A DNA stretch of 64,000 bases from Gemmatimonadota bacterium. GTDB taxonomy: Bacteria > Gemmatimonadota > Gemmatimonadetes > Longimicrobiales > Gaopeijiaceae. The notes under the pieces were generated by a model, which was not told where the DNA came from, ran no database searches, and was given only the letters and a program-made list of their open reading frames with translations. Shown here piece by piece: positions 1 through 64,000 of this stretch. The position numbers and the translations under genes were made by a program. Within the stretch, counting starts at the first letter, position 1; each line of letters starts with the position of its first letter. The DNA lies in NCBI GenBank assembly GCA_039589315.1, contig JBDHHQ010000005.1, positions 32,001-96,000 on the forward strand, given 5' to 3'.

Positions 1-4
1 TCCG

Positions 5-1837
5 ATGACGCAGCGGTGTTCCGCCACCCGCCTGGGGGTGCTTGCAGCGGCGGCTGTGCTGGCGCCCGTGGGCGCCACGACACTGGCCGGCCAGTCCCCG
101 GGCTTGACGCCACGGGTGACGGTTCAGGTGGGCCTGAATCCTCACCAGATCGCCTTCTCTCCCGACGGCGCGCGCGTGTACGTGGCAGCCGCGGGCTCCG
201 ATCGCATAGCGATCCTGGACAGCGGGAGCGCGCAGGTACGCACCTCGCTCGAGGTGCCGGGGACCCCCATGGGCGTGGCCGTTCTGGACGGCGGCTCCTC
301 GCTGGTGGTGTCGCGCTTCGGATCCGACCGGCTTGCCCGTGTCGGCGCCAGCGCCGGCGCGCTCCTCGAGGAGCTACACGTAGGTGGCGCGCCCTCCCTC
401 CTGATCGGGCCCTTCCGCGGACAGCGCCTGCTGGTCAGCTCCGAGGCTACGGACCGGCTGCTCGTGGTCGATACGGAGTCCTTCCAGCTCGAGGCCACCG
501 TTCCGGTGGGCAGGCGGCCATTTCCACCGTCCGCCACGTCGGACGGACGCGTGGCGCTGGTACCCGGCTACGACGACGGCACCGTCACCCGCGTGGACGT
601 CGCCGCCGGACAGGCCGTATGGCAGCTGGAGGTGGGCGACCGACCCAGCGGAGGAGCGGTACTGCCCGGCGACACCCTCTACGCGGTCGCGATCCGGGGC
701 GAGGACCGCGTTGCGCTCGTCGACATCGACCGGGGCCGGGTCGTCGGCGACGTGCGCGAGGGCATCGGTGACGAGCCGTTCTCCGTGGTCGTGTCACCGG
801 CGCTCCGGGTGGCGTTCGTGAACAACACGGCCAGTCACGACATCTCGGTGATCGATCTCTCCACCCTGGAGGTCGTCGAGCGCGTGCCCGTGCCCGAGAT
901 TCCCATCGTCATGGCCGTCCACCCGGACGGAGGCTCCCTTTGGGTCTCGTCGGAGGGCCAGGACGGAGTCACGGTCCTGGATATCCCTGCGTCGTACCGC
1001 GGGGAGGCGCTCGCGGCCCTGCAAGGGCCGGGCGGGACCGACATCTGGGTGGCCGATCTGGTGGATCGAGAGGGCTGGCCGCAGCTCAGGTCCCTCCGCC
1101 GGGTCACGGACCGAGTGGGGTACGACAACCAGCCCCACCTGCTGCCTGGAGGACGGGTCCTCCTCTACACGTCGGTAGACGGTCAGGGTCAGGCGGACAT
1201 CTGGCGGGCCGACCTCGAGTCCACCGTCGCGGAGCCGTTCGCGCGCACGGCGCCCGAGAGCGAATACTCGGCCACGCTGATGCCAGACGGGCGCTCGATC
1301 TCGGTCGTACGCGTCGAGGCCGACTCCACCCAACGCCTCTGGCGGTTCGACCGTGACGGCGAGGACCCCGAGCTGATCGTGGAGGGCGTGGCGCCCGTGG
1401 GCTATCACGTCTGGGCGGACGAGGCGACGGTGGTGGTGTTCGTGCTCGGCGACCCTCCGACCCTACAAGTGGTGGACGTGGAGTCGGGAGCGGCGAGGGT
1501 GGTGGCGGAACGGGTGGGTCGGTCCCTGCATCGCATTCCGAACCGTGAGGCCATCTCCTTCGTGGAGTTCGACGAGCGCGGCTCCGCCACCATCAGGGCG
1601 CTGGACGTGGCGAGCGGAGTCACCACGACCCTGGTGCCGGCCCGATCGGGAAGCCAGGACCATGCCTGGACCCCGGACGGCGTCCTGCTGATGGCTGAGG
1701 GCTCGGAGCTCCACACGTGGACCCCCGAGGGCGGTTGGCGGTTCGTGGCGGACCTGGCCGCGCAGGGGCTCCGCGAGATCACGCGCCTGGCCGTGAGCCC
1801 GGAAGGTGACGTGCTCGCACTGGTGGCGAGTCGTTAG
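5..1837 (+). CDS. Secreted two-domain beta-propeller protein (N-terminal YVTN/YncE-like repeats plus C-terminal TolB/PD40-like propeller)
   Basis: Signal-peptide-like N-terminus; YVTN-type repeats (VGLNPHQIAFSPDGARVYVA, IPIVMAVHPDGGSLWVS); second module with GYDNQP, ESEYSATLMPDG, LAVSPEG. The start lies at the window edge. Confidence 0.7.
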   Translation: MTQRCSATRLGVLAAAAVLAPVGATTLAGQSPGLTPRVTVQVGLNPHQIAFSPDGARVYVAAAGSDRIAILDSGSAQVRTSLEVPGTPMGVAVLDGGSSLVVSRFGSDRLARVGASAGALLEELHVGGAPSLLIGPFRGQRLLVSSEATDRLLVVDTESFQLEATVPVGRRPFPPSATSDGRVALVPGYDDGTVTRVDVAAGQAVWQLEVGDRPSGGAVLPGDTLYAVAIRGEDRVALVDIDRGRVVGDVREGIGDEPFSVVVSPALRVAFVNNTASHDISVIDLSTLEVVERVPVPEIPIVMAVHPDGGSLWVSSEGQDGVTVLDIPASYRGEALAALQGPGGTDIWVADLVDREGWPQLRSLRRVTDRVGYDNQPHLLPGGRVLLYTSVDGQGQADIWRADLESTVAEPFARTAPESEYSATLMPDGRSISVVRVEADSTQRLWRFDRDGEDPELIVEGVAPVGYHVWADEATVVVFVLGDPPTLQVVDVESGAARVVAERVGRSLHRIPNREAISFVEFDERGSATIRALDVASGVTTTLVPARSGSQDHAWTPDGVLLMAEGSELHTWTPEGGWRFVADLAAQGLREITRLAVSPEGDVLALVASR

Positions 1838-1911
1838 GGAAGGTGCCTCAGGGCTGCTCGTTGGGCATCCGCGAGAGCACCCCGCGAAACCGCAATGCCC
1901 GAGAGGGAACG

Positions 1912-3636
1912 ATGAAACGACGTTGGCTGACCCACGCCTGCCTGTTCTCGGTGGTGGCGGGTTGCGCGGACGGGCCCCGCTACGACGTGCTGATCAGCGG
2001 GGGCATGGTCTACGACGGAACGGGCGAGGCGCCCTACGTGGGAGACGTGGGCGTGATCGGTGACCGCGTGGCCGCCGTGGGCGACCTGTCGGGTGCTCGG
2101 GCCGCCGACACGATCGCCGCATCGGGCCTGGCCGTGTCTCCTGGGTTCGTGAACATGCTCTCGTGGGCCACGGAGTCGCTGATCATCGATGGCCGTTCCC
2201 AAGGCGACATCCGGCAGGGCGTGACCCTGGAGGTCTTCGGTGAAGGTGTCTCCATGGGTCCCTTGAGCGAGGAGATGAAGGCCGATTACCTGGACGACTT
2301 CGTCGCCTACGTGGGGTCGGAAGAGGTCGCGGCCGAGCTTCTCGGAGGTCGGCTCGAGGTACCCTGGACCACCCTCAGTGAGTACCTCGCGTTTCTCGAG
2401 GCAAAGGGAGTCGCCCCGAACGTGGCCTCCTTCCTCGGCGCGACGACGGTACGGGTCCACGAGATCGGATACGCGGATCGGCCGCCCGCGCAGGACGAGT
2501 TGGGCCGGATGCTGGAGCTCGTCCACGCCGCCATGCGCGAAGGGGCCATGGGGATCGGCTCGTCCTTGATCTACGCGCCGGCGTTCTACGCCGAAAGGGA
2601 CGAGCTCATCGCCCTCTCCACCGTGGCTGGCGAGTACGGAGGGATGTACATCTCCCACATGCGGAGCGAGGGCAACCAGCTCCTGGAGGCCGTCGACGAG
2701 CTCATCACGATCTCGAGAGAGGCCGGGCTGCCGGCCGAGATCTACCACTTGAAGGCCGGTGGCCAAGAGAACTGGCCCAAGATGGACCGGGTGATCGAGA
2801 AGGTGGAGGCGGCCCGAGCCGAGGGGCTCCGCATCACCGCCGACATGTACACGTATCCCGCGGCATCCACCGGGCTGGACGCTGCGATGCCTCCCTGGGT
2901 CCAGGAAGGGGGCTACGACGCCTGGGCCGAGCGGCTCGGGGATCCCGCCGTCCGCGCCAGGGTCGCAGCGGAGATGGTGGCCGACCAGAACGAATGGGAG
3001 AACGTGATGCGGGCCGCCGGGCCGGAGGGCACGCTCCTGGTGGGGTTCAGGAACGCCGAGTTGAGGCACTATATCGGCCGAACCCTGGCCGACGTGTCGG
3101 CAGAGCGGGGAACGTCCGCGCAGGAGACCGCCATGGACCTGGTGGTGGAGGACGGCAGCCGTGTCCAGGTGGTCTACTTCCTCATGTCCGAGGAGAACAT
3201 CGAGAAGCAGATCGCCCAACCGTGGGTCGCTTTCGACTCCGACGCGGGATCCATGGCCACCGAGCCACCTTTCACCGACCAGAGCACCCACCCCCGCGCG
3301 TACGGCAACTTCGCCCGTCTCCTGGGCAGGTACGTGCGGGAACGGGGGGTCATCCCCCTCGAAGAGGCGATTCGCCGATTGACCTCTCTGTCCACGACGA
3401 ACCTGGGGATCCGTGACCGGGGACTCCTGGCCCAGGGATACTACGCCGACGTGGTCGTCTTCGACCCCGTGACGATCACCGATCACGCCACGTTCGAGGA
3501 GCCCCACCAGTACTCCACAGGCGTCGTCCACGTCCTGGTCAACGGCACACCGGTCCTGACCGATGGCGAGCACACGGGAGCGATGCCCGGGCGCGTCGTG
3601 CGCGGTCCGGGGTGGTCCGGTGGCGGCGGCGAGTAG
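1912..3636 (+). CDS. N-acyl-D-amino-acid deacylase family amidohydrolase, predicted lipoprotein
   Basis: YDVLISGGMVYDGTG, SHMRSEG, HPRAYGNFARLLGRYVRE, ADVVVFDP. ATG at 1912 follows a GAGGG RBS; lipobox VAG-C. Confidence 0.85.
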   Translation: MKRRWLTHACLFSVVAGCADGPRYDVLISGGMVYDGTGEAPYVGDVGVIGDRVAAVGDLSGARAADTIAASGLAVSPGFVNMLSWATESLIIDGRSQGDIRQGVTLEVFGEGVSMGPLSEEMKADYLDDFVAYVGSEEVAAELLGGRLEVPWTTLSEYLAFLEAKGVAPNVASFLGATTVRVHEIGYADRPPAQDELGRMLELVHAAMREGAMGIGSSLIYAPAFYAERDELIALSTVAGEYGGMYISHMRSEGNQLLEAVDELITISREAGLPAEIYHLKAGGQENWPKMDRVIEKVEAARAEGLRITADMYTYPAASTGLDAAMPPWVQEGGYDAWAERLGDPAVRARVAAEMVADQNEWENVMRAAGPEGTLLVGFRNAELRHYIGRTLADVSAERGTSAQETAMDLVVEDGSRVQVVYFLMSEENIEKQIAQPWVAFDSDAGSMATEPPFTDQSTHPRAYGNFARLLGRYVRERGVIPLEEAIRRLTSLSTTNLGIRDRGLLAQGYYADVVVFDPVTITDHATFEEPHQYSTGVVHVLVNGTPVLTDGEHTGAMPGRVVRGPGWSGGGGE

Positions 3637-3731
3637 CGTGGCGGCATCGCGACGTCCGCGTCCCCGCCGTTCGGAGGGCACGGCCCCGACGGGAGGGGCG
3701 AGGTCTCAGGCTCGGGTCGGTATGGGCCAGC

Positions 3732-5624
3732 GTGGCCCCTGAGGTCCCTGGCCCCACGCGAGAGAGCTGGCTCGATCGCCCGGCGGGCCCGCTGATCACG
3801 GCCCTCGCCATCGCCGCGGCCGCGTTTCACCTCTACGCGGCCGGGGTGGCGCCCTTCACCGCGCTGATCCAACGGCCCGTTCACCTGGCCCTCATGGCCT
3901 CGATGGGCTTCCTGGGCCTGGGAGTCCGCAGGTCCGCCACGGGTGAGGGGGGCGTGAGGAGCCGGTGGGCCACCTACCTGGCCCCTCTCCTGGTCCTCGC
4001 GGCGGTGGTGAGCTCCCTCTATCTCGTGACCCAACACGAGGAGCTCGTGCGGCGCACCGGCTCGCCGACGGGGGCCGACCTGGCCCTCGGGGTGCTCGGC
4101 ATCCTGGTTGTCCTCGAGCTCACCCGGCGAACGACCGGGTGGGGCCTGGTCACCGTGGCCGTCCTCGCGCTGGCATACGCGGCGGCGGGCCCCTACCTGC
4201 CAGGCGCGCTGGCCCACCGCGGGTACGGAACGACTAGGCTGGTGGAGCATCTGTACCTCTCCACCGAGGGCATCTGGGGCGTACCTCTGGGGGTCTCGGC
4301 CGACTTCGTCTACCTGTTCATCCTGTTCGGCGCGGTGCTGGATATAGCGGGCGGAGGCACTCTCCTCATTGGTCTGGCCAACCGGGTCGCCGGGGGAACG
4401 CGGGGAGGTCCGGCCAAGACGGCGGCTATCGGCAGTGCCTTCATGGGCTCCCTGTCCGGGAGCGCCGTGGCCAACGTGGTGACGACCGGCACGTTCACCA
4501 TCCCGCTCATGAAGCGTGCCGGATTCAAGCCCTACTTCGCTGGGGCCATCGAGGCCGCCGCGAGCACGGGAGGCCAGCTCATGCCGCCCGTCATGGGCGC
4601 CGGCGCGTTCATCCTGGCCACGTGGACCAACATCCCGTACGTGGAGGTGGCGGCTGCGGCGGTGATTCCGGCGGTCCTGTACTACGTGGCCGTGGTCATG
4701 GCCATCCACTTCCGGGCCGGCCGGATGGGCCTGGAGCCGGCGGGCGAGGGGGAGCGAGAGCCCATCCTACCACGGCTCCACCTCCTGATACCGCTGGTGG
4801 CCATCGTCGTGTTGCTGGTCATGGGTCGGTCACCGATGCGGGCGGCATTCTGGGGCGTTGCCAGCGCGGCCGTCGTGGCCCTCCTGGGCCGTAGTACCCG
4901 TCCGTCGCTGGAGGACGTGAAGCGGGCCGTCGTGGCCGCGGCCGGCGGAACGGTCCAGGTGGCTGCCGCCTGTGCCGCGGCGGGCATCGTGGTGGGCGTC
5001 GCGTCTTTGACCGGAATCGGCCTCCGCATGTCGGAGCTGATCGTGACCGTCTCCGGCGGACAGCTGCCGATCGCCCTCCTCCTGACCGCCGCGGGCTCCA
5101 TCGTGCTGGGTATGGGCCTCCCCACCACGGCCGCTTACGTCGTGTTGGCTGCCCTGGGGGCGCCCGCTCTGGTGGACCTGGGCGTACCGTTGCTGGCGGC
5201 CCACCTCTTCATCTTCTACTTCGGCTGTATCTCGAACGTGACGCCCCCCGTGTCCCTCGCCGCCTACGCGGCGTCCGGCATCGCCGGGTCTCCGCCCCTC
5301 CGAACCGCCGGGTACGCCATGACACTGGCGGCCGCTGGCTTCCTGGTGCCGTTCATGTTCGTCTACGGGCCGCCCTTGCTGCTGGACGGGAGCGTGGCCG
5401 AGATCCTCATGGCGTTGGCCACGGCGGTCGTGGGCGTGATCGCGTTGGCCGGGAGCACCATGGGCTTTGCCCGTCGCCCCCTGGCTCCCTGGGAACGCCT
5501 GCTGCTCGGCGGGGCCTCCGTCGCGTTGATGATGCCCGGGTGGCCCAGCGATCTCGTGGGCTTCGTCATCGTGGGGCTCCTCTTCTCGCGGGCGGGGCCT
5601 GGCGATGCGGGCCAGGGCGAGTAG
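3732..5624 (+). CDS. TRAP transporter fused 4TM/12TM permease (TAXI type)
   Basis: GGPAKTA, GSAVANVVTTGTFTIPLMK, EAAASTGGQLMPPVMGAGAF, GMGLPTTAAY, NVTPPV. The start is uncertain (GTG at 3732; the ORF opens at 3612). Confidence 0.9.
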   Translation: MAPEVPGPTRESWLDRPAGPLITALAIAAAAFHLYAAGVAPFTALIQRPVHLALMASMGFLGLGVRRSATGEGGVRSRWATYLAPLLVLAAVVSSLYLVTQHEELVRRTGSPTGADLALGVLGILVVLELTRRTTGWGLVTVAVLALAYAAAGPYLPGALAHRGYGTTRLVEHLYLSTEGIWGVPLGVSADFVYLFILFGAVLDIAGGGTLLIGLANRVAGGTRGGPAKTAAIGSAFMGSLSGSAVANVVTTGTFTIPLMKRAGFKPYFAGAIEAAASTGGQLMPPVMGAGAFILATWTNIPYVEVAAAAVIPAVLYYVAVVMAIHFRAGRMGLEPAGEGEREPILPRLHLLIPLVAIVVLLVMGRSPMRAAFWGVASAAVVALLGRSTRPSLEDVKRAVVAAAGGTVQVAAACAAAGIVVGVASLTGIGLRMSELIVTVSGGQLPIALLLTAAGSIVLGMGLPTTAAYVVLAALGAPALVDLGVPLLAAHLFIFYFGCISNVTPPVSLAAYAASGIAGSPPLRTAGYAMTLAAAGFLVPFMFVYGPPLLLDGSVAEILMALATAVVGVIALAGSTMGFARRPLAPWERLLLGGASVALMMPGWPSDLVGFVIVGLLFSRAGPGDAGQGE

Positions 5625-5637
5625 ACCGCCGACGCCG

Positions 5638-7119
5638 CTATCGTTCGCCCTCGGGCCTTTCTGGTCGTGACCCCGCCATGCGCTCGATCCGTGACGCAAG
5701 GCTATCGGCCAGGAGGCGGTAGCCCTCCTCCGTGTAGTGAGAGAGGATGCGATAGGGGAAGAGCGACAGGGGATCTTGGTGGGCCGCGAAAATGGGGGTG
5801 ACGTCGATGAGCGGGACTCCGGCGCCGGCGACCTGGGCCAGGATCTCCTCGCGGTGGGGATTCTGGCCCGGATCGTCGGAGAACCGTTCCCGGGCCGGCA
5901 AATACGCGATGACCAGTTGGCCTCCCCATGAAGCCACGTCGTCGCGGCCTCGCTCCAGGATGGCTCGAAACAGATCGGGATCCCAGGGGTGGGCCTCCAC
6001 GACGGTCTCACTACCGATCCTTCCGATCGCCTGACGGAGCTCCCAGAGCTTGAGCCAACGAAACAGCGGGTGGTTGCGGATGCGGCCTCGCCACTCCTCA
6101 CGCGCGGCAATCCACTCCCTCCGGCTCGCCTCCTCCTGTTCCCGAAGGTCGCGGACCCAGACCTCGAGTGCCCGGTCGAGCGCTGGCTGGACCTCGACGA
6201 GCTCCTGGGCGAAGCCGCCCTCGAGGTACCGTAGCAAAAGGTCCTGATCGCCCTCACCTGCCAGGTCTGCGAGGTCGTTCCCCTCAAAGAAGAGCCACAC
6301 CACCAGATCAGGCCGGAGGGGCTCTCCGTACTCCCGCAGCACGGCGAGTTGCCAGAGCGGTCCGCTACCCGACATACCCAGGCTCACCGTGGAAGGGACC
6401 CGGGACCGAAGGGCGGCGCCCGCGGTGTGCGTCGGTGGCACGCACCACCCCTCCGCGTAGGAATCGCCGAGCAGGGCGACCCGGACCGAGTCCGGGCGAT
6501 GAAGGCCGGGTGGGTTGTTGAAGCCGCGCTCGTCAGCGTCGTACCAGAACCACTCCCCCCACTCGTTGCACAGCACCATGAGGCGCCCGGCGACCCCCGG
6601 GGCCAGAGGAAGCAGCTCGCGGCCCTCGACACGGAGCCGTGGGGCCTTCTCGACGCTCTGCGCGTCGAAGCTCGGTAGGGCCGCTCGTCCCATCGCCTCG
6701 AGGTCTTCGATGACCTGGAGCTTCGTGCGGGGATCGAACTCTCCACCCGCCGCGACCACCTGGAGGCACCACGGCCGGTACTCGAGTCCCGCTGGACAGG
6801 CCGAATCTGCAACGGCCGCCGGCAACCCGGTCACGTTGCGGGGTCGCGCGAGGTACGTGAGGACGGCTTCTGCCCCGTAGACGGCAAGTCCGGTGGAGAT
6901 CAGCAGGAGGGCGACATTCACCTGCACCTCTCCCGACGCTCGCAACGCCAGGAGCAGGGCTCCGACCAGCAGCGTCGGCACGACGTAGAAGAGGGCGACG
7001 CTCCCAAAACCCACCAGCTTCCCGTCCAGGTCTGTCATGGCGTAGAGAAAGGCCAGAAACCCCGCCACCACCCCCGCCCAAAGGACGAGGCGCGCTGCCC
7101 TCACGATCCTGTGATCCAT
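5638..7119 (-). CDS. Membrane-anchored SGNH/GDSL hydrolase family protein
   Basis: Three N-terminal TM segments, LLGDSYAEG block I, FFEGND block III, C-terminal HYTEEGY. Confidence 0.75.
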   Translation of the reverse strand: MDHRIVRAARLVLWAGVVAGFLAFLYAMTDLDGKLVGFGSVALFYVVPTLLVGALLLALRASGEVQVNVALLLISTGLAVYGAEAVLTYLARPRNVTGLPAAVADSACPAGLEYRPWCLQVVAAGGEFDPRTKLQVIEDLEAMGRAALPSFDAQSVEKAPRLRVEGRELLPLAPGVAGRLMVLCNEWGEWFWYDADERGFNNPPGLHRPDSVRVALLGDSYAEGWCVPPTHTAGAALRSRVPSTVSLGMSGSGPLWQLAVLREYGEPLRPDLVVWLFFEGNDLADLAGEGDQDLLLRYLEGGFAQELVEVQPALDRALEVWVRDLREQEEASRREWIAAREEWRGRIRNHPLFRWLKLWELRQAIGRIGSETVVEAHPWDPDLFRAILERGRDDVASWGGQLVIAYLPARERFSDDPGQNPHREEILAQVAGAGVPLIDVTPIFAAHQDPLSLFPYRILSHYTEEGYRLLADSLASRIERMAGSRPERPEGER

Positions 7120-7203
7120 GCGCTATCCCTCGCGTTCCCGAGCCGCTCGTCGCGACCGCGGCTCGCCGAACCTGGGACCGGCGTCACCAGCTCGCCAGAG
7201 TCC

Positions 7204-7935
7204 TCAGTCGACCTTCGACCGAACGTAGACGAGGACGGTCCGGTCCTGCCCTCCGTGCGGGGTTCTGAAGTCGATCTTGTCGGCCAGGTCGAGAGGGGAG
7301 TCCGCCAGTAGCTCCTCGTAGGTGGCCAGCGACCTCCAGCGCACGATCTCGGACGCCGTCGCGGGAGCGGACGACATCTCATGGTGGGGTACCAGGCACT
7401 CCTCGATGACCAGATGGCCACCCGGATTCACCATGTTGGCGAGGTTCTGGACGCCGTCGGCGTGGACACCGTCATCCGTGATCACCATCATCACGGCCGA
7501 GCTCACGATGAAGTCGTACGTCGCGTCGGTGTTGAAGGTGTCGACGCCCGCTACGTGGAGCTCTACGTCCGGGCCGACGTGGTCGCGGGCGGCAGCGATG
7601 GCCCGGCTGGAGAAGTCGAAGCCCGTTACGGCAAAGCCCATCTCCACGAAGCGCCGCGTGAAGAGTCCGTTTCCGCACCCGGCGTCCAGGAGCGTGCGGT
7701 GGTCGGGGAGCCTGAACCGCTCCACCGCGCCCCCGACCATCTCCCAGCGCAGCTCGAACTCTTCGAGGTTCTGCTCGACCGTGAGGCCGATGTGCCCGCT
7801 CGCGGAGTGGGGGTGTATGGCGTCGTAGATCTTGTCCCACCAGTGGTGGGGCTTCGCATAGGCGCCTCGCTTCTTCCGCCGGCGAAAGAACCGCACGATC
7901 ACCTCCGGAGTCTTGAGGGAGCGGGTCCAGTCCAC
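7204..7935 (-). CDS. Class I SAM-dependent methyltransferase
   Basis: LLDAGCGNG motif I, VTGFDFS, YDFIV, NPGGHLVI. The start is uncertain. Confidence 0.8.
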   Translation of the reverse strand: MDWTRSLKTPEVIVRFFRRRKKRGAYAKPHHWWDKIYDAIHPHSASGHIGLTVEQNLEEFELRWEMVGGAVERFRLPDHRTLLDAGCGNGLFTRRFVEMGFAVTGFDFSSRAIAAARDHVGPDVELHVAGVDTFNTDATYDFIVSSAVMMVITDDGVHADGVQNLANMVNPGGHLVIEECLVPHHEMSSAPATASEIVRWRSLATYEELLADSPLDLADKIDFRTPHGGQDRTVLVYVRSKVD

Positions 7936-8117
7936 TCGGTTTCCTGCCGCTGTTGTCGGCGACAGCCGTCGCGATCGGTTGTTCCCGATCCGACAGCGGC
8001 CCGGCTCACTTGGTGGCTGGCGGACTGCGGCCCTAGGTTGGCACCTCCGGCAGCGCTTCCGCTCGAGGGGGGGCCGCCCCGCCGAGCCGCGTCGCCTTCA
8101 GCCTCACCCGGACATAC

Positions 8118-9269
8118 ATGCTCAGCCAGAAGGAAGCCTTCCGTCTTCCGTCCGATCTCCACTACATCAACTGCGCGTACATGGGTCCGTTGCCGCAGGC
8201 CACCGAGGAGGTCGGGATCCGCTGCCTGCGCCGGAAGCGCAATCCGGTCGACATCGTCCCGGAGGACTTCTTCCGGGACAGCGACGAGCTGCGATCACTG
8301 TTCGCGCGGCTCGTGCACGCGGACCCCGGACGCATCGCGATCATGCCGTCCGCGTCATACGGCGTTGCCACGGCGTGCCTGAATCTCCCCCTGGGTCCGG
8401 GCCGCAAGGTGGTCATGGCCGGAGAGCAGTTCCCGGGCAACGTGTACAGTTGGCGAAGCGCCGCTGCCCGGCAGGGCGGGACGGCGGTCATGGTGGATCC
8501 GCCCGACGCCGAGCAGCGGGGCAGGGAGTGGAACACTCGTCTCCTGGAGGCCATCGGGCCCGACACGGCCGTGGTGGCTCTCGGAAGCGTGCACTGGACG
8601 GACGGAACGCGCTTCGACCTCGAGGCCATCGGTGCCCGGGCCCGAGAGGTGGGAGCCGCGCTGGTGGTGGATGGCACCCAGTCGGTGGGAGCCGTCCCAT
8701 TCGACGTGAGCGCGGTGCAGCCGGACGCGCTCATCTGTGCAGGATACAAGTGGCTTCTGGGTCCATACGCCGTGGCCCTGGGCTACTTCGGTCCCCGCTT
8801 CGACCACGGCCTCCCCCTCGAGGAGACGTGGATCGCTCGCAAGGGCAGCGAGGACTTCAAGGGACTGGTCGAGTACGTGGACGAGTATCAACCCGGGGCG
8901 GTCCGCTTCGACGTGGGTGAGCGCGCCAACTTCATCCTCGTTCCCATGCAGGTAGCGTCACTGAAGCTCGTCCTGGAGTGGACGCCGGAGGCGATCCAGC
9001 GCTACACCGAGGACCTGACGAGGGACATGCTGGTCGAGGCCGCCGAGCTGGGGTACGGCGTGGAGGAGTCGGCCTACCGCTCCCCACACCTCTTCGGCGT
9101 GAAGATGCCCGCGGGCCTGGACCTACGTGCGGTCCGGGACGCGCTGGCTCGCAGGAACGTCATCGTATCGCTCCGGGGGAGCTCGCTGCGGGTATCACCC
9201 CACCTGTACAACGACCGCCCGGACGTCGAGGCGCTGCTGGAGGTGCTCCGGGAGGTGAGGGAGCTCTAG
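8118..9269 (+). CDS. Class V PLP-dependent aminotransferase (C-S lyase/kynureninase-like)
   Basis: YINCAYMGP, VDGTQSVG, AGYKWLLGP (PLP lysine), LRVSPHLYN. No SufS-type catalytic Cys motif seen. Confidence 0.85.
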   Translation: MLSQKEAFRLPSDLHYINCAYMGPLPQATEEVGIRCLRRKRNPVDIVPEDFFRDSDELRSLFARLVHADPGRIAIMPSASYGVATACLNLPLGPGRKVVMAGEQFPGNVYSWRSAAARQGGTAVMVDPPDAEQRGREWNTRLLEAIGPDTAVVALGSVHWTDGTRFDLEAIGARAREVGAALVVDGTQSVGAVPFDVSAVQPDALICAGYKWLLGPYAVALGYFGPRFDHGLPLEETWIARKGSEDFKGLVEYVDEYQPGAVRFDVGERANFILVPMQVASLKLVLEWTPEAIQRYTEDLTRDMLVEAAELGYGVEESAYRSPHLFGVKMPAGLDLRAVRDALARRNVIVSLRGSSLRVSPHLYNDRPDVEALLEVLREVREL

Positions 9270-9367
9270 CGGCAGGGCACGGGCCCCGCCACGGGCCGCC
9301 GTTCGCCCGGGACCGGTACCCCGCGCTGCATCGGCGATGGAGAGCGGGCGGCGGCCTGCGAGGCGGC

Positions 9368-9964
9368 CTACCGAGCTCCGAAGACGATCTCGGCCTGCAG
9401 GCCCACGCGAATCTCCTGCTCCTCCAGCCAGCCCTTGCGCACTTCGAGGGCGAACATGGCCGGTGCGGAAGAATCGTGGAGCGCCGTGCTCTCGGGCTCC
9501 ATCTGCTTGATATCCACGATACGGCTGCGCGAGTCGAGAAAGGCGATGTCCAGGGCGATGTAGGTGTTCTGCATCCAGAAGGACCGGACCGCCTCGTCGG
9601 GGAACACGAACAGCATGCCGGTGCCGTCCGGGAGGTCCTCCCGGTACATGAGCCCCTGACGCCGCTCCTCCGCAGAGGCCGCGACCTCGGCGGTAACGGT
9701 ATCGGCACCCAGAATCACCCAGGCCATGCCGCGGCCAGGGCCTTCCTGGTGGCCCGGCGTCGCTACCTCGCCCTCGGCGCCGGACCGCGGGGTCCGCATC
9801 GCGTCGTCCTCCTCCGCCGCGACCTCTGCACCGGCACTGGCAGTGGAGCCACAGCCGGCCGTGAGCGCGAGCAGCGCGAATCCCCAAACGACCCTCCTCA
9901 GCGGTCGAACGGGATCGTGGCCGGTCAGAGCCGCGGTGCGGGTGGGAATCCTCATGCGGCCCAT
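9368..9964 (-). CDS. DUF192 family protein, possible lipoprotein
   Basis: GLMYRE, GMLFVF, FWMQNTYIALDIAF, ALEV; lipobox-like TAG-C. The start is uncertain. Confidence 0.8.
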   Translation of the reverse strand: MGRMRIPTRTAALTGHDPVRPLRRVVWGFALLALTAGCGSTASAGAEVAAEEDDAMRTPRSGAEGEVATPGHQEGPGRGMAWVILGADTVTAEVAASAEERRQGLMYREDLPDGTGMLFVFPDEAVRSFWMQNTYIALDIAFLDSRSRIVDIKQMEPESTALHDSSAPAMFALEVRKGWLEEQEIRVGLQAEIVFGAR

Positions 9965-10174
9965 GGTATGGTTTCCGGTCCTCTGCATGTGTAGTCTCAC
10001 GTGACCGAGCCTCTTTGCCGCCTTCACCGGCGTTGCCGGGCCGCGGGGGTCCGCCTCTTGAACTCGGGCGCCCCCCCGGCACCGCTCCCCCGCCAGCGCG
10101 GAGCGGCTCTCGAACAGGCGCCAGCGTCATACTTCGAATGCGCCGAGAGGATCCACTCCAGGAGGGATGGGACC

Positions 10175-11266
10175 ATGTCGTTCTGGGATACGGAGTTCCT
10201 GGGCAATCCTTTGAGCCGATGGGCGACTGCCGTGGGTGCTGGCGTCGTCGTCATCGTGGTGATGCGGCTCATCGTCGCGGTTGTCGCTCGTCGGATGAGG
10301 AGGTTCGCCGCCGGGACCGCCACCGACGTCGACGACCTGGTCGCCGATCTCGTGGACCGCACCAAGCTGCTCTTCGTCCTGATCGTGGCTCTGTGGGCCG
10401 GCTCCGAGTTCCTCACGCTATCGGCCACGGCCCAGGGTCGCATCCGGGCCGTGCTGATCCTCGGCCTCCTCCTCCAGACCGGCTATTGGACGACCGCGCT
10501 GGTGAACTACGGGCTGAACCGGTACCGCAGGCGGGTCAGAGACGACGACCCCGGTATCGCGACGGCGATGGGGGCGGTGGGGTTCGTCGTCAGGCTCGGG
10601 ATCTGGGCGATCATCGCACTCATTGCACTCGATACGCTGGGGATCGAGATCACCGCGCTCCTGGCGGGCGTCAGCGTAGGCGGCATCGCCGTGGCCCTGG
10701 CAGTACAGAACATCCTCGGAGACCTGTTCGCCGCCCTTTCCATCGTGCTCGACAAGCCCTTCGTCGTAGGGGACTACATCGTCGTCGGGGATTCGATGGG
10801 TACGGTGGAGAACGTGGGTCTCAAGACAACGAGGGTCCGGTCGCTCACCGGCGAGCAGCTGGTCATCGGCAACTCCGATCTGTTGTCCAGCCGGATCCGC
10901 AACTACAAGCGCATGGAGGAGCGGCGCGCCGAGTTTCAAGTGGGCGTCGAGTACGGTACGCCCGCGGAGAAGCTGGAAAAGATCCCGGACATGATCAAGG
11001 AGGCCGTCGAGGCTCGTGAGAACACGCGCTTCGACCGCAGCCATTTCAAGGCGTTCGGGGACTTCGCCCTGGTCTACGAGACCGTGTTCTTCATGACGGT
11101 GCCCGACTACTTCTCCCTGATGGAAACACGGCAGGCGATCAACCTCGAGCTCTACCGGCGCTTCGAGGACGCCGGGATCGAGTTCGCGTTCCCCACCCAG
11201 ACACTGCACGTGCGCACGGGCAGCGGGGGTGCGGCGCCGGGCGGCGGCATGCGGGCGGCGGTCTGA
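10175..11266 (+). CDS. mscS: Small-conductance mechanosensitive channel family protein
   Basis: GIAVALAVQNILGDLFA, DKPFVVGDYI, GTVENVGLKTTRVRSLTGE, GIEFAFPTQT. ATG preceded by a GGAGGG/GGGA RBS. Confidence 0.9.
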   Translation: MSFWDTEFLGNPLSRWATAVGAGVVVIVVMRLIVAVVARRMRRFAAGTATDVDDLVADLVDRTKLLFVLIVALWAGSEFLTLSATAQGRIRAVLILGLLLQTGYWTTALVNYGLNRYRRRVRDDDPGIATAMGAVGFVVRLGIWAIIALIALDTLGIEITALLAGVSVGGIAVALAVQNILGDLFAALSIVLDKPFVVGDYIVVGDSMGTVENVGLKTTRVRSLTGEQLVIGNSDLLSSRIRNYKRMEERRAEFQVGVEYGTPAEKLEKIPDMIKEAVEARENTRFDRSHFKAFGDFALVYETVFFMTVPDYFSLMETRQAINLELYRRFEDAGIEFAFPTQTLHVRTGSGGAAPGGGMRAAV

Positions 11267-11451
11267 ACCCCCGGCGGCTTCCGACTCCTCGGACCTCATG
11301 CGGAAGCCTCCGGACGGCGTCTGTGCCGGGAGCGAGCCCGGACGGCGCGGCCGACGACGATTGGTCCGATGGGCTCGCGACGAGTGAAGCACGATGATAC
11401 AGTCAAGGCGTTACGCACGATGAGACGAAGACCCTCCAGCGGAGCCCCGAG

Positions 11452-11733
11452 TTGATCGACCCCGAGCTTCTGGACATCCTCGTCTGTCCCGAGACGAAAG
11501 AGGCCCTTCGCCTGGCAGACGATGCGCTGCTGGGCCGGGTGAACGCGGCGGTCGCCGCAGGACGGTTGAAGAACCGCGGCGGGCAGGTCGTGGAGCGGGA
11601 GCTGGAGCAGGGCCTGGTCCGGGAGGACGGGCAGGTGCTCTATCCGGTCTGGGACGACATCCCCGTCATGCTGCTGGACGAGGCCGTGCCGTTGGATGGC
11701 CTGGCGCCGTCGTCCGGGGCCGATGACGCGTGA
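11452..11733 (+). CDS. Trm112/UPF0434 family protein
   Basis: IDPELLDILVCPETK ... YPVWDDIPVMLLDEA; TTG start. Confidence 0.85.
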   Translation: MIDPELLDILVCPETKEALRLADDALLGRVNAAVAAGRLKNRGGQVVERELEQGLVREDGQVLYPVWDDIPVMLLDEAVPLDGLAPSSGADDA

Positions 11734-11812
11734 CCCGGAGTCCAGCACTCTGCCACTGCCGTGTGTCAACACAGAGCCGAACACCTCGAGGACCCATCAA
11801 GGGAGATCCGCC

Positions 11813-12853
11813 ATGAAGCGCCTGCTCCTCCTCACTGCGGCCATGACCTTCGCGCTACCTGCCTCGCCGGAAGACGTCACGGCGCAACAGGAGATCCAGA
11901 TCGACGAATGGGAGGTGCCGTGGGCCCAGAGCCGTCCCCGCGATCCCATGGTGGGCCCTGACGGCAAGGTCTGGTTCGTCGGCCAGCGCTCCGACTACGT
12001 CGCGTACCTGGATCCGAACACGGGCGACTTCACCAGATTCGAGCTGGACGAGGGCGCCGGCCCCCACAACCAGGTCGTGGATCCCGACGGGACGGTGTGG
12101 TACACCGGGAACCGAGCCTCCCACCTCGGCAGGCTCGACCCGGAGACCGGCGACATCGAGAAGTTCATGATGCCGGACGAGCGGGCCGGAGACCCCCACA
12201 CCCTGATCCACGACGTGGACGGCAACTTCTGGTTCACGGTCCAGGGCGGGAACTTCGTCGGCTACTTCGACAAGGCGACCGGCAAGACGCGGCTGATCGA
12301 GGCCCCGCAGGTGGAGGGCGGGCGCTCGCCCAGCAGCCGACCCTACGGGATCAAGGTCAGCTCCAAGAACGAGGCGTGGGCCACGCTCTTCAACACCAAT
12401 CTGCTTGCCAGAGTGAACAAGGACGAAATGGAGCTCGACCTGTACGAGCTGCCTGAAGGTGCCCGGCCCCGACGCCTCGTCATCGACTCGCACGACATCG
12501 TCTGGTACGTGGACTACGCCCGTGGCTACCTGGGTCGGCTGGATCCGCAGACCCGGGAGGTCAGGGAGTGGCCGAATCCGGGGGGTGAGGACTCTCGTCC
12601 TTACGGCGTGGCCATCGATGACGACGACCGGGTCTGGTTCGTCGAGACCGGCCTTCAACCGAATCGCTTCGTGGGCTTCGACACGGACACGGAGGAGTTC
12701 TTCAGCGTGACCGAGGTCGGGAGCGGCGGCGGGTCGATACGACACATGTACTTCGATCCCGCTACGAACGTGGTCTGGTTCGGCACGGACGCGAACACCA
12801 TCGGCCGGGCCAACCTGCCGCCGAAGAGGGAAAACGTGACCGACCGGCAGTAG
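11813..12853 (+). CDS. Secreted virginiamycin B lyase (Vgb)-like beta-propeller
   Basis: Signal peptide MKRLLLL; repeats GPDGKVWF, DPDGTVWYT, RPYGIKV, GRLDP; GGGAG RBS. Confidence 0.8.
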   Translation: MKRLLLLTAAMTFALPASPEDVTAQQEIQIDEWEVPWAQSRPRDPMVGPDGKVWFVGQRSDYVAYLDPNTGDFTRFELDEGAGPHNQVVDPDGTVWYTGNRASHLGRLDPETGDIEKFMMPDERAGDPHTLIHDVDGNFWFTVQGGNFVGYFDKATGKTRLIEAPQVEGGRSPSSRPYGIKVSSKNEAWATLFNTNLLARVNKDEMELDLYELPEGARPRRLVIDSHDIVWYVDYARGYLGRLDPQTREVREWPNPGGEDSRPYGVAIDDDDRVWFVETGLQPNRFVGFDTDTEEFFSVTEVGSGGGSIRHMYFDPATNVVWFGTDANTIGRANLPPKRENVTDRQ

Positions 12854-12859
12854 CCTCGC

Positions 12860-13447
12860 TTGAGCTTGCCGAACCTCCCGGGGGCAGCCCTCCAGGCAGG
12901 GGCCGTCCTCGGCTCGCTGCTGGTGGCCGCGTTCGCTCCGTCGCGGGCCCCCCACGCCGAAGGGCCGCCCCTGGGCCACACCGGGGGTTTCGGGGAGCCC
13001 ACGTGTCACGCGTGCCACAATGAGCTGGAGCTCGACGCCGAGGGGAGCGGGCGGCTCGAGCTGGACGGCTTGCCGGAGCGGTACGAGCCGGGCGAGACCT
13101 ACCTCCTGACCATCGTCCTGGCCAGCGAAGGCATGGAGCGTGCCGGGTTCGAGGCCGCCTTCCGGTTCGCAGGCTCTCCGCCGCCGGGCGCACAGGCCGG
13201 CACCCTGGCGGCGGTCGATGACCGGGCCCAGGTGAGCTATCTGGGGCTTACGCCCGTGTACTATGTGCGCCAGACCGAGGCCGGTTCCCAGGGGGCAGCG
13301 GTCGTGTCGTGGACCTTCACCTGGACGGCTCCCGATTCCAGTCAGCCCGTCACCGTTCATTTGGCCGCCAACTCGGCCAACGGCGACAACTCGCCGCTGG
13401 GCGACTTCGTCCTCACCTGGTCGCGCACGGTAGAGTCTGCCCATTGA
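12860..13447 (+). CDS. Secreted Reeler-like (choice-of-anchor V) protein with an N-terminal CxxCH
   Basis: Signal peptide; GHTGGFGEPTCHACH; YEPGETY; WTFTWTAP; AANSANGD. Confidence 0.65.
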   Translation: MSLPNLPGAALQAGAVLGSLLVAAFAPSRAPHAEGPPLGHTGGFGEPTCHACHNELELDAEGSGRLELDGLPERYEPGETYLLTIVLASEGMERAGFEAAFRFAGSPPPGAQAGTLAAVDDRAQVSYLGLTPVYYVRQTEAGSQGAAVVSWTFTWTAPDSSQPVTVHLAANSANGDNSPLGDFVLTWSRTVESAH

Positions 13448-13556
13448 CGCCGGTCTGCCGCTCCGCGGGCGGGCCCGGGCAGCCGTAGGCACCGGCTCGT
13501 CGACACCGTATCGTGGTCGTCGCAGGGATCGTAGCACTACCAGCAAGGATCAGGCG

Positions 13557-14324
13557 ATGCGCCCTTTGGGACTGGTGCGGGTGGGTTTCCTCGTCTTGGT
13601 GACCTTGCCTGGCGGAAACGTCGCCGCGCAGGACACCTGGGAGTGGGACATCGAGGCCGGCGGGAGCGTGTTCTTCGGCGAGGTGGACCAGACGGCGTTC
13701 ACCACGGGTGTGGCGGTGGAAAAGGCCGACAGCGCCTACGAGCTGTCGGCCGGCCTCAGATTCGACTACGGCGAAACCAAGGACCGGGAGACCGGAGCAT
13801 CGGTCGTGAGCCGGCGCTCCTGGCTGGGAAGCGCCTCGCTCGATTGGTCTCCGCAGTCCAGTTGGAGTCCCTTCCTGTTCGGCACCGGCGAGCAGAGCTT
13901 CGAGAAGAGGATCGATTTCCGCTACAACGGCGGCATCGGCTTCAAGCACACCTTCGTCGACGTGGGGGCCACGCGGATCGATCTGAGCGCGGCGGTGTTG
14001 GGGGAGCAGACATTTCCGGACGCGCAGACCGAGTCGAGCCCCAGCAGCGACCCGCTGGCACGCGCTTCGTTCCGTCTGCGGCTCAGGCACGCGTTCGGTG
14101 AGGGCGAGCGTCTGATCTTCGACACTCGCACCTTCTACAGTCCCGAGCTCGGCCAGGCGTCCAACCTCACCTTTCGGTCGCTCAACAGCCTCGATTACCG
14201 CCTCACCAGCGTCATATCAATCGGAGTCAACTTCGACTACGACTACGAGAGCCTGGCCGTGGATCGCGGCGCCCGCTCCAACGACACCGGCAAGGCCTAC
14301 CTGAACCTCAAGGCGACCTTCTAG
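13557..14324 (+). CDS. DUF481/YdiY-like outer-membrane beta-barrel
   Basis: Signal peptide, alternating beta-strand pattern, KRIDFRYNGGIG, C-terminal Phe (YLNLKATF). Confidence 0.7.
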   Translation: MRPLGLVRVGFLVLVTLPGGNVAAQDTWEWDIEAGGSVFFGEVDQTAFTTGVAVEKADSAYELSAGLRFDYGETKDRETGASVVSRRSWLGSASLDWSPQSSWSPFLFGTGEQSFEKRIDFRYNGGIGFKHTFVDVGATRIDLSAAVLGEQTFPDAQTESSPSSDPLARASFRLRLRHAFGEGERLIFDTRTFYSPELGQASNLTFRSLNSLDYRLTSVISIGVNFDYDYESLAVDRGARSNDTGKAYLNLKATF

Positions 14325-15138
14325 ACTCGGGAACGACGATCTCGCCCCGGGCTACCGTCACCGCGCTTCCGCTCAGATGCACCCTCTCGCCCGCGAGCCG
14401 CACGGTGAGCGCGCCCTGTCTCTGGGAGACCTGTCGCGCCTCCATCGTCTCCACCCCGAGCTGGGCGGCCCAATAGGGGGTGAGCGCCGTATGGGCGACG
14501 CCTGTGACCGGGTCCTCGTCGATGCCGACCCACGGACAGAAGAAGCGCGAGACGAAGTCCACCGGTCCGTCCCCGGGGGCGGTGACCGTGACGCCGAGTC
14601 CCCCTTCGCCCAGGTCGATGTCGCCCAGCGCCGAAAACCGGGGCGCCAGGCTCCGGAGGATCGACTCGTCGTCAACGCGGACCACCCAGACGTGCCGGCT
14701 CCGCAGGGACGAAGACGAGGGTGGACAGCCCAACGCCTCGAGGAGGCCCTCCGGGGGGTCTGCCGGGTGTGGCGGGTCCGCCGGGAAGTCCATGCGGAGG
14801 CGGTCGCCGTCCCGATGCACGGCCAGCGGGCCGCTGGCGGACTCGAAACGCAGCGGGCCGGGGTTACCGCCCTCGAAGAGAACGTGGGCCGTCGCCAGCG
14901 TCGCATGTCCGCACAGCGGCACCTCCACGGCGGGGGTGAACCAGCGGAGCCAGCGTCGGCCCTCGTCGTCCAGGCCGGTGAAGGCGGTCTCCGAGAGGTT
15001 CATCTCCGACGCGATCGCCTGCATCGCCCGGGCATCGAGCCGATCCTCGAGCACCAACACGGCCGCCGGATTGCCCGTGAAGGGGCGGTCCGTGAAGGCG
15101 TCCACTTGAAGGAACGGGAGTGTGCATCCTTCGGACAT
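14308..15138 (-). CDS. PhzF family isomerase/epimerase
   Basis: QVDAFTDRPFTGNPAAV, EMNLSETAF, LRWFTP, LCGHATLA, EDPVTG. The 3' end overlaps the convergent DUF481 gene by 17 nt. Confidence 0.92.
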   Translation of the reverse strand: MSEGCTLPFLQVDAFTDRPFTGNPAAVLVLEDRLDARAMQAIASEMNLSETAFTGLDDEGRRWLRWFTPAVEVPLCGHATLATAHVLFEGGNPGPLRFESASGPLAVHRDGDRLRMDFPADPPHPADPPEGLLEALGCPPSSSSLRSRHVWVVRVDDESILRSLAPRFSALGDIDLGEGGLGVTVTAPGDGPVDFVSRFFCPWVGIDEDPVTGVAHTALTPYWAAQLGVETMEARQVSQRQGALTVRLAGERVHLSGSAVTVARGEIVVPESRRSP

Positions 15139-15290
15139 GGGTTCTCCTCGGCGTGGTGTGAGGCCTGTCTTCCTCGCGCGTCCGGCCCGTCTGGCGCTAC
15201 CATATCCGTCCGTACCCTTCGCGGGAAAGAAGGACGTTCGACTCGCGTAACCGTCGGTGCCCGACCGACGCCATCCTCGATCCCGACCTC

Positions 15291-16649
15291 ATGACGGACT
15301 CGTCGCTGACCCTCGATCGCTTCGCGCGCTTCTATGCGCCGCTGGCCGCGACGAGTCTCCTTCTCACGGCGACCAATCCGCTGCTTACGTCCGCCATGTC
15401 CAGGAGCGTGAACCCCGCCACCGCGCTGGCAGGGTTTGGCGTCGCGTTCTCGTTGTGTGGGGTCCTCTACAGCCCCCTCCTCGTTGGACAGCAGGTGGCT
15501 GCTACGAAGCTCCTGAGCGGCAGGCCCTTCGGGCCCGTGCAGGGGTTCTGGATCCGGGTGGGGCTCCTGTTCTCGCTCCTGGCCATGGCCGCCGCCTTCA
15601 CCCCCTTGGGCGAGTGGATCTTCCGGGGTGGGATGGGCGTTTCCGGGGACATCTTCGACGAGGCCCGGCTGGCCCTGGCGTTTCTGGCACCGGTGCCGCT
15701 GTTGACGGCCGTGCGGGCCGTGCATCAGGGCCGTCTCGTGGCCGGCCATCGCACCAACCCCATCGCTTTGGCCACGGGCTTCCGGACCGGGGTGCTCGCC
15801 GCAGTGGCCGTTGCCCTCACCGTGTTGACTCGGGGAGGCGCCTGGGTGGGCGGCGCCGCGTTCACGATGGGCTTGCTGGTCGAGACGGTCATGGTCGCCG
15901 CCACCCGAGCCGGGTCCGACGGCGCCTACCACCCCGTGGCGGCCGAGGGCGTGGAGATGGGCGCACAGGACGACCGGATGCTCCGGTTCTCGACGCCGCT
16001 CATGGTGAACGTCCTGCTGTGGTGGAGCACGCCGCTGCTGATCAACAGCGTCCTGGCCCGGACGCCATTCCCCGCGGAGGCCATCGCAGCGTTCGTGGTG
16101 GTGGAGGCGGTGGCCTGGTTTCTCACGGCTCCCGTCGGGCAATTCCAGCACGTCAGCATCGCGCTGGTGGACCGCAAGGAGGCCCATCGATCCGCCCAGC
16201 GGTGGTCGGTGCTCCTGGCCGGGGCAGTCGCCGTCGCGCTCGCGGTCGTCGCCGTGCCGACGGTTCGCATGCCCGTGCTGCGAGCCGTATTCGATCTGGA
16301 TCCGGGGCTGCTTTCGGACATCGGCGCCGCCCTCCCGCTCGCGGTCTCGTATCCTCTGTTGTACGGACACCGGCAGTACTACCAGGGACTCTTCATCCGC
16401 TGCGGCCGCTCGGACGCGGTGGGCTGGGGCGCGGCGCTGCGAGTCGCCATCGTCCTGGCCGTGGCTCTCGTCGCGCTGGCCCCCCTGAGTCACGCTGGAG
16501 CCGTCCTGGGCGTGCTGTCGGCGGCGGCCGGACTGGCCGTGGAAGGGCTGTTCCTCGAACGCGTCGCCCGCAGGCAGGTGATGCCGATGCTCGCAGCGGC
16601 GAAGCTGGGCAAGCAGGAGTTGCCCGTCGGGGAGGGAGTCACGTCTTGA
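15291..16649 (+). CDS. Multi-pass membrane protein, MATE/MOP (ANKH-like) superfamily
   Basis: About 12 hydrophobic segments in two similar halves (VHQGRLVAGHRT / YYQGLFIRCGRS). Confidence 0.6.
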   Translation: MTDSSLTLDRFARFYAPLAATSLLLTATNPLLTSAMSRSVNPATALAGFGVAFSLCGVLYSPLLVGQQVAATKLLSGRPFGPVQGFWIRVGLLFSLLAMAAAFTPLGEWIFRGGMGVSGDIFDEARLALAFLAPVPLLTAVRAVHQGRLVAGHRTNPIALATGFRTGVLAAVAVALTVLTRGGAWVGGAAFTMGLLVETVMVAATRAGSDGAYHPVAAEGVEMGAQDDRMLRFSTPLMVNVLLWWSTPLLINSVLARTPFPAEAIAAFVVVEAVAWFLTAPVGQFQHVSIALVDRKEAHRSAQRWSVLLAGAVAVALAVVAVPTVRMPVLRAVFDLDPGLLSDIGAALPLAVSYPLLYGHRQYYQGLFIRCGRSDAVGWGAALRVAIVLAVALVALAPLSHAGAVLGVLSAAAGLAVEGLFLERVARRQVMPMLAAAKLGKQELPVGEGVTS

Positions 16650-16672
16650 ATCGATCCGACCGGAGGACGGCC

Positions 16673-17353
16673 ATGAGCTGGCAAGCGACTTCGAGAAGGC
16701 TCAGCCTGCTTCTCGCCTGTCTCGCCGCGGCCTCGGCGTGTGGGGACGGAGCCGGCAGAGACGGGTCGGAGCGTCGGGAGACGCGATCGGGCTCCTCCCT
16801 GCCGGAGGGGTTCGCGCTGCGGCTCGACCGCCCGAACCGGGATCCGGCGGACTTCCGCGTCACCAACGGCGAACGGGGACTCGAGGTGCGGACCGGCCCG
16901 TCGGGCATCCTCTACCGGCCCGACCAGTCCGTGGACGTCGGTGACTTCACCGTCTCCGCCACCTTTACCGAGCTGGGCGCCCCCATGGGCCACCGGGAGG
17001 GCTTCGGTCTCGTCATCGGCGGTCAGGGACTGGAAGGGCCCGACCAGCGCTACACCTACTTCCTGGTGCGGGCGGACGGACGGTACGTGATCAAGAACAG
17101 GGTGGGTCCGTGGACAGAGGAGATCACGGACGGGTGGGTCCCGTCGGAAGCGGTCCGGGTAGCGGCCATGGAGGATGGCGACATATCCAACGACCTCTCC
17201 GTCTCTGTCGTGGGAGATCGGGTGCGCTTCTCGTGCAACGGTGCCGAGGTGGCCGAGGTGCCCGCAGCGGGCCTGAGCATCCACGGGGTCCTGGGTGTCC
17301 GGGTGAATCACAACCTGGTGGTCCGGGTCGACCGGTTCCGGGTGGACCGCTAG
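16673..17353 (+). CDS. Hypothetical lipoprotein, concanavalin/DUF1080-like beta-sandwich
   Basis: GGAGG RBS before ATG 16673; lipobox ASA-C; beta-rich body (GFGLVIGG, YTYFLVR, GVRVNHN). Confidence 0.6.
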   Translation: MSWQATSRRLSLLLACLAAASACGDGAGRDGSERRETRSGSSLPEGFALRLDRPNRDPADFRVTNGERGLEVRTGPSGILYRPDQSVDVGDFTVSATFTELGAPMGHREGFGLVIGGQGLEGPDQRYTYFLVRADGRYVIKNRVGPWTEEITDGWVPSEAVRVAAMEDGDISNDLSVSVVGDRVRFSCNGAEVAEVPAAGLSIHGVLGVRVNHNLVVRVDRFRVDR

Positions 17354-17538
17354 TGTGGTGCCGCAGGAGTCCTGTGCCCTCTAGCGCCCGATGCATCCAC
17401 ACCAGGACCCACTCGCGGCGCGAGGCGGTGCCCGCTGCGCCGCCTCGAATAGCGGTGCTGTCACCCGTCGCCGTGCCTTGCTGGGAGCGGAGCCCCGGCG
17501 CTCTCGGTGGTTACGGGACCTCCGAGGCACCACACCAG
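17350..17538. mobile_element. MITE-like element, 189 bp, with imperfect 27-bp terminal inverted repeats
   Basis: Left end CTAGTGTGGTGCCGCAGGAGTCCTGTG (17350-17376) versus the reverse complement of the right end CTGGTGTGGTGCCTCGGAGGTCCCGTA (17512-17538): 20/27 identical. Internal 11-bp hairpin at 17421-17447. No transposase. Confidence 0.6.
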
Positions 17539-17710
17539 AAGGGGCGTCCACGCCGGTCTCCCGCACACCGGCGCGTCCGCTGTCGCCTCCAGTGGCGCAA
17601 GGAGGGCGCTCGCACAGCGTAGATCATACCGTGCGGGCCGCACCGTCGCAGCATCTTCGACGGGAGGCTCCAGCGGAGCGCTACGCACGTCGGACCTCTC
17701 GAGGAGCAAG

Positions 17711-18451
17711 ATGCGGCTGACACAACTCTGTGCACTGACGATCGTGACCGCCGGCCTCCTGGCGCGCCCGAGCGTGGGCCAGGAACTGGACGGCGGGACT
17801 ACGACGCGCATTCAGGGCGAGGTCCTGGACCTCGAGACGGGAGCTCCCCTCCCGGGCGCCTTCGTCGCCCCCCGTGGGCTCCGTACCGGATCTCTGGCGG
17901 ATTCGCTGGGACGCTTCGTGCTCCACCTGCCCTCGGCGCCGGTCCACTACCTCTACGTCGAGCGTCTGGGCTACGTGACCTCGGAGCTCGACGTCGGGGC
18001 CGTCGAGGGGGAGCGTCCGCTGCAGATCCTCCTGAGGCCGGACCCGGTTCTTCTGGATGGGATCGAGGTCCTGGCGAATCGCTGGGACCGCCGTCGGCGG
18101 TTTTTCGATGGATCGGTGCGGGTCTTCGAGCAGGCGGACCTGGTGCGGTCCGGCGCTATGGACATGCTCTCACTGGTGAAGTCCCGCGCCGGGGCCCACG
18201 TGCGGCGCTGTGGCCCCGGGGGGCTGGAGTTCTGCGTCTGGCGCCGTGGCCGCCTACGGAGAATGGACGTCTGCCTGGACGAGATGCACCTCTTCGACGG
18301 GGGTCGGGCCCTGGAGACATTCAGCCCGCAGGACTTCTACATGGTCGAGGTCTACGACCGGGGAATGCAGGTGCGGGTCTACACGGAGCACTTCGTGGCC
18401 CAGGCTGCCAGCAGGGGCCTGCCCGTGCGCCCCCTGGAGATGGGCTGCTAG
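17711..18451 (+). CDS. Secreted carboxypeptidase-regulatory-like (CarboxypepD_reg) domain protein
   Basis: GAGGAG RBS; signal peptide; IQGEVLDLETGAPLPGAFV, ADSLGRFVL, VERLGY; plug-like tail (MVEVYD). Confidence 0.7.
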   Translation: MRLTQLCALTIVTAGLLARPSVGQELDGGTTTRIQGEVLDLETGAPLPGAFVAPRGLRTGSLADSLGRFVLHLPSAPVHYLYVERLGYVTSELDVGAVEGERPLQILLRPDPVLLDGIEVLANRWDRRRRFFDGSVRVFEQADLVRSGAMDMLSLVKSRAGAHVRRCGPGGLEFCVWRRGRLRRMDVCLDEMHLFDGGRALETFSPQDFYMVEVYDRGMQVRVYTEHFVAQAASRGLPVRPLEMGC

Positions 18452-18488
18452 CTTCACGCCGGGTGGGGACCCCGGCGAGCGCGGCGCT

Positions 18489-19778
18489 CTAGACCCGCCG
18501 CCGTTTCCGCTTCAGGAAGTCCATCATGATGTACTGGCCCAACGTCACCGTCGACGTGAAGTAGGCCTTACCCCTGGCGATCTCGGAGACCTTCTTCACG
18601 AACCGGACCAGGTAGGGGTCTCGAGCCAGCATGAACGTGTTGATGAGCACGCCAGCCTTCCGACACGCCGCGACCTCCCGGTACGTGGCCTTGAGGATCG
18701 TCGGGTCGAGCCCGCCGGAGTTCGTGTAGACGCGGCCATCGGGAAGCGTGATGGCGCTGGGCTTCCCGTCCGTGATCATGATGATCTGCTGCATGTCCTT
18801 CTTCTGAGCGCGCAGCAGTCGTCTCGACAGCTCCAGGCCTTCGGCGGTGTTCGTGTGGTAAGGGCCTACCTGAGCCTGGGCCAGCTGGGACACGGGGATC
18901 TCCTCGGCGCGATCGCCAAAGGTGACGACCCGCAGGCTGTCTCCGGGGAACTGGGTGCGGATCAGGTGCGTGAGCGCCAGAGCCACCCGCTTCGCCGGCG
19001 TGAAGCGGTCCTCGCCGTACAACACCATGGAGTGGGAGACGTCCAACATGAGCACCGTCGCGCACGACGAGCGGTACTCGGTCTGGTGCACCATGAGATC
19101 GGAGTACTCCAGCTTCAGCGGGACGGTCAGCCCCTCTCGCTCGATGGCAGACTTCAGCGTGGCGGGAATGTCCAGGTTGAGGGTGTCGCCGAACTCGTAG
19201 GGGCGGCTCGCGGAGTCGGCCGCCACCCCGGTGGCGAGCTCCGGAGTGTCATGCGATCCGAAGTTGGCCCTGCCGATGGCACCCAGGAGGTTCCGGAGAG
19301 CCCGGTATCCCAGGAAGTCCATGCCCTTGCTGGTCAGGTTGAACTGGACCTGCTGGGCGGCTTCCTTGGCCTCGTCGATCTTGCCCTGTCCCGTGACATC
19401 ATACGTCATGCCCGGCAAGCTGGGCTGACCACCCTCCAGGGTGATGTAGCCTTCTTCCACCATCTTCTGGATCAGCTGGTCCAGCAGCTCGGCGATCTGG
19501 CGCTGCACGTCGGCACGGCCCTCGCCCTCGCCCCGTAGCTCGTCGACCATCTCGGGGGTCAGCTGGCCGCTCTTGAGGAGGGCCTCCAGCAGCGCCTTCT
19601 TGAGGGCATCCACCGAGTCGTCTGCCTCGAGCCCGGACCATCCCCAATAGGGATGGAAGTGGGGCCCGCCCGCGAAGCCGCCGTTGAGCAGGAAGTCCGA
19701 AAGCTGCTCCATGAGGCTCTCGAGATTCAGGGCATCGAGCCAGCGACCCTTGTACTTGGTGTAGGTGGTGAACCGCAC
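18489..19778 (-). CDS. VWA domain-containing protein
   Basis: MIDAS LDVSHSM, TNTAEGL, IMITDGKP. Probable GTG start at 19778 (VRFTTYTKY). Confidence 0.85.
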   Translation of the reverse strand: MRFTTYTKYKGRWLDALNLESLMEQLSDFLLNGGFAGGPHFHPYWGWSGLEADDSVDALKKALLEALLKSGQLTPEMVDELRGEGEGRADVQRQIAELLDQLIQKMVEEGYITLEGGQPSLPGMTYDVTGQGKIDEAKEAAQQVQFNLTSKGMDFLGYRALRNLLGAIGRANFGSHDTPELATGVAADSASRPYEFGDTLNLDIPATLKSAIEREGLTVPLKLEYSDLMVHQTEYRSSCATVLMLDVSHSMVLYGEDRFTPAKRVALALTHLIRTQFPGDSLRVVTFGDRAEEIPVSQLAQAQVGPYHTNTAEGLELSRRLLRAQKKDMQQIIMITDGKPSAITLPDGRVYTNSGGLDPTILKATYREVAACRKAGVLINTFMLARDPYLVRFVKKVSEIARGKAYFTSTVTLGQYIMMDFLKRKRRRV

Positions 19779-19895
19779 TGAGAAGCTCCCGGGTGGGCGT
19801 GTGCCGTCTCGGACCAGTCTAGCGTGCTCGGCCCGTTGGCGCACCGGCCGCGAAGATCGCTGCGCTGCCGAGCGGACAGCCTTAGGTTGGGGCGC

Positions 19896-21032
19896 ATGAG
19901 CCCCCCTGCTCGTGGTCTCCGAACCAGGCTGCTCGCCCATTACGGGCGCACCCGCCGCGACCTCCCGTGGCGCCGGACCCGAGATCCCTACGCCATCTGG
20001 ATCTCGGAGATCATGCTGCAGCAGACCAGGGTCGAGTCCGTCATTCCCTACTACAGGCGCTGGATGGAGCGGTTCCCGGACGTGGCCGCGCTGGCGCGGG
20101 CGGATATGGACGATGTGCTCCACGCCTGGGTGGGGCTTGGGTACTACTCGCGCGCCCGGAACCTGCACCGCGCCGCGCGGGAGGTGCGGGACCGCTTCGG
20201 AGGTGATCTGCCGTCGGATCCCGCGGTGCTGCGGTCCCTCCCCGGCATCGGACCCTACAGCGCCGGAGCCATCGCCAGCATCGCCTTCGGTGTCGTGACG
20301 CCCGCTGTCGACGGCAACGTGAAGCGCGTCCTGGCCAGGCTCCTGGACTTGCCGGCGCCCACCGCCACCGAGCTGCGCCGCCACGCCGCGGCCCTGGTCG
20401 ATCCCCACCGGCCCGGCGACTTCAACCAGGCGTTGATGGAGCTGGGAGCTACGATCTGCACACCGCGGTCGCCCGACTGCCCCGCGTGTCCGTTGCTGTC
20501 GGCTTGTGTCGCCCTGGCCCGTGGCACCGTTCTCCAGCGCCCCGAGCGAATGGTGCGACCGGCGGTCCCTCGCCGGGTTTTCGCGGTGGGTGTCGTCGTT
20601 GACGCGCATGGTCGTGTCCTGGTCCGGCGGCGCCCGGAGGAGGGGCTGTTGGGGGGACTGTGGGAGTTTCCCGCCATGGAGGTCGGCGGTGCCGATGGGG
20701 TCGAGGAAGGGAGTCGCCTCGCGGTGCGCAGTGCGACCGAGCCCTGGAGCAGTCACCTGGCCGGGAAGGCGCTCGATGCCGTCCACCATGCATTCACCCA
20801 CTTCCGGGCCAGCTATCACGCCTACCTCTTCGTCGCCGATGGGTCGATGCTCGAGACCGGGGAGGGGGTGGGTCGGTGGTTCTCACCGGAAGGGTTGGAC
20901 GGCCTCGCGCTGCCCGTAGCGCAGCGGAGGATCTGGGTCCGGGCCAGGCGGGCGCTCTCCGACGCACGCGTACAGGCGGCCTTCGCGCACTCCCTGCGAG
21001 GGCCTCTCGTCAACGGGAGCGTCCAGGGATGA
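19896..21032 (+). CDS. mutY: A/G-specific adenine glycosylase
   Basis: RDLPWR, WISEIMLQQT, GLGYYSRARNL, HhH LPGIGPY, VDGNV, Fe-S motif CTPRSPDCPACPLLSAC, C-terminal GLWEFP domain. Confidence 0.95.
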   Translation: MSPPARGLRTRLLAHYGRTRRDLPWRRTRDPYAIWISEIMLQQTRVESVIPYYRRWMERFPDVAALARADMDDVLHAWVGLGYYSRARNLHRAAREVRDRFGGDLPSDPAVLRSLPGIGPYSAGAIASIAFGVVTPAVDGNVKRVLARLLDLPAPTATELRRHAAALVDPHRPGDFNQALMELGATICTPRSPDCPACPLLSACVALARGTVLQRPERMVRPAVPRRVFAVGVVVDAHGRVLVRRRPEEGLLGGLWEFPAMEVGGADGVEEGSRLAVRSATEPWSSHLAGKALDAVHHAFTHFRASYHAYLFVADGSMLETGEGVGRWFSPEGLDGLALPVAQRRIWVRARRALSDARVQAAFAHSLRGPLVNGSVQG

Positions 21033-22840
21033 AGCACGTCATCCGAGGGCGCCACGGCACAGTGACCAGGGCCGGTCTCTACCTCGTCGTGGCCGCTGTC
21101 GCCGTGACTGTCGTCCTCCTGCAGGGGGTTCGATTGGGACTGCCCGCATACAGCTGGATGTTCGTGGGGGGAGTCGCGCTGCTCGGGCTTCCGCTGGTGT
21201 TGAGGCGGGCAAGGCCGAAGGCGAAGGCGAAACCACTGCCGTCCGCACCGCGGCAGAGGGCACCTCGTCCGAAGGGTGCGGACACTGGGGCCGGGGGCAG
21301 CGCGACGGCCGGTCCCCGCCCCCAGGGAACCGCGGGAGCGGGAGGGGCGGCGGCGGCCGCCACGCTCGCCTCCCAGCCCGAGCGGCCCCCGGCCCGGTCT
21401 CGCGCCGTCCTGGTCCTTCCCATGACCATCGGGGGCACGGACCCGTTTATCGATTACCTGGCGGAAGGCGTCGCCGAGGCGGTGCTCCTGGGGTTGGCCG
21501 GCCTCGAGGGCGCCCGTGTCCTCGCGAGGGACTCGGCGTTCTCGTTCAAGTTCAAGGACGTCCCGGCGGCCGAGGCGGGCGGCGAGATCGGCGCCGGATT
21601 CGTACTGGAAGGTCGCATCGGTAAAGATGGTGAGAGGCTGACCGTCACAGCCCGTCTGGTTCGCGCCTCCAACGGCCAACCAGCGTGGTCCGGCAAGCTG
21701 GAGGGCAAGCTGGAGACGGTATCGGAGATGGAAGTCGCGCTGATCCGGGCGGTGGCCGAGGCGGTCGGGCTCCCCATCCCCCCGAACGGCTCGCCGCTGT
21801 CCCCGGGACGACGGAGTCGGTCGGGGGAAGCACACCGAGCCTATCTGCAGGGCCGCTACGACTGGCACCGTGGCGGCGAGGGATACCAGCGGGCGGCCCC
21901 TTCCTTCGAGCAGGCGGTGCGAGCGGACGAGCGCTTCGCCCTGGCCCTCGCCGGTCGTGCCGAGAACCAGGTGCTGCAGGCCTTCTACGGCTACGTCGAA
22001 CCGCGGTCGGCCTTCAAGCGCGCCCGCGAGTCGGCCGAGGCCGCCCTGGGGTTGGACGATGCCCTCCCCGAGGCCTGGAGCGCGCTCGGGTGTGCCCGGA
22101 TGTTCCGCGACTGGGACTGGCGCGGCGCGGAAGACGCGTTTCGGCGTGCCATCGGGATCAACCCCGCCGTCGTGACGGCCAGATTCTGGGCGGGCATGAA
22201 CCGGGGGCTGTCGGGACACCCCGTGGACTGGATCCGGCACTGCGTCACCGGATTCCGCCTGGATCCCCGCTCCGTCCTCGCCCATTGCCATGTGGGCTGG
22301 GCGCTTCTGGGTGCCCGGATCTACGGGAAGGCGCGAGAGGTTCTCGACCAGGCCGTCGAGCTCGATCCGGACTTCGGCTTCGCCTACTGGCTGAGAGGAC
22401 GTGCCCGGGCGTACGCGGGCGACATCGATGGCGGCCTGGTCGACCTGATCGAGAGCGCCAAGCGCACCAAGGTCAATCCGATCGCAGTGGCCAGCCTGGG
22501 CTACGTGGTCGGAAGGAGCGGCAACGCCAACCGGGCCGAGCGCCACCTCCAGGACCTGGCTTCGGGCCCGGCAGGGTGGCGGTGGATCCTGCCCACCCAG
22601 CTGGCCACGATCGAGCTGGGACTGGGCCGGCAGGCGGAGGCCCTGAAGGGCTTGCAGAGCGCTCTGGAGGTCCAGGACATCTGGCTGCCGCAGACGCTTC
22701 GACGGCCGGAGTGGGACCCCCTGCGTCGGGAGCCTGCCTTCCAGGCGGTGCTGAAGGGGGCCGGCCTGGAGGAGATCCCACGCTCTCGGTACGAGCAGGC
22801 TCGCGCGATGATGGGGGTGGCACGTCCACAAGGCAGGTGA
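21029..22840 (+). CDS. Membrane-anchored TolB-like/TPR repeat protein
   Basis: Two N-terminal TM helices, Pro/Ala linker, AVLVLP..YLAEGVAE..SAFSFK..VLEGRI module, TPRs (AYLQGRY, DWDWRGAE), WDPLRREPAFQ tail. ATGA overlap with mutY. Confidence 0.75.
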   Translation: MKHVIRGRHGTVTRAGLYLVVAAVAVTVVLLQGVRLGLPAYSWMFVGGVALLGLPLVLRRARPKAKAKPLPSAPRQRAPRPKGADTGAGGSATAGPRPQGTAGAGGAAAAATLASQPERPPARSRAVLVLPMTIGGTDPFIDYLAEGVAEAVLLGLAGLEGARVLARDSAFSFKFKDVPAAEAGGEIGAGFVLEGRIGKDGERLTVTARLVRASNGQPAWSGKLEGKLETVSEMEVALIRAVAEAVGLPIPPNGSPLSPGRRSRSGEAHRAYLQGRYDWHRGGEGYQRAAPSFEQAVRADERFALALAGRAENQVLQAFYGYVEPRSAFKRARESAEAALGLDDALPEAWSALGCARMFRDWDWRGAEDAFRRAIGINPAVVTARFWAGMNRGLSGHPVDWIRHCVTGFRLDPRSVLAHCHVGWALLGARIYGKAREVLDQAVELDPDFGFAYWLRGRARAYAGDIDGGLVDLIESAKRTKVNPIAVASLGYVVGRSGNANRAERHLQDLASGPAGWRWILPTQLATIELGLGRQAEALKGLQSALEVQDIWLPQTLRRPEWDPLRREPAFQAVLKGAGLEEIPRSRYEQARAMMGVARPQGR

Positions 22841-22886
22841 ACAGGCGCCTCTGACGCATGCCGGCGGGCCGGGCCCTACGGGTGCG

Positions 22887-24266
22887 TCAGAACTGCGAGG
22901 GCATCTGGAACGGCAGTAGGGTGGATTCCGCCGTGCTGTCAACGTAGACGACGGCGTCGAACATGTCCGGCAGCGGGTCGGTCCTCAGGAAGTAAAGCCC
23001 CGGGTCCTCGGGCTCGTACACGGATCCCACGCTCCGGAACCAGAGCGGCACGGCCAGCCAGTCTCCCTGGCCCGGTGAAAGATCCAACGCTCTCAGGTCC
23101 AGGGCGAAGAAGGGTATCTCGGCCGCCGTGAAGCGATACTCGTAGCTGCCGGACGGCGGTGAGCCGACTTGCTGCTTCTCGATGCCGCGGAATTCTCCGT
23201 TCAACAACCGGGTGATGGCGTTGAAGGAACCCTGTCCGAAGGACAGGCCGATGGACAAGTAGTCGTCTCCCAGAGCGTCCTGCAGCAGATCTCCCTGCCA
23301 GTTCTCGAGGTAGCTCACGTGGAGGTTGTGGGCCCACATCACGACCTTCGCGTCCGGGCCCGCCTGGTCGAGGAGCCAGAGCAGGTTCTCTGCCATCAGT
23401 TGGTCTCGGTCGCCCCCGAAGCGGAGGCTCTCCTTGGCTTCCCACTGCAGAACGAGCCGGACGTCTTGCTCAGCCTTGGCGAATCCGTCGACGGACGCGC
23501 TTTCTTCCAGCTGCGCCCGGTTCCGCTCGAGGAAGGCCTCGACCTCTTCGACGCCGGCCCGACAGTCGTTTCGCTCCGGGGTCGGCTCGACGAGCCACCG
23601 GTCGCGGCTGGCCTGGCCGTCGGGCCCGTTGAGGTACTCGCGCATGCAATCGAAGCGGCTGGCCGCCCAAGCTGCGCTGTCCGCTGCGTGGTCCTGGAAG
23701 AAGGCCTCCGTGTTGGCCACGGCCATCCCGGGGAACTGCATGTCGAATCCCGTGAAGGAAACGGTCGGGGCACCACCAGGGGCCGCGTTGTGCTGCCTCA
23801 TCCACCCGATCATGTCCAGCACTTCCTGCGTGTTCCAGGTCCAGAAGTACAGGCCCGAAAGGAGCTCGACCGGATTCCCGAGTCCCCCCTTGACATACCG
23901 GTCGATGCGCACCGACTCGGGCATGCTGGCTTCGATGGCGAAGACGTTGAAGCCCATCTCCTGGACGAGGAACCGGAGCAGCCGGTGCTTCATCTGGAAG
24001 AACTCCCGCGAGCCGTGAGTGGCCTCGCCTAGCGCCACGACCCGGGCGTCGCCGATGAGCTCCTTGAGCGGCTCCAGATCGGTGAAGGACCTCGTGGGCG
24101 TGGCCGTGGAGATGGCAATGGCGTTGCCCTGGAGCCAGGAGACCACGGTCTCGGGAACCGGTGGCGGGTTGATCTCGTCGATGGGTATCGGTCCGACGAA
24201 TCCATCGTCGCACCCGAAGAGCAGACCCGCGTACAACAGGACCACGGACAGAGCAGCGACCTTCAT
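22887..24266 (-). CDS. Erythromycin esterase family lipoprotein
   Basis: VVALGEATHGSREF, FAIEA, GFDMQ, RDQLMAEN, VVMWAHNLH; lipobox LFG-C. Confidence 0.88.
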   Translation of the reverse strand: MKVAALSVVLLYAGLLFGCDDGFVGPIPIDEINPPPVPETVVSWLQGNAIAISTATPTRSFTDLEPLKELIGDARVVALGEATHGSREFFQMKHRLLRFLVQEMGFNVFAIEASMPESVRIDRYVKGGLGNPVELLSGLYFWTWNTQEVLDMIGWMRQHNAAPGGAPTVSFTGFDMQFPGMAVANTEAFFQDHAADSAAWAASRFDCMREYLNGPDGQASRDRWLVEPTPERNDCRAGVEEVEAFLERNRAQLEESASVDGFAKAEQDVRLVLQWEAKESLRFGGDRDQLMAENLLWLLDQAGPDAKVVMWAHNLHVSYLENWQGDLLQDALGDDYLSIGLSFGQGSFNAITRLLNGEFRGIEKQQVGSPPSGSYEYRFTAAEIPFFALDLRALDLSPGQGDWLAVPLWFRSVGSVYEPEDPGLYFLRTDPLPDMFDAVVYVDSTAESTLLPFQMPSQF

Positions 24267-24306
24267 CGTGCGATCTCTCTCGGGGCCGGTCCCACGACCA
24301 CCCGGT

Positions 24307-25773
24307 TCAGGCATTGAAGGGGTCGAATCCCTGCAGCCCCTGCTTGCCGGGACTCTCGTGCCTGGATCTCTGGTAGCCGCCGGCGTCGGAGCGGCTGATC
24401 CGCCGCTCGGCCACCAGGGCCTCCAGCACGAGCTCGCAGGCCGCGGCACGGACCCCCGGCGCCGCGGCAGCCGAGGCCAGGCCCACCTGCTCCACCACGT
24501 CGAGCAGCCCGGGCACGGTCTGGAACCCCTGGACGCACGCCTCGGCCGACGCATCCGGCGAGACCTGAAGGGCCCCGCCCGTCTCGAAGTACTCGACCAC
24601 GTCTTCGACGTCGGCTCCACCGGCACGGTTGTTGAACGTCATCCCCGCGGCTTTGGCGATGAGCTCCGAGGCGATGCGCTCGCTACCGTGCAGCTCCCCC
24701 TCGTACTCCAGCTCCATCTTGCCGGTGATGGCCGGAAGCGCGGCGTATATGTCGCCGATCCTGGGAACCACGGGAGCCTCGTCGAGGAGGAGGGCACGCC
24801 GCTCCGCGTTGGACACCATGCTCTCCGTGACCGAGATCGGCATGCGCTGACTCACCCCGGAGCGCTGATCCACGCGGCTGTCGGCGCGCGCGAGGAACGC
24901 TACCTGCTCCACGAGCTCGGCCACGAAGTCGGGCACCTCCACGTCCAATCCGGTGCCGTCGCGCTGCACCCACGCCTCCTGCGACGTGATGGAGACGCCG
25001 GTTCCCACGTCCTGAGGGTAGTGGGTCTGGATCTCGGCGCCGATGCGGTCCTTGAGGGGGGTGATGATCTTGCCTCGGGCCGTGTAATCCTCGGGGTTCG
25101 CGGTGAACACCATCATGACGTTGAGGGGCAGCCGGATGGGGTATCCTTTGACCTGCACGTCCCCTTCCTGGAGGATGTTGAAGAGCCCCACCTGGATCTT
25201 GCCGGCCAGATCGGGTAGCTCGTTGATCGCGAAGACGCCACGGTTGGCTCTGGGCAGAAGGCCGTAGTGGATGGTGAGCTCGTCGGCCAGGATATGGCCG
25301 CCGCGGGCTGCCTTGATGGGGTCGACGTCACCGATGATGTCGGCGATGGTCACGTCCGGAGTGGCGAGCTTCTCGACGTAGCGGTGATCCCGGGGCACCC
25401 ACTCCACCGGCGCATCGTCGCCGTGCTCCTCGAGCAGGAGCCTGCCGTACTTGGAGATGGGGTGGAAGGGATCGTCGTTGATCTCGGAGCCCTGGAGAAT
25501 CGGTATCTCCGGGTCCAGCAGATCGACGAGTTGCCGGAGGATTCGGCTCTTGGCCTGGCCCCGGAGCCCCAACAGGATGAAGTCGTGACGCGCCAGGACA
25601 GCGTTCACGATCTGGGGGATCACCGAGTCCTCGTAGCCCACGATCCCGGGAAACAGGGATTCCTGCCCACGCAACTTCCCCACCAAGTTCGCCCGCATCT
25701 CGTCCTTGACGGGGCGGCTCACGTATCCTGCGGCCCGAAGGTCGCCGACGGTCGCGGGCATCGATCCAGCCAT
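24307..25773 (-). CDS. Mg-chelatase ChlI-like AAA+ ATPase
   Basis: Variant Walker A GLRGQAKS, YVEKLATPD, FAINELPDL, TANPEDYTARGKIITPLKDRIG. Confidence 0.85.
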   Translation of the reverse strand: MAGSMPATVGDLRAAGYVSRPVKDEMRANLVGKLRGQESLFPGIVGYEDSVIPQIVNAVLARHDFILLGLRGQAKSRILRQLVDLLDPEIPILQGSEINDDPFHPISKYGRLLLEEHGDDAPVEWVPRDHRYVEKLATPDVTIADIIGDVDPIKAARGGHILADELTIHYGLLPRANRGVFAINELPDLAGKIQVGLFNILQEGDVQVKGYPIRLPLNVMMVFTANPEDYTARGKIITPLKDRIGAEIQTHYPQDVGTGVSITSQEAWVQRDGTGLDVEVPDFVAELVEQVAFLARADSRVDQRSGVSQRMPISVTESMVSNAERRALLLDEAPVVPRIGDIYAALPAITGKMELEYEGELHGSERIASELIAKAAGMTFNNRAGGADVEDVVEYFETGGALQVSPDASAEACVQGFQTVPGLLDVVEQVGLASAAAAPGVRAAACELVLEALVAERRISRSDAGGYQRSRHESPGKQGLQGFDPFNA

Positions 25774-26029
25774 GATATTCCCAATCCCGGCCGTTACGGC
25801 CGGTTCGTGTCCGAGTAGTGGCCGTCCGATCACGGGTAGGCTCGGCGGTCTTTCTCGCCGTTGCCTGGTCCCGGATGCGGCGAGGTTGGGACGCTTGCTT
25901 CCACGGGCTGTTCGAACCGGAGGCCTGGATCCCCCGTCAGGGATCCGGAGGCAAAGCAATGGGTACCCCGTGCCCGGAGTCCTGATCCACGAAGCCGACC
26001 CCACGCACCAGCGATCCTCGAGGAGCAGC

Positions 26030-27712
26030 ATGTCCGAACTCCCGGCACTATCCGGCACGGTCCGCCCCGGCGCATATCAGCCCGATCTGCCCGAGAGCCG
26101 GCTCATTCTGGAGGAGACTCCCGATGGGGAAGCGGTTCCCATGGACGTGCTGTTCGTGGGTGCCGGACCCGCCGGTCTCGCGGGGGCCGTCGAGCTGGCT
26201 CGTCTCGTGCAAAGAGACAACGAGGATGGCGGAGAGCTGGGTGAGATCGAGATCGGGGTGCTCGAGAAGGCCGGACAGCTCGGTGAGCACAGCCTTTCGG
26301 GTGCAGTGGTGAACCCGAGGGCCTTCATCGAGCTGTTCCCCGAGATGGACCCGGCAGAGTTCCCCCTGCGCGGCCCCGTCACGGACGAAGCCGTGTATCT
26401 GTTGACCGAGGGAGGGTCCCACAGGCTGCCGACCCCGCCCACCATGAAGAACCACGGCAACAGGGTGGCGTCCATCTGCGAGATCGTCAGATGGCTGGGT
26501 GAGCGCGCGGAGGGGCTGGGGGTCAACATCTTCCCGGGCTTCCCGGCCGACTCCCTGCTCGTCAGTGGCAGCGGAGTCATCGGCGTGCGGACGACTCCTT
26601 CGGGTCTCGACCGCGACGGAGAGCCCGGCGGCAGCGACTTCATGCCCCCCATGGACCTCACGGGGCGGGTCACGGTGCTGGCGGAAGGCACCCGGGGCAC
26701 GCTCTCCCAGGCCTGGCTCAGGTGGCAGAACGTGGGCTCCGAGAATCCCCAGATCTTCGCCCTGGGGGTGAAGGAGCTGTGGGAGACGGCGCAGCCGCTG
26801 GACCGGGTCATCCATACCCTGGGCTGGCCGCTGCCCAAGGACGCCTTCGGTGGGAGCTGGATGTATCCGATGGAGGACAACCTCGTTTCCCTGGGCCTCG
26901 TCGTGGGACTGGACTACCGGGACGCTCGCCTCGACGTGCACGAGCTGCTCCAACGTATGAAGCTCCACCCGCTGTTCAAGCCCTACCTCGAGGGCGGTGA
27001 GCTGGTGGAGTGGGGCGCGAAGACCATTCCGGAGGGGGGCTTCTACTCGGTTCCCGTGCGCCGTCACGGCGACGGCCTGGTCATGGTCGGCGACTCCGCG
27101 GGCTATGTGGATGTCCCCTCCCTCAAGGGGATCCACTACGCCATGCATTCGGGCATTCTGGCCGCTCGGACCATCTTTCGAGCCCTCAAGAAGGATGACA
27201 CCTCGGAGGCGGGCCTACGCTCCTACACCGACGCGGTGGACACCAGCTACATCATGGCGGACCTGAAGAAGACCCGGAACATGCGACTCGCCTTCAAGAG
27301 CGGCTTCTACCGGGGAGGGCTGAAGGCCGGGCTGATGACGCTGACCGGCGGGAGCTTTCCCGGTGGACGAATCTCGGTTCCCGAGGACGTGGACGAGACA
27401 CGCACGGTCGGGAGCGGGGGGCCCCGGGTGTCGCCGGACGGCAAGCTCACGTTCTCGAAGGTCGATGCGGTCTTCAAGTCGGGGAACCAGACCCGAGATG
27501 ACATCCCGCCGCACTTGCTGGTCGGCCAGGACGTCTCGGCCGAGGCCGCCGAGCTGTATGTCCACATGTGTCCGGCGGGGGTCTACGAGCGCAACGGGGA
27601 CGAGCTGGTTGTGAACGCTCCCAACTGCGTGGACTGCAAGGCCACGGACGTCCTCGGGCCGCGGTGGATGCCCCGCGAGGGCGGCAGCGGGCCCGCCTAC
27701 AGACGGATGTAG
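26030..27712 (+). CDS. Electron-transfer flavoprotein:quinone oxidoreductase
   Basis: DVLFVGAGPAGL, HSLSGAV, LGVKELW, HTLGWPL, GAKTIPEGG, KGIHYAMHSG, C-terminal CPAGVY..NCVDCK; GAGGAG RBS. Confidence 0.92.
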   Translation: MSELPALSGTVRPGAYQPDLPESRLILEETPDGEAVPMDVLFVGAGPAGLAGAVELARLVQRDNEDGGELGEIEIGVLEKAGQLGEHSLSGAVVNPRAFIELFPEMDPAEFPLRGPVTDEAVYLLTEGGSHRLPTPPTMKNHGNRVASICEIVRWLGERAEGLGVNIFPGFPADSLLVSGSGVIGVRTTPSGLDRDGEPGGSDFMPPMDLTGRVTVLAEGTRGTLSQAWLRWQNVGSENPQIFALGVKELWETAQPLDRVIHTLGWPLPKDAFGGSWMYPMEDNLVSLGLVVGLDYRDARLDVHELLQRMKLHPLFKPYLEGGELVEWGAKTIPEGGFYSVPVRRHGDGLVMVGDSAGYVDVPSLKGIHYAMHSGILAARTIFRALKKDDTSEAGLRSYTDAVDTSYIMADLKKTRNMRLAFKSGFYRGGLKAGLMTLTGGSFPGGRISVPEDVDETRTVGSGGPRVSPDGKLTFSKVDAVFKSGNQTRDDIPPHLLVGQDVSAEAAELYVHMCPAGVYERNGDELVVNAPNCVDCKATDVLGPRWMPREGGSGPAYRRM

Positions 27713-27857
27713 CCGCCGGGCCCCTGAACCCGGGTCGCCTGCAGCGGTCGAACGAAGAGCGCCCCCGATCGTCGTGATCGGAGGCGCTCTCTTGCCTTCC
27801 GGCGCTTTTGGACTCGGGCGGCTCAATCCACGGAGCGGCGCGGGTCGGAGACGCGGA

Positions 27858-28034
27858 TCATTCGCCGAAAGGGCGCTTGTGCTCCTCCTCGGCGGTCGCC
27901 ACGCCGGTGAGCTCGAGGGGACGGGCGTCTTCCGCCATCTGTCTCAGGGCCTGGGCCACCTTGGGGCGGCCGCCCCGGTCCTCCCGCAGCGCGGCCCTCA
28001 AGAGCCATTCGCTTCTACCGAACGCGTCGTTCAT
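27858..28034 (-). CDS. Small hypothetical protein (58 aa)
   Basis: GGGAGG RBS just before ATG 28034; sigma54-like promoter upstream; helical sequence MNDAFGRSEWLLRAALRE... Confidence 0.5.
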   Translation of the reverse strand: MNDAFGRSEWLLRAALREDRGGRPKVAQALRQMAEDARPLELTGVATAEEEHKRPFGE

Positions 28035-28165
28035 CGTCTTCCTCCCGCGGCACCCACTCTCGTCTCGGAGTCGACCGGCCTGTCTCGGGTCGAGAGAAGC
28101 TCGGAACGCCCTGCTGAGTAGGATCTGGCGGACCTCGTTTGTGGGTTGTTCCCGGTGCGATTCCA

Positions 28166-28181
28166 TGCATCGAGCGTGCCA
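28166..28181 (-). promoter_or_regulatory. Putative sigma54 (-24/-12) promoter
   Basis: Minus strand TGGCACGCTCGATGCA matches TGGCACG-N4-TTGCW with one mismatch and exact GG-N10-GC spacing. Intergenic, pointing at the 58-aa ORF. Confidence 0.55.
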
Positions 28182-28472
28182 CGAGAGGTCGGCGAGGGGA
28201 GAGGACTCCGTAAGTTTCACCTCAACAACGCGTTGGACGTCAGGTGCATGTCGCCGGGTCCAGGCGGGCTGGCCGGCCGATGACCTCGAAACGCGGCAGG
28301 ATCTGTCATCTCGCGGGACTCGTGGTCCCGCCTCCGCCACAGCGTCCCATTCGTGCATTCCCCGGCACACCGATCCAGGGCATCTTCGGCCGTGTCGCCG
28401 AGGCTCCGGAGCAACGCGACGGATGAGACAGAGTGGGCCGGAAGGCCGGCCCGGAAACCTCGGGAGGACATC

Positions 28473-28748
28473 ATGAGAACTCGAACGATCGCCATGGCCC
28501 TCGCTTCAACCCTGGCGGGCGCCGGATGGGTTTGGGCGGACTGCGCCCAGTACATCTCCGGCGGCGCGGACAGCCCCTCGAGCGGCTACCTGCTGGGAGA
28601 GACGCTGGTGACGGAGGAGACGAGCTACGGGGCGGACGCGGGCGTCTACGCCGGGCGCCGGGTGAGCCAGACCTGGTCGGTGGGACACTACCGGATGAGT
28701 GACGGCTCGACCATCGACGTCGACTGCCGGACCTACACGCAGATCTGA
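28473..28748 (+). CDS. Small secreted two-cysteine protein A (91 aa)
   Basis: GGAGG RBS; signal peptide MRTRTIAMALASTLAGAGWVWA; Cys24 and Cys85; GC-biased third codon positions. Confidence 0.75.
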   Translation: MRTRTIAMALASTLAGAGWVWADCAQYISGGADSPSSGYLLGETLVTEETSYGADAGVYAGRRVSQTWSVGHYRMSDGSTIDVDCRTYTQI

Positions 28749-28755
28749 GGGACGC

Positions 28756-28785
28756 GGGGGCGGCCGGCTCGTACCGGTCGCCCCC
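28756..28785 (+). terminator. Stable stem-loop after the small secreted gene (mRNA stabiliser or attenuator, no long U-tract)
   Basis: GGGGGCGGCCGG-CTCGTA-CCGGTCGCCCCC, a 12-bp stem with one G-U pair. Confidence 0.5.
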
Positions 28786-28811
28786 CGTTCGCGCACTCTT
28801 GGACGGAGTCG

Positions 28812-29858
28812 GTGCCAGTGCAAGTACAGCGTTACCGGAGCGTCGCGGCCGCGACAGCGGCCCTGTCGGCCATCTTCGGGTGTTCCTGTCGCCCGGCCAG
28901 GGAGGTGCCGGCCGAGGTCGTCTTGGAGGGCGCGCTTCGACCGGTCGAGCTGACGGCCCAACGGGTGGAGACGATGGAAGACACGTTGGGCTTCCACGCT
29001 GCCACGGACCTTGTGCCCGTTCCGGGAGGCTACCTGGTGATCGACGCGGGCAATGACAGGCTCGTGAGGTTGGACCGGAGCCTGGAGCCCGTGGGGGTGA
29101 TCGGTCGAAGTGGATCGGGTCCGGGCGAGCTGGAGGCGCCACTGGTGGGGGACCTGACCCCAGACGGCGTGGCTGTCGTGGAGCTCTCCAACGGACGGGT
29201 GTCGTTCTTCACCTTCGGAGGCGTGTTTCAGCGCGTCGTCGCCCTCCCCGGGCGGTGGGGAGACCTGGCGGTGGGGCCCAAGGGCGATTTGTTCCTCGCG
29301 AGCGCGCCCGCCCACGTATTCCTCACACGGATCGACGCGAACGGGGAGAGCATGCCGTTCGCCAGGAGGATGCATGCGCGCCAGGAGCCCTCCGGGGCAC
29401 CCGAGGGGATCGACCGACGCGACAGGGTGGCCGTAACGGATGCAGGCTCCGTCGCAGTGCTGGACAACACGGAGGGTCATGTGCTGCTGTACGGCAATGA
29501 CGGTTCCCTGGAGAGGGCCGTACGCCTTCCGGATTCGGTGGTGCAACGAATCCGGTCCCGGAACGAATCACTCCGGAGCCGGCTCGCCAGGCAGGGTCGC
29601 CGGGTCGTCGGCGCCCACATCGCAAAGACCTTGAAGCGCCAGCCAGACGGACGGCTTCTCGTCCTCTTCACGGCCTCGCCCCATTTCGGCATCCTTCTCG
29701 AGCCTGCTTCCCTCCGCGGCCGTCTCCTTTCGGTACCCGAACAGTCGGGCCCCTGGGAGCCGCTTCTCAATGCGGCTGCGGCGGTGGTCGAGGGTGACGA
29801 GATCACTGTCCTGCACACGTACGGGGTCAGCCGCTACAGACTCGGCGACGGATCGTGA
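28812..29858 (+). CDS. NHL/6-bladed beta-propeller lipoprotein
   Basis: Lipobox-like IFG-C; YLVIDAGNDRLVRLD, IGRSGSGPGEL, LAVGPKGDLFL, VLLYGNDGSLER. The start is uncertain. Confidence 0.7.
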   Translation: MPVQVQRYRSVAAATAALSAIFGCSCRPAREVPAEVVLEGALRPVELTAQRVETMEDTLGFHAATDLVPVPGGYLVIDAGNDRLVRLDRSLEPVGVIGRSGSGPGELEAPLVGDLTPDGVAVVELSNGRVSFFTFGGVFQRVVALPGRWGDLAVGPKGDLFLASAPAHVFLTRIDANGESMPFARRMHARQEPSGAPEGIDRRDRVAVTDAGSVAVLDNTEGHVLLYGNDGSLERAVRLPDSVVQRIRSRNESLRSRLARQGRRVVGAHIAKTLKRQPDGRLLVLFTASPHFGILLEPASLRGRLLSVPEQSGPWEPLLNAAAAVVEGDEITVLHTYGVSRYRLGDGS

Positions 29859-30520
29859 TCCGGGTCGTTCGGTCGCTTCTGTCGGTGGCCGTGCCGACCG
29901 TCGTGGCGCTCGCGCTGGCGCTAGCCTCGGCAAGTGTCACCCGCTCTCCCGGGCCCAGGCTCGTCACCGTCGCCGATCATGTTCCTGCGGCGCTCGAAGG
30001 CGCCGGCGTCTCAATCGGTCCAGGCAGGGGGACGCTCACCGTGCGCGTGGTCGGCGACTACGAGTGCTCGGCTTGCGAGGCTCTGGACAGACGGGTGGGT
30101 CGCAGATTGCGAGCCCTGGCCGCCCAGGGCCGCATCCGGTACCAGCTGGTGCAGGCGCCTCTCCGGCCGCATCGGCGAGCCCCGAAGGCCGCCGCCGCAC
30201 TCTTCTGCGCCGATCGTCAGGGGGATCCCTGGCGAATGCACACCCTTCTGGTCGAGGGACGGGCCGAGTGGGGGTGGGGAGAGGACCCGCACGAGGCGTT
30301 CCGGCGCTACGCCCGGCGGCTCGACCTGGCGGTGGACGAGTTCCAGAAGTGCCTTGCGTCGCCGTACGCGAGCCTGCGATTGGAGGCGGACCGGTCGGCC
30401 GCGGCCGGCATCGGCGTAGCCGGCGTGCCGGTGATCCTCGTAGGCGCGACCCTGGTCACGCCGACCAGGTCCTTTACGGAGGTCCTGGACGTGGTCGAGG
30501 CCCGGCTGGCGGACCGGTAG
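29855..30520 (+). CDS. DsbA/BdbD-family thioredoxin-fold protein
   Basis: N-terminal signal/anchor, GDYECSAC active site, second Cys pair (LFCADRQG, FQKCL), GVAGVP cis-Pro loop. GTGA overlap with the upstream gene. Confidence 0.85.
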   Translation: MIRVVRSLLSVAVPTVVALALALASASVTRSPGPRLVTVADHVPAALEGAGVSIGPGRGTLTVRVVGDYECSACEALDRRVGRRLRALAAQGRIRYQLVQAPLRPHRRAPKAAAALFCADRQGDPWRMHTLLVEGRAEWGWGEDPHEAFRRYARRLDLAVDEFQKCLASPYASLRLEADRSAAAGIGVAGVPVILVGATLVTPTRSFTEVLDVVEARLADR

Positions 30521-30677
30521 GCCACCCTGGCGCCCCCTCGTACGAGCGCAGATCAGATCGGTCCCGATGGACCATTCGGTAGCCCGCCCCGAGTCGCGAG
30601 GTTCTCCTGTATCGGGGCAGATTCCACTGTCTCCGATGCAACTGCAGATGGGGCACAGAAGCCCCGATGGAGGATCG

Positions 30678-30974
30678 ATGAGCATGGGAGAGCAGGTAGT
30701 GCGAGCCATGGCGGCGGTCCCCGGTGGACGACGCTACCCGCTGGTGGCGGCGATGTTGGTAGCGGCGGCGTCCGCCGGGTGGGCCTTCTTCTGCCCACAG
30801 CAGCTGACGGCGGGGAGCACCAGCCTCGTCCTCGTGGCGGAGGAGCTCCTGATGGATGACGAGTCGGGCGACGGCGCAGTCGTGGGGATCTACAGATCGT
30901 CCAGCGGTGGGACCCTGACCATCGCGTGTCCCAGCGAGCACGCCGACTACGACCGGACGGGCGCATCGGCTTGA
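30678..30974 (+). CDS. Small secreted two-cysteine protein B (98 aa), paralog of 28473-28748
   Basis: GGAGGA RBS before ATG 30678; RR plus hydrophobic signal ending AGWAFF-C; shares VGxYRxSxGxTxxxxC with protein A. Confidence 0.65.
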   Translation: MSMGEQVVRAMAAVPGGRRYPLVAAMLVAAASAGWAFFCPQQLTAGSTSLVLVAEELLMDDESGDGAVVGIYRSSSGGTLTIACPSEHADYDRTGASA

Positions 30975-30975
30975 G

Positions 30976-31845
30976 TCAAGGGGGGGGTGGAGGGCCTTCC
31001 TCCGGGATCTCGATGCCGACGCCTGTCGGGGTCCGTACGAGCCGGGGGAGGATCGCCGGGATCGGGCGCCCCGCAAAGGAGGCCATGAGGGCGTCCACGG
31101 ACTCGAAGCCACTGAGCGTCCCAAGCGTCTTGATGGTCGGAAAGACCATGGGAAGGTCGCCCTCGGCATGCAACTCGAGGGCGATCTCGGGCGGGAGCCA
31201 ACGGGCTTCGGTGATCTCGGAGCCGTCTGGGCGAGCTTCCTCCCCCGCGGGGACCAGAACGGCGAAGAACCGGGTGTCATACCGGCGTGGCTCCGCCCGG
31301 GGCGTGATCCAGTGTGCGATGTACTCGATTGCTCCGCCGCTCAGGGTGACGTCCAGAGTGGCGAGAATCTCTCCGAACGTCCGCTCGCCTCGGTGCAGCT
31401 GGATCTGGGCGGCTCGGGTATCGGGAGAGGCGGCCGCGCTGGCCGCCGGCTCACCGGCCGAGTCCGAGGCAACGAGGATCCCCGTCTCCTCGAAGGCCTC
31501 GCGGATCGCCGCTACGTAGTAGGCGATGGCCGAGGGAGCCTCATCGTAGAGGCGCAGTCGGCCGGCGGCCTGCTCGACGGACAGCCCCTGCACGTGCGCG
31601 AGGACCTCGGGGGCCGCGTCGTCCGTCTCGACACGCCCGCCCGGGAACACGTACGCGCCCGGCACGAAGCCCACGGTCCGGTTGCGGCGCAGCAACAGCA
31701 CCTCGGGCCCGCGATCCGACGGTCGCAGCAGCACCACGGTCGCAGCCGGGCGGGGCGCGACGGGGGAGTCGGGCGGGCGGTCCACGTTTTCGGCGAACCC
31801 CTCGGGAAGGGAGTCAGCCGGGATCTGGAAATCTGGCTCGGTCAT
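30976..31845 (-). CDS. NUDIX hydrolase (Nudt19-like acyl-CoA diphosphatase family)
   Basis: PRPAATVVLLR, YVFPGGRVE, AAIREAFEETG, HWITP..RRYDTRFF. Confidence 0.88.
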   Translation of the reverse strand: MTEPDFQIPADSLPEGFAENVDRPPDSPVAPRPAATVVLLRPSDRGPEVLLLRRNRTVGFVPGAYVFPGGRVETDDAAPEVLAHVQGLSVEQAAGRLRLYDEAPSAIAYYVAAIREAFEETGILVASDSAGEPAASAAASPDTRAAQIQLHRGERTFGEILATLDVTLSGGAIEYIAHWITPRAEPRRYDTRFFAVLVPAGEEARPDGSEITEARWLPPEIALELHAEGDLPMVFPTIKTLGTLSGFESVDALMASFAGRPIPAILPRLVRTPTGVGIEIPEEGPPPPP

Positions 31846-31890
31846 GCCCCGAATCGCCCTTTCTTCTGAGGCTCTTCTGCAGCCCCACAC

Positions 31891-33477
31891 CTAGAACCCG
31901 CCCGCACACCCGTCCCGGCGAGGGTCGGACGCCGCCGACCAGCCACGCTCGAGGCGCATGACGGCCTGGGCTCCACCGAAGACGACGTCGTCGTCGGATA
32001 CGATCTGGTGGCCGAGGCGGGTCAACTCATCCCGCACGGAGCCGCCGATTCCCGGCTCCAACGCCACCCGCTTCTCGTCGAGGTGCCGGAACCGGGGAGC
32101 GTCCACCGCCTGCTGCAGGTCGAGGTGGAAGAGGAGAAGATTGAGCAGCAGTTGGACCTGACCCTGGGGTTGCATGGACCGACCCACCACACCGAACGCC
32201 AAGGTCGGGTCGCCGCTTCGGCTCAGCATGGCCGGGATGATGGTATGGAGGGGTTTCTTGCCCGGCGCGACCCGGTTCGGATGGTCCTCATCCAGCACGA
32301 ACGCGCCTCCGCGGTTGTGAAGGGCGAACCCGGTGCCCGGGACCACCACGCCCGAGCCGAACCGCCAGTAGATCGAGTTGATGAAGGAGACCATGTTGCC
32401 CTGTGAATCGGCCACGGCAAGGTAGACGGTGTCGTTGCTGGCGCTATAGATCCCGGGTAGAGGGCCTGCCGCGGCGTGGCTCGGATCGATGAGAGATCGC
32501 CGGTGCGCCAGCGCCGCGTCAGAAAGCAGAGCGTCGACCGAGACACGCATGTGGTCTTGGTCGGCCACGTGGCCGTCCAGGTCGGCAAAGGCCAACTTCT
32601 TGGCCTCGATGAGGTGGTGGAGGTACTGAGCCGAGTTCCACCCCATCTCGGTCAGGGGCAGGGGCTCCAACAGCCGCAGCATCTGGAGGGCGGCGACGCC
32701 CTGGCCGGCCGGTGGCAGCTCCCAGACCGTGTGCCCCGCGAATTCGGTGCCGATGGGCTCGACCCAGCTGGCTTCGTGCCCCGCCAGGTCCTCTCGGCTC
32801 AGGACCCCACCGAGTGGCTTCAGCGACTCGACCATGCGGCTGCCCAACCGACCTCCGTAGAGGGAGCCCGCACCCTCGGCCGCGATCTCTCTCATCGAGC
32901 GTCCCAGGTCCGGGTTGGCGAACCACTCACCCGCCCGCGGCGCCCGATGTCCGTCCAGCAGGAACGTGTCGCGGGCTCCTTGGTCCTGGGCCAACGACAA
33001 CACCTGATCGGACCATCCGTCGGCCACGATGGGCGAGACCGGAAACCCCCCCTCGGCCAGACGAATCGCGGGCTCGAGGGCCTGGGCCAGGGAGAGCGTG
33101 CCGAAGCGGGAGAGCAGCGCCTCCCAACCGGAGACGGCACCGGGTACGGAAATGGTGGCCGGCCCCCGCTCGGGCATCCTGCCCCCTCCCGCGGTCGTGA
33201 GCGCATCCGGGGTGGCCAGGCTGCCGGAACGCCCGCTGGCGTCCAGCGCGACAAGGGAGCCCTCCCGTGCCCACCAGACCTGGGCGAAGGCGTCACCGCC
33301 CATCCCAGTCATGTGGGGCTCGACGACGCCCAGGACCGCGGCGGCCACCACGGCTGCATCCACCGCGTTCCCCCCGGCGCGAAGCGTGGTCAGCGCTTCG
33401 CCCGTCGCCAGCGGATGACTCGTAGCGGCGGCGGCCTTGGGTGCGTACACGGTGGAGCGGGTGGAGCGTCCTTGCAT
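31891..33477 (-). CDS. ggt: Gamma-glutamyltransferase family protein (YwrD-like, no signal peptide)
   Basis: GGNAVDAA, GMGGDAF, autoprocessing Thr in NDTVYLAVAD, FGSGVV, NRG, PLHTII, SDPRRDG. Confidence 0.9.
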   Translation of the reverse strand: MQGRSTRSTVYAPKAAAATSHPLATGEALTTLRAGGNAVDAAVVAAAVLGVVEPHMTGMGGDAFAQVWWAREGSLVALDASGRSGSLATPDALTTAGGGRMPERGPATISVPGAVSGWEALLSRFGTLSLAQALEPAIRLAEGGFPVSPIVADGWSDQVLSLAQDQGARDTFLLDGHRAPRAGEWFANPDLGRSMREIAAEGAGSLYGGRLGSRMVESLKPLGGVLSREDLAGHEASWVEPIGTEFAGHTVWELPPAGQGVAALQMLRLLEPLPLTEMGWNSAQYLHHLIEAKKLAFADLDGHVADQDHMRVSVDALLSDAALAHRRSLIDPSHAAAGPLPGIYSASNDTVYLAVADSQGNMVSFINSIYWRFGSGVVVPGTGFALHNRGGAFVLDEDHPNRVAPGKKPLHTIIPAMLSRSGDPTLAFGVVGRSMQPQGQVQLLLNLLLFHLDLQQAVDAPRFRHLDEKRVALEPGIGGSVRDELTRLGHQIVSDDDVVFGGAQAVMRLERGWSAASDPRRDGCAGGF

Positions 33478-33497
33478 GGTGCGCGTCGGGGTCCGAG

Positions 33498-34127
33498 TCA
33501 GGCCGTTTCACCGGGATCGAGCAAGGCCGCCCGGCCGGGAAACAGCTCTACGACGCGTTCGGCGTCCTCCCTGCGGCCCACGGCGCCACCCCAGTGCACC
33601 GGGACCACCACCGACGCACCGCACGCCACGCCAGCCCGGGCGCTGTCCTCCGGGCCCATCGTGTAATGCCCTTCGCAGGGCAGAAAGGCCACGTCGCACC
33701 GGATCTCGTACATGGAATCCAGAAAGTCCGTGTCGCCGGCGTGATAGTAGGTGACGTTGCCCACGGTGAAGACGTAGCCGAGCCACCCCTGGGCCGGTGG
33801 ATGGAACTTCTTCGTGACGTTGTACGCGGGCACCGCCAGAACGTCGATCCTGTCGAGCTGAAGAAGATCTCCCGGACGCAGGAAGTGATCTCCATCCTCG
33901 AGCTGCTTCTTCATCGAGGCCGGGGCGATCACCACCGTTTCGGGTCCCCTCACCCGTGCGATGTCGGCCTCGGAGAAATTGTCATAATGGGGGTGCGTCA
34001 GCAGGATGTAATCCGCCTGCGAGTCCTGGTCCACGCGCCATGGGTCGACGTGCATCTCGACACCGGCGCGGCGGATTCGGATTGATGACTGTTGGAAGAA
34101 CGTGACCCCGTCCAGCGGTCCCGGCAT
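33498..34127 (-). CDS. MBL-fold metallo-hydrolase (UlaG/UPF0173-like)
   Basis: VDPW, LLTHPHYDN, VPAYN, YHAGDT, YTMG, VPVHWG. Confidence 0.85.
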   Translation of the reverse strand: MPGPLDGVTFFQQSSIRIRRAGVEMHVDPWRVDQDSQADYILLTHPHYDNFSEADIARVRGPETVVIAPASMKKQLEDGDHFLRPGDLLQLDRIDVLAVPAYNVTKKFHPPAQGWLGYVFTVGNVTYYHAGDTDFLDSMYEIRCDVAFLPCEGHYTMGPEDSARAGVACGASVVVPVHWGGAVGRREDAERVVELFPGRAALLDPGETA

Positions 34128-34395
34128 GCGACCTCCCTGGCCAGGCGATGGCGGTGAGCGCGCCTGAAGCTAAGCCGGGGTGGGTTACGGTAAAAGGTCG
34201 CGGTTAGTCACGTTCGATCGGCGGGGTCACGCCAATTCGGCAGTGAGCCCTGCAAGTCAGGCACGAAAACCGGGATGAATTGTTGGCCTGCTTCGTGCAC
34301 GACCCTGGCAGGAGCCGTATTGTACTGAACTTCGACGCGAATCAGTCCTGGCGCCCCGAGCCGCCCCCCCGGGGTGCCGAGACGAGCGAGGGATA

Positions 34396-36996
34396 ATGGC
34401 CGAGCGATTCTCACTTCCGGTACTTCCTCTTCGGGACACCGTGGTCTACCCTGGTGTCGCCGTGCCCATTTCCGCCGGGCGGCCTGGGACGGTAGCCGCG
34501 GTGCAGGAGGCTTTGGACGGCGACCGCCGACTCTTCGCCGTGGCTCAACGCGAGAACGTCGACGACCCGGAGCCGGAGGTTCTGTACAATGTGGGCACCG
34601 TCGTCCGCATCATTCAGACTCACCGGGTGCGGGGTGGCGTCCAGCTGCTCGTGCAGGGTGAGGATCGCGCCCAGTCGCTGCACTACGAGCCGGACACCGC
34701 GGGAATGCTCTCCGCGGACCTGCTTCCCATGGACCGACAGTCGCCTCGGAATCCTGAGTCGCCGGCCTTCCAGGCCCTGGATCACGAGCTACGGGATCGA
34801 GCCGCCGAGCTGGGCACTCGCAGGGGCGTACCGGCCGAGGCGCTGAACCAGCTCATCCAGGGGGTGGACGAGCCTGGGGCGTTCGCCGATCTGGTGGCGT
34901 TCTACCTCGAGCTGCCCACGGAGGACAAACAGCGCCTGCTCGAGGTGCTGGACGACGAGGAGCGCATGCGCATGGCGCTGGTGGCCGTCGAGCGGGAGCT
35001 GGCGAGGCTCGACGCGCAGGAGGAGATCCAGGCCCGAGTCCAGGAGGAGTTGGGCGAGCGGCAGCGCGAGATGCTCCTGCGTGAGCAGATGCGCCAGATC
35101 CAGAAGGAGCTGGGCGACGAGGACGAGAGGAACGACGTCGAGGAGCTTCGCACCAGGGTCGCGGAGCTGGAGCTGACGGATGATCAGCGGACGGACGTGG
35201 AGCGGGAGCTCAAGCGGCTCGAGCGTACCAGCCCTCAATCTGCCGAATACCAGGTGATCCGCACGTTCCTGGAATGGGTCACCGAGCTCCCGTGGTCCGA
35301 GCGCACGGAAGACAAGATCGACATGGCCGTCGCGGAGGAGATCCTCCACGAGGACCACTACGGTCTGGATGACGTGAAGGACCGCATCCTGGAGTTCCTG
35401 GCCGTGCGCAAGCTCCAGATGGAGCGGTCCGCCGAAGCCGCCGCGGCGGACGAAGAAGAGACCGAGGCAGATGCCGGGCCGAGGCTGGAGGGCAACGGCA
35501 CCCCGAAGGGGTCCAACGGCGTGAACGACGAGGGATTCCCAGTCGAGGGGGCGTCCCCGGCCGCGGGCGCGGACGACGGGGATTCGGATGCCGACGACGA
35601 CGGCATGGACGCCGCGGCCGCTTCGGGCCGGGGTCCGATCCTTCTGTTCGTGGGCCCCCCGGGGGTGGGCAAGACCAGCATAGCCAGGTCCATCGCCCGG
35701 TCCCTTGGCCGGAAGTACGTCCGTATCTCCCTCGGCGGCGCACGAGACGAGGCCGACATTCGCGGTCACCGGCGCACCTACGTGGGGGCGATGCCGGGAC
35801 GGATCATCCAGGGGATGCGGCAGGTGAAGAGCAAGAACCCGGTCTTCCTCCTGGACGAGGTGGACAAGCTGGGGATCTCCTTCCAGGGAGACCCGAGCTC
35901 GGCGCTGCTCGAGGTCCTCGATCCGGCCCAGAACGCCACCTTCACCGATCACTATCTCGGGATTCCGTTCGACCTTTCCGAGGTGCTGTTCATAGCTACC
36001 GCCAACTACAGCGATCGAATCCCGGCGCCACTGCTGGACCGGATGGAGAGGGTGGACTTCACGGGCTACACCGAGGAGGAGAAGCTCGAGATCGCCAAGC
36101 GGTACCTGCTGCCCCGTCAGCTGAGGGAGGCGGGTCTCAAGGTGGACGAGCTCGAGCTGGATGACGACGGCGTCCTCTCGGTGATTCAGAAGTACACGCG
36201 GGAGGCGGGCGTTCGGCAGCTCGAGCGCGAGCTCGGCAAGCTGGCCCGCAAGGTAGCGCGGCGGATCGCCGCCGGTGAGCTCGGCGAGGGCCCGGCCAGC
36301 GCGGAAACCGTGAGAGAGCTGCTGGGGCGTCCCCGGGTGCACCCGGAGCGGATGGCCGCCGAGGACATCGTCGGCGTGGCGACCGGCATGTTCTACACGC
36401 CCATGGGTGGCGACATCATGTTCGTGGAGGCCAGCGTCATGCCCGGAGACGGTAAGTTCGTGCTGACCGGCCAACTGGGCGACGTCATGAAGGAGTCGGG
36501 CCGCGCGGCGCTGAGCTACGCCAAGGCCAACTCCGAATCCCTGAGCATCGGCGAGGACGCCTTGGCGGGTAAGGAAGTCCACATCCACGTGCCTGCGGGC
36601 GCGGTTCCCAAGGACGGGCCATCTGCAGGCATCACCATGGCCACCGCGCTCATCTCCGCGTTGTCCGGGCGGACGGTCCGCGCCGATGTTGCCATGACCG
36701 GCGAGCTGACCCTCACGGGTCGGGTTCTCCCCATCGGGGGGGTCAAGGAAAAGCTGCTCGGGGCGCACCGAGCCGGGATCCGGGAGGTCATCGTGCCCAT
36801 GGAGAACGAGGCCGATCTCGAGGACCTGCCGGAATCGGTTCGGACGGAGCTGACCGTCCACTGCGTCGAGGACCTCGACGCAGTGATGGACGTCGCGCTA
36901 CGGCGGGGGGGGAACAAGAAGCCCCGGAAGAAGACCCCCGCGCGGCGGCGCAAGACGGCCGAGGCGGAGGCCGGGCCGGAGGCGGCAGCGTCCTGA
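34396..36996 (+). CDS. lon: ATP-dependent protease La
   Basis: LPVLPLRD N-domain, GPPGVGKTS, GHRRTYVGAMPG, LLDEVDK, PKDGPSAG (catalytic Ser), IGGVKEK (catalytic Lys). Confidence 0.97.
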   Translation: MAERFSLPVLPLRDTVVYPGVAVPISAGRPGTVAAVQEALDGDRRLFAVAQRENVDDPEPEVLYNVGTVVRIIQTHRVRGGVQLLVQGEDRAQSLHYEPDTAGMLSADLLPMDRQSPRNPESPAFQALDHELRDRAAELGTRRGVPAEALNQLIQGVDEPGAFADLVAFYLELPTEDKQRLLEVLDDEERMRMALVAVERELARLDAQEEIQARVQEELGERQREMLLREQMRQIQKELGDEDERNDVEELRTRVAELELTDDQRTDVERELKRLERTSPQSAEYQVIRTFLEWVTELPWSERTEDKIDMAVAEEILHEDHYGLDDVKDRILEFLAVRKLQMERSAEAAAADEEETEADAGPRLEGNGTPKGSNGVNDEGFPVEGASPAAGADDGDSDADDDGMDAAAASGRGPILLFVGPPGVGKTSIARSIARSLGRKYVRISLGGARDEADIRGHRRTYVGAMPGRIIQGMRQVKSKNPVFLLDEVDKLGISFQGDPSSALLEVLDPAQNATFTDHYLGIPFDLSEVLFIATANYSDRIPAPLLDRMERVDFTGYTEEEKLEIAKRYLLPRQLREAGLKVDELELDDDGVLSVIQKYTREAGVRQLERELGKLARKVARRIAAGELGEGPASAETVRELLGRPRVHPERMAAEDIVGVATGMFYTPMGGDIMFVEASVMPGDGKFVLTGQLGDVMKESGRAALSYAKANSESLSIGEDALAGKEVHIHVPAGAVPKDGPSAGITMATALISALSGRTVRADVAMTGELTLTGRVLPIGGVKEKLLGAHRAGIREVIVPMENEADLEDLPESVRTELTVHCVEDLDAVMDVALRRGGNKKPRKKTPARRRKTAEAEAGPEAAAS

Positions 36997-37026
36997 CGGC
37001 TGACGGGCCTGGAGGGGTGTGAACAC

Positions 37027-37058
37027 ATCGGGGTCGGCCGGAGACGGTCGGCCCCGAT
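37027..37058. terminator. Stem-loop between convergent lon and selD
   Basis: ATCGGGGTCGGCCG-GAGA-CGGTCGGCCCCGAT, a 14-bp stem with a GNRA tetraloop; no U-tract. Confidence 0.5.
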
Positions 37059-37089
37059 CGAGTATTCGGCCGGTAGCGGACCGAAGCCG

Positions 37090-38148
37090 CTACCCGACTA
37101 CGATGCTGCCCGTCCGTCCGTCCACCACCTCTCCGATCACGGCCGCCACCGGGCTGCGCCCCTCCAGCTCGGCAAGGAGGACATCCGTGCGGTCGGCGGG
37201 GACAGCGATGAGGAGTCCACCCGAGGTCTGGGCGTCGGCCAACAGCGTCCGGGTGTCGGGGTCCAGGGCTCCGAAGTCCACATCCTCCGCCAGATCCACC
37301 AGGTTGCGCTTCGTCCCACCCGGCACGTGCCCTTCCGCTACGAGCTCCCGGACCCCGTCGAGGACGGGCACGGAACCAGCGTCGATCCTCGCAGCCGCGC
37401 CGGACGAGCGGAGCACGTTGCGCAGGTGGCCGAGCAAACCGTAACCGGTGACGTCGGTAGCGGCGGAGACACCGACATTCTGCATCGCCTCCGCAGCGCC
37501 GCGGTTCAGGGCCGACATGACCTTTATGGACTTGTCCACGAGCTCGGGATCCGCGGCGCCGTTCTTGATGGCGGTGGAAACGACGCCGGCGCACAGCGGT
37601 TTCGTGAGAACGAGGCAGTCGCCGGGCCGGGCGCCCCGGTTGGTGACCAGCGCCTCGGGGTCCACTTCGCCTATGGCAACCATCCCGAACTTGGGCTCCG
37701 GATCGTCGATGGAGTGCCCGCCCAGGATGGGGATGCCGGCTTCACGGGCCTTCTCCGACCCACCCCGGATGATCTCGCTGAGCAGGTCCCGATCCAGGTA
37801 CTTTCTGGGGAAGCCGACCAGGTTCAATGCGAACAGAGGCCGAGCGCCCATGGCGTAGAGGTCCGACAGGGCATTGGCCGCACCGATGCGGCCGAACGCG
37901 GCCGGATCGTCGACGATCGGCGTGAAGAAGTCGACCGTCACGACCAGCGCTCGGCTCTCGTCCAACAGATAGACGGCTGCGTCGTCCCCCATGGATGCGT
38001 CCACGAGGGCTGCCGGGTCCTCGACCGGAAGAAGGTGACGCAGCACGTGCGCCAGCTCGGACATCCCGAGCTTACACGCTCACCCGGCGCCGTGGCTCAA
38101 CTGCGTCAGCCGAATCGCGGGACGCTGGTCTCTTGGCTCGTGACTCAT
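37090..38148 (-). CDS. selD: Selenide, water dikinase containing selenocysteine (UGA at codon 23)
   Basis: MSHEPRDQRPAIRLTQLSHGAG-U-ACKLG is in frame with the ORF at 37090-38064; DDAAVY, TVDFFTPIVDDP, NALSDLYAMG, GGHSIDD, TDVTGYGLLGH, DAQTSGGLL. Confidence 0.93.
38054..38072 (-). promoter_or_regulatory. Putative bacterial SECIS hairpin
   Basis: AGCTCGG-GATGT-CCGAGCT begins 7 nt after the UGA (38080-38082, minus strand); the loop starts with G. Confidence 0.65.
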
Positions 38149-38263
38149 CTCTGGACAGTGGAAGGAACGGACGGTCGGACCGGGGGTCCGATCTACCCCT
38201 CCGGCGCCGTGGCAGCCGGACGTGAGAACCTAGCATCCACCGGACGCGGCAAACAGCGGAGAC

Positions 38264-39130
38264 ATGACCTCGCGCGTGACAGGATCGCGGGCCGATCTCC
38301 AGAAGGAGATGGGCCGATCGGAGTCCGAGGTGGACCTCGCCCGGGCAGCCCTGCTGGTCGCCCGGGAGGAGTATCCCCAGCTTCCCGTCGACCGGTACCT
38401 GGGACGGCTCGACGAGCTTGCCGAGAGGGTCGTGGACAGGCTCGCAAACGAGCAGGCGCCGATGCTCGTCCTGAACGAGTTGGTGCGCACGCTCTACGGG
38501 AGCGAGGGCTTTCGCGGGAATCAGGATGCCTACTACGACCCGAGGAACTCGTTTCTGAACGACGTGCTCGATCGCCGGGTGGGAATACCACTGACGCTGG
38601 CCATCACGGTGCTCGAAGTGGGTTGGCGCCTCGATCTCCCCCTGGAAGGAGTGAGCTTTCCGCGGCACTTCATGGTGCGCTTCAAGGGAGAGGGCGTGAA
38701 CCTCCTGCTCGATCCCTTCGAGGCCGGCGAGCTGCGTTTCGAGGACCAGGCGCAGGAGCTACTGGACCGGGTTTACGGCGGCACCATTCGCATGCGGCCG
38801 TCCTTCCTGAGGGTGGCCAGCAAGCGGCACATGCTGGTGCGCATGTTGACCAACCTGAAGGGCATCTACCTCAATGCCCACGACGACGTCCGGGCGCTCG
38901 CGGCGGTGGAACGTGTCATGCTCCTGTCTCCCGAGGTGGGCGACGAGAATCGGGACCGAGGAATCCTCCTGGCCCGAATGGGCCGCAGGGAGGAAGCCCT
39001 GGAGGAGCTCGAGCGCTATCTGGATCACACGCCGGACGCGCCGGACGCAGGACGCATCGGCGGAGTCATCGAGGGGTTGAGAAGAGGGGACGACACTGCC
39101 GGATTCGACGGGGAGGGCGATGGTGAGTGA
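38264..39130 (+). CDS. SirB1/transglutaminase-like protein with C-terminal TPR
   Basis: GFRGNQDAYYDPRNSFLNDVLDRRVGIPLTL, GVSFPRHF, RMLTNLK, RDRGILL. Confidence 0.88.
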   Translation: MTSRVTGSRADLQKEMGRSESEVDLARAALLVAREEYPQLPVDRYLGRLDELAERVVDRLANEQAPMLVLNELVRTLYGSEGFRGNQDAYYDPRNSFLNDVLDRRVGIPLTLAITVLEVGWRLDLPLEGVSFPRHFMVRFKGEGVNLLLDPFEAGELRFEDQAQELLDRVYGGTIRMRPSFLRVASKRHMLVRMLTNLKGIYLNAHDDVRALAAVERVMLLSPEVGDENRDRGILLARMGRREEALEELERYLDHTPDAPDAGRIGGVIEGLRRGDDTAGFDGEGDGE

Positions 39131-40289
39131 TGGCGATCGGGGGATCATCCTGATCGAGGAGCACCGTGTGGAGGGGGCGGTCTTCGGTCCCGAGGGTGAG
39201 AGCACTCCTCCTCGGCATTACGGGGATCCTGCCGCCGAGTATGCGGCTGCCACCTCGGCCGCGGTGGTCGTGGATCGGTCCGAGCGCGGGCGCTTCCACG
39301 TCACCGGCCGTGCGCCGTCCCAGATGCTGGAGGGCATCCTCACGGCCCGCGTGCCTGCCGCGCCGGCGACCCAGAGCCACGGGGGCGCCGTTGGCCAGGG
39401 CGCCTATTCGGCCGTGCTCACCCCGAAGGGGCGCATGATCACAGACCTGAGGGTGCTAGCCGTGGGCGGTGCGGGCGAGAGCCTACTCCTCGACGTGCCC
39501 GCGCCGGGCGTCCATCCGCTCGTGGCCCATCTGCGACGGTCGCTGCCCCCGCGCCTGGCCCGGCTGGAGGACGTGTCGGCCGCCTCCGCCATGGTGACGG
39601 TGGTGGGACCCGCCGCCCCCGAGGCCGTGGCCGCCGCCGGGAGGGGTCTGCTGCCTGGTGCGGATCCGGCCGCTGTGATCGAGGCCCTGAATGCACTCGG
39701 AGACCTCGCCTACCTGTGGAGCGGGGCCTCGGGCACCTGGGTAGTCGTCGTGGGCGCTGCCCACGGCGGAATGGCCGCCCTGGACATCCTCGGTGATGCC
39801 GACACGGTCCGGGCGTGGTGGCGGGGCCTCTTGGCTGCGGCCGTCAGGCCGGCCGGCCAGGGCGTCTTCGAGACGCTCCGGGTCGAGGGCGGCCAGCCGG
39901 CGTTCGGGGTCGACATGGACGAGGACACGCTCCCGCCCGAGGCCGGCATTCAGGACCAGGCCATCGACCACCGGAAGGGCTGCTACACAGGGCAGGAGGT
40001 CATCGTCCGCATCCGCGACCGCGGACACGTGAACCGGCGCCTTCGTGGCTTGCTCTTCGGCGACGTGCCCACGCCGGCGGCCGGGACGCCCCTCTTCCAG
40101 GTGGAACAGGACCGCGCGAGAGGCCACGTGACCAGCGCCGTCTCCAGCCCTCGGCTCGGCCAGGTGATCGGGATGGGCTACGTACGCCGAGAGCTCGAGC
40201 CTCCGACCGAAGTGCGGCTGGGTTCGCCGGACGGCCCTTCGGTGGCCGTCCGAAGTCTCGACAGCGGCTGGGGGCCTCCACCGGGCTGA
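39120..40289 (+). CDS. GcvT/YgfZ folate-binding family protein
   Basis: YgfZ signature KGCYTGQE, LTPKGRMITD, LRVEGGQP. Confidence 0.88.
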   Translation: MVSDGDRGIILIEEHRVEGAVFGPEGESTPPRHYGDPAAEYAAATSAAVVVDRSERGRFHVTGRAPSQMLEGILTARVPAAPATQSHGGAVGQGAYSAVLTPKGRMITDLRVLAVGGAGESLLLDVPAPGVHPLVAHLRRSLPPRLARLEDVSAASAMVTVVGPAAPEAVAAAGRGLLPGADPAAVIEALNALGDLAYLWSGASGTWVVVVGAAHGGMAALDILGDADTVRAWWRGLLAAAVRPAGQGVFETLRVEGGQPAFGVDMDEDTLPPEAGIQDQAIDHRKGCYTGQEVIVRIRDRGHVNRRLRGLLFGDVPTPAAGTPLFQVEQDRARGHVTSAVSSPRLGQVIGMGYVRRELEPPTEVRLGSPDGPSVAVRSLDSGWGPPPG

Positions 40290-40351
40290 CCTCGGCAGGT
40301 CCGGCCTCTCGCGGCCACACCCCAACGCCATCGGACCCAAGCGGCGCGGCG

Positions 40352-41365
40352 CTAGACCTCTCGGGTGATCTCCTCCGCCCGGGTCCTCGCCATCAGCGCC
40401 TCGACGATGAGGCCGCCGTGGTGCTTGCCGTTCTCGATGAAGATCTTGTTCGCGTTGTCGCCGGCGGCCAGCACGCCGGCGATGTAGACACCGGCCACGT
40501 CCGTTTCCATGGTGGAGACGTCATGGGTGGGTATCCCGGTCTCCTCGTCGATGCTCACACCGAGGCTCCGGAGGAGGTGCGGGTCCGAGCGCCAGCCCGT
40601 CATGGCCAGGACGAAGTCGTTCTTGACCTCTCGCGACCCGCCCGTGTCCTCGTTCCGGATGACCACCGATCCCGGCCGGACTTCGGTGACCCGGCTCTTC
40701 CAGTAGACGGGGATCTCACCGCGCTCGAGGCGGTTGGTGATGTCCGGCACCACCCACGGCTTGACGCCCCTGTCGACGGTGTCCAGGAAGTGCACCACGG
40801 AGACTCGCGCTCCAGATCGATACAGCTCCAGGGCCGCTTCGACCGCGGAGTTGCCCGCGCCGACGATCAGCACGTCCTGATCGAAGTAGGGGTAGGGCTC
40901 CGTGTAGTAGTGGTGGACCTTGGGCAGGTCCTCGCCGGGCACGTCCAGGTAGTTGGGCTGGAAGAAGCTGCCGGTGGCCACGACCACGGCCCCGGCCTCG
41001 GTCACCCGCTCTCGGCCGTCGGCCCTCCGCGACCGCAGCGTGAAGCTTCCCTCGTGGCCGGTGACGCTCACGACTTCCTCGTACTGGCGGACCTCCAGCT
41101 GCCACTCCTTGACGACACGGCGGTAGTAGGCCAGTGCCTCTCTCCGCGTGGGCTTCGGCTCCGCGATCGTGAAGGGTACGCCCGAGATCTCCAGCTTCTC
41201 CGCGGTGCTGAAGAACGTCATGTAGTAGGGATAGCCGACGAGGGACTGGGTCACGCACCCCTTGTCGAAGAGGACGGTCTGCATCCCGGCGGCACGGGCG
41301 GCCGCGCCGGCCGAGATACCGCAGGGCCCGGCCCCGATCACGGCGATGTCCACTCTATTCGGCAC
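40352..41365 (-). CDS. ypdA: YpdA family putative bacillithiol disulfide reductase
   Basis: IGAGPCG, YPYYMTFFSTAEKLEI, KPTRREALAYY, GAGNSA, VKPWV, NDFVLAMTG, KIFIENG. GTG start at 41365 is inferred. Confidence 0.88.
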   Translation of the reverse strand: MPNRVDIAVIGAGPCGISAGAAARAAGMQTVLFDKGCVTQSLVGYPYYMTFFSTAEKLEISGVPFTIAEPKPTRREALAYYRRVVKEWQLEVRQYEEVVSVTGHEGSFTLRSRRADGRERVTEAGAVVVATGSFFQPNYLDVPGEDLPKVHHYYTEPYPYFDQDVLIVGAGNSAVEAALELYRSGARVSVVHFLDTVDRGVKPWVVPDITNRLERGEIPVYWKSRVTEVRPGSVVIRNEDTGGSREVKNDFVLAMTGWRSDPHLLRSLGVSIDEETGIPTHDVSTMETDVAGVYIAGVLAAGDNANKIFIENGKHHGGLIVEALMARTRAEEITREV

Positions 41366-41654
41366 TCGGTGATTCCTGACGCTCGGTTCGACCCGGGAGA
41401 GCGGCCCGAGCCCGACGACTCGCGGTCCGCACCCCGGCGCGCCCCGGGGGGCGCCGGTGCTCGATCTCCTGCGGGTCGCGCGGTGCACCCATCGCTGACC
41501 GCAGGGCCTCCAAAGGTAAGAGAAGGTGGACTCACGGCCAGCGCCCCCGGCCTGGGGTCCCATTGCCGGGGCCCGGCGGGCTCCGTCATCTTCGGAGTCG
41601 TCCGGGGCGGGTCCGCTCCGGTCCGACGAGGCAACCCCCACGGCCAGGCCTTCG

Positions 41655-41933
41655 ATGTCACGCACCGAGTCGCCGGAGAAGGAAGCGCGCAGATCCTTGA
41701 ACCGACTCCGCAGATCCCTGGAGAAGAGCCTGCGAGAGATGGACGCCCTGGACGGAGCCATCCGCTCGGCGGAGGGGGCCGATTTCCCATCGGCCGCCTA
41801 CGACGAGGCCCGGGGCTACGTGGACCGTCTCCTGTCCTTCCTGGACGACGAGGAACGTCGACTCCGAGACAAGGTCCTGGCCGCCGGCGGTCTGGAGCCG
41901 GGTCGAATCCGTCGGGCGTCGACGCTGGAATAG
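41655..41933 (+). CDS. Hypothetical helical protein (92 aa)
   Basis: Coiled-coil-like sequence ending 3 nt before the next gene; first gene of an apparent operon. Confidence 0.6.
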   Translation: MSRTESPEKEARRSLNRLRRSLEKSLREMDALDGAIRSAEGADFPSAAYDEARGYVDRLLSFLDDEERRLRDKVLAAGGLEPGRIRRASTLE

Positions 41934-41936
41934 GCA

Positions 41937-43631
41937 GTGGATAGGCGGACCTTCATCGGTGCGGGTGCGATCGTCAGTAGTGCCTCGTTGTTGGGGGCCC
42001 GGCGAGCCGGTACGTGGGAGTTGGGCGTGGCGCACGCGCCGGACCTGGTGCTCCGAGGCGGCGCAGTGATCGACGGCACGGGTTCGCCGGCCCGGGAGGC
42101 CGACGTGGCGGTCACGGGGGATCGGATCACGGCGGTCGGGCGGGTGACGGAGTCCGGGGCGGAAGAGATCGACGTGAGGGGACTGGCCCTGGCGCCAGGC
42201 TTCATCGACATCCACTCCCACGCCGACCTGTCGCTCCTGGTGAATCCCCGCGCCGAGAGCCGCGTGCGCCAGGGGGTGACCACCGAAGTGGTTGGGCAGG
42301 ACGGGAGCTCGGTGGGGCCCTGGTCTAACGACGCGTTCGAGTCCACCCGTGACCGGTACCGCGACCGGTACGGCGTCACCATCGACTTCAGGGACCTTGG
42401 GGGATTCCTGGGCCGTCTCGAGCAGGACCCGCCGGCCGTGAATCTGGCCACTATGGTAGGGCACGGAACCGTCCGAGCCGCGGCGGTGGGAATGGAGGAT
42501 CGGCCCGCCACCATCGCCGAGTCGGAGCACATGAGCCGGCTCGTCTCCGAGGCTCTGGCTCAGGGCGCGGTGGGTCTCTCCAGCGGGCTGGAGTACACCC
42601 CGGGCTCCTTCGCCCACCGGAGCGAGCTGGTGTCGTTGGCGGCCGTCATGGCGGGCACGGGCCTGCCCTACGCCTCCCACATGCGCAACGAGGACGACGA
42701 GCTCCTGGCGGCGGTGGAGGAGGCGCTACACGTAGGCCGACTCGCCGAGGTCCCGGTGCAGATCTCCCACCTCAAGGCACAGGGCCGTCGAAACTGGTGG
42801 AAGGCCCGTGTGGCCCTTGGCGCCATCGAGGCCGCACGCGCGAGCGGCGTCGATGTGCACTTCGACCGTTATCCCTACGTAGCCTACGCCACGGGACTGT
42901 CGAATCTGTTTCCCGCGAGCGCCCGCAGCGGCGGCGCGGCCGAGTTCCTGCGGCGTCTGCAGGACGCCGAGTCCCGGCCGTCTCTGGAGCGGTATTGCCG
43001 GGAAAAAGTGGAGCTGTTGGGCTCCTGGGACGCCGTACAGATCACCTCGACCCGGACCGGCCGAAACAAGTGGGCCGAAGGCCGGCGTCTCGGCGAGCTG
43101 GCCACCGAGCGTGGCGAAGACCCCTTCGAGATGGTCCGTTCGCTGCTCGTGGACGAGGAGGGCAGCGTCGGCATGATCGGCTTCGGGATGTCCGAGGAGA
43201 ACACCGCCCGGATCCTGTCCCACCCCCTGGGAATGGTGTGCTCCGACGGAGGCGCATACGCGCCCTACGGCGTCCTGTCCGAGTCATCTACACATCCGCG
43301 CGCCTACGGCGCTTTTCCGCGCCTGCTGGGCCGTTACGTGCGGGAGCGCGGTGACCTGAGTCTTGAGGATGCGGTCAGCAAGATCACCGCCATGCCGGCG
43401 GGGAAGCTCGGTCTCGCCGATCGGGGGCACGTCCGGGTGGGAGCATTCGCCGACCTGCTCGCGTTCGATCCTTCTTCCGTCGCCGATCAGGCGACATTCA
43501 CCGAGCCACACCGCTACGGGCTAGGCATCCCCCTCGTGGTGGTCAACGGAGCGGTGACCATTCGGGACGGTGAGCAGACGGGTCGGTTGGCGGGGAGGCC
43601 TCTCCGGGGAAGCGCGTACCGGGCCCCGTGA
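41937..43631 (+). CDS. D-aminoacylase family amidohydrolase with Tat signal
   Basis: DRRTFIG twin-arginine motif; PGFIDIHSH, SHMRNE, ISHLK, HPRAYGAFPR. Confidence 0.9.
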   Translation: MDRRTFIGAGAIVSSASLLGARRAGTWELGVAHAPDLVLRGGAVIDGTGSPAREADVAVTGDRITAVGRVTESGAEEIDVRGLALAPGFIDIHSHADLSLLVNPRAESRVRQGVTTEVVGQDGSSVGPWSNDAFESTRDRYRDRYGVTIDFRDLGGFLGRLEQDPPAVNLATMVGHGTVRAAAVGMEDRPATIAESEHMSRLVSEALAQGAVGLSSGLEYTPGSFAHRSELVSLAAVMAGTGLPYASHMRNEDDELLAAVEEALHVGRLAEVPVQISHLKAQGRRNWWKARVALGAIEAARASGVDVHFDRYPYVAYATGLSNLFPASARSGGAAEFLRRLQDAESRPSLERYCREKVELLGSWDAVQITSTRTGRNKWAEGRRLGELATERGEDPFEMVRSLLVDEEGSVGMIGFGMSEENTARILSHPLGMVCSDGGAYAPYGVLSESSTHPRAYGAFPRLLGRYVRERGDLSLEDAVSKITAMPAGKLGLADRGHVRVGAFADLLAFDPSSVADQATFTEPHRYGLGIPLVVVNGAVTIRDGEQTGRLAGRPLRGSAYRAP

Positions 43632-44797
43632 GCTTCGTGGATACGGACCCCGCCGAGTCACCGGGCCGAGGGGGGGACTACACCGCCATCGCCGCCGAGC
43701 TGGCGGCGAGGTTCACCCGCGGGGTGGCCGCTCCGCTGGAGGCCCCCGTATTCGACGGCCTGGCCCGCCGGGTTGCCGGCTATCAGTTCGAGCACTGCGC
43801 TCCCTACCGCGCCTACTGTCAGGCGAGGGGAGTCCGGCCCTACGCGGCGGAGAGCTGGACGGACGTTCCGGCCGTGCCGGCCGCGGCGTTCAAGGTCCTC
43901 GACCTGATCTCCCACCCGCCGGGCGCTTCGTCAGCGGTATTCCGCACCAGTGGCACGACGGCCGCGGGGACCACTCGGGGCGTGCATCACGTGCCCGATC
44001 TCGACCTCTATCACGGGTCGCTCCTCCCCAGCTTCAGGGCTCACCTGCTGCCGGAAGGCGGCCGCATGCCAATCCTCTCGCTGGTGCCCAGCACCTCGGC
44101 GCAGCCGGACTCGTCTCTGAGTCACATGATGGCGGTGGTAACGGAGAGGTGCGGTGCTCCCGGAAGTGGCAGCTTCCTGGGCCCCTCGGGTGCGTTGGAC
44201 GTGGGGGGCGTCGTCGCCGCGGCCACCGACGCGTCGAAGACGGGCACGCCGGTGCTTGTAGCCGGCACCGCCTTCGCCTTCGTTCACCTGATCGACGCCT
44301 TGGACGAGTCCTCTACGACGCTCACCCTCCCCGAGGGCTCCAGAGTCATGGAGACCGGTGGCTTCAAAGGGCGATCGCGGGAGCTGACCAGGTCCGGCCT
44401 GTACCAGGGCATCGCCCGCGTTCTAGGCGTCACCGAGAGGTGGATCGTCAACGAGTACGGCATGACCGAGCTGCTGTCCCAGTTCTACGACGGGGTCGCC
44501 GGCGTCGCCGCCGCTGTCGAGGCCCCTGGGCCTCGGAGTGGACGCGTGCATCGCCCACCGCCGTGGATGCGCACCCGGGTCGTGGACCCCGTGTCGCTGG
44601 AACCCGTTGCCGAGGGCCAGCCCGGCCTGCTCGCTCACCTGGACCTGGCCAACCTGGGGTCGGTGTCGGCGGTGCTTACCGAGGACCTGGGCGTGAGGGA
44701 GGCAGGTGGCTTCCGGCTCCTGGGCCGGGCTCCCGGCGCAGAGCCCCGGGGCTGCTCGATCGCCATGGACGATCTACTCGCAGCGGTGGGACGGTGA
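43628..44797 (+). CDS. luxE: LuxE-like acyl-protein synthetase
   Basis: FRTSGTT, METGGFKG, NEYGMTELLSQFY, DLAN, TEDLG, LLGR..AEPRGCS (acyl-accepting Cys). Confidence 0.88.
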   Translation: MSFVDTDPAESPGRGGDYTAIAAELAARFTRGVAAPLEAPVFDGLARRVAGYQFEHCAPYRAYCQARGVRPYAAESWTDVPAVPAAAFKVLDLISHPPGASSAVFRTSGTTAAGTTRGVHHVPDLDLYHGSLLPSFRAHLLPEGGRMPILSLVPSTSAQPDSSLSHMMAVVTERCGAPGSGSFLGPSGALDVGGVVAAATDASKTGTPVLVAGTAFAFVHLIDALDESSTTLTLPEGSRVMETGGFKGRSRELTRSGLYQGIARVLGVTERWIVNEYGMTELLSQFYDGVAGVAAAVEAPGPRSGRVHRPPPWMRTRVVDPVSLEPVAEGQPGLLAHLDLANLGSVSAVLTEDLGVREAGGFRLLGRAPGAEPRGCSIAMDDLLAAVGR

Positions 44798-46200
44798 GCG
44801 CAAGCCGCGCCCCCTACCTCGATGGTTGGGTGCTGCCCGCCGGGGTGTCCGCCCCGGCGGGACCGCCTCGCACCGTCCCCTCGGAGGGTAGCGCCTGGAT
44901 CCGCTGGATCGAGCCTTCGGCGGAGCTTCTGGACGACGTGGCTGACGCCCTCCGCATGGGTCAGCAGGCACTCGCACGCCGGCCGTGGCGGGAGATCGCC
45001 CGGGTGGTGGGGCGCGTGGCCGAGCGCCTGCTGGACCCCGAGGACGACCTGCGCACCGGCGCACTGGGATCTCTGACCGACTCTTCCGGCCTGTCCCGCG
45101 AGATGGCGACGCTGGTGCTGGAGGGCATGGCGGGGGACTGGCGTGCGGATCGGCTGACCCGGGCGGTGGAGGCAGAACCTCCGCTGGCAGACGCGTTGGA
45201 CGGCTTCACAGGTGGCCTCCCACGCCTGCGGGCACGCGGGTATCCGCTGACGCTCCACATCGGTGCCGGGACCGTGCCGGGCGTCACCGCGACGTCGGTG
45301 ATCCGGGCGCTCTTGGTGAAGTCGGCGGCCTGGGCGAAGCCCGGCCTGGGCGATGTGGCCCTGACCACGGCGCTGGCCCGTGGGCTGGCCGGTGTGGACC
45401 AGGAGGTGGCGGCGTCCGTCGCAGTGACGTATTGGCCCGGCCACGACACCCCTGTCGCGGTGCTCGCCAGACCCGATCTGGTGGTCGCCTACGGCGGAGC
45501 CGACACCGTATCCAGCTTGCGGAGCGGGCTGCCGGTCACCACCCCTCTGGTGGCGTATCATCACCGCCTGAGCTTCGGCGCGGTGGCGCGGGAGGCGCTG
45601 AGCGCCGCGGATGCCGGGCGGGCGGCCGAGGCGGTGGCCATGGCCGCAGCGGTCTTCGACCAGCGGGGCTGCGTCTCTCCCCACCTGATCTTCGCCGAGG
45701 TCGGTGGTGAGGTGGATCCCCGGGCATGGGCCGCCCGGTTGGCGGAGGCTTGCGCTCGAGTCGGTCGGTCGTTGCCGCTGGGGAGGTGGACGGTCGGCGA
45801 AGCCTCCGCGGTGCAGCAGCTGAGGGGTGCCATGGAGATGAAGGCGGCCGTGGACCCGTCGGTGTCCGTCGCGACGGGCGAGGACCTGGCATGGACAGTC
45901 GTCGTGGACCCCGACGCCTCGGCCGAGTCGCCATGCGCGGGGAGGACGGTGCGGATTCGCCCCGTGGAAGACCTGGCCCGGATCCCCTCGCTCCTGGCGC
46001 GCCTCGCGCCGGTGCTCCAGACGATGGGCTTCGCGGGTCCCGGCGACCGGGCCGCGGAGCTGGCCGAGGTCCTGTCGGCCGTGGGGGTGACCCGGGTCTG
46101 CTCGTTCGAGGGCCAACCGTTTCCCCCGCCGTGGTGGAAGCACGACGGGAAGAGTCCGTTCGCCTCGCTGGTGCGGTGGACGGAGCTGGATGTGGGCTGA
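44794..46200 (+). CDS. luxC: LuxC-like acyl-CoA reductase
   Basis: HIGAGTVPG, ALLVKS, VAYGG, FDQRGCVSP (catalytic Cys), GVTRVC, WKHDG. GTGA overlap with luxE. Confidence 0.82.
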   Translation: MSASRAPYLDGWVLPAGVSAPAGPPRTVPSEGSAWIRWIEPSAELLDDVADALRMGQQALARRPWREIARVVGRVAERLLDPEDDLRTGALGSLTDSSGLSREMATLVLEGMAGDWRADRLTRAVEAEPPLADALDGFTGGLPRLRARGYPLTLHIGAGTVPGVTATSVIRALLVKSAAWAKPGLGDVALTTALARGLAGVDQEVAASVAVTYWPGHDTPVAVLARPDLVVAYGGADTVSSLRSGLPVTTPLVAYHHRLSFGAVAREALSAADAGRAAEAVAMAAAVFDQRGCVSPHLIFAEVGGEVDPRAWAARLAEACARVGRSLPLGRWTVGEASAVQQLRGAMEMKAAVDPSVSVATGEDLAWTVVVDPDASAESPCAGRTVRIRPVEDLARIPSLLARLAPVLQTMGFAGPGDRAAELAEVLSAVGVTRVCSFEGQPFPPPWWKHDGKSPFASLVRWTELDVG

Positions 46201-46226
46201 CGGCCGCAGCGTACGTCGTCGGGGTG

Positions 46227-46736
46227 TCAGGACAGCGTGCGGCGCAGGGCCTCGGCTTGCTCGGGAAGGAAGCCGTAGAGTACCACCGTTTCGATGGTGT
46301 CGGGGCGCTCGCGGGTGAACCGCCTGATCTCGCTCACCATGATCCGCGCGGATTCGTCGAAAGGGAAGCCGCCAACGCCCGCGCCAAGCACAGGAAAGGC
46401 CAGGGAGCGGATGCCGTGCTCGACAGCGATGCGGAGCGATTCACGAGTGGCGGACTCGATCGTACCGGCGGAGGCCGGCTCGTCACCCATGGCGGCCGCA
46501 TGAATCACGTAACGGGCGGGGAGATCTCCGCCTCCGGTCAGGGCGGCCTGGCCGACCAGGACCGGACCGTGCCGTCTCACGTACTCGTCACACTCTGCCT
46601 GGATGGTGCCGCCGCCCCGCCGCAAGATGGCGCCAGCGACGCCCGCCCCGAGGATCAGATGATTGTTGGCGGCGTTGACGACCGCATCGCCGCCGAACGC
46701 GGAGATATCACCTTCCTCGACGCGAATCAGAGTCAC
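46227..46736 (-). CDS. Macro domain protein (YmdB-like ADP-ribose hydrolase)
   Basis: [38 protein letters not shown]. Confidence 0.9.
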
Positions 46737-46757
46737 GGCGACCTTCCGGCGTGCGTC

Positions 46758-46955
46758 CTACTCGTCTTCGCCGGGCTGGGGGTCGGCCCGCCACAGGACC
46801 ATGTGGCGATTCCCCTGTGGCGTCTCCTCGATCCGAACAGTGAGGGAATCGCCTTCGTCGATGCCCAGATCGTCCCGCATGTCCTGAGGAATCGTGATCC
46901 TTCCGCCGACGCCGACGGTAACATCCCCATAGTACAGCGTCCGGTAGATGGCCAT
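46758..46955 (-). CDS. AbrB/MazE/SpoVT family DNA-binding protein
   Basis: GRITIPQDMRDDLGIDEGD swapped-hairpin motif; GAGGAGG RBS. Confidence 0.85.
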   Translation of the reverse strand: MAIYRTLYYGDVTVGVGGRITIPQDMRDDLGIDEGDSLTVRIEETPQGNRHMVLWRADPQPGEDE

Positions 46956-47092
46956 CCAGCCTCCTCACTGTTGTTATTTTGCGGCCTCGAATCTACAGCG
47001 TCGCCGGAGACTCGGCAAAGCGATCACACTGGCTGGACGGTGAGTGGGAGACGGGTCGTGGGAACGTCGCGACGCGCGACAAGCGGAGTACG

Positions 47093-48073
47093 ATGACAAC
47101 CAGCAGTGACGGCTTCGCGGTGCGCCTTCAAGGCGTGACCAAGCAGTTCGGGCGGCACGTGGCCGTGTCGGAGCTGGACCTCGAGATCCCGCGGGGTGCC
47201 GTTTACGGACTGCTGGGACCCAACGGATCAGGCAAGACAACGACTATCCGGATGATCATGGGGATCCTGCATCCCGACCGGGGACGGGTGGACCTGTTCG
47301 GGGGGGATCCGGACGTGACGCGCCGGACCCGGGTGGGCTATTTGCCCGAGGAGCGGGGCGTATACAAGAAGATGAAGGTCATCGAGTTTCTCGTGTTCCT
47401 GGCCGAGATCCGGGGCGTGGATCGTCGCGAGGGAAAGCGGCGGGGCGCTCATTGGCTGGCGCGGCTGGAGCTGGAGGACTGGGCCGAGAGGAAGCTCGAG
47501 GACCTGTCCAAAGGGATGCAACAGAAGGTGCAGTTCATCGCCACCGTGCTGCATGAGCCCGACCTGCTGATCCTGGACGAACCGTTCAGCGGGCTGGATC
47601 CCCTGAATCAGGACGTGCTCGAAGGGATCGTCAGGGAATACCAGGCAAGCGGGACGACGATCCTCTTCTCCACCCACCTCATGGACCAGGCCGAGCGGCT
47701 CTGCGAAAAGGTCTGTCTGATCTCCCAGGCGACCAAGGTCCTGGACGGGGACCTCGTCGACCTCAAGCGCGCGGAGGCGGCGGGCGTGGTGGCGGTGCGC
47801 TTCGACGGCGACGCCGCATGGCTGACTGGGCCCGACGTCGTCGACGTGGAGGAGATCGGGGGTGACGTGCACCTCGTCCTCGCCGACGGAGCAGACCACC
47901 AGGCGATCCTCCAAAGGGGGATCCGATCCGGGGCACGCATCCACCGGTTCGAGGTGGTGGAGCCCCGTCTCCACGAGATCTTCGTGCGACACGTCGGAGG
48001 CCGGGCGGCATCCTCCTGGCCTGCCGTTACCGACGCGCCGGCCGCTGCCCCGGGTACGGGAGGCTCGTCGTGA
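47093..48073 (+). CDS. ABC transporter ATP-binding protein (NatA/YhaQ-like)
   Basis: GPNGSGKTT, GYLPEERG, LSKGMQQK, ILDEPFSGLD, STH. Confidence 0.93.
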   Translation: MTTSSDGFAVRLQGVTKQFGRHVAVSELDLEIPRGAVYGLLGPNGSGKTTTIRMIMGILHPDRGRVDLFGGDPDVTRRTRVGYLPEERGVYKKMKVIEFLVFLAEIRGVDRREGKRRGAHWLARLELEDWAERKLEDLSKGMQQKVQFIATVLHEPDLLILDEPFSGLDPLNQDVLEGIVREYQASGTTILFSTHLMDQAERLCEKVCLISQATKVLDGDLVDLKRAEAAGVVAVRFDGDAAWLTGPDVVDVEEIGGDVHLVLADGADHQAILQRGIRSGARIHRFEVVEPRLHEIFVRHVGGRAASSWPAVTDAPAAAPGTGGSS

Positions 48074-49320
48074 CGAGTCCGGTGATCTCGGTGATCCGCC
48101 GCGAGTACCTGCAAAGGGTGAGGAGCCGATGGTTCCTCTTCACGACCCTGGGCCTTCCGGTGTTGATGTTGGCCCTGGTGCTGGTGCCCGTCCTCATGGG
48201 CGAGCGAGATGCGCGGCGGGAGCGCCATCTGGCCATCGTCGACGAGACGGGCCAGCTCTTCGACATCGTGGCGCCGCGCCTGGCCTCCGCCGGCTACACG
48301 CTGGACACGCTGACACACGGCGCGGCCCCTCGCGACCTGAACGTGCGCGTGGTGGAGGGTGACCTCGGCGGCTATCTGTGGCTGGACCGGGAGACCCTGG
48401 CGAGCGGGCGGGCCCGCTTCGTGGTCAACGAGAGCCCTTCGGCGATTCGCCGCTTCGCGGTGGGCCAGATCGTGGCGCGCTCGGCGCTGGACGCCCGGCT
48501 GAACGGTACCGATGTGGCTGCCGACCTCGCCGTGCTGCTGGAGGAGTCCGAGCTGGACGTGCAGACGCTGGGTGGCGACGGGATCGACGACGACATGCCC
48601 GCATTCCTGCGCGCGTTCACGGGCACCTTCTTTCTCTACTTCGTCATCTTCTTCTATGGGATCGCCGTGCTCCGGTCCGTCCTCGAGGAGAAGACAGGCC
48701 GCATCGTGGAAGTCATCGTGTCCTCCATGAAGCCGTGGCAGCTGATGTTGGGGAAGATACTGGGTGTGGGCGCCGTGGGGCTCACTCAGCTGGGCGTGTG
48801 GCTCGGCTCGGCGGTGGTGATGATGCTCCTGGCGGCGCCCAGCGCCGTCGCCTTCCTGCCCGAGGGCGCCACGCTGACCGACTTGAAGGAGCTCCTCCCC
48901 GACGCACGCCTGCTGGCGGTGTTCGCCTCGCTATTCCTCGCGGGCTACTTCCTGTACGCCGGCCTGTTCGCCGCCGTGGGCGCCATGTGCTCGACTGAAG
49001 AGGAGGCGCAACAGGCCCAGTTCCCTGTCATGATGCTGTTGGTGGTGCCCTTCGTGATGGTGACCGCTGCGATCCAGAGTCCCCATGCACCCCTGTGGGT
49101 GGGCCTCTCCCTGGTGCCGTTCTTCAGCCCGATCCTGATGTATGCCCGGGCAGCGGCCGGGGCGGCCGCGACGTGGGAGATCGTGCTGAGCCTGGTGCTC
49201 ATGGGACTTACGACCCTGGCGGTCGCGTGGGTGGCCGGCAGGATCTACAAGGTGGGGATCCTGATGCAGGGCAAGCGTCCGACCCTGCCCGAGCTCGTGC
49301 GCTGGGTGCGGGAGGCCTGA
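48070..49320 (+). CDS. ABC-2 type permease (NatB/YhaP-like)
   Basis: IRREYLQRV, EEKTGRIVEVIVSS, GKILG, PFFSPILM; GTGA overlap. Confidence 0.9.
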   Translation: MTSPVISVIRREYLQRVRSRWFLFTTLGLPVLMLALVLVPVLMGERDARRERHLAIVDETGQLFDIVAPRLASAGYTLDTLTHGAAPRDLNVRVVEGDLGGYLWLDRETLASGRARFVVNESPSAIRRFAVGQIVARSALDARLNGTDVAADLAVLLEESELDVQTLGGDGIDDDMPAFLRAFTGTFFLYFVIFFYGIAVLRSVLEEKTGRIVEVIVSSMKPWQLMLGKILGVGAVGLTQLGVWLGSAVVMMLLAAPSAVAFLPEGATLTDLKELLPDARLLAVFASLFLAGYFLYAGLFAAVGAMCSTEEEAQQAQFPVMMLLVVPFVMVTAAIQSPHAPLWVGLSLVPFFSPILMYARAAAGAAATWEIVLSLVLMGLTTLAVAWVAGRIYKVGILMQGKRPTLPELVRWVREA

Positions 49321-49363
49321 GCGGGAGACGTCCGAGCGCCTCCGCCGGGGCCCGAGCCAACGA

Positions 49364-51583
49364 TCAGGGCTCGATGGCGATCCGGCGGACGATCTCCTGC
49401 TCGTCGCCGCTGCCTTCGTCCGTGACCTTGACGTGAATCAGATAGTCGCCTGGCTCAACGTCCGTCAGCAGTAGGCTGAGGTACTCGGGCACAATGCCCT
49501 CGCGCGGTTCGCCGACGCGATCGAACCGGAGGCGGGTGTCCGCATCGTCCCCCAGTCCCACGAGGTTGCCGAGACTGCGTACCACGGACGAGACCAGCCC
49601 CTCGGCCGTCACGTCCTCCACGGTGATCTCCAGCTCGTACCGGGCCTCTCCGTTCCCGTTCGTGGCGAGCCCATATAGCTCGAAGTAGAGATGGATCTCC
49701 TCGAGGGCCCGGAACGAGAGGTCCCTGCTCGCTCCGATCGAGAAGTCGGTCCAGCGGATGGGCTCGGCGACCCGGGGGGTCACGCCATCGGCTACCACCA
49801 GGTCCGAGAGAGACAGGCCGTCCGAACGGAAGCCGGGGACGGGGAGCAGACCGCGCTCGGTCCCGGCGACCTTGGACTGCCGGGCGAAGGCCTCGATCGA
49901 GTAGTCGTAGTCTGCCGGGTAGAGCTCGGTGGCGAACGCGAGATTCCCACTCGCGTCGGCGGGGATCGAGCTTCGCAGCTCGGCCGTGTCCCGATGCTGA
50001 GGCGTGAAGAGGAAGAGCGCGGTCGTGACCGAGTCGCCCTCGAACAGCAGGAACCGGGAAGGTTCCGCTTCCACATACGCAACGACCTGAGTCAGGTCCG
50101 ATTCACTCCCCCGGAGCCGGGCGATCTGGTGCGGAACCTCGACCCACGTCGTGACGGCGCGCGATCTGAAGACCGTGGCCGACTCGGTCTCGGCGAGCTC
50201 GCTGGCGTACGCCTGTGTGTTGGCGGCCTGATCGAACCGGACGCTGCGGTAGCCGGCCTGGCTGTAGAAGATGAAGCTCGGCGCGTCCACCCTGTAATTC
50301 CAGAGGATCCACCGGTCCGCGGTCCCGGAGGCCAGTCGCGTCGAGGTGTTGATGGCCCAGATCCTCCGGGGCGGACCGTAACGGACGTAGACCAAGCCCC
50401 GGTCGCTTTCCCACCCCCTCATGCCGAGCTCAGGGGCACCGAAGTTGAGCTCGGCAAAGGCCACCCGGGCCACGTGCTCCATCCATCGTTCGTTGCCGGG
50501 GACCAGGTAGAGCGGGTCCGACTTGGCCCAGAGCACGTCGGCGTATTGGCGCTTGCCGACGTCGCCCAGGCCGGCATAAGCGGTCCGCTGGCTCCGCTGC
50601 AGCAGGGCCGAGACGTCCTCGAAGGCGATCCGCTCGCTGGGAGGCATGAGGGCCAACCCACGCTCGAAGGACCGGTGGGCGTCCTCCCACTGCGCGCTTT
50701 CGTACAGCGCCAGGCCCTCGAAGACCCAGGGGTACGGTCGGCCCGGATAGAGGTCCACGAGCTCCGCTGCGACTTCACGGAACTCCTCGGTTCTGCCGAG
50801 ACGCAGGTAGAGCGCCATCAGACCGCGGGCGGCGGGCTCGAAGCCGGGATCGTAGGCGAGAGCCGTTCGGTATTGCTCCTCGATGCGGGGTGGATGGGTT
50901 TCGGCTCGATCGCTAGCCGGGTTCGCCACCTCCTCGAAAAGGAGATTGAAGTCCCGGGCCCGCGTGTAGTTGTAGCAAAAGAACGCCACGCCGGCGGGAC
51001 AGAATGCCCCGGAGCTCGTGCCGCCCAGGGGGTCGGCCGAAGCCTCGCCGAACTCCCGACGGCTCGGTGGCAGGAAGACGAGATGCTCGTAATCCGCCAA
51101 CTCCTCCTCGAGGATGCGCCCCAACTCGTAATGGGCGTGCGCGGCGGCTCCGGGATCGAGGGCATCCGCGCGGTCCGGGTCCAGCGCCTGCTCCAGGAGC
51201 CTACGGGCGTCCACCCGGATGTTCTGCTTTCGCTTGAGGAGGCCCATCTCCAACAACACCGCCCGATCGCCGTCCCGCAGGTCGAAGGCTCGCTCCAGGA
51301 GTGCCTCCGCCTCCCTCCGTTGAGCGAACTCCGTCTCGTTGGAGCCGGCGGTGCGGGTCAGCAGTGTCCCCAGAGCGAACACGGCGTCCTCGTGGTCGTG
51401 ATCCCGCTCGAGGGCCCGCCGCAGTAGCACGATGGCCGTGGCGGTATCGCCACCCTCGGCCATGCGAACCGCGTCCTCGTAGAGCTCATCGGCGGTGAGC
51501 TGACGCCCCTGGGCACTCCCGTGGGCTGCCGGGGCGGCGTGGAGCACGAGAGCGAAAAGGACAAGGCTGGTTGTCCGACCCAT
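49364..51583 (-). CDS. Secreted TPR plus GWxTD domain protein
   Basis: Signal peptide, TPR helices, DPLYL..N..EH..RV..GWESDRGLVYVRYGPP, Ig-like C-terminus (LYFELYGL, PGDYLIHVKVTD). Confidence 0.82.
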   Translation of the reverse strand: MGRTTSLVLFALVLHAAPAAHGSAQGRQLTADELYEDAVRMAEGGDTATAIVLLRRALERDHDHEDAVFALGTLLTRTAGSNETEFAQRREAEALLERAFDLRDGDRAVLLEMGLLKRKQNIRVDARRLLEQALDPDRADALDPGAAAHAHYELGRILEEELADYEHLVFLPPSRREFGEASADPLGGTSSGAFCPAGVAFFCYNYTRARDFNLLFEEVANPASDRAETHPPRIEEQYRTALAYDPGFEPAARGLMALYLRLGRTEEFREVAAELVDLYPGRPYPWVFEGLALYESAQWEDAHRSFERGLALMPPSERIAFEDVSALLQRSQRTAYAGLGDVGKRQYADVLWAKSDPLYLVPGNERWMEHVARVAFAELNFGAPELGMRGWESDRGLVYVRYGPPRRIWAINTSTRLASGTADRWILWNYRVDAPSFIFYSQAGYRSVRFDQAANTQAYASELAETESATVFRSRAVTTWVEVPHQIARLRGSESDLTQVVAYVEAEPSRFLLFEGDSVTTALFLFTPQHRDTAELRSSIPADASGNLAFATELYPADYDYSIEAFARQSKVAGTERGLLPVPGFRSDGLSLSDLVVADGVTPRVAEPIRWTDFSIGASRDLSFRALEEIHLYFELYGLATNGNGEARYELEITVEDVTAEGLVSSVVRSLGNLVGLGDDADTRLRFDRVGEPREGIVPEYLSLLLTDVEPGDYLIHVKVTDEGSGDEQEIVRRIAIEP

Positions 51584-51666
51584 AGCGCGGAGGACTCCGA
51601 CGGAGGTGTCTTCGCGATCGTCCTACACGAGCCCCGAGTCGAGAGGTCCGGGGCGGGAGCGGCGGA

Positions 51667-51972
51667 TCAGTCCGGGTCGGGCAGGGCCGACCGCAGGAGG
51701 GCAACCAGCTGGTGGTCCGTGAAGCTCCGCGCCCGTCTCATGGCCTCCTCGTAGGTCGGCTCGATGACGATGGTGGCCGTGTGAACGGGCGCCTCGCCCT
51801 CGTTGGCGTCGGCCGCTTCGAAGCGGAGCCGGGCCCGGCTCGCGCCCCCCCAGGACGGGTCCTCCTCGAATTCCATGTGAACCTCCCAGAACCGGCCCTC
51901 GTGGCTGACGGTGGCCAGGTGCTGGACTCGGGGCGAGCCGGAATCCGGAATCTCTGGAGGTTGGCCTTCCAT
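51667..51972 (-). CDS. Hypothetical protein
   Basis: GGAGG upstream of the ATG; protein-like composition; divergent from the act operon. The start is uncertain. Confidence 0.55.
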   Translation of the reverse strand: MEGQPPEIPDSGSPRVQHLATVSHEGRFWEVHMEFEEDPSWGGASRARLRFEAADANEGEAPVHTATIVIEPTYEEAMRRARSFTDHQLVALLRSALPDPD

Positions 51973-52056
51973 GGGCAACAAGTAACCTCCCGGACCATCC
52001 TGCGAAAGCATGTGATCGGCACGATCCGGGGGCCGCTCGGGAGGCCCCGACCGACG

Positions 52057-52086
52057 TTGACAGCCCCATGGGACCCTCTCTAACTT
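52057..52086 (+). promoter_or_regulatory. Putative sigma70 promoter of the act operon
   Basis: TTGACA (52057-52062), 18-nt spacer, TAACTT (52081-52086), about 70 nt before actA. Confidence 0.5.
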
Positions 52087-52157
52087 CCGGCCCGCCAAAA
52101 CGATGATCTGGCCCGCGCTACGGGCCAAAACCCGATTCTCCCGAGCAACGCCTCGCT

Positions 52158-52715
52158 ATGAAGAAGCCATGGCTGGTCCTGGCGCTGGCCGGAGCCACCC
52201 TGACGGGCACGCTCGCTTTCGTGGGCGCGCAGAACAGCGAAGCAGGCCAGGAACCAGAAACTACATCCGTGGCGGCCTCCTCGTCCGAACAGCCCGTCGC
52301 TTTTCCCCACAACACCCACGCCGGCTCAGGCGAGGGGCAGTTCGGCATCGACTGTCAATACTGCCACTTCTCCGCCGAGCGCTCAGTGGACGCTGGGATC
52401 CCGCCCGTGGCCAGCTGCATGGGTTGTCATAGCATGATCCCCGGGAGGAACAACCCGGAGGAAGTCACCAAGGTACGGGAGTACTTCCAGAACCAGGAGC
52501 CCATTCCCTGGCTCCGGATCTACAAGGTGGCCGACCATGTGCATTACCCCCACATGCGGCACATCGCAGCGGGCCTAGAGTGCCAGCAGTGCCACGGCGA
52601 GGTGCAGGAGATGGGGGTCATTCAAGAGGTGAACCAGACGCTGAGCATGGGATGGTGCATCAGCTGCCACCTGGAGCGAGAGGCGGCGGTGGACTGCACC
52701 GTTTGTCACTACTGA
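52158..52715 (+). CDS. actA: Alternative complex III pentaheme cytochrome c
   Basis: Five CxxCH motifs (CQYCH, CMGCH, CQQCH, CISCH, CTVCH); QPVAFPH, LSMGWC. Confidence 0.9.
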   Translation: MKKPWLVLALAGATLTGTLAFVGAQNSEAGQEPETTSVAASSSEQPVAFPHNTHAGSGEGQFGIDCQYCHFSAERSVDAGIPPVASCMGCHSMIPGRNNPEEVTKVREYFQNQEPIPWLRIYKVADHVHYPHMRHIAAGLECQQCHGEVQEMGVIQEVNQTLSMGWCISCHLEREAAVDCTVCHY

Positions 52716-52755
52716 TCCCGGCCAGATCCGGTTACCCGACCAGGAAAGAACCCGG

Positions 52756-55700
52756 ATGCGTGACGGCATAAAGAGACGAGACTTCCTCAAGGTCCTGGGC
52801 GCCAGCGGCGCAGGGGCGGGCCTCGTCGGCTGTAGCACCGAGGACGTCGAGCGGCTGCTCCCCTACGTCGTGCCGCCCGAGGAGATCACCCCCGGAGTGG
52901 CGACGTGGTATGCGTCCGTATGCGGTGAGTGCGCGGCCGGTTGCGGAATCTGGGTGCGGACGCGCGAAGGCCGGGCCGTCAAGATCGAAGGCAACCCGGC
53001 GCATCCGGTGGCCCACGGCGGCCTCTGCTCCCGGGGGCACGCGTCGCTCCAAGGGCTCTACAACCCCGACAGGTTCGCCGGCCCGATGGTGCGCGACGGC
53101 GCGAGCCTTCGGCAGATCTCGTGGGAAGAGGCCGAGGGCATGCTCGCCGCTCGGCTCCAGAGCGCCGGCGGGGACGTCCTGCTGCTTCACGGCCGCGCGG
53201 GGCCGACGCTCCGTGACGTGATGGACAGCTTCGTGACGGCTGCCGGGGGAACCCGCGTGGAGTTCGACGGGCTCGCGGACGAGCCCCTGCGCGAGGCGGC
53301 CCGCATCGCCCTGGGCCGAGACGTCATCCCGGTCTTCGATTTCGAGTCTGCCCGCTTCGTGGTCTCATTCGGAGCCGACTTCCTCGATACCTGGCTTTCG
53401 CCGGCCGGGAACGGACGGGGGTTCGCGCGCATGAGCGGCGTGGATGACCACGGCTCGAAGGGTGAGTTCGTGTTCGTGGGCCCGCGCCTCTCCTTGACCG
53501 GGCTCAATGCGGACGAATGGGTGCCCATCAACCCGGGATCCGAGGGTCTGGTGGCGTTGGCCATGGCCAATGTGATCGCTGCGGACGGCGCCGGCGCCGG
53601 CCCCTACGCCGACGTCCTGAGCGCCCACGATCCCTCGACGGTCGCGGGCGCCACGGGCATCTCGGCCGAGACGATCGAGGACTTGGCCAACCGGTTCGTC
53701 GCCAACGCTCCCAGTCTGGCCGTAGGACCGGGCGTGGCCGGTCAGCACCGCGGCGCCACCGCCGCCAACCTGGCGGTGCTGGTGCTGAACGCCGTGGCCG
53801 GGAACGTGGGGCGGACCCTGCACGTGCAGGGCGGCGGCCAGTCCTCGCCGTCCGGATCCTACGCCCGTGTGGAGGCCGCTATCGCCGCGATGTCGTCCGG
53901 CTCCGTGGGCGTGGCCATGGTCCACGGCGTCAATCCGGCGTATTCGCTCCCGACCGCGTCCGGCTTCGCCGGGGCGTTCGGAGGCGTGGGCTTCAAGGTG
54001 TCCTTCGCCTCGGCCATGGACGAGACGGCGGCCCTCGCGGACCTGATCCTGCCGGACGCCCACACGCTCGAAGCCTGGGGTGACTCCAACCCCCGCCCGG
54101 GCGTGTTCGCGATCCAGCAGCCGGTCATGCAGCCGGTTCCGCACTTCGATTCGAAGGCCACGGGCGACGTGCTCCTCTCCGCTTCTGCGGCTGCGGGGCG
54201 GGACCTGGGCGCGGCGAACATGCAGGATCACGTCCGGGCACGCTGGGGACAGCTCCATGAGGCCTCCGGCGCGGCCCAACCGTTCGACGACTGGTGGCGG
54301 GCGTCCCTGAAGGCAGGCGTGGTGGAGGTTCCCCTCGCCACGACTGCGGAGGCGGTGACCCTGCGCTCGCCCGACGCGGCCCTGACCTTCGACGCGCCCG
54401 CGCTGGACGGCGACGGGGAGTTCACCCTGCTGGTTTACCCCTCGCCCCGCTTCGGCGACGGCGAGCACTCGAACCGGCCGTGGCTGCTCGAGCTCCCTGA
54501 CCCCGTCAGCAAGATAACCTGGCACTCGTGGCTGGAGATACATCCGGACGCGGCCGCCGGGCTCGGCTTGCGGAATGGCGACATCGTCACCGTGTCCTCG
54601 CCTCACGGGTCGCTCGAAGTCCCCGTGTGGACCTACCCGGGTGTCCGTGCGGACACGGTGGCGCTGGCCATGGGGGGTGGTCACGACGACTTCGGCCGAT
54701 ATGCCACCGGACACGGCGTCAACGCCATGGCTTTGCTGCCCGCCGAGGCCGAGCAGCTTTCCGGCGGGCTCGTCCGGCTGGGGACGCGGGTCGCCGTGAC
54801 GCCCACCGGCACCCACCGTCGCCTGGCGACCATCGAGGGCTCCGACAGCCAGAGCAACCGCCCCATCGCGCCGGCGGTGGCCCTGGCAGACCTCGGCCAC
54901 GCCGAGGAGGAGGGGGCCGAAGAGGGCGGTCATGGGCAGCACATGGAGATCCAGGAGGGTGGCGGCTTCGTGCCGGTGCCCACCGACGGCCTCCCCCAGG
55001 ACTACCCCCTGGCTGGCCAGGAGTACGGCGGATATGCCGATGACCACCCCCGCTGGGCCATGGCCATCGACCTGGACAAGTGCACGGGGTGCAGCGCGTG
55101 TGTCGTGGCCTGCCAGTCCGAGAACAACGTGCCCTGGGTAGGGGAGGACCAGGTCCTCATGGGCCGCGACATGGGCTGGATGCGGATCGAGCGATACTAC
55201 GACCACGTGGACGCGACGCACGCCGGCCACTTGGACGTCCGCTTCCTGCCCATGCTGTGCCAGCACTGCAACAACGCCCCCTGCGAGCCGGTCTGCCCGG
55301 TCTTCGCAGCGTACCACACGCCCGACGGCCTGAACGGTCAGGTCTACAACCGCTGCGTGGGAACGCGGTATTGCGCCAACAACTGCCCCTACAAGGTCCG
55401 GGTCTTCAACTGGTACCGGTACACGGACCAGATCCCGGAGCCCATGAACTGGCAGTTCAATCCGGATGTCACGGTTCGGGACAACGGTGTCATGGAGAAG
55501 TGCTCGTTCTGCGTGCAGCGCATCCGCGAGTCCCAGAACCGAGCCGTGCTCGAGGGCCGTGAGGTTCACGACGGTGAGGTCGTCCCCGCCTGCCAGCAGA
55601 GCTGCCCAGCCGAGGCGATCGTGTTCGGCAACATCAAGGACTCGAGCTCCCGCGTGGCGCGCGTGTCCGAAAACGAGCGGACCTATCGGGTCTTCGACGC

Positions 55701-55779
55701 ATTCATCAACACGCAGCCCGCGGTGACTTATCTCAAGAAGGTGACCTTCCACGAGGTCTCCGACGGAGGGCACGGCTGA
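52756..55779 (+). CDS. actB: Alternative complex III molybdopterin-oxidoreductase-like/Fe-S fusion subunit
   Basis: Tat motif KRRDFLK plus LVG-C lipobox; KIEGNPAHP; CTGCSACVVAC, CQHCNNAPCEPVCP, CVGTRYCANNCPY, MEKCSFC. Confidence 0.92.
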   Translation: MRDGIKRRDFLKVLGASGAGAGLVGCSTEDVERLLPYVVPPEEITPGVATWYASVCGECAAGCGIWVRTREGRAVKIEGNPAHPVAHGGLCSRGHASLQGLYNPDRFAGPMVRDGASLRQISWEEAEGMLAARLQSAGGDVLLLHGRAGPTLRDVMDSFVTAAGGTRVEFDGLADEPLREAARIALGRDVIPVFDFESARFVVSFGADFLDTWLSPAGNGRGFARMSGVDDHGSKGEFVFVGPRLSLTGLNADEWVPINPGSEGLVALAMANVIAADGAGAGPYADVLSAHDPSTVAGATGISAETIEDLANRFVANAPSLAVGPGVAGQHRGATAANLAVLVLNAVAGNVGRTLHVQGGGQSSPSGSYARVEAAIAAMSSGSVGVAMVHGVNPAYSLPTASGFAGAFGGVGFKVSFASAMDETAALADLILPDAHTLEAWGDSNPRPGVFAIQQPVMQPVPHFDSKATGDVLLSASAAAGRDLGAANMQDHVRARWGQLHEASGAAQPFDDWWRASLKAGVVEVPLATTAEAVTLRSPDAALTFDAPALDGDGEFTLLVYPSPRFGDGEHSNRPWLLELPDPVSKITWHSWLEIHPDAAAGLGLRNGDIVTVSSPHGSLEVPVWTYPGVRADTVALAMGGGHDDFGRYATGHGVNAMALLPAEAEQLSGGLVRLGTRVAVTPTGTHRRLATIEGSDSQSNRPIAPAVALADLGHAEEEGAEEGGHGQHMEIQEGGGFVPVPTDGLPQDYPLAGQEYGGYADDHPRWAMAIDLDKCTGCSACVVACQSENNVPWVGEDQVLMGRDMGWMRIERYYDHVDATHAGHLDVRFLPMLCQHCNNAPCEPVCPVFAAYHTPDGLNGQVYNRCVGTRYCANNCPYKVRVFNWYRYTDQIPEPMNWQFNPDVTVRDNGVMEKCSFCVQRIRESQNRAVLEGREVHDGEVVPACQQSCPAEAIVFGNIKDSSSRVARVSENERTYRVFDAFINTQPAVTYLKKVTFHEVSDGGHG

Positions 55780-57155
55780 TGGCCCTCGCGACGGAGCAAC
55801 CCCGGGGCGCCCTCTCCCATCCCGACGTCCAATCCTACGCTGAGGTCAACCGCGACATCCTCGCGATCCTGGGCCGGCCCGGGCTCGGATGGTGGGCGCT
55901 CTTCTCCGTGGCCGCCGCTGGCGTGCTGCTCTTCTTCGGAAGCTGGGGCTGGCAGATCTACGCCGGGATCGGCGTGTCGGGCCTCAACAGCCCCATCGGA
56001 TGGGGCGTCTACATCACCTGCTTCGTCTTCTGGGTCGGCATCGCCCACTCCGGGACGCTGATCTCCGCCATCCTCTTCCTGTTCCGGGCGCCGTTCCGCC
56101 AGTCCATCTACCGAGCCGCGGAGGCGATGACGGTGTTCGCGGTGATGACGGCGGGGCTCTTCCCGTTGGTCCACCTGGGACGGGTCTGGCACGCATACTG
56201 GCTGATTCCGTACCCGAACTCCCGGTTCCTCTGGCCGAACTTCCGTTCGCCTCTGGTCTGGGACGTCTTCGCGGTCACGACCTATTTCACGGTCTCGGCG
56301 GTCTTCTTCTACCTGGGCACGATCCCCGACCTGGCCGCTGCCCGTGACGCGGCCACCGGCCTGAGAAAGAAGCTGTACCAGGTCACGGCGCTGGGTTGGC
56401 GGGGAACGGACCGGGAATGGCACCACTTCGGCAAGGCGTACATCTTCCTGGCGGCTCTGGCGACGCCGCTGGTGCTCTCGGTGCATTCGGTGGTGTCCTG
56501 GGACTTCGCCATGTCCATCGTGCCCGGCTGGCACGCCACGATCTTCGCACCGTACTTCGTGGCGGGTGCCATCTTCTCGGGTGTGGGCATGGTCATCACG
56601 CTCGTCGTGCCGCTCAGGAGGGTGTTCCATCTGGAGCACTACCTGACGGTCAAGCACTTCGACGCGATGGCCAAGCTGTGCCTGCTCACCTCGATGATCG
56701 TGTTCTACGCCTACGTGACCGAATACTTCATGGCGTGGTACAGCGGCGAGGAGGTCGAGAGAGCTGCCTTCTGGCACCGGGCCTTCGGCCACTACTGGTG
56801 GGCCAACTGGATCATGCTGATCTGTAACGGCATGGTGCCGCAGATGTTGTGGTTCAAACGGGTGCGGCACTCGATTCCGGCTCTGTTCGTCATCTCCATC
56901 TTCATCAACATCGGGATGTGGTTCGAGCGCTTCGTCATCTTCGTGACGTCGCTGCACCACGAGTACGAGCCTTTCGCCTGGGGCGTGTATCGGCCGTCCC
57001 TGACCGAGATGGGTATCCTGGTTGGGAGCTTCTGTTGGTTCGGCTTCTGGTTCTTGCTCTTCACCCGAATCCTGCCGCCCGTGGCCATCGCCGAGCTGAA
57101 GGAAGTGCTCCCACCGCCCCTACGCGGACGGACGAGGGAAGGAGCGGCGTCATGA
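55779..57155 (+). CDS. actC: Alternative complex III NrfD-family quinol-binding subunit
   Basis: FVFWVGIAHSGTLISA, HLGR, NFRSPLVWD, SVHSVVSWDFA, GMWFERF. Confidence 0.93.
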   Translation: MALATEQPRGALSHPDVQSYAEVNRDILAILGRPGLGWWALFSVAAAGVLLFFGSWGWQIYAGIGVSGLNSPIGWGVYITCFVFWVGIAHSGTLISAILFLFRAPFRQSIYRAAEAMTVFAVMTAGLFPLVHLGRVWHAYWLIPYPNSRFLWPNFRSPLVWDVFAVTTYFTVSAVFFYLGTIPDLAAARDAATGLRKKLYQVTALGWRGTDREWHHFGKAYIFLAALATPLVLSVHSVVSWDFAMSIVPGWHATIFAPYFVAGAIFSGVGMVITLVVPLRRVFHLEHYLTVKHFDAMAKLCLLTSMIVFYAYVTEYFMAWYSGEEVERAAFWHRAFGHYWWANWIMLICNGMVPQMLWFKRVRHSIPALFVISIFINIGMWFERFVIFVTSLHHEYEPFAWGVYRPSLTEMGILVGSFCWFGFWFLLFTRILPPVAIAELKEVLPPPLRGRTREGAAS

Positions 57156-57670
57156 GTGGCGTGCTGGCTTCCTATGACTACCTCGACTCGACGATCGAGG
57201 CCGTCGAGCAGCTCCGCAAAGCGGACTTCAAGGATATCACGGTCTACTCGCCACTGCCGGAGCACGACCTGGAGCAATCCCTGGGCTACGGTCAGAGCCC
57301 GGTGCGCATCTTCACGATGGTGGGAGGACTCACCGGTGCTGCCACCGGCTTCGCGTTCACCACGTGGACCTCCATCGACTGGCCTCTTGTGACAGGCGGC
57401 AAGCCCATCGTGTCCATCCCGGCGTACGTGGTGATCGCCTTCGAGCTGACCGTCCTGTTTGGCGCGCTGGCCACGGTCATCGGCCTCTTCATCAACAGCC
57501 GGCTCCCCAATGCCAAGCCGATGGTCGTGTATGATCCCGAGTTCAGCGCCGGGCGCTTCGGCATCTACGTGCCGGCCGCGGGTGCGAGGCTCGACGAGGC
57601 ACGGAGCATCCTGCGGGCGGCGGAGCCGGCGGAGCTTCGTGAGGACAGGGAGGGGGCGCACCATGGGTAG
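57152..57670 (+). CDS. actD: Alternative complex III subunit, DUF3341
   Basis: YSPLP, DWPLVTGGKP, FELTVLF, YDPEFS; ATGA overlap. Confidence 0.9.
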   Translation: MSGVLASYDYLDSTIEAVEQLRKADFKDITVYSPLPEHDLEQSLGYGQSPVRIFTMVGGLTGAATGFAFTTWTSIDWPLVTGGKPIVSIPAYVVIAFELTVLFGALATVIGLFINSRLPNAKPMVVYDPEFSAGRFGIYVPAAGARLDEARSILRAAEPAELREDREGAHHG

Positions 57671-58319
57671 GGTGAGGCAGCGGCGGAGTGAGAGCTTCGG
57701 CGCCCTGCGCGTCCTGGGAGTGGCACTGCTCGTGCTCGCGACGGGGTGTTCGCCCCTGGACGACGCCCTGGTCGCGATCTTCGGACGCAGCATGCGCAGC
57801 CAGCGGTCTTTCGACCCCTATGAAAACCCCCGGATGCCGGCCGACGGGTCGGTACCCTTCTCGTCCGCCAACTTCCCTGCGGCCCCCTTCGAGTTCAATG
57901 TCGGCCAGCCTGAAGCTCTGGCGCAGGAGCCGCCGCCGTTCACGCAGCTGATGCTCCTCCGACAGAGCCCGACGGTGGTGAACCTACAGAACCCGGTTCC
58001 TCCCACCGACCAATCCCTGGGCCGGGGCGAGGTGCTCTTCAACCGGGTCTGCGCGCCCTGTCACGGCGAGGAGGGCCTGGGGGCCCAGGCGTACATCATC
58101 GAAGTACACCCTCTGTTGGCCGCGTATGACCTGGCCGGCGCCACCGTGGCTGGATACACCGACGGGTACCTCTACGGCATGATCCGGGTCGGCCGGGGGG
58201 TCATGCCCGCGTACGGGCACCAGATCAGCCACTTCGACCGATGGCACATCGTGAACTACGTCCGGCAGCTCCAGGCTCAGAGTGGAGTCGGTGCACCCGC
58301 CGACGCCGCCGGCCAGTAG
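57663..58319 (+). CDS. actE: Alternative complex III monoheme cytochrome c lipoprotein
   Basis: Lipobox ATG-C; NPVP..RGEVLF..CAPCHG; GRGVMPAY; RWHIVNYVRQLQ. Confidence 0.88.
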   Translation: MGRVRQRRSESFGALRVLGVALLVLATGCSPLDDALVAIFGRSMRSQRSFDPYENPRMPADGSVPFSSANFPAAPFEFNVGQPEALAQEPPPFTQLMLLRQSPTVVNLQNPVPPTDQSLGRGEVLFNRVCAPCHGEEGLGAQAYIIEVHPLLAAYDLAGATVAGYTDGYLYGMIRVGRGVMPAYGHQISHFDRWHIVNYVRQLQAQSGVGAPADAAGQ

Positions 58320-58335
58320 CGCCAGAGAAAGCGGA

Positions 58336-59658
58336 ATGGCTCACACCCACATCCCCGACGAGATCCCGATCCGGTATCTGGCTCGCCCCCGGTGGTGGAA
58401 CATGCTGGCCGGCGTCCTGTTCCTGGTCGGGGCGGTCTCCTTCGTCATGGCGCTGTCCAGCGACGGCAGCCGGGCCTGGCAGGCGTACATCGTCAACTGG
58501 CTCTTCTTCACCAAGGTGGCCATGGGGGCGGTGGCGTTCACGGCGGTGACCTACATCGTCAAGGCCAAGTGGAACTGGTCGGTGCGACGCATCAGCCTCA
58601 GCCCCGTGTCGTTCCTGCCGATCTCGTTCCTGCTCTTCCTGCCGCTTCTCGTGGTCATGCGGGAGAACTACTTCCCGTGGATCGAGGAAATGGCCCACGA
58701 CCCGATCCTCCAGGCCAAGTCCGCTTGGCTCAACATCCCGTTTCTCGTCACGCGCAACCTGTTGGGCGTGGCGGTCCTGTTCGGACTCGCCCTCGTCTTC
58801 GCCAGAAGGGCGCTGCGGCCGGACATGGGTCTGGCGGAGAGTCACGAGGGCGGCCACGCCGGCCGTGCGAAGTGGCGGGCCCGCCTGACCAAGGGTTGGA
58901 GGGGTCAGGAAGCCGAGGAGGTGGACAGCCACCGGTCTCTGGCCCGCATCGCGCCGGTGCTGATACTGGCATATGCCCTGGTCATGAGCCTGCTGTCGTT
59001 CGACTGGATCATGTCGCTGGATCCCCATTGGTACTCGACGCTATTCGGCGGCTTCTTCTTCATGGGCGCGTTCTGGGCCGGGATCGCGATCACCGCTCGG
59101 CTGTGCGTCTTCCTCAAGTGGCACGATCCCGAGATCGACAGGATGGTCGGCAGCTCGCAGCTTCACGACCTGGGCAAGCTCGCTTTCGCCTTCACGGTGT
59201 TCTGGGGCTACCTGTTCTTCTCCCAGTACCTGCCCATCTGGTACGGGAAGCTGCCGTGGGAGCAGACGTTCGTCATCGAGCGGGCGGTGGCTCCTTGGGG
59301 TAAGCTCTCGGCCCTGTGGATCGTGCTCTGCTTCGTGATACCCTTCGCGGCCTTGCTCGGGCGGGCCCCGAAGATGCGACCCCTGTGGCTCGGGGCCTTC
59401 ACCGGCGTGATCCTGGCCGGCCTCTGGCTGGAGATGTACCTGTTCATCGCTCCGGCCCACTATCACGGCGGCTCGATCTTCCCCGGCTGGGAGCTGCTCG
59501 TGGCGTGCATGTTCGCCGGTCTGTTCCTGCTGGCCCTGGGATGGTTCTTCTCCACGTTCCCGCTGGTGCAGCTGTGGCAGCCCATGGTGGAGCCGGAGAT
59601 CATGGGATCGGAGTTCACGGATCGTTCCCGCTCGTCCCGGGTGGTGGGAGGGGACTGA
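58336..59658 (+). CDS. actF: Alternative complex III membrane subunit
   Basis: FDWIMSLDPHWYSTLFG, HDLGKL, FWGYLFFSQYLPIWYG. Confidence 0.9.
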   Translation: MAHTHIPDEIPIRYLARPRWWNMLAGVLFLVGAVSFVMALSSDGSRAWQAYIVNWLFFTKVAMGAVAFTAVTYIVKAKWNWSVRRISLSPVSFLPISFLLFLPLLVVMRENYFPWIEEMAHDPILQAKSAWLNIPFLVTRNLLGVAVLFGLALVFARRALRPDMGLAESHEGGHAGRAKWRARLTKGWRGQEAEEVDSHRSLARIAPVLILAYALVMSLLSFDWIMSLDPHWYSTLFGGFFFMGAFWAGIAITARLCVFLKWHDPEIDRMVGSSQLHDLGKLAFAFTVFWGYLFFSQYLPIWYGKLPWEQTFVIERAVAPWGKLSALWIVLCFVIPFAALLGRAPKMRPLWLGAFTGVILAGLWLEMYLFIAPAHYHGGSIFPGWELLVACMFAGLFLLALGWFFSTFPLVQLWQPMVEPEIMGSEFTDRSRSSRVVGGD

Positions 59659-59680
59659 GCTCGGCGGGTCTCTGGACAAG

Positions 59681-59711
59681 GGCGGCCGCTCCCCGAAGGG
59701 GCGGCCGCTTT
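59681..59711 (+). terminator. Putative intrinsic terminator after the act operon
   Basis: GGCGGCCGCTCC-CCGAA-GGGGCGGCCGCT followed by TT; lies between convergent genes. Confidence 0.55.
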
Positions 59712-59749
59712 GGTTGGTTGGGAGCCCCGTCGGCGGAGCGCGGTAGTGC

Positions 59750-60556
59750 TCAACCCGCTCCTGCGAGGCTGGTCAGGACCTCGTCATGAAGGGTCCCGTT
59801 GGTGGAGACGCCAGATCCTCCGTGCACGGTGGCTCTGCCTGTGACATCCGTGAAGCGACCGCCCGCTTCGGTGACGATCGTGAGCAACGGAGCTGCGTCC
59901 CAGGGTGAGAGCACGGGATCCACCATCACGTCGGCGCGGCCGGTGGCGACCAGGGCGTGGCCGTAGCAGTCTCCCCACGTGCGGGCGAGCGCAGCCAGGC
60001 CAACCAGCTTGGAGAAGCCGGAGTCGTGCGCCGGGTCCACGGCAAACCGCAGATCTGTGGTCAGCACGGCGGCTTCCGCCAAGGTCTCGGTGCCAGACAC
60101 CCGAGCAGGACGCCCATTCCAGTTGCATCCGAGGCCGCGGGCCGCCGATACCGTCTCACCGAGCGCCGGGAAATGAGCCACACCCACGGCCGGGGCCTGG
60201 TCGATCTCGATGCCGATGAGCACGCCATAGAGCGGCACGCCCCGCATGAAGGACCGCGTGCCGTCGATGGGATCTACGATCCAACGGATTCGCGCGCCGG
60301 GATTGGACTCCCCGAACTCCTCCCCCAGAATGCCGTGGCCGGGAAAGCGCTCGGCGATCGTCTTCCGGATCAGCAGCTCCGCCGCGCGGTCCGCCGCGGT
60401 AACCGGGGTGCCGTCGCCCTTGCGCTCGGTCGCCAGAATGCCGCCGAAGTGGTCCAGCGTGAGGTCGCCGGCCGCCCTGGCTGAGGCCTCGGCCGCCTTC
60501 AGCAGCTCCTGGAGCTCTCGGGTGTCTGGATTCGGAGGGTTCTCAGTCTCGTCCAA
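59750..60556 (-). CDS. hisN: Inositol monophosphatase family, probable histidinol-phosphatase
   Basis: PVTAADRAAE, GILGEE, WIVDPIDGTRSF, RTWGDCYG, WDAA. TTG start at 60556 is inferred. Confidence 0.8.
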   Translation of the reverse strand: MDETENPPNPDTRELQELLKAAEASARAAGDLTLDHFGGILATERKGDGTPVTAADRAAELLIRKTIAERFPGHGILGEEFGESNPGARIRWIVDPIDGTRSFMRGVPLYGVLIGIEIDQAPAVGVAHFPALGETVSAARGLGCNWNGRPARVSGTETLAEAAVLTTDLRFAVDPAHDSGFSKLVGLAALARTWGDCYGHALVATGRADVMVDPVLSPWDAAPLLTIVTEAGGRFTDVTGRATVHGGSGVSTNGTLHDEVLTSLAGAG

Positions 60557-60561
60557 GTGGC

Positions 60562-62085
60562 CTACGCTTCTTCGTTCACGGCAGTCGACGCTCTGGCGGC
60601 GTCGCGCTCGGCCTTGCGCCGATAGAGGTCGTCGTCGGCCGCCCGCACCAGGTCCTCCATGCTCTCCATCTCCCCGGGACGGAAGCATGCGAGACCGTAG
60701 CTGACGGTCACGTCGGAGGCGGACAGCATCGGGTCCGCCGCCACGCGCTGGGCGATGCGTTCGGCGTGCAGTCGACCGCCCGCCGACTCCGTGTCGGCAA
60801 GGACGGACACGAACTCGTCGCCACCGAATCGGGCCACAAGGTTCATCCGCCGAGTCTCCGCCGCAAGGATCGAGGCGAAGGTTCGGAGGGCATCGTCGCC
60901 CGCCACGTGACCGTTGGTGTCGTTGAAGCGCTTGAAGTCGTCCAGGTCCAACAGCAGCAGCGTCAGACTGCGGCCCCGTCGGGCCGCGGCTATCTCCCGC
61001 TCGAGGTGGGCCTGAAGGTGCCTCCGGTTCGGCAGGCCCGTCAGGGGATCGGTCATGGACTGGGCCTGAAGGTCCGAGTGCAGGCGAGCGTTGACGAGCG
61101 CCACGGCCGCCTGGCTCGCCAGCCGCTGTGCGACGTGTAGGTCCTCTTCGGAGAAGCTCTCCGGCTGGGTCCGGCAGACGGTCAGCGCGCCTTCCACGTT
61201 TCCGTTCAGGATGAGCGGAATCGCCAGGCTACAGGCCGCCGTGATATGGGGGCGCAGCACCTCCGGCATGAGTCGGTTGGTGCGGAGATTCTCCATCACC
61301 GCGACACGCCGGGTGTCGATCAGGGCGTCGAGGAAGGTGCCGTCCACCGTCCATCGAAGATCCTGCGGGTAGTCCGTCTCGCCCTGGGAGGCCGCGATGC
61401 GGGCCTCCCGGCCCTCGATCATGTAGACCGCACCCCCGTCCGCGTCCAGGAGCTCGCTGGCCGAGGCGATGACCTTGTCGATCACCTCCTGGGCGTCCAG
61501 GGAGCTGGTCAGGGCCCGTCCGATCTCCTCGATGCGCTCGGCCTCCAACCGACGGCGCTCCAGCTCCGAGACGTAGCGGGCGTTCTCGATGGCCACCGCA
61601 GCCACATCGGCGATGCCCTGGAGCAGCTCGAGGTCCTCGGGCCGGTAGGCTCCGGCTTGATAGCTCTGCGTGCTGAGGGAACCGAGCACTCGGCCCTTGT
61701 AGCGGAGGGGAGCAGCCATGGCGGATCGCGTGATCTCGCCGTCCTCCTCCCCCAGAAGCATGAGGGAGTGATCCCGCACGCCGTCGAGGATCAAGGAGCT
61801 ACGGCCCGAGCGGATGACCGCCGAGTCCGATCCGCGGTAGGAGATCTCCACCCGACGCTCCCTGCCCCTGTCGGCGTAGAACACGACCGTAGCGAGATCC
61901 TGGGCTTGATCGTAGAGCGAGACGTAGAACCCGGATGCCTCCACGACGCGGGCGGTCTCCCGGTAGATCGTCCGGTACAGATCCTCCGGGCTCAGCGTCC
62001 CGGTGAGGTTCCGACCGATCTCCAGGAGTACGCGATACCTCTCCTCGAGGCTGCCTCGCGTTGCTCGGGTATCGGGGTTTGCCAT
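60562..62085 (-). CDS. GAF-GAF-GGDEF diguanylate cyclase
   Basis: Two GAF domains (AVAIENARY, AVALVNARL), TDPLTGLPNRR, DLDDFKRFND, ARFGGDEF. Confidence 0.92.
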   Translation of the reverse strand: MANPDTRATRGSLEERYRVLLEIGRNLTGTLSPEDLYRTIYRETARVVEASGFYVSLYDQAQDLATVVFYADRGRERRVEISYRGSDSAVIRSGRSSLILDGVRDHSLMLLGEEDGEITRSAMAAPLRYKGRVLGSLSTQSYQAGAYRPEDLELLQGIADVAAVAIENARYVSELERRRLEAERIEEIGRALTSSLDAQEVIDKVIASASELLDADGGAVYMIEGREARIAASQGETDYPQDLRWTVDGTFLDALIDTRRVAVMENLRTNRLMPEVLRPHITAACSLAIPLILNGNVEGALTVCRTQPESFSEEDLHVAQRLASQAAVALVNARLHSDLQAQSMTDPLTGLPNRRHLQAHLEREIAAARRGRSLTLLLLDLDDFKRFNDTNGHVAGDDALRTFASILAAETRRMNLVARFGGDEFVSVLADTESAGGRLHAERIAQRVAADPMLSASDVTVSYGLACFRPGEMESMEDLVRAADDDLYRRKAERDAARASTAVNEEA

Positions 62086-62235
62086 ATGACCTTCGACCCT
62101 CTCGCCCTTTCGGGCTGGAGCGTAGGCGTCTGAATCTGCCGACTCCCCGCGCACCACCTCCGGACCGACGCCGAAAGCTCCGGCCGCGGTCGCGCGCGAA
62201 GGGGACCCGGGGCACACCCGGGCCCGTGATGCCCA

Positions 62236-63039
62236 TCACTCGGTGTTATCGGCGCTTTCGGGCGATTCTTCAACCCGCTCCCGTGGATCGGCCTGCCGGT
62301 CCAGGAAGTTGCCGATTTCGAAGCCGATGGCACGAAGGAGGCGAGCCTCCCGGAGGTCGGGCTGCGCACGGCCGATGACGGTACGGATCGTTCGGAGAAT
62401 GCTCTCCGGTGCCCGGGCCTTGTAGAAGTCGATGCGATGCAGGCCCGCCTCCAACGCCGCGTACGTCTCCTCGAGCTCCGCCGCCGTCGCCGGACGGGTG
62501 GATCGACGGCTCCGGGGCAGCGCGTCGTCCGCATCCACGGCCTCCTCCGAGGCCAGAAAGATCTCGTAGAGGACCAGGAGGCAGGCCTGGGCCAGATTGA
62601 GGGACGAGAACTCAGGGTCGGTGGGGATGATCGCGACGGCGTGACAGATGTCGAGCGCCTGGTTGGACAGGCCCCTGTCCTCGCGGCCGAACAGGATGGC
62701 CACCGAGCCCTCCCGGGTCTGTTCCACGACCCGCCGGGCGAGGGGTCGAGGCCGCGCGTAGTTCCGTTGCGCCGTCCGGGCCCGGGCGGACGTGCCAACG
62801 ACGAAGGTGCAGTCGGCCAGGGCGTCTTCGAGCGCGTCGAAGTGCCGGGCGCCGTGCAGGATGTTCTCGCTTCGGTGGGCGATACCTTCGATCCGCCAGG
62901 GATCGAACTCGGCCGGCCGGACCAGGCGCAGGTGCCTGACGCCCATGTTGTTCATGGCCCGAACCACGCCCGCGATGTTCACGACGTCCTGCGGCTCGAC
63001 CAGAACGACACTTATGTTGTCGAGTAGCGGGCCAGGCAT
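62236..63039 (-). CDS. trmJ: SPOUT RNA methyltransferase, TrmJ/LasT family
   Basis: VVLVEPQ..NIAGVVRAM, GTSAR, ILFGREDRGL, SLNLAQA. Confidence 0.82.
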   Translation of the reverse strand: MPGPLLDNISVVLVEPQDVVNIAGVVRAMNNMGVRHLRLVRPAEFDPWRIEGIAHRSENILHGARHFDALEDALADCTFVVGTSARARTAQRNYARPRPLARRVVEQTREGSVAILFGREDRGLSNQALDICHAVAIIPTDPEFSSLNLAQACLLVLYEIFLASEEAVDADDALPRSRRSTRPATAAELEETYAALEAGLHRIDFYKARAPESILRTIRTVIGRAQPDLREARLLRAIGFEIGNFLDRQADPRERVEESPESADNTE

Positions 63040-63055
63040 GGCCAAGCCGTTGGGC

Positions 63056-63253
63056 TCACCGATCCCTGTGGTCTTCTCCCGGGGGGAGGGAAGCATCCTC
63101 GTCTCCGTCCCGCTCTGAGCCCTTGAAGGACGTCTTGAAGTTCCGGAGTCCCTCGCCCAGACCCCGGGCGATGAGAGGGATGCGCTTCGCGCCGAAGAGA
63201 AGGAGCAACACCGCGAGCACGAACGCGATCTCGGCGACACCGAAAGATCCCAT
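63056..63253 (-). CDS. tatA: Twin-arginine translocase TatA/E subunit
   Basis: One TM helix, LLFGAKRIP, ARGLGEGLRNFK; GGAGG RBS. Confidence 0.9.
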   Translation of the reverse strand: MGSFGVAEIAFVLAVLLLLFGAKRIPLIARGLGEGLRNFKTSFKGSERDGDEDASLPPGEDHRDR

Positions 63254-63345
63254 GGGTCAATCCTCCGACGGAGGGGACTCGCTCGGCCGCGCAATGGCGG
63301 CGGCACGGCCCGGATTCGTTGTCAAGCGGCTTGTCATGTGCGCCA

Positions 63346-64000
63346 TCACCTCAGCAACAGCTTCGCGATGGTCTGGAGCTGCATGTTGGTGGTGCCCTCG
63401 TAGATCGTGCCGATCTTGGCGTCCCGGTAGAGCTTCTCCACCGGGTACTCCCTGGTGAACCCGTAGCCGCCGTGAAGATCGATGCACATGGACGCCACCC
63501 GCTGAGCGACCTGTGACGAGAACAGCTTGGCCATGGCTGCCTGGCCGAGGAACGGCTTTCCGGCGTCCTTGAGACGTGCAGCGTTGTAGACCAGCAGACG
63601 CGCCGCCTCGATGTCGGTGGCCATCTCGGCGAGCTGGAATTGCACGCCCTGGAACTGGGCGATGGCGCGGCCGAACTGCTCCCGCTCCTGCACGTATTTC
63701 ACCGTGTGATCGAGCGCACCCTGGGCCAGTCCCACCATCTGGGCACCGATGCCGATACGTCCCTCGTTCAGCGTCTCGATGGCGACCTTGTACCCCGTGC
63801 CCACCTCGCCCAGCACGTTCGCGGAGGGCACGCGAACGCCTTCCAGAATGAGCTCGGTCGTGGAGGACGCCCGAATGCCGAGCTTGTCTTCCTTCTTGCC
63901 GACGCTGAAGCCGTCGGTGTCACGGTCGACGAGGAAGGCCGTAATGCCCTTGTACCCGCTTTCCGGATCGATCGTGGCGAAGACGATGTAGACTCCCGCC
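63346..64000 (-). CDS. Acyl-CoA dehydrogenase (5' part lies outside the window)
   Basis: [54 protein letters not shown]. Confidence 0.93.

Follow-up and report, generated by a model that had tools for sequence, protein, structure and literature searches.

A small exported two-cysteine protein and an NHL-type propeller, a putative lipoprotein, encoded as a recurring gene pair in Gemmatimonadota

Related systems and layout of the cassette

In Bacteroidota, small proteins of the NVEALA family (PF14055) neighbour DUF5128 or TolB-like six-bladed propeller lipoproteins. Methylamine dehydrogenase (mau) clusters encode a seven-bladed propeller heavy chain, a light chain with six disulfides and a tryptophan-derived cofactor, and the thioredoxin-like protein MauD, whereas dedicated DsbA-type copies are exemplified by DsbL for arylsulfate sulfotransferase and BdbA/B with sublancin. 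In NHLRC2 and plant SOQ1, a thioredoxin-fold CxxC module is fused to a six-bladed NHL propeller, with the thioredoxin-like active site facing the binding surface of the propeller (PMC6107167). A literature search returned no paper on DUF5128, PF17170 or NVEALA, and none on pairs of a small Cys-containing protein and a DUF5128-like propeller.

The cassette analysed here (positions 28473–30974) lies in a stretch of 64,000 nucleotides of Gemmatimonadota DNA, referred to as the window. It consists of four co-oriented genes on the + strand, encoding small protein A, a propeller lipoprotein, a DsbA-like enzyme and small protein B, and is adjoined by genes for ETF-QO, a NUDIX protein and gamma-glutamyltranspeptidase. 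A preliminary description had presented it as a self-contained module for export and maturation. The statements of that description on the sequence of the four genes were all borne out upon re-reading, and the cassette is real, recurring in relatives with all four parts. Its features are:

28462..28467, + strand: GGGAGG ribosome-binding site of small gene A (read from the sequence; GGAGG-type sites also precede the small genes of relatives)
28473..28748, + strand: small protein A, 91-aa precursor, member of an unnamed family (AF2, profile, pN/pS)
28750..28790, + strand: GC-rich stem-loop with 12 uninterrupted pairs, just 3' of the A stop codon and before the propeller gene (folding)
28812..29858, + strand: NHL-type six-bladed beta-propeller, putative lipoprotein (AF2, Foldseek, profile versus PDB)
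29855..30520, + strand: DsbA-like thiol-disulfide oxidoreductase, start overlapping the propeller stop in GTGA (Pfam, PDB profile)
30669..30673, + strand: GGAGG ribosome-binding site of small gene B (read from the sequence)
30678..30974, + strand: small protein B, 98-aa precursor (BLASTP, family HMM, pN/pS)

The arrangement resembles the NVEALA loci in that a gene for a small exported protein lies beside that of a six-bladed propeller lipoprotein, at times together with a thioredoxin-fold gene. The propellers are probably distantly related: 15 of 30 members of the propeller family matched PF17170 (DUF5128) at E≤0.1 (best 2.6e-6), and PDB 4raa, an exported protein of Bacteroides fragilis, was matched both by fold (Foldseek, 3.5e-10) and by profile. 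The window's own copy gave no match to PF17170 at E≤1; judged from the sequences of the family, the propeller is probably a distant relative of DUF5128. The small protein, in contrast, is not NVEALA (0/72 family members matched PF14055 at E≤0.1), has only two Cys and is predicted to form a beta-hairpin. With NHLRC2 and SOQ1, the cassette shares the thioredoxin-fold CxxC module beside an NHL propeller (PMC6107167), the two genes being coupled here and fused into a single reading frame in one relative (L054). However, the redox partner is DsbA-like (Thioredoxin_4) rather than TlpA/DipZ-like, follows the propeller instead of preceding it, is a separate protein in 14 of 15 loci and is accompanied by a dedicated gene for a presumed small client, which has no counterpart in NHLRC2 loci; the likeness is one of architecture. 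The mau clusters, as generally described, likewise bring together a propeller and a small exported subunit that contains Cys, with a thioredoxin-like protein as helper, but the propeller here is six-bladed and there are no electron-transfer genes nearby. A reading as a Mau-type quinoprotein was rejected, as the small-protein family has no conserved Trp pair.

The small proteins and their family

Proteins A and B each have a GGAGG-type ribosome-binding site, a signal peptide and exactly two Cys, and their C-terminal 16-mers are identical at 8 of 16 positions without a gap, as claimed previously. The Sec-type signal peptide of A ends in ...VWA (context ...AGWVWADC..., cleavage site read by eye), leaving a mature protein of ~69 aa with Cys24 and Cys85 near opposite ends. 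Its AF2 model (pLDDT 75) contains a long beta-hairpin formed by residues 37–54 and 60–75. The precursor of B contains the context ...AGWAFFC..., and its two Cys are 43 residues apart; the ribosome-binding site is only 4 nt ahead of the ATG, with a second, better-spaced ATG at 30684. The kinship of A and B was supported by BLASTP (E 6e-4) and by a family HMM built without B-type rows, which gave mature B a score of 10.7 bits (single-sequence E 2e-5), a value reached by 0/2000 shuffles of mature B (maximum 9.4); the likeness is beyond chance but modest. Its sequence identifies B as a divergent and short paralog of A, without most of the hairpin. Compared to a genome of the same genus, in which the B ortholog is 70% identical, both genes are under purifying selection (A: pN/pS 0.18, GC3 0.89; B: pN/pS 0.40, GC3 0.85), with A evolving at roughly the pace of its neighbours.

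A profile search for the family of A and B returned 106 cluster representatives at E≤1e-3 among 1.84 billion. Four of these are long proteins (three with Ig-domain repeats, one with Calx-beta repeats), which were rejected as motif look-alikes because they matched solely via many short G-x-Y...C stretches, and a weak match in one genome (G019) was dropped because it has no propeller beside it. Family members share a Sec-type signal peptide with an A-x-A-like end (by eye) and one invariant Cys close to either terminus of the mature protein; a beta-hairpin of varying length is predicted for them. Across 72 sequences, residues C24, L40, G71, Y73 and C85 never vary, and both Cys are retained in members with and without an adjoining DsbA-like gene. 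Conservation is found at both ends rather than in a leader/core split. The central region is variable, and the hairpin ranges from almost nothing (as in B) up to ~45 extra residues rich in Thr, Gly and Ser. The distribution of the family is patchy (33/401 genomes of its own order).

The small proteins were previously considered to lack a named family, and indeed neither Pfam nor NCBIfam contained one, with 0/72 members giving a consistent Pfam match. Foldseek comparison of the small-protein model with the PDB gave nothing at E≤0.001, and the ESM Atlas held no usable match for it. A wide search with VIA-align gave SH3/Tudor-like small barrels as the best matches (Z 4.6, which is within the stated noise range of the tool).

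Propeller, DsbA-like enzyme and conservation of the neighbourhood

The propeller, a putative lipoprotein, comprises 348 aa when translated from the GTG at 28812 (alternative GTG start at 28818), and was modelled confidently (AF2 pLDDT 89.8) as six four-stranded blades with an inserted helix at residues 241–260. This architecture and its structural matches place it among the NHL propellers: Foldseek retrieved the NHL domains of Brat, Thin and TRIM at E 1e-12 to 1e-10, and the profile of its family matched Thin NHL in the PDB at 5e-41. The preliminary description had assigned it a lipobox. The underlying Cys is invariant and most homologs carry a canonical site of the L-A-A/G-C type (LAAC, LTAC, LVAC; pattern [LVI][ASTVI][GAS]C at the end of the signal peptide, read by eye), but the copy in the window is atypical, reading GCSC or IFGC around the invariant C26 (...IFGCSC...), as is that of the same-genus relative (TWAC). 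Since there is no Cys in the window's propeller outside the signal and lipobox region, the obvious candidates for disulfide formation within the cassette are the small proteins with their two Cys.

The DsbA-like protein (221 aa, GTG start) has an N-terminal hydrophobic anchor, a CSAC active site, which is replaced by CPAC, CGWC or CAAC in relatives, a second Cys pair and a putative cis-Pro loop (...GVPVILV...). It exceeded the cut-offs of PF13462 Thioredoxin_4 (32.8 bits, cut-off 23.2) and PF01323 DSBA (27.6 bits, cut-off 25.6), and the nearest solved chains are 4pwp/4pwo, annotated as 'DsbA' (2e-5). It is like DsbA, MdbA and BdbD in its CxxC thioredoxin fold, inserted helical domain and membrane anchor, and in being an extra paralog beside a presumed client. 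In contrast to these proteins, it reaches only ~27–33 bits against the Pfam models, is coupled to a propeller gene, has a presumed client with a single predicted disulfide and lacks a partner DsbB/VKOR gene in the cassette. The VKOR gene of the genome is located on a different contig, next to one of five Thioredoxin_4 genes; with a separate DsbA-like gene beside VKOR, the copy in the cassette is an additional paralog. In the family at large it is an accessory, present at 15/56 loci. Its absence from the other 41 indicates that the core function does not require it. The overlap of the propeller and DsbA-like genes in GTGA was confirmed, and coupling is kept in all 11 loci where the DsbA-like gene directly follows, its start lying −4 to +1 nt from the propeller stop.

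The neighbourhood was surveyed at 56 loci, 36 from the same order and 20 from other families of the class. A search for related loci with the window's propeller alone as query yielded no relative. The small gene lies directly upstream of the propeller gene at 53/56 loci (34/36 in the order, 19/20 in other families), one of the three exceptions being cut by a contig end, whereas a second small paralog is found at only 13/56. The conservation originally proposed thus applies to the small gene and propeller, which form an invariant core narrower than the four genes, and not to the DsbA-like gene or the second paralog. Within the order, all 8 loci with two small genes also carry a DsbA-like gene. 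As the wider context differs between genera, the pair moves as a unit. Its stoichiometry is loose: one small gene may be followed by as many as five propellers in tandem (L060), and a single propeller may be accompanied by two small genes. In genomes without a small-gene match, the upstream region gave no member of the small family at 8 of 13 sites with a family propeller, even with the threshold relaxed to E≤1. Two of these orphan sites adjoin apparent transposase genes, as judged by eye.

The stem-loop after gene A (28750–28790) folds with −43.7 kcal/mol (z −2.9). Comparable hairpins of different sequence were found in 3/3 relatives that were folded, and a helix of at least 9 pairs occupies 15/16 junctions in loci with a DsbA-like gene and 15/39 in loci without. 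The hairpin is likely an intercistronic attenuator or mRNA stabiliser. No Rfam family matched positions 27000–31500 at E≤0.1, a sigma-70 promoter scan of positions 27600–31300 gave 0 sites, and the one terminator-like site, inside gene B, is no more than shuffled sequences yield. Sigma-54 control obtained no support: inspection by eye and with a loose regular expression upstream of 10 small genes gave one loose match at one locus, with none in the window and none in four scanned loci with a neighbouring sigma-54 activator.

Possible roles of the small protein and the propeller

Our preferred reading, which we hold tentatively and at slightly less than even confidence, is that the small proteins are closed end to end by a disulfide, likely formed by the DsbA-like enzyme, and likely dock on the propeller as ligands or subunits in the cell envelope. 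The DsbA-like enzyme would form the single C24–C85 bond, which is predicted from Cys conservation, so that the conserved N- and C-terminal segments would be held as a compact knob from which the hairpin of variable length would project. With the GC-rich hairpin, the transcript of the small gene would be more abundant than those of the genes that follow, and propeller and thioredoxin-fold protein may act side by side on the small client, by analogy to NHLRC2 and SOQ1. Where the extra enzyme is missing, oxidation would fall to the housekeeping DsbA/VKOR pair. We infer that the proteins are periplasmic or attached to a membrane leaflet, where the small protein would physically bind the propeller. 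This reading is supported by the reality of the family, the adjacency and the retention of the Cys, by the coupling of DsbA-like and propeller genes and the extra DsbA-like copy, by the precedent of NHLRC2/SOQ1 and by the presence of a DsbA-like gene at all two-small-gene loci of the order. Against it count the loose stoichiometry, the orphan propellers and the 41/56 loci without a DsbA-like gene. A complex prediction for mature A and mature propeller, each with its own alignment, scored 0.05 against a mark of 0.32 and is counted neither for nor against binding.

Adjacency alone would also fit an enzyme-substrate or a toxin-immunity relation, and receptor, chaperone and immunity factor had each been suggested as possible roles of the propeller. 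It is unlikely, though worth weighing, that the propeller modifies the small protein, by cleavage, cyclisation or in some other way, in a Sec-dependent, RiPP-like pathway with the DsbA-like enzyme as a second maturation step. NHL-type propellers include enzymes, and the family profile of this one matched peptidyl-alpha-hydroxyglycine lyase (3fvz, E 3e-8) while Foldseek also listed virginiamycin B lyase, but it is the repeat fold that drives the matches in the PDB. Its acidic GxGPGE loop is invariant and D78, R129 and D297 are nearly so, yet neither a His cluster nor any other catalytic set that could be recognised is among the invariant residues. Hairpins are common after precursor genes, and one is located 3' of the small gene; the small protein, on the other hand, shows no leader/core split, and tandem propellers, of which as many as five may follow one small gene, suit binding proteins better.

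We consider it improbable that the small protein is a secreted antimicrobial peptide with the propeller lipoprotein as its immunity factor, in analogy to sublancin. A small exported protein with a predicted stabilising disulfide, a variable central region, a patchy distribution and a mobile cassette would be consistent with such a role. However, Gemmatimonadota are a diderm phylum, and Sec signal peptides are the sole provision for export, which also removes the earlier notion of a self-contained export module. There is no small immunity protein, no double-glycine leader and no conserved ABC/C39 exporter or outer-membrane secretion gene near the loci (upstream ABC ATPase genes, encoded on the opposite strand, occur at only 4/36), so the bacteriocin reading is weak and the loci do not classify as class II bacteriocin or sublancin-type; A, moreover, shows clear purifying selection and evolves about as fast as its neighbours. 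Equally improbable is that the envelope proteins are co-regulated but independent, being neighbours only through shared transcription: loose stoichiometry and orphan propellers agree with this, but the same order and orientation at 53/56 loci, in several families and otherwise unrelated contexts, argue against it.

The cassette is one form of a recurring, little-studied small protein/propeller module. Several phyla seem to have such pairs, in which a DUF5128-like propeller is joined by a small exported Cys-containing protein and often by a thioredoxin-fold gene, the small proteins differing among them. More speculatively, and with low probability in our view, the pair could be a branch of phylum-spanning envelope systems, in which each DUF5128/NHL propeller lipoprotein has its own mini-protein as partner, exported via Sec and stapled by a disulfide, with a thioredoxin-fold enzyme brought in at need; the stapled beta-hairpin of tunable length, plugging or extending from the propeller, would then serve as a new modular device for recognition or gating, either periplasmic or at the cell surface. 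Gemmatimonadota are abundant in soils and sediments and little studied, and a newly defined small-protein family is described here with clear invariant residues and an almost fixed partner gene. With one predicted disulfide, ~70 residues and a confidently modelled propeller, the two-Cys member offers a tractable entry point, and the role of the propeller toward the mini-protein, once shown, would give function to many DUF proteins.

Layout of the cassette and constraint on its small genes

The cassette lies in a high-GC genome (G000) and was annotated as follows; the sequence details of the preliminary description were all correct, including the 8 identities in 16 positions between the C-terminal motifs of the small two-Cys proteins A and B, both predicted to be exported.

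28473-30974, + strand: cassette of four genes, read from the sequence
28473-28748, + strand: gene A, 91 aa, with GGGAGG 5 nt upstream
28750-28790, after gene A: GC-rich stem-loop of 41 nt with 12 uninterrupted pairs (-43.7 kcal/mol, z -2.9)
28812-29858, + strand: ORF of the NHL-type propeller, a putative lipoprotein, 348 aa
29855-30520, + strand: ORF of the DsbA-like protein, 221 aa, CSAC motif, GTG start overlapping the propeller stop in GTGA
30678-30974, + strand: gene B, 98 aa, with GGAGG at 30669-30673

The N-terminus of A is hydrophobic and ends in AGWVWA, followed by Asp-Cys, and its second Cys lies 6 residues from the C-terminus. Genes for ETF-QO and NUDIX/GGT flank the cassette. The 760-bp gap upstream of A contains a 58-aa ORF (27861-28034, - strand) with a strong GGGAGGAAG site, for which no Pfam family was matched; the stretch around it was, as judged by eye, ~93% identical to the same-genus genome G001, versus 89% for the whole aligned region. 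A 583-aa ORF (24310-26058, - strand) gave AAA+/Mg-chelatase-like matches only, all below threshold, and overlaps the start region of the opposite-strand ETF-QO ORF, so that start codons there need curation.

The proposed similarity of A and B held up against sequence shuffling. BLASTP aligned the two proteins over 70 columns (E 6e-4), and mature B scored 10.7 bits (E 2e-5) against a family HMM built from a 72-row alignment minus B and its one close relative, a score above the maximum of 9.4 among 2000 shuffled versions of that mature sequence. Relative to G001, pN/pS was 0.18 for A, 0.40 for B and 0.24 for the DsbA-like gene, with GC3 values of 0.85-0.89. These scores, pN/pS and GC3 show that A and B are real genes under constraint. 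B is a short paralog that evolves faster and is missing most of the central hairpin.

Distribution, linkage and gene order

Members of the small family turned up in 33 of 401 genomes when the window's own order was sampled and in 31 of 401 when the phylum was. The latter were concentrated in the taxonomic families f1 (10/70), f3 (2/7), f4 (3/166) and f7 (15/30), with none found in the other eight families of the phylum sample. The 36 own-order loci, window included, were scanned with HMMs of the three protein types; the resulting counts are not independent, as many genomes are close kin, and start codons of relatives were chosen by rule rather than curated. The propeller gene directly followed a small gene in 34 of these loci, the exceptions being one locus at a contig edge and one weak B-like match. 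A DsbA-like gene was present in 15/36 and a second small paralog in 8/36, all eight also carrying the DsbA-like gene. A further 20 loci were scanned, of which 19 belong to two other families of the class; the remaining one is a second and weaker site in an own-order genome (G215). In this set of 20, the small gene-propeller pair was intact in 19 and small genes bracketed the propeller in five, with a DsbA-like gene adjacent in none. Thus, the predicted linkage of the small genes was borne out for the propeller (34/36, 19/20) and, for the DsbA-like gene, in a minority of loci (15/36, 0/20).

Gene order varied among the larger cassettes: A-propeller-DsbA-B in the window, G001 and G079, A-propeller-B-DsbA in G038, G158 and G183, and A-A'-propeller-DsbA in G176 and G106. 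Two tandem propellers were present in G153, G193 and G301, and one locus (L060, G297:C1, 2712-7336) has a single small gene followed by five tandem propeller paralogs. Wherever the DsbA-like gene follows the propeller (11/11 loci), the distance between the propeller stop and its start is -4 to +1 nt. At locus L054 (G255:C41, 1969-3390), no stop codon separates the propeller frame from the DsbA-like domain, and the fused frame carries one in-frame TAA ~45 codons past a lipoprotein-type start; this may be a real fusion, a pseudogene or an error in sequencing. A helix of at least 9 pairs followed the small gene at 15/16 junctions in DsbA-type loci versus 15/39 in others, and 20/55 small gene-propeller junctions had z < -2.

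The small gene-propeller pair behaves as a movable unit, because the genes outside the cassette, as called with a crude, GC3-based procedure, vary from genus to genus. In four f3 loci, the cassette lies between genes for a sigma-54 activator and a cNMP-binding aspartase, recF-gyrB adjoins it in two other groups, and a ~1000-aa Sortilin-Vps10/BNR-repeat protein is its neighbour in four loci, encoded directly downstream in L045 (9136-12117), L046 and L048 and upstream in L061. In the f3 loci (L011, 3357-4595; L013, 6453-7985; L043; L044), the activator gene immediately precedes the small gene in the same orientation, its product combining AAA+ and HTH_8 without a receiver domain, and the downstream gene encodes a cNMP-binding lyase of the aspartase/fumarase type; no sigma-54 promoter motif was seen by eye in these four loci. 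The gyrB gene beside the cassette in L057 (G298, 2218-5871) carries an intein with a LAGLIDADG domain.

Families and folds of the encoded proteins

A word-indexed search with the small protein returned 5 close relatives only, and when 1.84 billion cluster representatives were searched with a profile, 106 proteins matched at E<=1e-3, 49 of them at E<=1e-10; nearly all were 85-130 aa long. Four long matches with Ig or Calx-beta repeats were set aside, as short repeated stretches alone aligned. The alignment of 72 sequences has the consensus C-A-x-Y-I-S-x-G...P..G.L.G..TVT...(variable)...Y.VG.Y.M.DG.....C..Y, with C24, L40, G71, Y73 and C85 (A precursor numbering) invariant and a Thr-, Gly- and Ser-rich middle of varying length between the conserved ends. 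No Pfam family matched the 72 members consistently and NCBIfam gave nothing relevant for A and B, in agreement with the initial view that they belong to no named family; the sole source name was "hypothetical protein" (2 of 13 members listed). AlphaFold2 with the family alignment modelled A (pLDDT 75) as a long hairpin (37-54 and 60-75) preceded by a short N-terminal strand and followed by a C-terminal one, an arrangement for which a search of solved folds gave no convincing match.

The propeller was predicted to have six blades (pLDDT 89.8), with a 20-residue helix inserted at 241-260. Its best Foldseek matches were the NHL domains of Brat, Thin and TRIM2/3/71 (E 1e-12 to 1e-10), the list also including the uncharacterised exported Bacteroides fragilis protein 4raa (3.5e-10) and virginiamycin B lyase. 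Against the PDB, the family profile matched NHL proteins (5e-41), peptidyl-alpha-hydroxyglycine lyase (3e-8) and 4raa (2e-6). No Pfam model matched the window's copy at E<=1; among 30 family members, PF17170 (DUF5128, "6-bladed beta-propeller") was detected in 15 (best 2.6e-6) and NHL in 8. The lipobox Cys, G101, G103-P-G-E106 and P240 are invariant, and the near-invariant residues include D78, R129 and D297. The lipobox, canonical in most homologs, is atypical in the window's copy, which has no Cys outside the signal region. At E<=1e-15, the propeller profile matched 312/401 genomes, mostly as partial matches to other NHL-like proteins. Thirteen strong family-type sites were fetched from genomes without a small-gene match: at eight, even a threshold of E<=1 revealed no small family member upstream (two of these sites lie beside transposase-like genes, as judged by eye), three had an intact or fragmentary one and two were cut by contig ends. 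A more distant relative, likewise a propeller-like lipoprotein, is encoded elsewhere in G000 (L163, G000:C6:90087-93536, 1177-2760); it carries a GRVGQGPEE loop, and no small Cys-protein gene is evident upstream.

The DsbA-like protein passed the Pfam cut-offs for Thioredoxin_4 and DSBA, was closest among solved chains to 4pwp/4pwo, named DsbA (2e-5), and starts with a hydrophobic anchor that lacks a lipobox. Since another of the five Thioredoxin_4 genes in G000 directly adjoins the genome's sole VKOR gene, on another contig, the cassette gene is an extra paralog; among the five, it also departs furthest from the Pfam model.

Proposed function and relation to known systems

We tentatively propose a reading that, taken as a whole, falls a little short of probable. 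Sec would export A and B, with cleavage immediately ahead of the first Cys, and the DsbA-like enzyme, its synthesis coupled to that of the propeller, would join their two Cys, stapling the conserved N- and C-terminal segments into a knob that docks on the propeller lipoprotein while the variable hairpin projects. The stem-loop after the small gene may favour an excess of its transcript. As both Cys are also kept in small proteins of loci without the DsbA-like gene, a housekeeping DsbA/VKOR system would oxidise them there. An enzyme-substrate relation of propeller and small protein is considered unlikely. Still less credence is given to a toxin-immunity relation, against which the cassette has no dedicated exporter or leader, and mere co-regulation of the two proteins appears just as improbable. 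For the preferred docking arrangement of DsbA-like enzyme, propeller and small client, the nearest mechanistic precedent is NHLRC2/SOQ1, in which an NHL propeller is fused to a Trx-like domain whose CxxC site looks onto the propeller's binding surface, the two together being proposed to act on a protein partner (PMC6107167).

The components of the cassette appear to be known folds, and the small family is unnamed. The closest catalogued arrangement is, we presume, that of the Bacteroidota NVEALA small proteins neighbouring DUF5128/TolB-like propellers. Because full-text searches returned no paper on DUF5128, PF17170 or NVEALA, and a further literature search yielded the paper on NHLRC2 as the sole relevant one, the module appears to be a variant of a recurring, unstudied kind, set apart by a partner family of predicted two-Cys beta-hairpin proteins, a family limited among the genomes searched to a few Gemmatimonadota families.
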